IMG/VR virus record: IMGVR_UViG_3300011116_000815
Span: 1 to 54,417 of that record
Source of the DNA: a virus
Taxonomy: Duplodnaviria; Caudoviricetes
DNA length: 54,417 nucleotides
Direction: 5' to 3' (one strand)
Shown: piece by piece, positions 1 through 54,417 of the stretch
How positions within the stretch are numbered: position 1 is the first letter of the stretch
Layout of the letters: every line of letters begins with the position of its first letter
Notes under the pieces: model-generated
What the model saw: the letters and a program-made list of their open reading frames with translations, nothing else
What the model was told of the DNA's origin: nothing
The model's database searches: none
Position numbers and translations under genes: made by a program

Positions 1-169
1 GGCGCGGCGGGGCAGGGCCTGGCCAGGCACCGCAGGCAAGGCGAGGCCAGGCCGGGCCAGGCTGGGCGGGGCACCGCAGGCACGGCGCGGCGAGGCGTGG
101 CGGGGTCAGGCCTGGCCTGGCACCGCAGGCGAGGCGAGGCTAGGCGCGGCGGGGCCAGGCTGGGCGTGG
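1..169. other. Terminal overlap with 54249-54417 (circular assembly junction)
   Basis: Identical over 1-126, with 4 mismatches in 127-169. Confidence 0.9.
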
Positions 170-333
170 CACCGCAGGCTGGGCGTGGATGGGCATGGCA
201 AGGCTGGACCGGGAGCGGCAGGCGAGGCTTGGCGAGGCGAGGCACGGCGAGGCCCGGCGCGGCACCGCAGGCAAGGCACGGCGGGGCCTGGCGAGGCGAG
301 GCCTGGCCGGGCACGGCACGGCAGGCACGGCAA
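1..333 (+). repeat. GGC-NN pentamer array (3' part, continues from the contig end); putative guide-RNA array of the adjacent RAMP/Cas7-like gene
   Basis: Parses exactly into GGCNN pentamers interrupted by CGCA (31,75,124,173,266) or GGCA (217,320), usually after GGCAC; the NN positions vary. Confidence 0.9.
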
Positions 334-357
334 ACACTCACTTTCTCAAGAGGATCA

Positions 358-864
358 ATGGCCAAGAAGTTCAACTTCCGCAACGGTTATCGCGCCGTTG
401 TGGATGCCCAGACCGCTGGGCAGGAGCTGGAGCGCATCCGCTCTGATCACGGGGAGCTGACCGCAGCCCTTGTCGTTGATGAATCGCGGCCCGAGTCCGC
501 ACCGCTGCATCCCGCCTTCGAGTGGGATGACGCCGTGGCAGCGGAGAAGCACCGCGAGCATCAGGCCAGGACCATGATCCGGGCCGTCCAGGTCGTCGGC
601 AGCGATGGCCCGGCCGAACCGATCTACGTTCACATCAACTCGGCCGGGTCCTACGTGCCGACTGATGAGGTCGTGCAACGGCTGGACCTGTACGACGAGG
701 CCTACCGCGATGCTCAGTCCCGGCTGGCAGCAGCGGCCCACGCCGTGCGGATCCTGGCCAAGGCCGCCGAACGGTTGCGGCCGAAGTCCTTGTCTCGGAT
801 CGAGTCCGCTGCGGCAAGCCTGCAGAGGGCTCAGGACCGGCTGGCATCGGCGCCACCGCGCTGA
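358..864 (+). CDS. Conserved phage protein downstream of the array (LHPAFEWDDAVAAEKHREHQAR motif); candidate accessory protein of the RAMP/array locus
   Basis: ATG at 358 preceded by GAGGA; the track's extension to 97 is translated repeat; C-terminus is helical or coiled-coil-like. Confidence 0.75.
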   Translation: MAKKFNFRNGYRAVVDAQTAGQELERIRSDHGELTAALVVDESRPESAPLHPAFEWDDAVAAEKHREHQARTMIRAVQVVGSDGPAEPIYVHINSAGSYVPTDEVVQRLDLYDEAYRDAQSRLAAAAHAVRILAKAAERLRPKSLSRIESAAASLQRAQDRLASAPPR

Positions 865-900
865 CTGCTACCCTGAACCCATCCCCCCTCGCCGGCAGCC

Positions 901-1284
901 GTGGCCTCCGTTCTCACCTCCCGAGACGCTGAGCTGCGGCTGGAGGGCATCGCCGTGGCCAAGGCCCGGGACGTGTCGCTGCAGCTCCAGGCGGATCTGC
1001 CCGAAGACACCGCCCTGGGCCAGGACTCGCGGAGCTATGTCTATGGCCTCCGGTCCTACTCCGGTTCGGCCACCCTGCTCTACGACCGCAGCAGCCAGGT
1101 AAGCCAGGTCCTGCAGCAGGCCCTCACCGCCGACGACACGCCGCGGACACTGCAGCTGATCCTGCTGGATCGGAACATCAGCGGGACCATCCTGTTCGGC
1201 TCGGTCGGCCTGTCCGTCGCCGTTGGTGACATCGTCCAGGTGCCGGTCGGGATCACGTTCAACGAGATCAGCGGGACGGTCTGA
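901..1284 (+). CDS. Tail tube-like minor tail protein
   Basis: EDTALGQDSRSYVYGLRSYSGSATLLYD resembles tail-tube-fold proteins; tail module context. Confidence 0.6.
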   Translation: MASVLTSRDAELRLEGIAVAKARDVSLQLQADLPEDTALGQDSRSYVYGLRSYSGSATLLYDRSSQVSQVLQQALTADDTPRTLQLILLDRNISGTILFGSVGLSVAVGDIVQVPVGITFNEISGTV

Positions 1285-2324
1285 TGAGTCTGCTCGGGAC
1301 TGGCGGTGAGCTGGAGCTGAGCCGCGAGTGGCCACCGCTGACCGTGATCACGGACGCCCGGTTCGATTCCGGCCGCCTGTGGCTCTCCGAGCCCGGCTAC
1401 TGGCCAGGTGATCGGGTGGTCCTGTCCTGCACTCGTGGGCTGCCGATCGACGCGAACCTCAACGGTTACGCGGACTGCCCCGATGGGCACCGCCACTGGG
1501 GAGGCCTCGGCATCGCTGGGCCCGCCACAGCGCACCGGACCACCGATGCTGGCCCCTACTGGGCAGCGAGCGATGCGGCGGCCTACTGGGAATCGGCGGC
1601 CGGGACCGGCCTGACGCAGCAGTTGGCGTGCTACGTCGGCCGGGATACCCTGGGCCGGCTGGCATTCTACGACAGCGAGATCAACGGGGTCAACGGCGGC
1701 ACAACCGGCCGGCTGCCCCTGGCTGGCGTGGCATTCGGCGCCCTGGTGCTGGCCCCCTACTCCGCGGCCGCGGCCTACCAGGCGGCCCTGCTGCAGCTCG
1801 CTCAGTCCGTGGCGGCACTGCTGCCCCTCGACGAGCCCGAGGCCCCGGCGGAGATGCTGACGACAATCCCGGCCGCCGCATCTGAGGCCGAGCTGATCGG
1901 CTGGCGGATCCAGGCGCAGCTGGCGGAATGGACGCTGGACCAGGAGGCGGCGACGGCCGACACCAGCGCCCTGGCCGAACCGTTCGGCGATGCCGTCAAG
2001 GCCCTCGTGCGCGGGAGCGGCACGCTGCAGTTCGATGTCGAGCGCAGCTATCGCAGCGGCAACCAGGACGCAACGGCCCTGCTGCGGCTGGTGATGATGC
2101 TGGACCGGGGCTGCCGTGCTCGGGCTCGGTTCTACCTGCACCGCGATCGGCCCGCCGAGGCCCCGACGGCGAACCCCTGCCGTGATCCTCGACTGGGCGG
2201 CGCCCTGTGGTATGAGGCCAACATCCTGCTGGCCCGGACCGGGATCCAGACGGCGGCCCGGCAGCTGATCGCCGGCAGCGCGGCATTCCTGGTCCTGGGC
2301 GAGACCGAGCTACGGATGGGATAG
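1284..2324 (+). CDS. Putative virion structural/tail protein
   Basis: Coupled by TGATG overlap; C-terminal part (ADTSALAEPFGDAVKALVRGSGTLQF) is tube-like. Confidence 0.5.
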   Translation: MSLLGTGGELELSREWPPLTVITDARFDSGRLWLSEPGYWPGDRVVLSCTRGLPIDANLNGYADCPDGHRHWGGLGIAGPATAHRTTDAGPYWAASDAAAYWESAAGTGLTQQLACYVGRDTLGRLAFYDSEINGVNGGTTGRLPLAGVAFGALVLAPYSAAAAYQAALLQLAQSVAALLPLDEPEAPAEMLTTIPAAASEAELIGWRIQAQLAEWTLDQEAATADTSALAEPFGDAVKALVRGSGTLQFDVERSYRSGNQDATALLRLVMMLDRGCRARARFYLHRDRPAEAPTANPCRDPRLGGALWYEANILLARTGIQTAARQLIAGSAAFLVLGETELRMG

Positions 2325-2345
2325 GATGGTCGCGGTGAGTGGTGC

Positions 2346-2376
2346 AAGCCCCGGGTGTGACGGCCTGGGGCTTTTT
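2346..2376 (+). terminator. Rho-independent terminator
   Basis: AAGCCCCGGG-loop-CCTGGGGCTT followed by a T run, just after the stop at 2324. Confidence 0.75.
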
Positions 2377-2417
2377 CATGGTCGCTACCCTGACGGTGGG
2401 CATCCGATGGCGCAGCA

Positions 2418-5400
2418 GTGACGATCGTCAAGAAGTCGGGGGATTCCGGCAGCTGGCCCCTCGCATCAGATCAGGCGACCGTCAAGCAACAGCTGACCGC
2501 AATGCTCGACGGGCTCCGGCAGCTGATCGGCAGCGCCAACATCGCCGGCGGATCGGTCGAGCTCAACGACCCGCTCAACGCACCATTCCAGCTCTACGTC
2601 AACCCCTACATCGGATCTGATGCCTTCGCCGCTGGATCGTTCGCCAGCTACGACCCAGATCCTGCGGGCAGCAATCCGACCGCTGCGAACATCGACGCGA
2701 AGATCCGGCGGATTGACAATCAACGCCTAACGTGCGGATACAGCGAGGCGAGGCCATTCAAGACGATCAATCGCGCGATCATCGAAGCGGCGCTGATCAC
2801 CAGCAAGAGCTGGTTCACCTATGGCGGTGAAACGGCTCATCTGGATTGTGTCAGCATCCGACTGAGCGCCGGGGTTCACACCCTCTACAACGACCCCGGC
2901 AACACTGGCACCACCCCTGCGGTTTGGGCTGATGGCAAGGTTCCAACGGTCGCGGAACTGATCGGATTCAATCCGAATGAAGGCGGTGTAATCCTGCCTC
3001 GTGGGTGCACGATGTGGGCCCCGGATTATCGCAAGTGCAGCATCCGCCCGAACTATGTCCCGGCTGATGCCGATGAGGCCTATAGCGAATCTGGCGGGGT
3101 TGCAACGATCACCGGCCGATCGTGTTTCTTCCGCACTACTGGAACCGGATACACGTTCGGTTACACGATGATGGACAAGCTGGGCAGCACTCAGAGCCAT
3201 CACCTGCTCAGCGGCTACGAGTTCGCATCACAATCGCAGCTAACGACGTTCTACGGCAAGGTCAACACCGCCCTGGCCCCGAACGGCAACGGATCGGCCA
3301 CCCTGCTGGTGGCTCGCACATCGGAGCATCAGATCGTCGGCCCAATCAGTGGCAGCCCATCAGAGGCATGGGACACGACCGGATCGGCGTCGTTCTACAT
3401 CCTCAACGTCGGCATCCGATCAGAGCGGGGATTGTGCGGCGCCCTGATGGATGGCAGCAAGGTCACCGGCCTGCGGTCGATGGTAACTGCTCAGTTCACC
3501 AACACCAGCAACCAGCGCACCCTGAGCTGCTGGCAGATCTACTCCGGCGGCAGCTGGGTCACCCCTGCGAACTACCAGGCGATGATCGACGCATCGCCGG
3601 ACTCGCGGCGAATGAAGCCCGGTCGGCGATCATTCCACATCCGGCCCATCAACGGCGCCTTCGTGCAGACCGTTTCGGTGTTCAGCATCGGCGTCGGGAT
3701 CCACAACTGGACCCAGACCGGCGGCGAGCTGGATGCGACGAACGGCAACACCAGCTTCGGCGGCGTGGCAGCCCTGGCCGAGGGATACCGGTCGGCGGCG
3801 TTCACGATCGACAAGAGCTGGACCATCTCCGCCTTCCGGGTGCCTCTGCGCCCTGATGCCAAGGCTCCAGCCATCCGGCGGATCTTCCTCGGGACGGTCA
3901 GCAGTGCCAGCTCGGGGGCGATCACGATGGCCGCTGCCCTGGACCCCGCCGTGCTGGAGTCCTACACCCTGCGGGCTGGCTCCTACGTCTGGGTCGAGAA
4001 CCCCCAGGGACCTGACTGGAGGGCACAGCTGGCGAACCCTGCCTGGAGCAGCGGCGCGCCGACGATCATCAACATCACCGCCGCGCTGGCCGATGAAAAC
4101 GCCGCGGCGGCCGGCAGCAGCGCCAACGGCCGCCGGGTCTACATCCGCCGGCTGGCCGATAACCGCAACCGCGATGAGCGCCGGCTGGTGCTCAAGCTGT
4201 CGAACACCACCAACGCCAGGACGCCACAGCGCCATCAGGTCCTGCAGCTCGACCCGACCCGGGCGGGCGTGAACGGCGTCCTGCCTGCCGCCAGCACCTT
4301 CGCCATCACATCGACCACGGCCACCACTCCGGTCGGTGCTGGGGTGCTGCGGGCGGCGCTGGTGTCGCTGCGGCGGTCGAACCCGGATCAGAACTACGCC
4401 AACGGGACCTACTACCGCAAGGGCACGGTGGTCAAGAGCGGGAACAAGCACTGGGCAGCGATCAACGACCTGGCCGCTGCCACGGCGACGCCAGACCCGG
4501 CGCTGTGGTCGGAGTGCTACGTGGCGATGCCTGAGGCCTACAACGCCGAGGACCCTTTCGCCAATGAGGCCCCCAGCCTGGTTCTGGACGACGACGCCAG
4601 CGGCACTGAAGCATCGACGACGCTGGGCTGGGACTGGACCACGGCATTCACCAGCGGCAGCAGCACGGCGGCGGCATGGCTGCGGACCCAGTACCGCAGC
4701 GGTGTCGACTACCTGGCGGCTCATGCCCTGCTGGTGGCCCTCGGGCTCAGCTCGAGCGATGCCCACACCGCCCTGGCCCCACAGCTGGAGGCCAGCCGAT
4801 TGCGAGATCCGGCATCGTCCAGCGACTTCCCGGTGGCGCCCGCCGGGGGGCTGGCGAACGGCAGGGCGAACTACCCCGTTGAGTTCCGCCGCCCCTCGAC
4901 CCTGGCCATGGCCCCGCATCGGACGGCATGGTGCGGATGGGGGAACTACTCCACCGCGCTGCCTCAGGTCCAGCAGGACATGGCTGCCCGCAACCGGTTC
5001 AGCTATCTGTTCACCAATGCCGGCGGTGGTTTCGTCGCCTGCGACGGGACGCAGGAGGACATGCTGCGATTCACCCCCGCTGGGCTCGAAGATCTGACCA
5101 CCGGCGAGGTCGCCCAGGTCGGGGACATCGGCGCCCCTGACGTGTCGGTGGGATCCTCAACGACGTTCACCGGGACGATTATCGACAGCATCTTCCAGGG
5201 TGTGATGGACTTCACGGGGGCGACCCTGCAGGGGTTCCCGCTGGCCAACAGCTCAACTCCCGGGCTGATCGAAACCGCCACGATTGCGGAGGTGCTGACG
5301 GCGATGACCACCGTTGGCACCGGCGGGCTGGCCCTGACGACCGATTCAATGCCGGCGCCGATGAGATCAAATGCCGTGGACATGGGCAGCGGCACCGCCC

Positions 5401-5660
5401 TGGACCTGAGCCTAGGAGCGTTCTTCTACCGAACCGTCAACGGCAATGTGACATTCACATTCACCAATGTGCCGGCCAATGGGGTGACGCTATTCCTGTT
5501 TGAGTTCACCTACACCAGTGGCACGATCACATGGCCAGCGATCCTATGGGCTGACGGAACGGCGCCGACGCTTGTGGCCGGATACACCTACACGATCGCC
5601 TTCTACACCCGCAACGGTGGCAGCACCTGGCGCGGCAGTCGCCCCACAATCTGGACCTGA
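2418..5660 (+). CDS. Large tail fibre/tail spike-like protein (1080 aa)
   Basis: LYVNPYIGSD...RPFKTINRA motif seen in cyanophage fibres; Gly/Ser/Thr/Ala-rich; C-terminal TVNGNVTFTFTN beta domain. Confidence 0.65.
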   Translation: MTIVKKSGDSGSWPLASDQATVKQQLTAMLDGLRQLIGSANIAGGSVELNDPLNAPFQLYVNPYIGSDAFAAGSFASYDPDPAGSNPTAANIDAKIRRIDNQRLTCGYSEARPFKTINRAIIEAALITSKSWFTYGGETAHLDCVSIRLSAGVHTLYNDPGNTGTTPAVWADGKVPTVAELIGFNPNEGGVILPRGCTMWAPDYRKCSIRPNYVPADADEAYSESGGVATITGRSCFFRTTGTGYTFGYTMMDKLGSTQSHHLLSGYEFASQSQLTTFYGKVNTALAPNGNGSATLLVARTSEHQIVGPISGSPSEAWDTTGSASFYILNVGIRSERGLCGALMDGSKVTGLRSMVTAQFTNTSNQRTLSCWQIYSGGSWVTPANYQAMIDASPDSRRMKPGRRSFHIRPINGAFVQTVSVFSIGVGIHNWTQTGGELDATNGNTSFGGVAALAEGYRSAAFTIDKSWTISAFRVPLRPDAKAPAIRRIFLGTVSSASSGAITMAAALDPAVLESYTLRAGSYVWVENPQGPDWRAQLANPAWSSGAPTIINITAALADENAAAAGSSANGRRVYIRRLADNRNRDERRLVLKLSNTTNARTPQRHQVLQLDPTRAGVNGVLPAASTFAITSTTATTPVGAGVLRAALVSLRRSNPDQNYANGTYYRKGTVVKSGNKHWAAINDLAAATATPDPALWSECYVAMPEAYNAEDPFANEAPSLVLDDDASGTEASTTLGWDWTTAFTSGSSTAAAWLRTQYRSGVDYLAAHALLVALGLSSSDAHTALAPQLEASRLRDPASSSDFPVAPAGGLANGRANYPVEFRRPSTLAMAPHRTAWCGWGNYSTALPQVQQDMAARNRFSYLFTNAGGGFVACDGTQEDMLRFTPAGLEDLTTGEVAQVGDIGAPDVSVGSSTTFTGTIIDSIFQGVMDFTGATLQGFPLANSSTPGLIETATIAEVLTAMTTVGTGGLALTTDSMPAPMRSNAVDMGSGTALDLSLGAFFYRTVNGNVTFTFTNVPANGVTLFLFEFTYTSGTITWPAILWADGTAPTLVAGYTYTIAFYTRNGGSTWRGSRPTIWT

Positions 5661-7147
5661 TGAGTATTCTCGCCCGACGACAATTCGCCGTCAGCTCCGG
5701 ATTGACGGCCAGCAGCATCATCGGAGACGCAGCGTTTCGGTTCGATTTCAATACCGGAACGCTGAACGATCTCGTCAGCAACACCAGCGTGCTGACGGTC
5801 AATCGCCCTTACGAGAAGTTTCACATCAGCTCCAGCAGGAGATACACCAGGGCATCAGCAGGCACCGTCACCTATCAGCACGACAGCAGCGGGAACAATC
5901 TCGGCGTGCTGATGGAGGGATTCCGAACGCAGGGCATCAGGTACTCTAATCGCTTCGCCGGGTCGGGAGGATGGGAGCCGCCGAACCTGACCTTCGGCGG
6001 CAACACTGGCGCAGGCGGTGGCGGCTATCTGGCAGGCTGCACCATCACAGGTGGTTACCCCGGTCCCATTGATGGGCTTGAAAACACCTCTACGTATCAA
6101 TCTTCCAGGCTGCAACTTGACACGACCTTCGGCGATCACTTCATTGGTAAGTTCGGACTATGGTCAATCTCTACGCTTCAGAGTTACACCATCGCCGTCA
6201 AGGGCTTCGGCGACACGGCTAACCACGCGGTCAGGATCGGGACAGCCGGCGCCAGCTTCGCTGGGGAGGAAGGAATCTTCATAACCCTCGACCTGCAGAC
6301 CGGGGCGGTGCTTGACTATCGCACGACCTACACCGCACAGTTCGATGGGCTGCTCAGATTCCCGAACGTCACCCGCACTCAGGACGGATGGCTGCTGGTG
6401 ACGTTCCGGGTTGGTGGCGTCAGCTCGGGCGGTGGCACCAGCTACTCGCAGCCGCGTGTCCGCATCGTGCGGAAACAGGGCGGCGCGATCCTGGCGCAGT
6501 TCACCGGCGACGGGTCCAGCGGTGTGGACATCTTCGGATTCCAGCGTGAGTACTATCAACCGCTGCCGTCGAGCTACACCCACAGCGACGGTCCCAGCAC
6601 ACCGATCACCAGGCCGTCCGACGGACTCACCTGGACCCTGCCCTCTCCGCTGAACGCCAACCTGCGGGCGGTCATGGTGGAGGTCAACGGGCACGTTGAA
6701 TCCTCCAGCCTGTTGACCCTGGACGACGGCACCGCCTCTGGCTCCACGTTCGCCGGTCACTACGTGGACCTGCAATGCCAGGGCGGCCAGTACCGGGTCG
6801 CCATGCGCCGCAACTCCGGGACCGAGTTCCTGAGCAATGCCGGGCTCACCCCATCTTCGGTCCTGACGGGCGCATGGACTGGGTCCTACTCCGGCCCCAG
6901 GTCTGGGATGATGCCGACTCGCCAGCGGTTCGTCTGCAGTTGGAACAGCTCGGCCATCCGGGCGCTGGCAGGGGGCGGCCCTGGCGATGGGCAGATCACC
7001 CACGGGCTCGGCGGTCTCCCGACGATCACCCGCCTGATGATCGGGCAGGGCAACAATGGCCACGCGAACATCCCGATCGCGCGGGTCATCGGCTGGACCC
7101 GAGAACTGACCGGCCTGGAGATGTTCACCCTCATGGCAGCCCGCTGA
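5660..7147 (+). CDS. Fibre/spike protein with C-terminal ConA/LamG-like domain
   Basis: GVLMEGFRT...SNRF motif and C-terminal TRLMIGQG...IARVIGWTREL; same architecture as 41451-42746. Confidence 0.55.
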   Translation: MSILARRQFAVSSGLTASSIIGDAAFRFDFNTGTLNDLVSNTSVLTVNRPYEKFHISSSRRYTRASAGTVTYQHDSSGNNLGVLMEGFRTQGIRYSNRFAGSGGWEPPNLTFGGNTGAGGGGYLAGCTITGGYPGPIDGLENTSTYQSSRLQLDTTFGDHFIGKFGLWSISTLQSYTIAVKGFGDTANHAVRIGTAGASFAGEEGIFITLDLQTGAVLDYRTTYTAQFDGLLRFPNVTRTQDGWLLVTFRVGGVSSGGGTSYSQPRVRIVRKQGGAILAQFTGDGSSGVDIFGFQREYYQPLPSSYTHSDGPSTPITRPSDGLTWTLPSPLNANLRAVMVEVNGHVESSSLLTLDDGTASGSTFAGHYVDLQCQGGQYRVAMRRNSGTEFLSNAGLTPSSVLTGAWTGSYSGPRSGMMPTRQRFVCSWNSSAIRALAGGGPGDGQITHGLGGLPTITRLMIGQGNNGHANIPIARVIGWTRELTGLEMFTLMAAR

Positions 7148-7419
7148 TGCTGATCCGAACCGACACCATGGAGCCAGTCACCATGGATCAACTGCGGGCC
7201 GAGAATCCGCGCACGTGGTTTCCGCTGGAGCCCACCGACGCAGACCTGGCAGGGTTCTGCATCGCGCGGGTCCGGCCCACGCCGATCCCGCCGCATGACC
7301 CGACCTGCGAGCGGTGCGCCGAGACCGCACCCCGCCTGGGACCTGATGGTGCCTGGCTGCAGTCGTGGGAGATCATCCCGAACGATCCGGGGCCGGAGCG
7401 AGACTGGCACGTAGCCTGA
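7147..7419 (+). CDS. Small tail-fibre-associated protein
   Basis: ATG overlaps the upstream TGA; QLRAENPRTWFP...WLQSWEI pattern typical of genes that follow fibres. Confidence 0.5.
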   Translation: MLIRTDTMEPVTMDQLRAENPRTWFPLEPTDADLAGFCIARVRPTPIPPHDPTCERCAETAPRLGPDGAWLQSWEIIPNDPGPERDWHVA

Positions 7420-7443
7420 TGGGGCTGGCATGCCCGCACGGCC

Positions 7444-7722
7444 ATGGACCCCGACCGCGTCACTCACGTCGACCTGCTGCGGGGCCTGGCGGTCCTGGAG
7501 ACAAAGGTTGACCGCCTGATCCAGGACCAGGCGGAGGAGCGGCAGGCCATGGGCGGGGAGTCAGGCATATACGCCCGGCTGAACCGGCTCGAGCAGCGCA
7601 TGGCGCAGGTGGTCATCCTGGCGGCAATCTGCGGGCTGCTGCTGCCGGTCGTGACGACAGTGGTGATTGATCGGTTCTGGCCCGCCGCTACCGTTGAGGT
7701 GACCGCTGATCCCCAGCCGTGA
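7444..7722 (+). CDS. Membrane protein (coiled-coil plus one TM helix), holin/lysis-associated
   Basis: Hydrophobic VVILAAICGLLLPVVTTVVI; upstream of the endolysin. Confidence 0.55.
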   Translation: MDPDRVTHVDLLRGLAVLETKVDRLIQDQAEERQAMGGESGIYARLNRLEQRMAQVVILAAICGLLLPVVTTVVIDRFWPAATVEVTADPQP

Positions 7723-7889
7723 AAGACGTCAGCCTGTCCGACCTGATCGAGATCATCCTGGCCCTGCATGGTGCGGCCGTGCTGGTCGTCAACCTGACCG
7801 ACACCCCGAAGGACAACGACCTGGTGGGCCGGTTCTACCGCGGTGTTGAGCTGTTCGCCGGAATCTTCACTCCGCTGGTCAAGCGATGA
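7719..7889 (+). CDS. Small holin-like protein (56 aa, not in the ORF track)
   Basis: Manual translation MKDVSLSDLIEIILALHGAAVLVVNLTDTPKDNDLVGRFYRGVELFAGIFTPLVKR; overlaps both neighbours by 4 bp. Confidence 0.6.
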   Translation: MKDVSLSDLIEIILALHGAAVLVVNLTDTPKDNDLVGRFYRGVELFAGIFTPLVKR

Positions 7890-9058
7890 GCCTGGCGAGC
7901 GTCCGGGCAGCCGCAGAGCACGCGGCATGCCGTGGGGCCCTGGAGCCCCACCAGCTGGCGGCATTTCAGGCGCTGGATGAATCGCTGAGCGAGGCGCAGC
8001 GCCAGCGGTTCAGCGAGCTGTGGCGGGCCGCTCCGCTGCCGAAGCCGGCCGACAGCCCTGCCGCCAAGCTGGCCCTGCCGCTGATCAAGGAGTTCGAGGG
8101 GTGCAGCCTGACCGCCTACCCCGACCCTGAAACCGGCGGCGATCCCTGGACCATCGGGTGGGGAGCCACTCGATACTTCGATGGGGCCTTCGTGAAGCGT
8201 GGCGACACGATCATCCAGGCGGTCGCTGATGACATGCTCGACAGCGACGTCCGCGACGTGCTGGCCCCGCGGCTGGCGAAGTCGGTCCCTGGCTGGTCCA
8301 GGCTGTCCGCATCGCAGCAGGCAGCGCTCCTGTCGTTCGCCTACAACGTCGGCGCTGGGTTCTACGGGGCCTCTGGATTCGACACGATCAGCGCCGCCCT
8401 GCGCGAAGGTCGACTGGCCGATGTGCCGGCAGCGCTGAGGCTCTACGTCAACCCCGGCGGGCCCAGCGAGGCGGGCCTGAGGCGTCGACGGGAGGCAGAG
8501 GCGAAGATGTGGGGTGGTCCCATGAGGCCGACCGAGAAGATTCTGCGGGTGCCGTATTTCAGCCAGAACGACAACCGCAGCGGGGAGGGTTTCCGCGAGT
8601 GCTTCAGCTCCACCTGCGCCATGGTCGCCGCGTTCTACGGCAAGGTGAAAGGCGACGATGAGTACAACCTGATCCGCGCCAGGTTCGGCGACTCCACCAA
8701 GGCACAGGTGCAGATCCAGGCGCTGCGAACCCTAGGCCTCGATGCCCGACTGGTGACCAACGCTGCCCCTGGGCTGCTGGAGTCCGAGATTCTCGCCGGT
8801 CGGCCGGTGCCGGTGGGCTGGCTTCACCATGGCCCCGTGACGGCCCCGACGGGCGGGGGGCACTGGACGCTGTGCATCGGGTTCACCGCTGAATCGTTCG
8901 TGATGAACGATCCGAATGGGGCCGCAGATATGGTGAATGGTGGATACGTCAACCACACCCAGGGCAGCGGCATCGCCTACAGCCGCCGGAACTGGCTCAG
9001 GCGCTGGGAGGCCGATGGGCCCTCGACGGGGTGGGCGCTGCTGGTCAAGCCGGTGTAG
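7886..9058 (+). CDS. Endolysin: GH24 lysozyme plus C39-like peptidase
   Basis: IKEFEG-x-AYPDP-x-WTIGWG and GLRRRREAE; C-terminal VPYFSQNDN...CFSSTCAM...GHW...DP. Confidence 0.85.
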   Translation: MSLASVRAAAEHAACRGALEPHQLAAFQALDESLSEAQRQRFSELWRAAPLPKPADSPAAKLALPLIKEFEGCSLTAYPDPETGGDPWTIGWGATRYFDGAFVKRGDTIIQAVADDMLDSDVRDVLAPRLAKSVPGWSRLSASQQAALLSFAYNVGAGFYGASGFDTISAALREGRLADVPAALRLYVNPGGPSEAGLRRRREAEAKMWGGPMRPTEKILRVPYFSQNDNRSGEGFRECFSSTCAMVAAFYGKVKGDDEYNLIRARFGDSTKAQVQIQALRTLGLDARLVTNAAPGLLESEILAGRPVPVGWLHHGPVTAPTGGGHWTLCIGFTAESFVMNDPNGAADMVNGGYVNHTQGSGIAYSRRNWLRRWEADGPSTGWALLVKPV

Positions 9059-25867: not shown

Positions 25868-27237
25868 CATGCCCGCCGCGCCATCCGCCCCTGGATGACC
25901 CGCTGGGCCCACCCCCAAGGGTTCGCCATGCCCCGGGCCTTACCGATGCGCACCAGGTCGTCGTAGGTCCGTGCCTGGCCCTGCTCACGGCGCCTTGCCC
26001 GTCTGGCACCCTCCTCGAGCTCGCGCAGCTCGCCGGCGGTCTGGATCAGCGGTCGCACCTTCACAACCGGCACCATGCCGCACTCAGGGCAGGCTGGCAG
26101 CGCCGGGTCGTAGCAGGCGTAGCAGGCCTCGCACTGCCGCACGCCCGGGGCCGCCTCGCCCTGCCGTGGTCGCTTGCGACGACCCTCCAGGCTCCACTCC
26201 CGCCGCTCCTGCGGAAGCCCGTGGCGTAGCGCGTTGCCGACGTGGTCGAGGATCAGGCAGTCGGCCTTCCTTGGCGCGATGCGCAGCCCCCGGCCGCAGC
26301 CCTGCAGCCAGACCGTCAAGCTCTGCGTCGGCCGCAGCCACACCACGGCGTCGAGGGCCGGCACATCGACCCCAGCGACCCACAGCTGCGCGCAGGCCAC
26401 CAGGTCCAGCTCGCCCGATCGCAGCAGGGCCACCGCCGCCCGGCGGTCGTCATCGCCGCTGCCACCACTGACCGCCACGGCCCGCAACCCGGCCGATCGC
26501 CACTGCTCGGCCACCGTCTCGGCATGCCGCACGGTGGAGCAGAACGCCACCCCGCGCCGACCCTGGCACAGGCGCTGCCAGTGCTCGAGCGCATCGCCCA
26601 CCACCGTCGGCCGGCTGAGGATCTCCCCCGCCTGCCCCTGGTCGAACTCGCCGGCCCTGGTGCCCACGCTCGACAGATCCGCCCCAGGCGGCGCGAACAC
26701 TCGGCACCGCGCCAGCAGGCCCTCGGCGATGAGCTCACCGGTGGAGCACGTCAGAACCAGCCGGTCGAAGAGCTCACCCAGCCCCCGCCCGTCAAGACGC
26801 TCCGGCGTCCCGGTCAGACCCAGCAGCAACGGATCTCCGGCCGCGGCGATCACCGCGCGGTAGGTCTGGGCAACGGCTAGGTGGCACTCGTCGATGATGA
26901 TCAGGCCCGGGGCCGGCAGCCCCTGGCGGCGGGCTGCAGTCTGCACCCCGACCACCTGCACCGGCTGGTCAGGGTCCGGCCGATGCCCGGCACGGATCTG
27001 ACCGTGGGGGATCCCCGCCTGGGCCAGCCGTTCTGCCGTGTCATCGAGGATCTCGCGTAGGTGCGCCAGGAACCACACCCGTCGGCCCTTCGCCAGGGCG
27101 GCCCGGATGATCTCGCAGCTCACCGCGGTCTTGCCGAATCCGGTGGGGGCCACCAGTACCGGCGCCCGCGCCCCGCTGGCGTAAGACTGCCGCAGGTCCT
27201 GCAGCGCCTGGGACTGGCGGGGGCGGAGGGTCAGCAT
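25867..27237 (-). CDS. Superfamily II DEAD/DEAH-like helicase with C-terminal Zn ribbon
   Basis: LRPRQ, APTGFGKT, DECH, LTGTP, QGCGRGLR, CEAC/CPEC; start reassigned to MLTLRPRQ. Confidence 0.9.
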   Translation of the reverse strand: MLTLRPRQSQALQDLRQSYASGARAPVLVAPTGFGKTAVSCEIIRAALAKGRRVWFLAHLREILDDTAERLAQAGIPHGQIRAGHRPDPDQPVQVVGVQTAARRQGLPAPGLIIIDECHLAVAQTYRAVIAAAGDPLLLGLTGTPERLDGRGLGELFDRLVLTCSTGELIAEGLLARCRVFAPPGADLSSVGTRAGEFDQGQAGEILSRPTVVGDALEHWQRLCQGRRGVAFCSTVRHAETVAEQWRSAGLRAVAVSGGSGDDDRRAAVALLRSGELDLVACAQLWVAGVDVPALDAVVWLRPTQSLTVWLQGCGRGLRIAPRKADCLILDHVGNALRHGLPQERREWSLEGRRKRPRQGEAAPGVRQCEACYACYDPALPACPECGMVPVVKVRPLIQTAGELRELEEGARRARRREQGQARTYDDLVRIGKARGMANPWGWAQRVIQGRMARRA

Positions 27238-27282
27238 GGCCCGTTGATGGTACACTATGGGCACAGTCTGGCACAACCTACG

Positions 27283-27420
27283 ATGAGACCCGTCCGGCTG
27301 GTCGCCCTGATCCGCCCCGACCAGCGCCAGTGGCTGCAGCGCCAGGCCAGCCCCCTGCGCAGCGTGGCCGACGTCATCCGCGATCTCATCGACGAGGCGA
27401 TGATGCGTGGCGCAGCCTGA
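27283..27420 (+). CDS. Small ribbon-helix-helix-like regulator (45 aa)
   Basis: MRPVRLVALIRPDQRQWLQRQASPLRSVADVIRDLIDEAM; divergent from the helicase. Confidence 0.55.
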   Translation: MRPVRLVALIRPDQRQWLQRQASPLRSVADVIRDLIDEAMMRGAA

Positions 27421-30017
27421 CCTGCTCACCGAACTCGCCCGCCTGCCGGCCCACTGGCACTTCGTCGCGGTCGACGGGGAGAAGCGCCCCTATCAGCGCC
27501 AATGGGAGCGCCGACCGCTGGATCAGGCCGGGATGGCTCGCCAGATCGCCAGCGGCAAGGCCCGTGGCATCGGCGTGCAGCTCGGCCCGGCATCGGGCCT
27601 CATGGCCGTCGACCTGGACGGCCGCAGCGCCGCCGATGAACTCACCCGCCTCGGGGTGCCACTGCTCGGGCTGCCGATGACCTGGGCGGTCACATCCGGC
27701 CGGCCCGGGCGTCAGCAGCTGTTGTTCACGGTCGCGCCCGATCGCCAGGACGGACTCCGCCCCACGAAGCGTTTTCCCCTCGACTCCGATGGTCAGCGGG
27801 TCATCGGCGACGACGGCAAGGCCGAGAACCTTGACCTGCGATGGCAGGGCCAGCAGTCGATCGTCGCCGGGGCCCACCCGCTCACCGGCGCCTACCGCTG
27901 GGTCAGCGGCTGCAGCCCCGCCGACCTGCCGCTGGCCGAGGCCCCGGATGAGCTGCTGGAGCTGATGCGGCGCCCGGCCGACCCAGAGCCGCAGCCCGAT
28001 CTGCCACCGCCGCCAACCTCCGGCACCGTCCCGCTGATCGACTTCGTCACACGCGACTCTCGCGCTCTCATCGAGACCGGCGGCACTCCCGGCGCCTGGA
28101 ACGATGACCACCTTCGCCTCGCGCTGGACCTGCAGGGCACCGAGGCATGGCTGCTGGCCCAGGGCGTGCGGCCCGACGTCACGGCTGAAGATCTGTTCCG
28201 TGATCACTGCAGCGCCGCATCCCGCCTGTCGCCCGACTTCGACCGGCGCAAGGCCATGCGCCGATTCACCGGCGCAGCGAAGCGCAGCCCTCGCCCCGGG
28301 ACGCCCGAGGCCAAGCTGCTGGACCGGCTGCGGTATCACACCCGCAGCAGCGAGCCGGCGCCGTCATCCCCGCCGGACCCGCCAGACCCGCCAGAGCCAC
28401 CGGAGGAGCCTGAGCACCGCGAGCCGTTCGTCCTGTTGGGCTTCGACGGTGACGCCTATTACTACCAGCCTCACAGCACCGGGCAGGTCATGCGGCTGGC
28501 TCGATCGGCGCACACCAGCACCAACCTTGTCGCCCTGGCGCCGCTGGCCTACTGGGAGGCGATCGCCCCCGGCAAGAGCGGCCCGAACTGGACCGCTGTC
28601 GCGGCTCGGCTGTTCCACCTGCAGGCCGCCGTCGGGGTCTACCAGCCCGCCAGGATCCGCGGCCGTGGCGCATGGTGGGACCAGGGCCAGCCGGTGCTGC
28701 ACCTAGGGGATCGCCTGATCGTCGCCGGCGAGACCCTTCCGGTCAGCCATCAGCAGCCCGGCAGCCGCGCCCTCTACCAGCGCCTCGGCGCCCTCTCCGG
28801 CCCGGGCGATGCCGTGCCCCTTGATGACCAGGGATGCCAGATGCTCGCCGCCTTCGCCGAGCGGTTCCGATGGGAGGTCCCAGCATCGGGGACCCTGCTG
28901 GCCGGCTGGGTCGCCCTGGCCCCGATCTGCGGGGCGCTGCCCTGGCGCCCCCACTGCTGGCTCACTGGTGCCGCGGGATCCGGCAAGTCTGCCATCCTCG
29001 ACCGCTACGTCATCCCCCTGCTGGGGGATATGGGCCTGGTCGTGCTGGGCAACACCACCGAGCCGGGCATCCGCCAGGCATTGCGCGCCGACGCCCTGCC
29101 TGTCGTCTTCGATGAGGCTGAGGGCAACGAGCGGCAGGACCAGCAGCGGATCCAGTCGATCCTCGGCCTGGCTCGAGTCGCATCATCAGAGTCAGCCGCC
29201 CAGACCCTCAAGGGCACGCCCGAGGGCGATGCTCAGCGGTTCGTCATCCGGTCGATGTTCCTGTTCAGCTCGATCGCTCACGGGCTGAAGCAGGGCGCCG
29301 ACCTCAGCCGATTCGCCCAGCTCACCCTCCGCAGCCCGGGCGATGCTCCGGCTAATCAGCTGAAAACGCACTGGGATCAGCTCAGCGCCGACTTGGACCT
29401 GGTGACGCCCGCCGTCGGCCGGGCCCTGCAGGCGCGCACCCTTCGGCTGATCCCGGCGATTCGGGAATCCATCGGCGTGCTGACTCGGCAGGCAGCGCTG
29501 GCGTTTAACTCGCAGCGCCTCGGGGATCAGTACGGCACCCTGCTGGCCGGCGCATGGTCGCTTCAGTCACACCAGCCGATCACTCCGCAGCAGGCTCAGC
29601 AGTTCATCGATCAGAACGACTGGGAGCCCTACAGCCAGGCCACCGAGGCCCCTGACGAGCATCGCTGCCTCCAGCGGATCCTGCAGCACCAACTCAGGGT
29701 TGAGGGGCAGCGGACGGTCACGCGAACCGTGGGGGAGCTGGTGCTGATCGCCGCTCACCGTCAGCCGGACATCGACGTGGGCCCCGATCTCGCCAGCGCC
29801 ACGATCGAACGTCACGGGCTGCGCCTGGATGGCGCCGCCCTGGTGATCAGCAACACCGCCCGCGAGGTTGCGGCGATCCTGGCAGACACAGCCTGGGCGA
29901 ACTGCTGGGCGACGGTCCTGGCCAGACTGCAGGGGGCTGAACGCACTGGCCCGACTAGGTTTCGCGGCCTTGGCTCGGTCTCGCGCGGCACTCGACTGAG
30001 CCTGGACACCCTCAACC

Positions 30018-30022
<5 letters not shown>
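27407..30022 (+). CDS. Primase-polymerase (Prim-Pol) fused to a P-loop helicase/ATPase
   Basis: KRPY...GIGVQLG...AVDLDG...GAHPLTGAYRW; GAAGSGKS; VVFDEAE. Confidence 0.85.
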
Positions 30023-30340
<318 letters not shown>

Positions 30341-30342
30341 CC

Positions 30343-31029
30343 ATGGCCCAGATCACCGTCGACACCAGCGGTCTGGACGTCACCGCCCGCCAGCTGGCCC
30401 TGCTGACAGGGCAGCAGCTGGCCACCGCCACCGCCCTGGCGCTGAAGGCCACCGCCACCGCCACCCGCGACCACCTGCGCCAGGAGCTGGCCAAGCCCTC
30501 GGGCGGCCCGATTGAGGGCGGCGCCACCCGCTGGACCATCGGCGGCACCTACGCCAGCCGCTACATCCAGCCCTCAGACCTGCAGGCGGAGGTGGGATTC
30601 GCCAGCACCCAGCCCCGGGCGGCCGGCCGCTACCTGGGCCCGCTGCTGACCGGCAGCCGGCCTGTGACGAAGGGCATCGACCTGAAGTTGGGCGGCGGCC
30701 GCGGGCGGGTGTTCGTCCCGGCCCGGTCGCTTGGGCGGACGCCTCAGGGCAACGTGCCGCGGGCGACGCTGAGCCGGGTCGTGCAGTCCGAGCCGTTCCT
30801 TCTGCCCCTGCGCGGCGGGGTGGCCATGGGGCTGTACGTGCGCAGCGGTCGCGGCCAGGGGCGGAACCGCACCAGCTGGCTCACCCTCCTCGGCGTGCTC
30901 AGCCCCAGCCGGCCGCGGCGCCAGACCCTGGACCTTGAGCGCATGCTGGCGCCGGTCGTGCAGGCTGAGTTCAGGACCGCCATGGCGGGGCAGCTGCAGG
31001 TGACCCTGCGCCGCGTCGGCCTGGCCTAG
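30343..31029 (+). CDS. Basic virion morphogenesis/tail-completion-like protein
   Basis: ATG 30343; ATATALALKATA...ATRWT pattern; upstream of cos/terS. Confidence 0.5.
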   Translation: MAQITVDTSGLDVTARQLALLTGQQLATATALALKATATATRDHLRQELAKPSGGPIEGGATRWTIGGTYASRYIQPSDLQAEVGFASTQPRAAGRYLGPLLTGSRPVTKGIDLKLGGGRGRVFVPARSLGRTPQGNVPRATLSRVVQSEPFLLPLRGGVAMGLYVRSGRGQGRNRTSWLTLLGVLSPSRPRRQTLDLERMLAPVVQAEFRTAMAGQLQVTLRRVGLA

Positions 31030-31088
31030 TTGCGAATGAGTCGCAATAGCATGCCGGGCTGGGATTCCCCGGTTGCCCGATCGGGCTT

Positions 31089-31147
31089 GGGTCCTTCCGG
31101 AGGGGGGCCGGGTGCGGTTACTTTCGGACCCGCGGGCTTTTTCTAGC
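31089..31147 (+). other. Putative lambda-like cos site (cosQ GGGTCCT plus cosN-like region)
   Basis: GGGTCCTTCCGG...GGTTAC...GACCCGCGGGCTTTTTCTA resembles lambda cosQ/cosN; non-coding, upstream of terS. Confidence 0.6.
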
Positions 31148-31256
31148 GGGAGGCTTGAAACCCGCTAAAATCCAGTCATAGCAAGCACTCTCAGCCCCTC
31201 CCTTAGATCTTTTAAGGGGCTGCTAGTACCTTTAACTTAAGGTTTAAGCTCTGCAA

Positions 31257-31787
31257 GTGATTCTCGTTCTCAAGAGCGCCTACGCCAAGCACCGCGGCGT
31301 CACCCCCGCCGCCGTGACGACCGCCATCAAGTCCGGGCGGATCGCTGATGCTGTCGTGACGCAGAACGGCAAGCAGTTGATTGACCTGGAGAAAGCGGAC
31401 GCGCTGTGGGGCCGCAACACCCTGCAGCAACCACCGCCCAACACCGCTGGAGCCGCCCCGGCGACACCAACCGCGCGCCAGCTGCGGCAGTTCATTGAGT
31501 CACTGCCTGAGGATCAGATCCCAGATCTGAACGAAAGCCGAGCGCGACGGGAGCACTACCAGGCGGAGAAGGCGAAGCAGGAGGCGTTGCAGGGAAGGGC
31601 CGAGCTGGTCCCTGCGATTGACGTCCGCAAGGAAGCCTTCGCCCTGGCCCGTGCGGTCCGGGACAAGTTGATGGGGATTGCCGACCGCCTGGCACCAATG
31701 CTGGCGGCGACGCAGGATCCGGCGCAATGCCATCGGCTGATCAATGAAGAGATCCGGGTGGCGCTGCGGGGGTTGGCTGATGGCTGA
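31257..31787 (+). CDS. Terminase small subunit (Nu1-like)
   Basis: N-terminal wHTH (YAKHRGVTPAAVTTAIKSGRI), ESRARREHYQAE; upstream of TerL. Confidence 0.85.
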   Translation: MILVLKSAYAKHRGVTPAAVTTAIKSGRIADAVVTQNGKQLIDLEKADALWGRNTLQQPPPNTAGAAPATPTARQLRQFIESLPEDQIPDLNESRARREHYQAEKAKQEALQGRAELVPAIDVRKEAFALARAVRDKLMGIADRLAPMLAATQDPAQCHRLINEEIRVALRGLADG

Positions 31788-33678
31788 CGCTGCCGAGACC
31801 TACCGGCTGGCCTTCCTGGAGGGGCTCAGGCCACCGGATCCGATGACGGTGAGCGAATGGGCGGACAGGCATCGGATGCTGTCGCGCAAGGGCAGCAGCG
31901 AACCTGGGCCATGGCGGACAGATCGGACGCCGTACCTGCGGGAACCGATGGACTGCCTGAGCCCGAGCAGCCCATGGCGGCGGGTGGTGCTGATGTTTGG
32001 CAGCCAGATGGGGAAGACCGAGGTTGTGCTGAACTGGTTGGGGGCAATCATCCATCTGTGGCCGGGGCCAGCCCTGCTGGTGCAGCCCACCCTCGACATG
32101 GCGAAGCGCCTGAACCGCCAACGGCTGGACCCGCTGCTGAAGGAGACACCGGTGCTGTCGGAGCTGATCGCTCCGGCGCGAAGCCGCGACTCGGGCAACA
32201 CGATGTTCCTGAAGGAGTTCCGCGGAGGGCTGTTCGTGCTGACCGGCGCGAACAGCGGCAGTGGTCTGCAGTCGATGCCGGCGGCCTACCTGGCAGCCGA
32301 TGAGGTGAGCTCCTATCCGCTCGAGGCCGACGACAAAGGCGACCCGTTGGAGAACGCCGAGACCCGAACGAGCACGTTCCCGATGGGCAAGGTCTTGATC
32401 ACGAGCACGCCAGGCACGCGCGGCATGTGCCGGATCACGGCGGAGTTCGAGAGCAGGAGCGACCGTCGCCAGCTAGCGGTGCTGATGCCGTGCTGCGGCG
32501 CGAGGGAGGTGCTGCAGTGGCGCGAGCACATGCGCTGGGATCGCCCCGATGGGGAGGTGTGGTGTCAGTGCCCAGCATGCGGAGAGAGGGTGGCGCAGCA
32601 CCACAAGACGAGCATGCTGATCGGCGCCGAGTGGAGACCGAGCGCCCTGGGCGACGGGATGACCGCCGGCTTTCACCTGCCGGGCTGGTATGCGCCAGCG
32701 GGCTGGACCAGCTGGGAGATGATCCGCGACGAGTTTCTGCGGGCGAAGAACGATCCGCTGCTGCTCAAGGGCTGGGTGAACAAGAGGGCGGCCGAGGCAT
32801 GGGAAGATGCCGCGATTGCAGCGATCAGCGCCGACGGTCTGATGAGCCGAGTCAGCGAGACGTGCCACAGCGACGGCACGTGTCCCGATGGCGTGCTGGT
32901 GCTGCTGATGTCCGTCGACGTGCAGGACACGTGGCTTGAGACGACGGTCTGGGGATTCGGTCATGGGGAGGAATCATGGCGAATCTGGCATCAGAAGGTT
33001 GAGGGCGACCCATCTGCGGCCGATGTGTGGCAACAGATTGACACCATCCGCGAGACGGAATGGCCGCGAGATGGCGGAGGCACGATGAAAGTCAGGCTCT
33101 GTGGCGTTGATACGGGCGGGCATTTCACGCAGGAGGCTTACAACTATTGCCGCGAGCGAAAGTCTCAGGGTGTGGTCGCACTCAAGGGCAGCTCAACGCG
33201 CGCGGCGCCTGTGCTGAACAAAGGCAAGCGAGTCGACGTCAGCACAAGCGGAAAGACAATCAAGGGCGGCGTGATGCTGTACCTGGTCGGCACCGACACG
33301 CTGAAGCGAACGATCTACGCGCGGCTCAAGCATGAGGGCAGCGGGCCGGGTGTGATTCATTTCGGCAGCGGCACAACTGACGAGTACCTGCGCGGCCTGA
33401 CCTGTGAGCGGTTGGTGCCGCGATCGGTGAAAGGGTTTCAGGTGTCAACGTGGGAGAAGCCTGCCGGAGCACGAAACGAGCCGCTAGACCTGTTCGTCTA
33501 CTGCCTGGCCATCTTGGAGCTGCTGAAGCGCCGCTACAACCGGGCAACGATGTGGGACCAGCTGCGGGCCGCACTCAACCCAGCAGAGCCCCCACCACCC
33601 CCCGAAGCCCCGACCGGCACGGCGCCGCTAGAGTCACGGCAGCCCCGACGCCGTGGCGGGTTCGTTCAGAACTGGTGA
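31780..33678 (+). CDS. Terminase large subunit (lambda gpA family)
   Basis: VSEWAD, WRTDRTPYLREPMD, SQMGKTE, DEV, STP, VDVQ, RNEPLD. Confidence 0.95.
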   Translation: MADAAETYRLAFLEGLRPPDPMTVSEWADRHRMLSRKGSSEPGPWRTDRTPYLREPMDCLSPSSPWRRVVLMFGSQMGKTEVVLNWLGAIIHLWPGPALLVQPTLDMAKRLNRQRLDPLLKETPVLSELIAPARSRDSGNTMFLKEFRGGLFVLTGANSGSGLQSMPAAYLAADEVSSYPLEADDKGDPLENAETRTSTFPMGKVLITSTPGTRGMCRITAEFESRSDRRQLAVLMPCCGAREVLQWREHMRWDRPDGEVWCQCPACGERVAQHHKTSMLIGAEWRPSALGDGMTAGFHLPGWYAPAGWTSWEMIRDEFLRAKNDPLLLKGWVNKRAAEAWEDAAIAAISADGLMSRVSETCHSDGTCPDGVLVLLMSVDVQDTWLETTVWGFGHGEESWRIWHQKVEGDPSAADVWQQIDTIRETEWPRDGGGTMKVRLCGVDTGGHFTQEAYNYCRERKSQGVVALKGSSTRAAPVLNKGKRVDVSTSGKTIKGGVMLYLVGTDTLKRTIYARLKHEGSGPGVIHFGSGTTDEYLRGLTCERLVPRSVKGFQVSTWEKPAGARNEPLDLFVYCLAILELLKRRYNRATMWDQLRAALNPAEPPPPPEAPTGTAPLESRQPRRRGGFVQNW

Positions 33679-34253
33679 TGAGCCCGACGTTCCCCGATCA
33701 GATCCGGCCAGGCGACACGGTGATCTGGCGCACCGATGAGACCGCGACGCCGACGCTGGACCCTATACGCAGCACCGGCGGCTGGGCCCTGAACACCTAC
33801 GTCCGATTCCCCGTGGCGACCGGTGCGACCCAGGCCACGGGTGCGACCTATGGCAGCGGGTGGGAATCGACCTTGAGCGCCGGGGTGACGGCGCTGTTCC
33901 CGACGGGTCAGCGCGGCAGCTGGCAGAGCGTGGCGACCCTCGGCGCTGTGGCCTACACCATCGCCAGCGGGTCGTTTGACGTGCTGGCGAGCCTGACGGC
34001 CGCCGGTGCCGTCGATGCGCGCAGTCAGGCTCGCCAGGACCTCGATGCCTGCCAGTCCGCGATCCGTGCGGTGATCGCTGGGGGAGGAGCACAGGAGTAT
34101 CGGATTGGCACGCGGATGGTCAAGCGCTACGACCTGGCGGAGCTGCTGCAGCTTGAGGGCCAGCTCAAGGCTGAGGTGGCGCGAGAGGAGGCCGCCGAGG
34201 CGGTGGCCAACGGCAAGGGCAACCCGTTCAACCTGTTCGTGAGGTTCAGCTGA
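33678..34253 (+). CDS. Head-tail joining protein (gpW-like C-terminus) with N-terminal extension
   Basis: QEYRIGTRMVKRYDLAELLQL; between TerL and portal. Confidence 0.7.
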   Translation: MSPTFPDQIRPGDTVIWRTDETATPTLDPIRSTGGWALNTYVRFPVATGATQATGATYGSGWESTLSAGVTALFPTGQRGSWQSVATLGAVAYTIASGSFDVLASLTAAGAVDARSQARQDLDACQSAIRAVIAGGGAQEYRIGTRMVKRYDLAELLQLEGQLKAEVAREEAAEAVANGKGNPFNLFVRFS

Positions 34254-35752
34254 TGGGGATCTGGGGCAGGCTGCTGAGGGCGACCGGATGGGAGTGGGAG
34301 CCGCCGGTGCCGGTCCTGCGGCCACGTCGACGCGGCTACGAGGGGGCCGTGGCGGACCGGTTGACCGCCGACTGGCTGACCAGCGGCACGAGTGCCGACG
34401 CCGAGATCCAGGGCAGCCTGCCGCGGCTGCGAAACCGGGCCCGGTCGATGGACCGAGACACGCCCTACGTCCCACAGCTGAAGCGGCTGTGCCGGGACAA
34501 CATCGTGGGCCCGGCGGGGATTCAGCTGCAGATGCAGGTTCAGCGCCTGCGTGGCGGCGGGCTGGATGAGACGGCCAACAGCATGATCGAACGCGCCTGG
34601 CGCCGATGGGGTCGGCAGGACAGCTGCGACGTGGCCGGGCTGCGGTCGTTCCTGGACTTCGAGTGGATGGCGGCGATGGAGCCGGTCGACTCCGGGGAGC
34701 TGCTGATCCGGATCGTGCGGAGAGCATTCGGCGCGACGAATCGCGTCCCGCTGGCGCTGGAGATGATCGAGTCCGACCAGCTGGACCTGAACTACGTCGG
34801 GCCGCTGAAGGCTGTCGGGAATCGCTGGCGGATGGGAATCGAGATCGACGAATGGGGCCGCCCGCAGACCTACGCGATCCTGACATCACATCCGGGCGAC
34901 TACCTGACGAGCGGGAACAATCCTGGGCAGCGCCGAGTGGAGCGAGTGCCGGCGACCGACATTATCCACGTGTTTTTCCCCACCCGAGTCGGGCAGAGCA
35001 GGGGAGTTCCATTGGTGGCTCCGGTGATGAGCGATGCTCATCAGCTCGACGGTTACGAGAAGGCCGCAACGATCCGGGCCAGGGCGGCGGCGTCTCAGAT
35101 GGGATTCATCACCAATGGGGAGGGCGAGCTGACCGGCGACGGGGTGGTGGATGGCGAGCGGGTGACCGACTTTGAGCCGGGCGTCTTCAAGTACTTGCGA
35201 CCGGGCGAATCGGTCGAGATCCCGCAGATGAACGCGCCGGACTCGCAGCTGGAGATGTTCGTCCGGCAGAAAACCCGGCGCATGGCGGCAGGCACCGGCG
35301 TGAGCTATGCGAGCCTGACCCGCGACGCCAGCCAGGCGAGCTACAGCAGCCAGCGGCAGGAGTACCTGCAGGATCAGGATGCCTGGGCGGTGCTGCAAAC
35401 CCAGCTGATCCAGCGGTTGCACGAGAGGGTCTTCCGCGAGTGGCTGCCGCTGGCGGTCCTGTCTGGTGCGGTGCCACTGGCGGACTTCGAGCTGCGGCCT
35501 GATCGCTATCTGGACGCGGCGCAATGGCAGCCCCGCGGCTGGGCCTGGGTTGACCCGAAGAAGGAGGCCGAGGCGAACGTCATCAGCGAGGGGGCCGGCT
35601 ACACCAGCAAGATCCGGATCTGCACGGCGCTGGGCACGACCTACGAGCAGGTCCTGAAGGACAAGCAGGCCGAACGCCAGCTGGAGAACCAGTACGGGGT
35701 AACGGTCACGCTGCCGGAACTGACGCAGCAGGGAGGGCCGCAGGATGGCTGA
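34253..35752 (+). CDS. Portal protein, lambda family
   Basis: YEGA, LRNRAR, GQSRGVP, ASYSSQR, WVDPKKE. Confidence 0.95.
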   Translation: MGIWGRLLRATGWEWEPPVPVLRPRRRGYEGAVADRLTADWLTSGTSADAEIQGSLPRLRNRARSMDRDTPYVPQLKRLCRDNIVGPAGIQLQMQVQRLRGGGLDETANSMIERAWRRWGRQDSCDVAGLRSFLDFEWMAAMEPVDSGELLIRIVRRAFGATNRVPLALEMIESDQLDLNYVGPLKAVGNRWRMGIEIDEWGRPQTYAILTSHPGDYLTSGNNPGQRRVERVPATDIIHVFFPTRVGQSRGVPLVAPVMSDAHQLDGYEKAATIRARAAASQMGFITNGEGELTGDGVVDGERVTDFEPGVFKYLRPGESVEIPQMNAPDSQLEMFVRQKTRRMAAGTGVSYASLTRDASQASYSSQRQEYLQDQDAWAVLQTQLIQRLHERVFREWLPLAVLSGAVPLADFELRPDRYLDAAQWQPRGWAWVDPKKEAEANVISEGAGYTSKIRICTALGTTYEQVLKDKQAERQLENQYGVTVTLPELTQQGGPQDG

Positions 35753-38510
35753 TCTGATCCCGACTGATGGGATGCGAGAGGAGGCACAGCGCTACCGCGA
35801 CTGGAAGGCAGAGGGAAGGCGTGGCGGGACAGCAGTAGCGGCCCGCAGGGCCACGCAGATCCTGTCCGGCGATGCCTTGTCAGAACAGACCGTGATCGTG
35901 ATGGCGGCATGGTTTGCCAGGCATGAGGTCGACAAGCGCGCGGAGGGGTTTCGGCCCGGAGAGGAGGGCTACCCAAGCCCTGGGCGAGTGGCGTGGGCGG
36001 CCTGGGGCGGCGATCCTGGTCAGCAGTGGGCCACTGCGCGCGCCGATAGCATCAAGGCGGACCGATCACAGCCAGCGATGCCGGAAACTGAGGCCAGGCC
36101 ATACCCGAACGAGCACGCGGCGCGACTGATCGACCCGGAGGAGTTTGACCGATTCCGGCGGGAGAATGGCGCCGGTGGCGATGGCGTGGATTTCATCTAT
36201 GGCATCAAGGAGGGCGAGCCGGTGCGGCTGCAGGCAATCCGATTCGACGCCGAGCGGTTCACTCCGGAGCAGGCCAAGGCATGGCTGAGCGATCACGACC
36301 ATGAGGCGATTCTGTTCGAGGAGGCGACGGGAGAGAAGTCCCGCGAGCTGACGCCTGACATGACCGTGGCGCAGGGGATGCTCTACGAAGCGCTGGAGGA
36401 GATCACCGACGAGGTCGGCCAGTTCGGTCAAGCTGATGCCCACTACATGCCGGAGAGCCCGTTTGCCGGGCAGGGGATGGTGTGCAGCAACTGCGCCTTC
36501 TATCAGGGGCCGGCGGCATGCGAGATCGTCGAGGGCGAGATTCTGCCCGGGGCGCTGTGCAAGTTCTGGATCATCCCTGCCAGCAAGCTGGCCCAATCCG
36601 CTCCGGAGCCTCGGATGCTGACCGGGACTGAGCTGCAGCAGCGCTACAAGGGCGAGCTTCAGCAGACGCGCGAGATGGCGATGGACGCAGCGCCGACCGC
36701 GACTGACGAAGGCGTGCGGTTCACGTTCAGCAGTGAAGAGCCGGTCGACCGATGGTTCGGCCGCGAGGTGCTGAGCCACGCCCCAGGCGCTGCGGACCTG
36801 AGCCGGCTGCAGACGGGGGCGGCGCATCTGTGGAACCACAACCGTGATGTGGTGCTGGGGGTGGTGACGAGCGCTGAGATCGGTGCCGACCGGATGGGAG
36901 TGGTGACGACCCGCTGGAGCCCGAACACCGAGATCACTGGGTCAGAGGAGGCCCGCCGCCGCGCCGACATTGAAGCTGGCATCACGCGAAAGGTGAGCTT
37001 CGCCTACGAGATCCGCGAGGCCGTCGACATGGGCGAGGGCCAGGTGCTGATCACGAAGTGGGCGCCGCTGGAGGTGAGCACCGTGAGCATCCCGGCTGAT
37101 AACACCGTCGGCCACGATGCGCCGCGATCAAGGGCAGCGGATGAGCCGGCACAGCCGGCTCCACAAAACGACCTCGCTACGCTTGAGCGGAACACATCGG
37201 CCCCGCCCGAGATCATGACCGTTGAGACCGTCAACGATGCCGCCTCGGCCGCGCAGGCCGAGCGTGAGCGCATCCAGAGCCTGCAAGCTCTCTGCCGCCA
37301 GCATTCCATGCCCGAGGGCATGGCCGATGACCTGATCACCAGCGGCGCCAGCCTTGACCAGGCCCGTGAGCAGGTGCTGGACAAGGTCGGCCAGCGCTCC
37401 CGTGAGCTGCAGCCTGGCGGGTTGCATGTGGAGCCCGACGCCCTGCTGGGCATGGACCGCAAGGATCTGCAGCGCTACTCCATCGTCAAGCTGCTGCGCT
37501 ACCTGGCTGACCCCAGCAATGCCTCGGCCCGCGATGCTGCCGGCTTCGAACTGGAGCTGAGCCGCGCTGTTGAGCAAAAGGAGGGCCGCAGCGCCAACGG
37601 CGCCTTGGTCCCGTTCGACTGGATGGTGCACAGCCGCGCGAACGTCGGCACGTTCTCCGCCGGTGGCGCCCTGGTCGGCACCGAGCTGCTGGCCGGATCG
37701 TTCATTGATCTGCTGCGGAACCAGTCGGCCCTGCTGCAGTCCGGGATCACTACCCTTACCGGCCTGACCGGCAACGTTGACATCCCGCGGAAGACCGCCG
37801 CCAGCCAGCACTACTGGGTCGGGGAGGATGTTGATGTCACCCCATCCGATGCCACCTTCGGCTTGATCTCGAGCACCCCCAAGACCATCGGCGTGCGGGT
37901 GCCGGTGTCCCGCCGGGCCCTGATCCAGACCACCCCGGACATCGACACCCTGATCCGGTCGGACATGGCCGAGAGCCTGGCCCTGGGCCTCGACAGCTCC
38001 GGACTCTACGGCAGCGGATCCAGCGGCCAACCCCTGGGTCTGACCAACGTCACGGGCATCGGCTCGGTCACCCTCGGCGGTGGCGCCAGCCAGGTGTATC
38101 CCGCCACTCTTGGCGGTGGCACCCACGACTCGGGTGACTGGGCGGACTACATCCAGCTGCTGGGCGCCTGCCTGGCGGCAAACGTGACGCCGACCAACTT
38201 CCGCTACATCATGAACTCGCAGACCATGGTCGGCGGCATGATCACCCTGCGGGCCAGCGCCGCCGGGGCGGATTACATCATCAATGACGCCGGCAACATC
38301 GGCCGGTATCCGGCTCAGATGAGCAACCAGGTGCAGACCAACGATGTTTTCGCCGGTGTGTTCTCTGACATGATCCTGGCGACCTGGAGCGGCCTTGACA
38401 TCGTCGTTGATCCCTACTCTCAGTCGGCAAAGGGCCAGGTGCTCTACACCGTCATGCAGGACATCGACTGGGTCTGCCGTCGTGCTGCCAGCTTCGCCCG
38501 GGGGACCTGA
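35745..38510 (+). CDS. Fusion of N-terminal accessory domains, HK97-type prohead protease and major capsid protein
   Basis: FSSEEPV, LWNHN, VSFAY, EVSTVSIPAD (protease); GGALVGTELLAGSFIDLLRN, LDIVVDPYS (HK97-fold capsid). Confidence 0.9.
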   Translation: MADLIPTDGMREEAQRYRDWKAEGRRGGTAVAARRATQILSGDALSEQTVIVMAAWFARHEVDKRAEGFRPGEEGYPSPGRVAWAAWGGDPGQQWATARADSIKADRSQPAMPETEARPYPNEHAARLIDPEEFDRFRRENGAGGDGVDFIYGIKEGEPVRLQAIRFDAERFTPEQAKAWLSDHDHEAILFEEATGEKSRELTPDMTVAQGMLYEALEEITDEVGQFGQADAHYMPESPFAGQGMVCSNCAFYQGPAACEIVEGEILPGALCKFWIIPASKLAQSAPEPRMLTGTELQQRYKGELQQTREMAMDAAPTATDEGVRFTFSSEEPVDRWFGREVLSHAPGAADLSRLQTGAAHLWNHNRDVVLGVVTSAEIGADRMGVVTTRWSPNTEITGSEEARRRADIEAGITRKVSFAYEIREAVDMGEGQVLITKWAPLEVSTVSIPADNTVGHDAPRSRAADEPAQPAPQNDLATLERNTSAPPEIMTVETVNDAASAAQAERERIQSLQALCRQHSMPEGMADDLITSGASLDQAREQVLDKVGQRSRELQPGGLHVEPDALLGMDRKDLQRYSIVKLLRYLADPSNASARDAAGFELELSRAVEQKEGRSANGALVPFDWMVHSRANVGTFSAGGALVGTELLAGSFIDLLRNQSALLQSGITTLTGLTGNVDIPRKTAASQHYWVGEDVDVTPSDATFGLISSTPKTIGVRVPVSRRALIQTTPDIDTLIRSDMAESLALGLDSSGLYGSGSSGQPLGLTNVTGIGSVTLGGGASQVYPATLGGGTHDSGDWADYIQLLGACLAANVTPTNFRYIMNSQTMVGGMITLRASAAGADYIINDAGNIGRYPAQMSNQVQTNDVFAGVFSDMILATWSGLDIVVDPYSQSAKGQVLYTVMQDIDWVCRRAASFARGT

Positions 38511-38707
38511 TGGCTTGGGTCATCCTGCTGACGGACTGCTGCATCTCGGGCCAGCCCCACCAGGCCGGCCCGGACCCGATTCAGGTCACCGGACCTGATG
38601 CAAAGCTGCTGATCAGTCAGCGGCTGGCCATCCCGGCGGCAGCGCCGGAACCCGCAGCCCCTGCGGTCTGCAAGCCCCGAACCACCAAGCCCCCGACCGA
38701 CAAATGA
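38510..38707 (+). CDS. Small capsid-associated protein
   Basis: Coupled to the capsid gene; DAKLLISQRLA. Confidence 0.55.
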   Translation: MAWVILLTDCCISGQPHQAGPDPIQVTGPDAKLLISQRLAIPAAAPEPAAPAVCKPRTTKPPTDK

Positions 38708-39108
38708 CCATCCAGAACCTCGGCGGCAAAACGACCGCCTTTCAGCTGCACTCCAACAAGGTCGTCAGCGCCACCGGCGCCGGTACCGACGCCGCATCTG
38801 CCGCGCTGACTGTTGATCTGCTGCCCTTTGAGGGCGACATCACCCTCAGCATCGACCACGCCCCGGCTGGAGCTGGCGTCACCTTGACCGCGAAGATTCA
38901 GCACAGCGACACCACCACCGCGGGCGATTTCGTCGACGTGACCGGTGGGGGCTTCACTGCTGCTGCAGCCAACACCGCCGGATTCGCCACGCTGACCCTG
39001 AACAGCGACATCCTGCGCCGTTACGTGCGAGTGCTGTTCACCGTGACTGGCGGCACTGGCACCGGCGCCGCGAGCGTGATGGGACGAGGCTCTGCCAAGT
39101 ACCTGTGA
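38704..39108 (+). CDS. Putative head decoration/structural protein
   Basis: KIQHSD...FVDVTG...RRYVRV pattern. Confidence 0.6.
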   Translation: MTIQNLGGKTTAFQLHSNKVVSATGAGTDAASAALTVDLLPFEGDITLSIDHAPAGAGVTLTAKIQHSDTTTAGDFVDVTGGGFTAAAANTAGFATLTLNSDILRRYVRVLFTVTGGTGTGAASVMGRGSAKYL

Positions 39109-39518
39109 TCGACGCAGACCTGGATCTGCTCTTCAGCTTCGGCGCCAGCAGTGTGACTGCCGGCGCCGTTTCTGGTTTGGGGCTGCTGATGATGCCCGGC
39201 GAGATCATCGCCGACGGGATGGTGATGAGCACCGACTACGAACTGACGGTCAAGACCAGCGAGTTCGGCAACCTCGAATATGGCGCCGGAATCGTCGTCG
39301 ATGCCGTGCCCTACACCGTCCGGAATGTCAAGCCGATTGACGATGGTCGGCTGAGCATCGTGCAGATGCAGGCCACGGTGGCGCCGCAGGTGCTGCCGGC
39401 GGGCCCAGCGGTGCTCGAAGGCGATAGCGTTGGCACCGAAAGCGAGGTGGTGATGGATGGCGGCACGGCCAGCACCCAGTACGTCTACGACAACATCCTG
39501 GATGGAGGCGAGGCATGA
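39105..39518 (+). CDS. Head-tail joining protein (gpFII-like)
   Basis: VDAVPYTVRNVKPIDDG; position. Confidence 0.65.
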   Translation: MIDADLDLLFSFGASSVTAGAVSGLGLLMMPGEIIADGMVMSTDYELTVKTSEFGNLEYGAGIVVDAVPYTVRNVKPIDDGRLSIVQMQATVAPQVLPAGPAVLEGDSVGTESEVVMDGGTASTQYVYDNILDGGEA

Positions 39519-40126
39519 GCGAACGGATCACCAGGCTGAAGATGCGCGGCGACACAGCAGCGGCATGGACCGCGGCGAATCCGGTCTTGCTGGCTCGAGA
39601 GTTCGGCATCGAGACCGACACCCGGCGGATGAAGATGGGCGACGGGACGACAGCATGGGCGGCCCTGCCCTATTTCCTGGCAGCAGCTGACGTGCGCGGC
39701 CAGGCAAGCCGGACGACCGATGCGACGGTGGCTGGCGCTGCGGCGGGCACGTACCGAGCGATCGGCGCCGCCGGAACGCTCGACGCATCGGTCAGCAGCG
39801 GCCTGGCAATCGGCACGACCGACCCGTTCGGGCTGCGCAACACCGGCGCGTCCGCCGTCCTGCTGGACGTGCTGGCCCGCGTGAACCTGATCGGCGGCAA
39901 CAATCACGTGCTGGGCCTGCGGATCGCGCTGAATGGCGTTTCAATCCCTGAGACGGAGGTCAGGCAATCCTCGGGCAGCGGCAATGCTGAGACCAATCTG
40001 GCCAGCCGCTGGATGGTCACCGTTCCGGCCGGTGGAGAGGTGTCAATGCAGGTGACGAACTACAGCGACACTGCGGCGATGACGTTCAAGCGCGGCACGC
40101 TGGTGGCCCAGGAGGTGCATGCGTGA
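39515..40126 (+). CDS. Fibre protein with hyaluronidase/Mtd-type N-terminal attachment motif
   Basis: RGDTAAAWTAANPVLLAREFGIETDTRRMKMGDGTTAWAALPY. Confidence 0.75.
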   Translation: MSERITRLKMRGDTAAAWTAANPVLLAREFGIETDTRRMKMGDGTTAWAALPYFLAAADVRGQASRTTDATVAGAAAGTYRAIGAAGTLDASVSSGLAIGTTDPFGLRNTGASAVLLDVLARVNLIGGNNHVLGLRIALNGVSIPETEVRQSSGSGNAETNLASRWMVTVPAGGEVSMQVTNYSDTAAMTFKRGTLVAQEVHA

Positions 40127-40160
40127 CCGCCGCTAGGATGAGGCCACAGGAGGCGCGACC

Positions 40161-40496
40161 ATGACCCTCGGCGCAACATCTGGGTTCGTGGTCCGCGACC
40201 TCGGGACCCTGACCGCTGCGGGCGTCGGCACGGCGCGAGAATCGACCGGAGTTGATCTGACGTTTCAGGTCGTCGTCAGCAGCATCGGCACAAACGTGGT
40301 CGTGGCATTCGAGGGCAGCCTGGACGGCACGAACTACGGACGCCTGAGCGATGGCGTAGTCGACAGCTACACCATTACCGCCAACGGAACCTACCTGTAC
40401 CAAATGAGGGGCCCTGTGCGGTTCGTGCGGCTGAGGTTGGTGAGCATCAGCGGCGGCAGCCCAAGCGTGGTGGGAACCGTCGGGAGCGGCCGATGA
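40161..40496 (+). CDS. Putative structural protein
   Basis: FEGSLDGTNY...RFVRLR; AGGAGG RBS. Confidence 0.6.
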   Translation: MTLGATSGFVVRDLGTLTAAGVGTARESTGVDLTFQVVVSSIGTNVVVAFEGSLDGTNYGRLSDGVVDSYTITANGTYLYQMRGPVRFVRLRLVSISGGSPSVVGTVGSGR

Positions 40497-41080
40497 TCCC
40501 GGCGGACTACCCCATCACGGTGGTCCAGGGCGGCACGTTCCAGCTGGACGTGCAACTGCTGGAGAACGTTCGAGCTGTGACCCTGACGGCTGGTAGCGAC
40601 CTGATCGGCCTGCGGTGCCATGGGTTTGTGGCTGGCGATGTTGTGGGGTTCCGATCAGACGCGGGAACGTTCCCGTGCGGGATGCGCGGGGTGACGGGAT
40701 ACTACGTGATCGCCTCGGGGTTGACCTCCGATGCGTTCCGGGTCAGCTTGACGCTGGGCGGCGCCACGATCGGGATCAGCCCGATCGCCGAGGACCTGAC
40801 CGGCATCAACTACGAGGTGGGCAAGGCGGTGAGCCTGGCCGGCGCAACGCTCGACGCCGACATCAAGAGCCTCATCGACGGCAGTCTGGTGGCATCGTTC
40901 ACCGAGACCATCTTGAGCTCTGCTGCCGGCACCCTGCGCATGCGCCTGGACCCTGCGACGACCGTGGCCCTGCCTGCCAGCGATCAGTACGCCTACGACC
41001 TGAACTACCGGGTCGGCGGTGACAGCTACTACCCGATGGGCGGTCAGGTCACTGTTGCGGCAACGAGGAGCAGGCCATGA
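40493..41080 (+). CDS. Putative structural protein
   Basis: ITVVQGGTF...YAYDL baseplate-like ends with an internal YYVI...FRVSLT insert. Confidence 0.55.
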   Translation: MIPADYPITVVQGGTFQLDVQLLENVRAVTLTAGSDLIGLRCHGFVAGDVVGFRSDAGTFPCGMRGVTGYYVIASGLTSDAFRVSLTLGGATIGISPIAEDLTGINYEVGKAVSLAGATLDADIKSLIDGSLVASFTETILSSAAGTLRMRLDPATTVALPASDQYAYDLNYRVGGDSYYPMGGQVTVAATRSRP

Positions 41081-41454
41081 CCGCGAGCGTGACCAACCTT
41101 GGGGATGCTGGCGTGGCGGTGGCTGTGCCTGGGCTGCGCGGGCCTGCAGGGATCATTCGACGTCGCACGGTGAGCGGCACGACCCTGATGCTGACGATCG
41201 AGAACCAGTCGGAACTGCTGGTGTTCACCAGCTCCAGCGCTGTGACGGTGACATACCCGACGGGGCTGGGGGCTGAGTTTGAGGCCTTGCTGCTGCAGTA
41301 CGGCACGGGCCGGGTGAGCGTGGTTGCAGGGGCGGGGGCGACCCGTAGGGCAGCGCTGAGCGCGACCGGGACGGCGTATCAGTACGCCACCGCCAGCGTG
41401 ATCGCGCTGCCGACGACCGACGAGTTTCTGCTGACCGGGGAGGTGGGAGCATGA
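41077..41454 (+). CDS. Putative fibre-related protein
   Basis: LLQYGTGRVSV...FLLTGE beta domain. Confidence 0.55.
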   Translation: MTASVTNLGDAGVAVAVPGLRGPAGIIRRRTVSGTTLMLTIENQSELLVFTSSSAVTVTYPTGLGAEFEALLLQYGTGRVSVVAGAGATRRAALSATGTAYQYATASVIALPTTDEFLLTGEVGA

Positions 41455-42746
41455 CGCATCTTGTGCCGGTGCTGAGGCCTGTCCTAGGGACGCCATTCCG
41501 CCGGGGATCACTGTATCGAGCGGCTGGCGCGGTGCCATCGTTCCACATCGCCCCAGCCAGGACGGGCCATGCGCGAGACCTGATCACAGGATCGGTGCTC
41601 GGCACCTACAACAGCGCATCCCCAGCATGGGCCGTAGAGCCTGATGGCGTGCTGGCGCTGCCGGCAGCGAATGCTCCGGTGATTGAGTTCGACCCGACGG
41701 CTCTGTCGTGCCTGGGGGCGAGGACTTGGGGGGTGGTGACGAATCTGAATCTTAATTCAGCAGATTTAACGGCGGCCTCATACGCTAAAAGCGCCACGAC
41801 TGTTTCTGCATCTAGCACCGGACCAGACAACCAGACAGCGTATGCTGTCAATGAAACCATTACCGCTACTTCCCACACGTTTAATGCGAGTGCCGTTAGC
41901 GTTACCAGCGGAGCGACTTATACGGGTTCAATTTTTCTTAAAAGGTCTACTGTTGACTGGGTGCAGCTCACCGTTGGTGTCGCAGGTTTCTCTAATACGC
42001 GTTTCGCTAACTTTAATCTTGCGACCGGCGCCATAGGGATAGAAAGTAATTGCACTGGATTTATTGAGCCGTATCCTAACGGATGGTATCGTTGCAGCAT
42101 TAGAGCATCGGCTGTTGCCACGGCTGCATCAAACTCGCTTATTCTTGCGTTCACCAACAACACCAACTCTGCCACTCGAATTCCCATCTACGCCGGCTCC
42201 ACATCCAACGAAGCTCTTGCTGCGCTGGTGGCATTTACGGCTACTTCAGGGCCGGCCCCCTACGTCCCCACCACAACCCTTGCCGCCAGTAGCACGGCGG
42301 ATGTGTGGGACATCCTGAGCCTGACGGCAGGCATCAACAATCTGAAGACCCTTTACTTCCGCGGTCGGACTCAAGCGTCCGGCACCCGGGGTATCGCCAG
42401 CCTGAACGACAACACCGCTAACAACTGCCTGGAGCTGTCAACCAGCGGCACCACAGCGAAGGCAACGGCGGTCACCAGCGGCAGCACTGTGGCCGATCTC
42501 AGCGGCGGCACCATCGCCGCCAACACGACGTTCCGCCTGGCGGTGCGACTGGACACCGACAGCTATGCGCTGAGCCTCAACGGTGGTGCTGTCGTGACCG
42601 ACACCAGTGGCGCCAGGGCGCTGGTAGATCGGCTGTTCATCGGGCGTGACCAGGCCGGCAACTACATGAACGGCTACCTAGAGGAGTTCGCTGGCTGGAC
42701 CCGGGCATGCACTGATGCCCAAGTCGCCGCACTCGCAGCATCATGA
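41451..42746 (+). CDS. Spike/fibre protein with ConA/LamG-like C-terminus
   Basis: TNLNLNS, NGWYRCS, DRLFIGRD...MNGYLEE. Confidence 0.65.
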   Translation: MTHLVPVLRPVLGTPFRRGSLYRAAGAVPSFHIAPARTGHARDLITGSVLGTYNSASPAWAVEPDGVLALPAANAPVIEFDPTALSCLGARTWGVVTNLNLNSADLTAASYAKSATTVSASSTGPDNQTAYAVNETITATSHTFNASAVSVTSGATYTGSIFLKRSTVDWVQLTVGVAGFSNTRFANFNLATGAIGIESNCTGFIEPYPNGWYRCSIRASAVATAASNSLILAFTNNTNSATRIPIYAGSTSNEALAALVAFTATSGPAPYVPTTTLAASSTADVWDILSLTAGINNLKTLYFRGRTQASGTRGIASLNDNTANNCLELSTSGTTAKATAVTSGSTVADLSGGTIAANTTFRLAVRLDTDSYALSLNGGAVVTDTSGARALVDRLFIGRDQAGNYMNGYLEEFAGWTRACTDAQVAALAAS

Positions 42747-43105
42747 GCCATCATTTCACCCTCCACTTCGACTCTGAGCAGGAGGCCCTCGCCACCGCCG
42801 AGGCCCTGCGGCTGCTGCCGCCCGAGGAGGAGGAGATGCGCGATCTGCTGGTGATCTCGCAGCCGGGACTATTCGGCCAAGCGCAGCTCATCACCGACGT
42901 CACGGTCCCTGGCACCTATGACCCCGAGACCGGCGAGGAGCTCACCCCGCCCCTCCCTGTGCCTGGCGTGTTCCTCAACGTCGTCCTGAACCGCGCCGCC
43001 CTGCCGTCCGATCTGCGCCGCCGCCGGGTGCCCTACGGCTCTGCTGGTCAGGTCTGGACCGGCACTGAACAGGAGGATGGAGCATGGCCACCCGCCGCGA
43101 ACTGA
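42743..43105 (+). CDS. Hypothetical protein (fibre-associated)
   Basis: YDPETGEELTPP..VPG motif. Confidence 0.55.
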   Translation: MSHHFTLHFDSEQEALATAEALRLLPPEEEEMRDLLVISQPGLFGQAQLITDVTVPGTYDPETGEELTPPLPVPGVFLNVVLNRAALPSDLRRRRVPYGSAGQVWTGTEQEDGAWPPAAN

Positions 43106-43509
43106 TCCTGTCGACCTGGGCCACAGCCCTCGCGGGGATGCCGGAGGTGTCGGGCCGGATCTGGCGCAGCCGGGTGGAGCCGCTGCAGCGCCACGAATCG
43201 CCTGGGATCGCCCTGGAGTGGGTCAGCGATCAGCCGGACGTCCGAACCAGCCTGCCGTATCTTGACTGGACCCTGGAGGCTCGCGCGGCGGTCATCGTGC
43301 GTGACACCGTGCCGGACGTGATCGCGGATCCGATCGTCGCCGAGATTCACCGGCGCACAATGGCCAGCACAGCGCTAAGGGGCCTGGCGATCGACATCGT
43401 GCCAGGCCGCCAGATCCTGGAGCTGGTCCAGGCCGACAGCCCCGCTGGTATCGTGACGATGCCGTTCATCATCCAGTACCGCACCAATGAAGGCGACCTC
43501 GAAACCTAA
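43084..43509 (+). CDS. Tail terminator-like protein
   Basis: MATRRELIL, RIWRSR, YRT; just upstream of the tail tube. Confidence 0.65.
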   Translation: MATRRELILSTWATALAGMPEVSGRIWRSRVEPLQRHESPGIALEWVSDQPDVRTSLPYLDWTLEARAAVIVRDTVPDVIADPIVAEIHRRTMASTALRGLAIDIVPGRQILELVQADSPAGIVTMPFIIQYRTNEGDLET

Positions 43510-43519
43510 CCTCGCTACC

Positions 43520-43660
43520 GTGGAGGATGACACCCGCGGCATCGGCGGGATCTGGGAGATGGACCCGGCCACTGGCCTGAGACGTCGCCCACAACCCGAC
43601 CCTCAGCAGCAGCCCGATGGCCTACAAGACAAAGCTCAGGACGATCCTCGCCAAGACTGA
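43520..43660 (+). CDS. Possible small protein (46 aa, not in the ORF track)
   Basis: MEDDTRGIGGIWEMDPATGLRRR...; start uncertain. Confidence 0.35.
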   Translation: MEDDTRGIGGIWEMDPATGLRRRPQPDPQQQPDGLQDKAQDDPRQD

Positions 43661-44813
43661 GGCGTCATCCTACGGGGTCAGCAGCAGCCCGGATGGGACG
43701 AATGCCGTCCTGGTCAACTCCGACCTGGCCCTGACGCCCCTGGCGGGCGACGTGGTGAGCCGCGACGTGATCCGGCCCTACATGGGCGCCTATGAGGGAC
43801 TGCTGGCGAACACTCAGGTCCAGCTGACCATGAGCGTGGAGTACGCCGGCAGCGGCACCGCCGGCACCGCTCCGCGCTACAGCCCCCTGCTGCGATCCTG
43901 CCGCCTGTCCGAGACCGTCATGGCGGCAGCCCTGACCGGAACGGCACAGGCCGGCGCGGCAGGCACGATCACCCTGGCGGCCGCCGCAAGCGCCGTGAAC
44001 GACGCTTACACCGGGATGGTGATCACGATCACCAGCGGCACCGGCAACGGCCACGTGGGACTGATCACCCAGTACGTGGGCAGCACGAAGGTCGCCACTG
44101 TGGCGGCCTACACCACGACATTCGTGCCTGGCGTCGGCAGCGCCTACAGCATCGGCGCAAACGTGCGCTATCTGCCGATCAGCACGATTGACGGGGTCGC
44201 AGACACCAGCTGCACGATTCAGTACCGGCTGGGCGGCCCCAGCGGCACCGAGATCGTGCACACCCTGACCGGTTGCCGAGGGACCATGACGATGGACCAC
44301 ACCCTGGCCCAGGTCCCGCGGATGACGTTCAACATCACCGGCCTTTACAACGCGCCGACCGATGCCAGCCCGGTGACGCCGACCTATGCGAACCAGTCGA
44401 CGCCGCAGGTGTTCCGCAACGACACGGCCGGCGCATTCCGATTCTTTGGCGTGGCCGGATGCCTGCAGTCGAGCACATTCGACCTGGGCAATGATGTTCA
44501 GTACCGCGAGCTAATCGGATGCTCGAAAGAGGTCTTGATCGTTGACGGCGCGATGCGCGGTCAGGTGGTCATGGAGACCACGAGCATGGCGACATTCAAC
44601 CCATTCGAGCAGGCCCGGACCGACGGCACCCTGGGCCGCCTGGCGTACCTGCACGGGACCACCGCAGGAAACCGCATCGGCATGGTCGTGCCCTACTGCG
44701 ACCTTGGCCTGCCGGCCTACCAATCGGCGCAGGGTGTGGAGCATTTCACCCTGCCCTACACCGCCGTCCCGAGCGTGGCCGGCAATGACGAACTGATCCT
44801 CTGCTACTCCTGA
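43617..44813 (+). CDS. Major tail tube protein with an inserted domain
   Basis: ILAKTEASSYG, GTAGTAPRYSPLLRSC, LTGCRG, HGTTAGN. Confidence 0.8.
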   Translation: MAYKTKLRTILAKTEASSYGVSSSPDGTNAVLVNSDLALTPLAGDVVSRDVIRPYMGAYEGLLANTQVQLTMSVEYAGSGTAGTAPRYSPLLRSCRLSETVMAAALTGTAQAGAAGTITLAAAASAVNDAYTGMVITITSGTGNGHVGLITQYVGSTKVATVAAYTTTFVPGVGSAYSIGANVRYLPISTIDGVADTSCTIQYRLGGPSGTEIVHTLTGCRGTMTMDHTLAQVPRMTFNITGLYNAPTDASPVTPTYANQSTPQVFRNDTAGAFRFFGVAGCLQSSTFDLGNDVQYRELIGCSKEVLIVDGAMRGQVVMETTSMATFNPFEQARTDGTLGRLAYLHGTTAGNRIGMVVPYCDLGLPAYQSAQGVEHFTLPYTAVPSVAGNDELILCYS

Positions 44814-44816
44814 TCC

Positions 44817-45140
44817 ATGCCCTACTCGAAAGTCAAGGCCAAGTCCTACCGCTGGCCGGTGAAGGTGAAAACGGCTGATGATGGTGGCGTTCAGGTTGAG
44901 GAGACCTTTGACGCGGTATTCCGGCGAGTGACCCGCCCGGAGCTGCAGAAGCTGTCCGAGGATGACGACGCCATGGTGCGGTCAATCCTCGTGGGATGGT
45001 CCGGGATTCTGGGCGAGGATGGTGAGGAACTTCCATTCAGCGAGGCCGCCCGCGATGAGCTGATGCTGGACCAGTCGTGGATCCGGGCTGTGATCGAAGC
45101 GTTCTACCTGGGCGTGAACGGCAGCCGAGCGGGAAACTAG
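44817..45140 (+). CDS. Tail assembly chaperone (gpG-like)
   Basis: ILVGWSGI.GEDGEELPFS; ends at slippery GGGAAAC. Confidence 0.8.
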   Translation: MPYSKVKAKSYRWPVKVKTADDGGVQVEETFDAVFRRVTRPELQKLSEDDDAMVRSILVGWSGILGEDGEELPFSEAARDELMLDQSWIRAVIEAFYLGVNGSRAGN

Positions 45141-45469
45141 CCGAGGTCGCCCGTTACTGGGCGGCCGGCAGTAGCACGAGGGACTACAGCGAGGCGGACC
45201 GCGACGCGGCGGCCCTGGGCGTGATCTGGGTCCGGGAGGAGGAGCAGCCGGACTGCTGCGAGGTGTGGGAGGAGAACTGGGAGACGGTCGTGATGTTCAT
45301 GCGACTGCAGACGCAGTGGCGGACCACGATGGCCGGCTACCAGGGGCTCGATTATGGGGCCGCTCAGTGGCTGATGGGTCTTTACCATGTGGAAGACCCA
45401 GTCACGATGCTTGAGGGCCTGCAGGTGATGGAGTCGGCGGCACTGCAGGAGCTGAACCGCGATGGCTGA
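45131..45469 (+). CDS. Tail assembly chaperone -1 frameshift extension (gpGT/DUF1799-like)
   Basis: VWEENW...TQWR...GLDY...LQVMESAAL in the -1 frame. Confidence 0.75.
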   Translation, partial: GKLAEVARYWAAGSSTRDYSEADRDAAALGVIWVREEEQPDCCEVWEENWETVVMFMRLQTQWRTTMAGYQGLDYGAAQWLMGLYHVEDPVTMLEGLQVMESAALQELNRDG

Positions 45470-48400
45470 CAACACGACCCGGCTGAAGATCCTGGCCCAG
45501 GTCGAGGGGGTGCAGGGGTTCGATTCGCTGAAGCGAAGCCTGCAGGGGCTGGCGCAGCAGGGGCAGCAATCGGGCCGATCGCTGGATCGGCTCTACACCA
45601 GCTATCAGCAGCTGTCCGGGGCTGGGAAGAACAGCATCAGCAGCCTGAGGCTCCAGGCAACAGCCCTGGCCCAGCTGCGAGATCAGGCTGAGCTTGGCAG
45701 CCGGAAGTTTCGGATCCTGACCCAGGACCTCGAGCGGGTTGAGAAGCAGCTGCAGCAGACCACCCGCGCGACCCGCGGCGCAGCGCCAGCCATGGGCGGC
45801 GGCATGGGCCTGGCGGGCCTGGCGGGCCAGTTCGCCCCGCAGCTGGCCGTGGGCGCCGCTGTGGCCGGGATCGCCACAGCAGGGGTAAGCGCTGAGTCGG
45901 CGCAGGTGCGGCTCAAGGCGCTGACGGATCAGTTCGGTGAGTACAACGAGGCGCAGGCAGCAGCGGCGCGGATCGCCGGCACGCTGCGGCTGAGCACGGC
46001 CGAGTCGCAGCAGTCGTTCGCTGATCTCTATGCGAGCCTGAGGCCGACCGGCATCACGATCAAGGAGCTGGAAGACACTCTGATCGGGTTCTCTGCGGCG
46101 GCTCGCAACAGTGGCGCAACGGCGCAGGAGACCAGCAACGCGTTGATCCAGCTGAAGCAGGGCCTGGCCAGCGGAACGCTGCAGGGTGAGGAGCTGCGGT
46201 CAATTCGTGAGCAAGCGCCACTGGCGGCGCAGGCGATTGCGAAGGAAATGGGTACGACGATCGGCAACCTGAAGAACCTTGCGGCCGAAGGGAAGGTCAC
46301 GACCGATGTGGTAATCCGCGCGATGGGGCGGCTGAAGGAAGAGCAGCTCGGGAAGTTGAATGCGCAATTCAACACGGCAGAGCAGGCGATGATTGACATG
46401 AAGAATGCGGCGTTAGATGCTGGGTCGGAGATCTCTAAGCTGTTTGGTCCGACTATGGTGGCCGGGTTGAGGCTATTGACTGGCGCATTGAAGGGAGTCA
46501 ACGATCAGCTTAAGTTTTACTCCGACACTCAAGCCGCCCTGAAAAACTACAATATTACCCCAGAGCAAGAGCTAAAGATTCGGCAGAAGGCCGACAAAGA
46601 AGCAGAAGATATTGTCAATAGGCGTCGTATTGCCAATCCATTCCAGAGAAACGAGGAGTATCAAAGAGTCAGGCAAGAGCAATACAAAAACATGATTGAG
46701 CGATTTAGGTATGGTAGCGCTGGTCTTCAATCTAAAGATTTCGCGCTGACTCCTGAGCAGCTTGCCGATCAAGCGGCAGCACGTCAGGAACGATTGCAGG
46801 CCGAATTAGACGCAAAGAACGGCAAGAAAAAGGAGTTTAAGCCAAGTAGCCGTGCGCAAGCGTTGGTCAATGCCGCTAAGAAGCTTGGGGTTTCACCACT
46901 TGACCTGGCGACAATCATAAGCTTTGAGACTTCAGGGACATTCAGCCCGTCAATCGTTGGTGGAGAAGCTAACAAGTATCAAGGCCTAATCCAATTCGGC
47001 CCTCCAGAGCGTGCGCAATACGGAATGAATAGGCAGCAGACATTTGAGGAACAGGTACAGGGTCCAGTGGTTCGATATTTCCAAGATCGTTTTGCTAGGG
47101 CTGGAAAGAGCACTCAAGGCGCAGATCTGCTCAAGCTCTATACAACAGTCTTAACCGGAAGCCCAAGCGGTAGCCCTAACGCAAAAGACGTATTTGAGAC
47201 AAGTCCAAGATCTGGCGTAGCCGCAATGGGACCACACAGGCAGCGTGCGCTGCAAGTGTTCTTTGGCGGCAAGCTCGAAAACGTCGGCTATTCAATGGCT
47301 CAGGCTGGTGAAGACATTTCGCAAGGGTTTGAGCAGACTCAAAAACTCGCCGAACAACGTGCCAAAGAGCAGAAAGACACAATCGAGCGCAATCAGAAAC
47401 TGGCCGAACAAGCACAGCAACAGGAGGACTCCTATTTCGCAAGCCTGCAGACAACTAAAGATCAGGCAAGATTGCTCGGGACTATGACGGAGGGCCAACG
47501 ACTACTGGAGGAGTTCGCCAATAACATTCTCGACATCGAGCGAGACACGGCGAAAGTGAAAGCCGAGGCCCTGACCGAGGATGCTGCAGCGCTTGCGGTT
47601 GCGGATGGTGAGCTGAAGAAGCAGAACGCGCTGAACAAGCTGTATCAGGATCAGGCGGCGCTGAAGTCGGCGGCGATGTCCGAATCCTGGGCCCAACAGC
47701 AGGAAACCCTCCAGAGCACGCTGACCAGCTACTACCAGCAGCAAGCCGATCTGCTGGGCGAGCAGAATCAGTTGGCCGTCAGCCTGTCGCAGTCAATCGG
47801 ACAGGGACTGCAACAGGCGTTCAGCCTGGCGATTCAGGGCACCGAGGACTGGGGCGCCAGCCTGAAGAACCTCGCCAGCGGCGTGCTGCAAGACATCGCT
47901 CAGCAACTGCTGCAGATCGCGGTCATCACCCCGATCGTCAACAGCATCGCCGGGATCGGCGCGCGCGGCATCACGCCAATCGCCCCCGGAATCTCGGCGC
48001 TACCCGGCGGCGACTTCGCCGGGGCATTCACCGGTGGCGGCGGCATGTCGTTCACCGGCGGGCTGCCCGCGGCAGCGATGACTCCAGGCGCGTTCCAGTT
48101 CGCCACCGGCGGCATCATGACCCCTCAGGGTGCGGTGCCGCTGCGGCGTTACGCACGAGGCGGGATCGCCACGGCCCCACAGGCGGCGATCTACGGGGAG
48201 GGATCCACCCCTGAGGCGTTCGTCCCGCTGCCCGATGGCCGGCGGATCCCGGTGGCCCTGCGGCAGTATCCGGGCATCCCTGGCGCCCCCGGCACCGGCG
48301 GATCGTTTGAGCAGACCGACGCGGTGGTGCAGCGGCTGGTCGAGACGGCCCGGCAGGAGTCTGCGGTCCGCGCCGCCACGGGCTCTGCCGCTGCACCTGG

Positions 48401-48566
48401 CGGCACCATGCGCATCCAGATCGAAACCACCCGGATCAACTCGGTGGACTACGTCACTGCAGAGCAGGCGCAGGCGCTGGCGCAGGCGGCGGCGACCCGC
48501 AGCACAGCCCGGCAACAGCGGGCCCTCCAGGGCAGCCCGGCGGCCCGGCGATCGGTGGGGATCTGA
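45462..48566 (+). CDS. Tape measure protein with internal lysozyme/transglycosylase-like domain
   Basis: QLKQGLASGTLQGEELRSIREQAP; ISFETSGTF...YQGLIQFG; FATGG...GEGSTPEAFVPL. Confidence 0.9.
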   Translation: MADNTTRLKILAQVEGVQGFDSLKRSLQGLAQQGQQSGRSLDRLYTSYQQLSGAGKNSISSLRLQATALAQLRDQAELGSRKFRILTQDLERVEKQLQQTTRATRGAAPAMGGGMGLAGLAGQFAPQLAVGAAVAGIATAGVSAESAQVRLKALTDQFGEYNEAQAAAARIAGTLRLSTAESQQSFADLYASLRPTGITIKELEDTLIGFSAAARNSGATAQETSNALIQLKQGLASGTLQGEELRSIREQAPLAAQAIAKEMGTTIGNLKNLAAEGKVTTDVVIRAMGRLKEEQLGKLNAQFNTAEQAMIDMKNAALDAGSEISKLFGPTMVAGLRLLTGALKGVNDQLKFYSDTQAALKNYNITPEQELKIRQKADKEAEDIVNRRRIANPFQRNEEYQRVRQEQYKNMIERFRYGSAGLQSKDFALTPEQLADQAAARQERLQAELDAKNGKKKEFKPSSRAQALVNAAKKLGVSPLDLATIISFETSGTFSPSIVGGEANKYQGLIQFGPPERAQYGMNRQQTFEEQVQGPVVRYFQDRFARAGKSTQGADLLKLYTTVLTGSPSGSPNAKDVFETSPRSGVAAMGPHRQRALQVFFGGKLENVGYSMAQAGEDISQGFEQTQKLAEQRAKEQKDTIERNQKLAEQAQQQEDSYFASLQTTKDQARLLGTMTEGQRLLEEFANNILDIERDTAKVKAEALTEDAAALAVADGELKKQNALNKLYQDQAALKSAAMSESWAQQQETLQSTLTSYYQQQADLLGEQNQLAVSLSQSIGQGLQQAFSLAIQGTEDWGASLKNLASGVLQDIAQQLLQIAVITPIVNSIAGIGARGITPIAPGISALPGGDFAGAFTGGGGMSFTGGLPAAAMTPGAFQFATGGIMTPQGAVPLRRYARGGIATAPQAAIYGEGSTPEAFVPLPDGRRIPVALRQYPGIPGAPGTGGSFEQTDAVVQRLVETARQESAVRAATGSAAAPGGTMRIQIETTRINSVDYVTAEQAQALAQAAATRSTARQQRALQGSPAARRSVGI

Positions 48567-49039
48567 TGGACCACGACATTGCCGAGGGCGTCTACCTGCA
48601 GTTCCTGACCCGAGACGGGGCACCCACCGGCTATGCGTTTCAGCAGTTCCACGTCGGCGAGACGCGGACTTACGAGGGGGTGGACTATCTGTTCGCGGGG
48701 TTCCAATACTCCGGCGCGACAGTCGACCTGGGATTCCCGAATGCTGAGGCGGTGCTGGCGTTTCACGCGAACACGCTGGGCCTGAACATCTGGAAGCAAT
48801 CGGCCGATGATCTGTGGATTGCCAGGGTGCGCACGGTCTGGATCGACCCCGAGACGCTGGACGAAACCGGAGTGCAGATGATCGACACCTACGCCGTGAC
48901 CGGCTACACCCATGACCTGCAACAGGTGAGCCTGACCCTGGGCAGCCCGCTGGATGCAATCGGCGGCGACTGGCCACGGCGGGTGCTGACACAGGCGATG
49001 GTCGGCGCTCTGCCACCCACGGGAGACACGAGGTTCTGA
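48566..49039 (+). CDS. Minor tail protein
   Basis: After the tape measure gene; LGSPLDAIG..WPRRVLT. Confidence 0.6.
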   Translation: MDHDIAEGVYLQFLTRDGAPTGYAFQQFHVGETRTYEGVDYLFAGFQYSGATVDLGFPNAEAVLAFHANTLGLNIWKQSADDLWIARVRTVWIDPETLDETGVQMIDTYAVTGYTHDLQQVSLTLGSPLDAIGGDWPRRVLTQAMVGALPPTGDTRF

Positions 49040-52000
49040 TGCTCGGGAAGCGACGCCTGCGCCTGCTGCTGCCGATCGACCGGCAGATCATGGCCGCCCT
49101 GGGCCTGACGGAGGCGCAGTATCGGCGATTCCAGCTTGAGGCCGAGCGCATGACCCGGCAGCGGCCGGCGCAAGGGCCTCAGGCGCTGGACCCGTTCCTG
49201 ACGTCGCTGCTGATCAGCCTGGCGATCAGCGCTGCGACTACGGCTGCGTCCTACCTGCTGACCCCACGCCCGCGGCTGAAGCAGCCCAGCAGGGCCAGGC
49301 CGGGCGAGCTGCGGCAGGAGCAGCAGCAGGGCCAGCAGCTGGTCAGCCGCACCGAGTTTGCGCCGAAAGCCGGCATCAGCAGCAGCCAGGACACGGTCGA
49401 GCTGGGCGCCACGGTGCCGGTGATCTGGGCCCACCGCGAGACGATCGACGGCGTGACCTATGGCGGCGTGCGGGTGAATTGCCCCCTGCTGTGGTCCCAG
49501 ATGGTGAGCCTGGGCGGCAGCCAGATGTTGAGGGCCGTCTACCTGGTCGGCGAGGCCTCGGTGACGGGCATCGACCCGCAGCAGTTCGCATTTGGGGAGA
49601 ACCTCCTGTCCGCCTACGACCTGGGCGCGGCCGGTGAGCAGTCGGCCCGCGTGACCCTCTACCACCGGACTGGTGGGGGGCGGATCCGCGCGAGCGACCG
49701 CATCGCCGGGCGGCTGGCGGCGAACGACCCAGGGAATGCCGAGGCGGCAGGGGCGGGCGATGTGTTTCAGGTGCGGGGACTGAACAATGAGTGGGTCCCG
49801 GCGACGTGCTACAGCTACACCCCCTCAACCCAGACGACGTTCGGGGTCTACTCGCCCATCGGCAACGGGCTGGCCTACCGGGTGAACCCGAGCATCAGGC
49901 CGATCACTCAGGCGAATGTCCAGACGCCACGGGACAAGGCGCTGACGGAGCAGGGGTATGGGCTGATCGTCTGCAGCCGCGATAATGCCGCGACGGCGCA
50001 GCGGGCGAAGTCAGATGCGATCAGCGCGAGCCGCTGCGGCCTAACTGCCCATCGCCGCGGCGGCAGCCCGGTGGTCGACAACACCCTGCTGGTCGACGAC
50101 GAGCTGGACCTGCTGCTGGACGCCAGCACCGAGGCGGCGCTGACGTTCGGGTCTGGGGACTACAGCGAATCGCGCGGGGACATCGGCTCAGCGGTGTCCG
50201 GCCGGCAGCGTGGCTGGGATGATGCGCTGATCGTCGGCGAGCTGTACCGGATCGGGTCGGCGGTCTGCGTCTGCAGCGCCAGGAGCCCATCGGACGACGT
50301 GTTCCGGTCGGACGTGGATCAGCAGCCGATCGGCGGCGGTGTGAGCGTGACGGCGACCTTCCGCGTGGTGGAGGCGGGTGCGGCCGATTTCCCCGGCCCC
50401 GGTGGCACCAGATCAGGAACCGCTGCGCCGCATGTGCTGCGGATGGCCCGGGCCACGGTGGCGGTGCCGCAGCCAGCGCAGGTGATCGAGATCGGGATCC
50501 GCTCAACGGTTGGGATCAGAGTCGGCGGGTTGATGAACTTCCGCGATGCCCTGCCCTACGCCGAGGTCGACGGGCGGGCGTGCGACTACATGAACCTGAG
50601 CTACCTGCCGCCGAATCAGATCCTGCGGGTGACGATCTACCAGTCGAGCACGATCACGCAGACCGAAACCCGCTATTCGTTCTGGCGAGTGCGCTACCGG
50701 ATCGCCGGCAGCAGCAGCAGCTGGTCAACCCTGCCGCAGCTGTTCGGGGCGGCTGGCAGCACCCAACAGGCTCAGTTTGGGTTCCTGCGGATGGAGTTCC
50801 CAACGCGGCAGCGATGGGAGGTGCGGATGGATCCGGTGAGCGGATGGGAGGTGCGCAGCGGCACGGCCACCGGTGACCTGGTGGTGATCGACGCCAGGCT
50901 GTCGACCCTGCTGACCGTGGGCGACGGATCGGTGGTGGTGCGAGTGCCCGGCGACATCGTGCCGCGCCAGTCGTCGACGTTCCAGATGCCATGCACGATC
51001 AACACCCGCGGCGGCATCGGGATGCCGAATGTCGACGGCGGCAACTACGTCGATGAGTGGGCCCGGCTGGCTGAGCAGTTCGTCTACGACGAGATCACCG
51101 CCAGCACGGGCGCGCCTGAGCACGAGGTGACCTACGTCAACGTGATCGACACGGCGCCGACGACACCGAGCTACGACAATCTGACGCTGGTCGGCGTCAA
51201 CATCCGCAGCGGCAGCGAGGCTACCCAGCTGGGCCAGCTGAGCGTCTACGCCAATGACGGGATCGACGGATCGCACTCGTTCCCTGATCTGCTGGCAGCA
51301 GGACTGCAGAACGAGCGCTATGGGGTCGGGTCGATCCTGAGCCCGCTGCAGGTTGATGTGGCGTCGTTCGCCTATGCGACCGAGTGGACCCGCGCGCGTC
51401 GATACTTCTACGACGGGGCGCTGCAGCAGCCGGTCAACATCCGCAGCTGGGGCAACGACACCGCGGCGCTGTTCCTGCTGGATCTGGTGACCCGCAACGG
51501 AGTGAGCTACCTGCAGCCAGCGGTGCTGTTCGACCAGTCGGAGGAGATCACGGGCCTGTTCAATGCCGGCAACATCGTTGAGGGCAGCTTCAAGCTGAGC
51601 TATGTGGACCAGGCCGAGCGCCAGCCGTGCCGAGTGTCGGTGAAGTGGCGGGAGGAGCGCCGCGCCGAGGGTGACGGCAGCAATCGCGGCCTGTTCCCGG
51701 TCATGCGAGAGGTGACGGTCAGGGAGGCCGGCACCAGCGAGACCGCGCCGCTCGAAACCCTGGACCTGTCGGACTGGTGCACGAGCGAGCGCCACGCGAT
51801 CGACGTAGGGAAGCTCAAGGCGCGGCTGAAGCGGCTGATCACGCACCAGGTCACATTCGAGACCGTGCCCCAGCAGGCGACGCTCAGGCCCGGGCGGTGC
51901 TTCCGGCTGGCGATGGAGACGGTGGCCTACTCGAATCCGCGCAATGGGGCGATCCTGGCGGATGGCACGATCACCGCGAGCGAGCCCCTAGCCGACGGCA

Positions 52001-53106
52001 CCTACGACGTGCTGCTGTGGGACGGCGTGGGGCAGATCCAGGAGGTGCAGCTGCAGGTCCTGGGCGGCAAGGCGGTGGGCCAGTCGTCGGCGGTGTTCAC
52101 CCTGGCGGACGTGTTCGGGACTGAGACGACCTACAAGGTCCAGTCGATGGCGTTCAACGAGGCGGGCAACATTGAGGTCACGGCGCTGCACTGGCCGACG
52201 GATCAGCAGGGCATGAGCGACGTGTCGGCGGGCTGGGAGGTAGCAGGCAACTGGGCCATTGAGGGGGCCATCGGCAGCACCGACGCGCCGGGGACGATCA
52301 CCAGCAGTTTCACCGGCGTGACGATCACAGGGCCCGGGACCCTGACCGTCGGGGTGGCTGGCAGCTATGCGGCGGTGATCAGCGGGACCGGGACCGGGTT
52401 CACCTACAGCTGGACCGGGGCGGGCCTGACGTTCGGCAGCCCCTCGGCGGCGACCACGACGATCACGGCCAGCAGCGCCGGCAGCAAGACCGCCAGCTGT
52501 GCGGTGACGCGCGGGGGCACGACGATCACCGACACGCACCCGATCCTGGCGGTTGCGGCCGATGCGACCACGACGATCGGCACCGTGACCATCAGCGGCG
52601 CAACGACCGGGACCAGCCCGGCGACGGCGAGCTACTCGGCAGCGGTGTCCGGGACCGCAACGGACCTGAGCTACAGCTGGACGGCGCCTGTGGTGCCGGC
52701 GGGCGGGGTGGTGACCTGGGACGCCACGAACCTGGCGACGGTCTCGGCGACGTTCACTGGCGTCGGTACCTATCAGCTGGCGTGCCGGGTCACCAGCTAC
52801 GCGGCGACGGACCGGATCATCGACAAGGCGGTGACGTTCAACCTGTCGACGGACACGGCGACGGCAACGGCGCACGGGCTCGCCGCGGGCGATCCGGTAA
52901 CATTCACCGCGACCACCGGCACCCTGCCAACGGGGCTGCAGGAGCAGACCACCTACTGGGTCCGATCGGGCGGGCTGACGGCCGATGCGTTCACGGTCGC
53001 CACGGCCCCGGGCGGCACCCTGCTGGACCTGTCCGGCGCCGCTGGCGGCACGTACCGGGTGACCAGACTGGGGCGGTCCGACCTGCATCAGGTGGTGATC
53101 TCGTGA
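49039..53106 (+). CDS. Tail tip/host-specificity protein (gpJ-like) with C-terminal Ig/PKD-like repeats
   Basis: ELGATVPVIW, NERYGVG, FYDG, LFNAGNI; Thr/Gly-rich C-terminal domains. Confidence 0.75.
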   Translation: MLGKRRLRLLLPIDRQIMAALGLTEAQYRRFQLEAERMTRQRPAQGPQALDPFLTSLLISLAISAATTAASYLLTPRPRLKQPSRARPGELRQEQQQGQQLVSRTEFAPKAGISSSQDTVELGATVPVIWAHRETIDGVTYGGVRVNCPLLWSQMVSLGGSQMLRAVYLVGEASVTGIDPQQFAFGENLLSAYDLGAAGEQSARVTLYHRTGGGRIRASDRIAGRLAANDPGNAEAAGAGDVFQVRGLNNEWVPATCYSYTPSTQTTFGVYSPIGNGLAYRVNPSIRPITQANVQTPRDKALTEQGYGLIVCSRDNAATAQRAKSDAISASRCGLTAHRRGGSPVVDNTLLVDDELDLLLDASTEAALTFGSGDYSESRGDIGSAVSGRQRGWDDALIVGELYRIGSAVCVCSARSPSDDVFRSDVDQQPIGGGVSVTATFRVVEAGAADFPGPGGTRSGTAAPHVLRMARATVAVPQPAQVIEIGIRSTVGIRVGGLMNFRDALPYAEVDGRACDYMNLSYLPPNQILRVTIYQSSTITQTETRYSFWRVRYRIAGSSSSWSTLPQLFGAAGSTQQAQFGFLRMEFPTRQRWEVRMDPVSGWEVRSGTATGDLVVIDARLSTLLTVGDGSVVVRVPGDIVPRQSSTFQMPCTINTRGGIGMPNVDGGNYVDEWARLAEQFVYDEITASTGAPEHEVTYVNVIDTAPTTPSYDNLTLVGVNIRSGSEATQLGQLSVYANDGIDGSHSFPDLLAAGLQNERYGVGSILSPLQVDVASFAYATEWTRARRYFYDGALQQPVNIRSWGNDTAALFLLDLVTRNGVSYLQPAVLFDQSEEITGLFNAGNIVEGSFKLSYVDQAERQPCRVSVKWREERRAEGDGSNRGLFPVMREVTVREAGTSETAPLETLDLSDWCTSERHAIDVGKLKARLKRLITHQVTFETVPQQATLRPGRCFRLAMETVAYSNPRNGAILADGTITASEPLADGTYDVLLWDGVGQIQEVQLQVLGGKAVGQSSAVFTLADVFGTETTYKVQSMAFNEAGNIEVTALHWPTDQQGMSDVSAGWEVAGNWAIEGAIGSTDAPGTITSSFTGVTITGPGTLTVGVAGSYAAVISGTGTGFTYSWTGAGLTFGSPSAATTTITASSAGSKTASCAVTRGGTTITDTHPILAVAADATTTIGTVTISGATTGTSPATASYSAAVSGTATDLSYSWTAPVVPAGGVVTWDATNLATVSATFTGVGTYQLACRVTSYAATDRIIDKAVTFNLSTDTATATAHGLAAGDPVTFTATTGTLPTGLQEQTTYWVRSGGLTADAFTVATAPGGTLLDLSGAAGGTYRVTRLGRSDLHQVVIS

Positions 53107-53483
53107 GCGTGCCATTCCCTGCGATCCGCCCGGCCAGTCGGCAGTACCAGCCGCCGGCGGTGCCGATCAGCGAGACCAGATCCGAGGCCGGCCTGACGTT
53201 CCGGCGACGGCGGGGGAGCCTGGCGGTTGATGCCTCGCTGGCCCTGCGGTTCGATGCGCGGCCTGTGAGCGACTGGGACGCGATCGAGGCGGCATGGCTG
53301 GCCAGCGACTGTGGGATGCAGGAGCTGGCCCTGCCGGCCGAGGTGTGGGCACCTGGGGCGGCGCCAGACCTGCCGGGGCTGCAATGGCGGTTCGTGCCGG
53401 ACCGGCCGCCGCAGAAGGGCCAGGAGCGGGACCTGCGCGGGCGGGTGGGCATCACGGTGGAGCTGCGGGCTGTGGCGGTCTGA
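53103..53483 (+). CDS. Minor tail (distal tail-like) protein
   Basis: GTG 53103 overlap; FPAIRPASRQY...WRF...P...VEL. Confidence 0.6.
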   Translation: MSVPFPAIRPASRQYQPPAVPISETRSEAGLTFRRRRGSLAVDASLALRFDARPVSDWDAIEAAWLASDCGMQELALPAEVWAPGAAPDLPGLQWRFVPDRPPQKGQERDLRGRVGITVELRAVAV

Positions 53484-53531
53484 GAACTGGCACAAGGGCA
53501 GCGGTCAGAGCCGGGCACTCGGGGGGATGAT
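53471..53531 (+). promoter_or_regulatory. Early-type promoter upstream of the RAMP-like gene
   Basis: TGTGGCG-N10-TGGCACA with a G run and GATGAT at the same spacing as the -10 in copies 3 and 4. Confidence 0.55.
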
Positions 53532-53579
53532 TCGGGGCATGGGCCGGAAGGCTCATTCATTCACACTCACCCAAGGAAC

Positions 53580-54197
53580 ATGGCCACCGCAATCGCGGCG
53601 ATCACGCCGCCGGATTTTCGGCATCTGAGCATCAACATCAAGGGCACCGCGCCGCTGGTGATCAATCGCTTCAGCGCCAAGGCAATGGAGAAGATCCGCG
53701 AGACCCAGGAGGCCGGAGGTGCCGCGAGGTCTCGCAAGACGAAGGATCCCAAGGACTTCCAAGAGCTCTTCGAGGGCGCGAAGCACGTGTCCGACGAGGG
53801 GTGGGAGGGGATTCACGCCGCCGCGTTCCGCAGCGCTGCAATCAGCGCTTGCCGGGCCTGTGGGTTCAAGATGACCCACGCCAAGCTGGCCTTCATGGTC
53901 ATGCAGGACGGGTTCGACCGAGTGGATGGGGCGCCGTTGGTGCGACTGACGAGCGGCACTGCTGAGCAGTGGGTGACGCCGACCCGGAACCAGACCGGGG
54001 TTGTTGATCTGCGATCCAGGCCGATGTATCGGGAGTGGAGTGCGACGCTGCGGATCCGGTACGACGCCGGGATGCTGCAGCAGAACGACGTGGTGAACCT
54101 GATCGCCAGAGTCGGCTACCAGGTCGGCATCGGCGAGGGACGGCCTGACTCGACGAAGTCCGCGGGCCTTGGCTTCGGCCTGTTCGAGATCGTGTGA
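53580..54197 (+). CDS. Stand-alone Cas7/RAMP-like RNA-binding protein (Vipr-like)
   Basis: N-terminal strand LSINIKGTAPLVIN, GIHAAAFRSAAISA (cf. RAMP IPGSSLKGALR), C-terminal Gly-rich loop VGIGEGRP...GLGFGLFEIV; AAGGA RBS; directly followed by the GGC-NN array. Confidence 0.75.
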   Translation: MATAIAAITPPDFRHLSINIKGTAPLVINRFSAKAMEKIRETQEAGGAARSRKTKDPKDFQELFEGAKHVSDEGWEGIHAAAFRSAAISACRACGFKMTHAKLAFMVMQDGFDRVDGAPLVRLTSGTAEQWVTPTRNQTGVVDLRSRPMYREWSATLRIRYDAGMLQQNDVVNLIARVGYQVGIGEGRPDSTKSAGLGFGLFEIV

Positions 54198-54209
54198 TGC
54201 AGATAATCA

Positions 54210-54417
54210 GGCACGGCAGGCACGGCTCGGCACGGCGAGGCTTGGCCTGGCGCGGCGGGGCAGGGCCTGGCCAGGCACCGCAGGCAAGGCGAGGCCAGGC
54301 CGGGCCAGGCTGGGCGGGGCACCGCAGGCACGGCGCGGCGAGGCGTGGCGGGGTCAGGCCTGGCCTGGCACCGCCGGCGCGGCGAGGCTAGGCGCGGCGG
54401 GGCCAGGCCGGGCGGGG
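54210..54417 (+). repeat. GGC-NN pentamer array (5' part, continues across the junction to 333)
   Basis: Begins 12 nt after the stop codon with GGCAC GGCA, then strict pentamers. Confidence 0.9.

Follow-up and report, generated by a model that had tools for sequence, protein, structure and literature searches.

The DNA analysed here (the window) is the whole of IMG/VR record IMGVR_UViG_3300011116_000815, 54,417 nt in length, with a CheckV completeness estimate of 100%. The final 169 bases (54249-54417) resemble the opening 1-169 at 165 of 169 positions, with 4 mismatches, and both ends of the record fall within an array of GGC/NN pentamers (the vrRNA array). The end repeat thus shows that the record breaks inside a repeat array, and the phage genome is probably circular or circularly permuted, the assembly having broken in the array; in IMG/VR it is listed as linear. 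Read across the break on the + strand, the cassette has the order 53580-54197 (205 aa), GGCNN array, 358-864 (168 aa), and it is surrounded by the genes of a siphovirus-type tail module. The features are as follows.

45462-48566, tape measure protein, flank of the cassette
49039-53106, tail protein, flank of the cassette
53103-53483, minor tail protein, flank of the cassette
53484-53579, + strand, vipr leader, a G-rich stretch with degenerate pentamers and then ACACTCAC at 53563-53570 (read directly)
53580-54197, + strand, vipr, coding for a 205-aa RAMP (Cas7/Csm3-like) protein, a predicted guide-RNA-binding filament subunit (PHROG, hhalign, model)
54209-54417, + strand, vrRNA array, first part, GGC/NN pentamers
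1-333, + strand, vrRNA array, second part, units 44, 49 or 54 nt long and delimited by (G/C)GCA|GGC junctions, as in a staggered array
334-357, + strand, accessory gene leader, G-poor, with ACACTCAC at 334-341 and a ribosome-binding-like (Shine-Dalgarno-like) run AAGAGGA at 348-354
358-864, + strand, accessory (Vap-class) gene of the phrog_15946 family, ATG start, 168 aa (family, synteny, model)
469-585, + strand, conserved core of the accessory protein, residues 38-76, an acidic loop VVDESRPESAPLHPAFEWDD and then a basic helix AVAAEKHREHQARTMIRAV
682-849, + strand, C-terminal helical hairpin of the accessory model, residues 109-164; shorter relatives have one helix only
901-1284, tube-like protein, flank of the cassette
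2418-5660, tail fibre, flank of the cassette

The carrier is best explained as a complete 54-kb siphovirus-like phage from fresh water. Sequencing runs that hold part of the window are mostly labelled freshwater or river, and river, lake, soil and sediment DNA metagenomes carry parts of it at small shares. Among genome contigs the nearest homologue of the 358-864 protein (57% identity) lies in a Synechococcaceae assembly, and three of the 19 genome-contig homologues (L163, L167 and L169) are from Synechococcaceae or Synechococcus metagenome-assembled genomes; this suggests a freshwater picocyanobacterium as host of the window phage. Rfam and tRNA scans of the window gave no matches. Two other repeats lie away from the cassette. 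At 12453-12589 there are nine tandem 15-nt units (consensus GCCCCGCTCAGGTCG, 80% matches) within overlapping long open reading frames, possibly encoding a pentapeptide repeat in a protein, and at 30040-30185 an 11-nt repeat CTGTAACGCCC (2.7 copies) accompanies a perfect (TC)23 run. The latter repeats sit between an open reading frame ending at 30022 and one starting at 30085, and could be a regulatory or origin region.

The cassette is a VIPR system, with Vipr, a GGC/NN array and a gene in the vap position. Both VIPR and the concept of vap genes are already in print, in 2026 preprints from one group. In the available parts of one of these (10.64898/2026.04.26.720920), a VIPR system consists of a ~20-kDa RAMP homologue (Vipr), vrRNAs and usually one vap gene. 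The vrRNAs are described as having 9-16 YNNGG repeats in which GGY is conserved and NN is hypervariable; each repeat skips one base as its NN pair reads double-stranded DNA, and the complex silences genes of rival phages and satellites. The same parts of the preprint give seven VIPR types and vap1-6 genes, with predicted DNA-binding Vaps in types II, VI and VII and WH-like or HTH-like domains predicted for the Vaps of several types, and report that Vipr and vrRNA alone bind DNA and repress a reporter, while co-expressed Vap1 enhances defence; a figure legend there describes 'staggered arrays', in which adjacent vrRNAs overlap by one nucleotide. Vipr filaments on vrRNA and an R-loop triplex on target DNA are reported in the accessible sections of a companion preprint (10.64898/2026.04.26.720927), and those of another (10.64898/2026.10.15.759431) report that protection against a satellite in natural infection is lost on deletion of vap1, just as on deletion of vipr. 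Targeting of other VIPR loci, by VIPR systems and by solo vrRNAs, also appears in the available text of two of these sources (10.64898/2026.04.26.720920; 10.64898/2026.10.15.759431). A language-model survey recovers VIPR arrays.

The 53580-54197 protein belongs to phrog_4652 (E 6.3e-17), the PHROG that also holds the Vipr of phage SUSP1 (E 1.4e-96), and hhalign places the two together with a probability of 96.7 (E 4e-10, 60 columns). Its structural model (pLDDT 84.3) matches Csm3/Cas7 chains in a Foldseek search of the PDB, the best of them at E 3.8e-5 with probability 1.00 and 38 matches at E <= 0.001, and a conserved glycine-rich element, GIGEGRP...G.G, lies towards its C-terminus. Pfam, NCBIfam and PADLOC scans assigned this protein to no family.

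The array units of the window are 44, 49, 54 or 64 nt long (5n-1), with 9-13 repeats each, and the pentamers have G at a frequency of 0.97, G at 0.93 and C at 0.89, followed by two near-uniform positions (NN). These positions are hypervariable: six phages with proteins 96-98% identical carry 33 distinct units, just one of which is common to the window and other records. A degenerate unit at 177-220 (NN series TG GT TG AT AA TG CG) recurs throughout this set of six, in the window and loci L005, L006 and L007 and in variant form in L008 and L009, although almost every other unit differs; it may have a conserved target or another role, and the one-base-skip search described below gave no local match for it. 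Within the window, GGY/NN arrays occur beside the cassette only and on the + strand only.

Guide targets were sought under the one-base-skip rule at an NN match of at least 85%, and in the 1.38 Mb of local sequence covered, made up of the window and 181 loci, none was obtained beyond what shuffled guides gave; the same search found no self-targets in the window. When skip rules of 0 to 3 were applied in a local target search, only the arrays themselves matched, at skip 3. Several ideas about the array that preceded the literature were dropped, namely partition-site or iteron arrays, a pac site with a small terminase, G-quadruplex or R-loop elements, and translated pentapeptide repeats. GGCNN repeats can give rise to no stop codon but TAG, which explains the open frame spanning the array and continuing into the gene. 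Annotated phage genomes hold related calls: UmaThurman CDS 'gene 40' (3677-4000 of locus L002) lies wholly within a GGC-pentamer array, and the annotated start of Saal gene 51 is ~147 nt upstream of the homology-supported start, at the array 3' edge (L003 3255-3401). Both look like calls enabled by an array and flank that are almost stop-free. Many metagenomic homologues of the accessory protein have similar N-terminal extensions, with lengths of 199-299.

Gene 358-864 begins 24 nt past the last pentamer and on the same strand, as had been read from the sequence alone, the GGCAA pentamer ending at 333. That reading had also pointed to an element shared by the leaders of the two cassette genes, and this holds: the + strand of the 54,417-nt window has exactly two copies of ACACTCAC and the other strand none, one copy (334-341) lying 16 nt before the ATG of 358-864 and the other (53563-53570) 9 nt before the ATG of 53580-54197. 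The count does not exceed chance (1.48 copies expected; two or more in 46 of 100 shuffles), and what stands out about the element is its placement in the two leaders, not its number. The exact 8-mer occurs in 5 of 67 distinct leaders, those of the closest relatives only. Distant loci have different G-poor, C/A/T-rich leaders, with a mean G fraction of 0.12 vs 0.44 in the array spacer. Both cassette genes of the window have G-poor, CA-rich leaders immediately 3' of G-rich sequence, and in many relatives a GC hairpin and then a G-free leader lie upstream of the accessory gene, an arrangement that could be a processing or translation signal.

In 31 of the 67 distinct leaders the last GCAGGC is found 17-69 nt (median 31) ahead of the accessory start codon, and in the window the distance from the last array junction to the start codon is 31 nt. 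Promoter and terminator scans around the cassette gave nothing convincing. Contigs from two metatranscriptome runs of one study, from a relative ~95% identical, cover the array's 3' part and all of the accessory gene, and one of 1072 nt extends back to the end of vipr. Downstream tail genes are covered as well, and DNA carry-over is possible, so that these RNA-library contigs give a weak hint of co-transcription of the cassette.

The 358-864 protein belongs to a large family, with 8183 cluster representatives (50% identity) at E <= 0.001 and 1934 at E <= 1e-10, nearly all of them 150-190 aa long. Its sole label is phrog_15946, function unassigned in PHROG, which also holds Saal gp52, UmaThurman gp41, Ecliptus gp20 and Cy-LDV1 g33. 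No family was assigned by Pfam, NCBIfam or PADLOC scans of the protein, and a Pfam scan of 50 family members at E <= 1 gave scattered chance matches, none in more than four members. The gene had been described as unlike the tail genes on either side of it, and it is: the flanks are tail genes and the protein matches none of them.

The motif singled out from the sequence, LHPAFEWDDAVAAEKHREHQARTMIR, occupies residues 50-75 and proves to be the most conserved part of the family. Across 50 sequences L50, H51, F54, E55, W56, A61, R66, Q69 and A70 do not vary; of these, W56, A61 and R66 are also invariant in a wider set of 39 diverse members, where G32, L50, H51, F54, A62 and A70 are nearly so. Charge is likewise conserved in this region. 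The loop VVDESRPESAPLHPAFEWDD has a mean net charge of -4.1 and is negative in 38 of the 39 members, the helix AVAAEKHREHQARTMIRAV is positive in 37 of them, and the N-domain as a whole is net acidic in 24.

An AlphaFold2 model of the accessory protein (pLDDT 88.3, pTM 0.74) predicts an N-terminal part composed of a short strand, helices at residues 17-31 and 36-43, a 14-residue loop with RPESAPLHPAFEWDD, a helix at 58-76 and three strands. Confidence in the model is lowest in the conserved loop (pLDDT 61-72). A helical C-terminus had been expected, and the model places helices at 109-140 and 142-164. Among solved structures, alignment over most of the model was obtained only with winged-helix regulators of the MarR type, both weak matches: 1ku9 (Z 7.1, rmsd 8.3 over 125 residues) and 4nb5 (Z 6.9, rmsd 5.6 over 123 residues). 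Foldseek against the PDB gave no match at E <= 0.001 (best E 0.5), VIA-align against 48,161 chains gave generic helical hairpins only (residues 108-168, Z 8-9), and sequence-profile searches of solved structures gave nothing below E 0.1. Matches in BFVD were uncharacterised family members only, those in the ESM Atlas unnamed viral clusters only, and in none of the structure searches was an RNase-like or RNA-binding fold recognised.

Judged as a winged helix, the N-domain has a fitting order of secondary structure and weak matches (Foldseek E 0.5; Z ~7; rmsd 5.6-8.3). It is possibly winged-helix-like, built around the LHPxFEWDD...AA...R motif, a lead that comes from the model and agrees with the predicted DNA-binding Vaps described in the available parts of the preprint (10.64898/2026.04.26.720920). 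The acidic loop and acidic N-domain fit a protein-binding surface better than a plain DNA binder. A predicted complex of Vipr and the accessory protein scored 0.00 against a mark of 0.32, which gives no verdict and says nothing either way.

The sequence-only reading had taken the gene to be a partner of the RAMP gene and array, and the neighbourhoods of its homologues bear this out: wherever a locus extends far enough, vipr is present on the strand of the accessory gene. Searches of 50,697 phage records by tblastn with either the accessory or the Vipr protein recovered the same 33 records, and the two genes are adjacent in all 33. They comprise one cyanophage record, five Gordonia records and 27 Mycobacterium records, RefSeq/GenBank duplicates among them, and include Cyanophage Cy-LDV1, Gordonia phages UmaThurman, Pipp, Ecliptus and ODay, and Mycobacterium phage Saal. 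Among viral contigs with an accessory homologue, vipr lies upstream on the same strand in 76 of 80, the other four having at most 916 nt upstream; conversely, among newly fetched loci anchored on vipr, the accessory gene is downstream in 72 of 77 and the remaining five have at most 647 nt downstream, although these two viral sets share many contigs and are not independent. Both genes are present in 17 of the 19 genome contigs, and the other two are truncated.

Arrays are similarly associated with the gene pair. A strict detector (at least 8 of 10 in-phase GGY) finds cassette-strand arrays in 49/80, 46/77, 17/19 and 4/4 loci, and an opposite-strand array in 1/180; the loci that fail it have G-rich degenerate spacers with the same junction motif. 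The array lies between the two genes in Cy-LDV1, Ecliptus and UmaThurman and upstream of vipr in Saal, and in some loci it is upstream of vipr or downstream of the accessory gene. The genomic setting also differs, the cassette being in the tail module in the window and in Ecliptus, and, in Cy-LDV1, UmaThurman and Saal, in the early region, with repressor or excisionase genes nearby. Since the two genes adjoin one another in such varied contexts, the cassette moves as a unit. The linked Vipr clade spans phages of Cyanobacteria, Actinobacteria, Firmicutes, Bacteroidota and Proteobacteria. In the broad sense of the term, which asks for synteny with vipr within a VIPR clade, 358-864 is a Vap, every exception being a truncated contig, and we consider it very probable that the gene is the dedicated VIPR accessory of its clade.

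It is conceivable that the gene is instead an unrelated passenger, a tail-module or early-region gene that happens to sit beside the cassette. In the window it does lie within the tail module, and tail genes follow it with no recognisable terminator. However, among the loci compared its place beside vipr is kept in unrelated genome contexts, from Cyanobacteria to Actinobacteria, Firmicutes and Proteobacteria, and it has no similarity to structural families; we regard a passenger as very improbable indeed.

As to its role, we favour, with a probability of about one half, the reading that the accessory protein supports Vipr filaments at their target DNA, at or after engagement. This timing is favoured because of the analogy with Vap1 and the possibly DNA-binding-like architecture of the model. 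In VIPR systems, according to the literature, Vipr polymerises on guide RNAs processed from the GGC/NN pentamers, each 9-13-repeat unit defines a DNA target through its variable NN pairs, one base being skipped per repeat, and the filament silences genes of competing phages or satellites; the parts present in the window match this. The accessory protein, made from the same strand as vipr, would likely self-associate through its C-terminal helical hairpin and act at or after target engagement. By way of its possibly winged-helix-like N-domain and the invariant LHPxFEWDD/AAxxxRxxQA element it would bind either the Vipr filament once this is on its target or the DNA distorted around the filament. 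Silencing would thereby reach a strength that counts during infection, an effect reported for the unrelated SUSP1 Vap1. Its family has no detectable relation to Vap1, so the transfer of the Vap1 role is by analogy only. A bolder version, which we think unlikely, is that phrog_15946 is a distinct and possibly the most widespread accessory, whose invariant acidic LHPxFEWDD loop docks on the filament end or the R-loop triplex, and which either caps tail-less staggered guides and so sets their length or senses target binding and converts it into durable silencing. If true, it would be an independently arisen functional counterpart of the CRISPR small subunit.

Two other readings keep the protein within the VIPR system and give it a different task. 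It could be a guide-maturation or filament-capping factor that recognises the constant GGCAC-(G/C)GCAG unit junction, sets filament length, and helps to release unit-length vrRNAs together with its own short-leadered mRNA. We take this as a serious rival, albeit a somewhat unlikely one, because the units lack both tails and ribozymes, the junction is constant, and it lies near the start of the gene. Specifically, the array units of the window have no structured tail, unlike SUSP1 vrRNAs with their terminal hairpin or pseudoknot, neither a hammerhead nor any other Rfam family is found in the window, the junction motif recurs across distant loci with the last junction a median of 31 nt before the accessory start in 31 of 67 distinct leaders, and the accessory family is tied to this Vipr clade. 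Yet the structure searches recognised no RNase-like or RNA-binding fold, and in some loci the array is upstream of vipr or downstream of the accessory gene instead of ahead of it. Moreover, the accessible preprint text has the Vipr and vrRNA of SUSP1 and P. fulva forming RNPs, with SUSP1 Vap1 absent from the purified construct, although that is a different VIPR type.

Alternatively the protein could be a regulator or safeguard that represses its own expression, keeps Vipr off the phage's own genome, or counters a rival VIPR, a reading that we hold to be quite improbable. An acidic loop followed by a basic helix could bind Vipr or mimic nucleic acid, the window has no self-target at an NN match of at least 85%, and a protective partner would be useful given that, in the available parts of the preprints, VIPR loci are targeted by other VIPR systems and solo vrRNAs. 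On the other hand, strict two-way pairing with vipr is more what one would expect of a working partner than of an optional safeguard, the leaders showed no noticeable operator-like repeats, and the sole Vap tested in the accessible preprint text enhances the system and does not restrain it. Support of the filament at its target stays our preferred reading of a gene whose cassette and partnership were recognised first from sequence alone, and for which the follow-up has mostly confirmed what was then proposed.

VIPR is a newly described form of RNA-guided DNA recognition, proposed to predate CRISPR. Published work characterises the Vipr-vrRNA filament and, in the parts available, leaves the action of the accessory proteins open (10.64898/2026.04.26.720927); Vap1 is nevertheless reported, again in a partly available source, to be required in natural infection (10.64898/2026.10.15.759431). 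The accessory family described here is very abundant, strictly linked to a widely spread Vipr clade, and without a sequence relation to Vap1 that could be detected. It is carried by cultivable mycobacteriophages and Gordonia phages, which offer a practical entry to VIPR accessory function.

Among known proteins, the MarR regulators (1ku9, 4nb5) share with the accessory model a helix-turn-helix-like core, a beta wing and long helices able to dimerise, as predicted. They lack sequence similarity to the window protein, with Foldseek E of 0.5-1.9, and the latter differs in having a conserved acidic 14-residue loop between helices 2 and 3 and a net-acidic domain. The Cas11/Csm2/Cmr5 small subunit of CRISPR systems is likewise small and largely helical, rides on the RAMP (Cas7) filament and stabilises target binding. 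The likeness is a functional analogy only, with no match in fold or sequence to the window protein; Cas11 is all-helical, whereas the accessory model has a beta sheet.

The nearest comparison at the level of the cassette is phage SUSP1 (KT454805), in which the two genes are as follows.

28474-29061, - strand, vipr
28031-28471, - strand, vap1

The window Vipr aligns with that of SUSP1 just over the C-terminal 60 columns, at 25% identity. SUSP1 Vap1 (type II, ALH47068.1) has 146 aa against the 168 aa of the window protein, and both are small proteins encoded beside vipr, on its strand, within the cassette. Vap1 belongs to phrog_5926 and the window protein to phrog_15946, with no cross-match at E <= 1, and Vap1 has neither the LHPxFEWDD motif nor any tryptophan (its translation read by eye), both of which the window protein has. 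By hhalign the accessory family and SUSP1 Vap1 have a probability of 0.4 (A1) or 0.1 (A3), with no detectable sequence relation, the comparison being with a single Vap1 sequence, since a search for Vap1 relatives found three proteins, and a very remote relation being possible. The arrays differ as well, GGT-rich vrRNAs with structured tails lying on both sides of vipr/vap1 in SUSP1 and a staggered GGC array in the window. The accessory family falls outside the Vap1 family by these comparisons, and may be among the vap2-6 of the preprint.

Compared with VIPR in general, the window has all three components in the usual layout, encoded by a phage, with 9-13 repeats and hypervariable NN. The single-RRM RAMP with G-loop and thumb that VIPR requires is matched by the window Vipr on PHROG, hhalign and fold, and the tandem GGY/NN pentamers, 9-16 per guide and flanking vipr on its strand, are likewise present. 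The 5n-1 units of the window, with their (G/C)GCA|GGC joints, fit the staggered arrays of the preprint.
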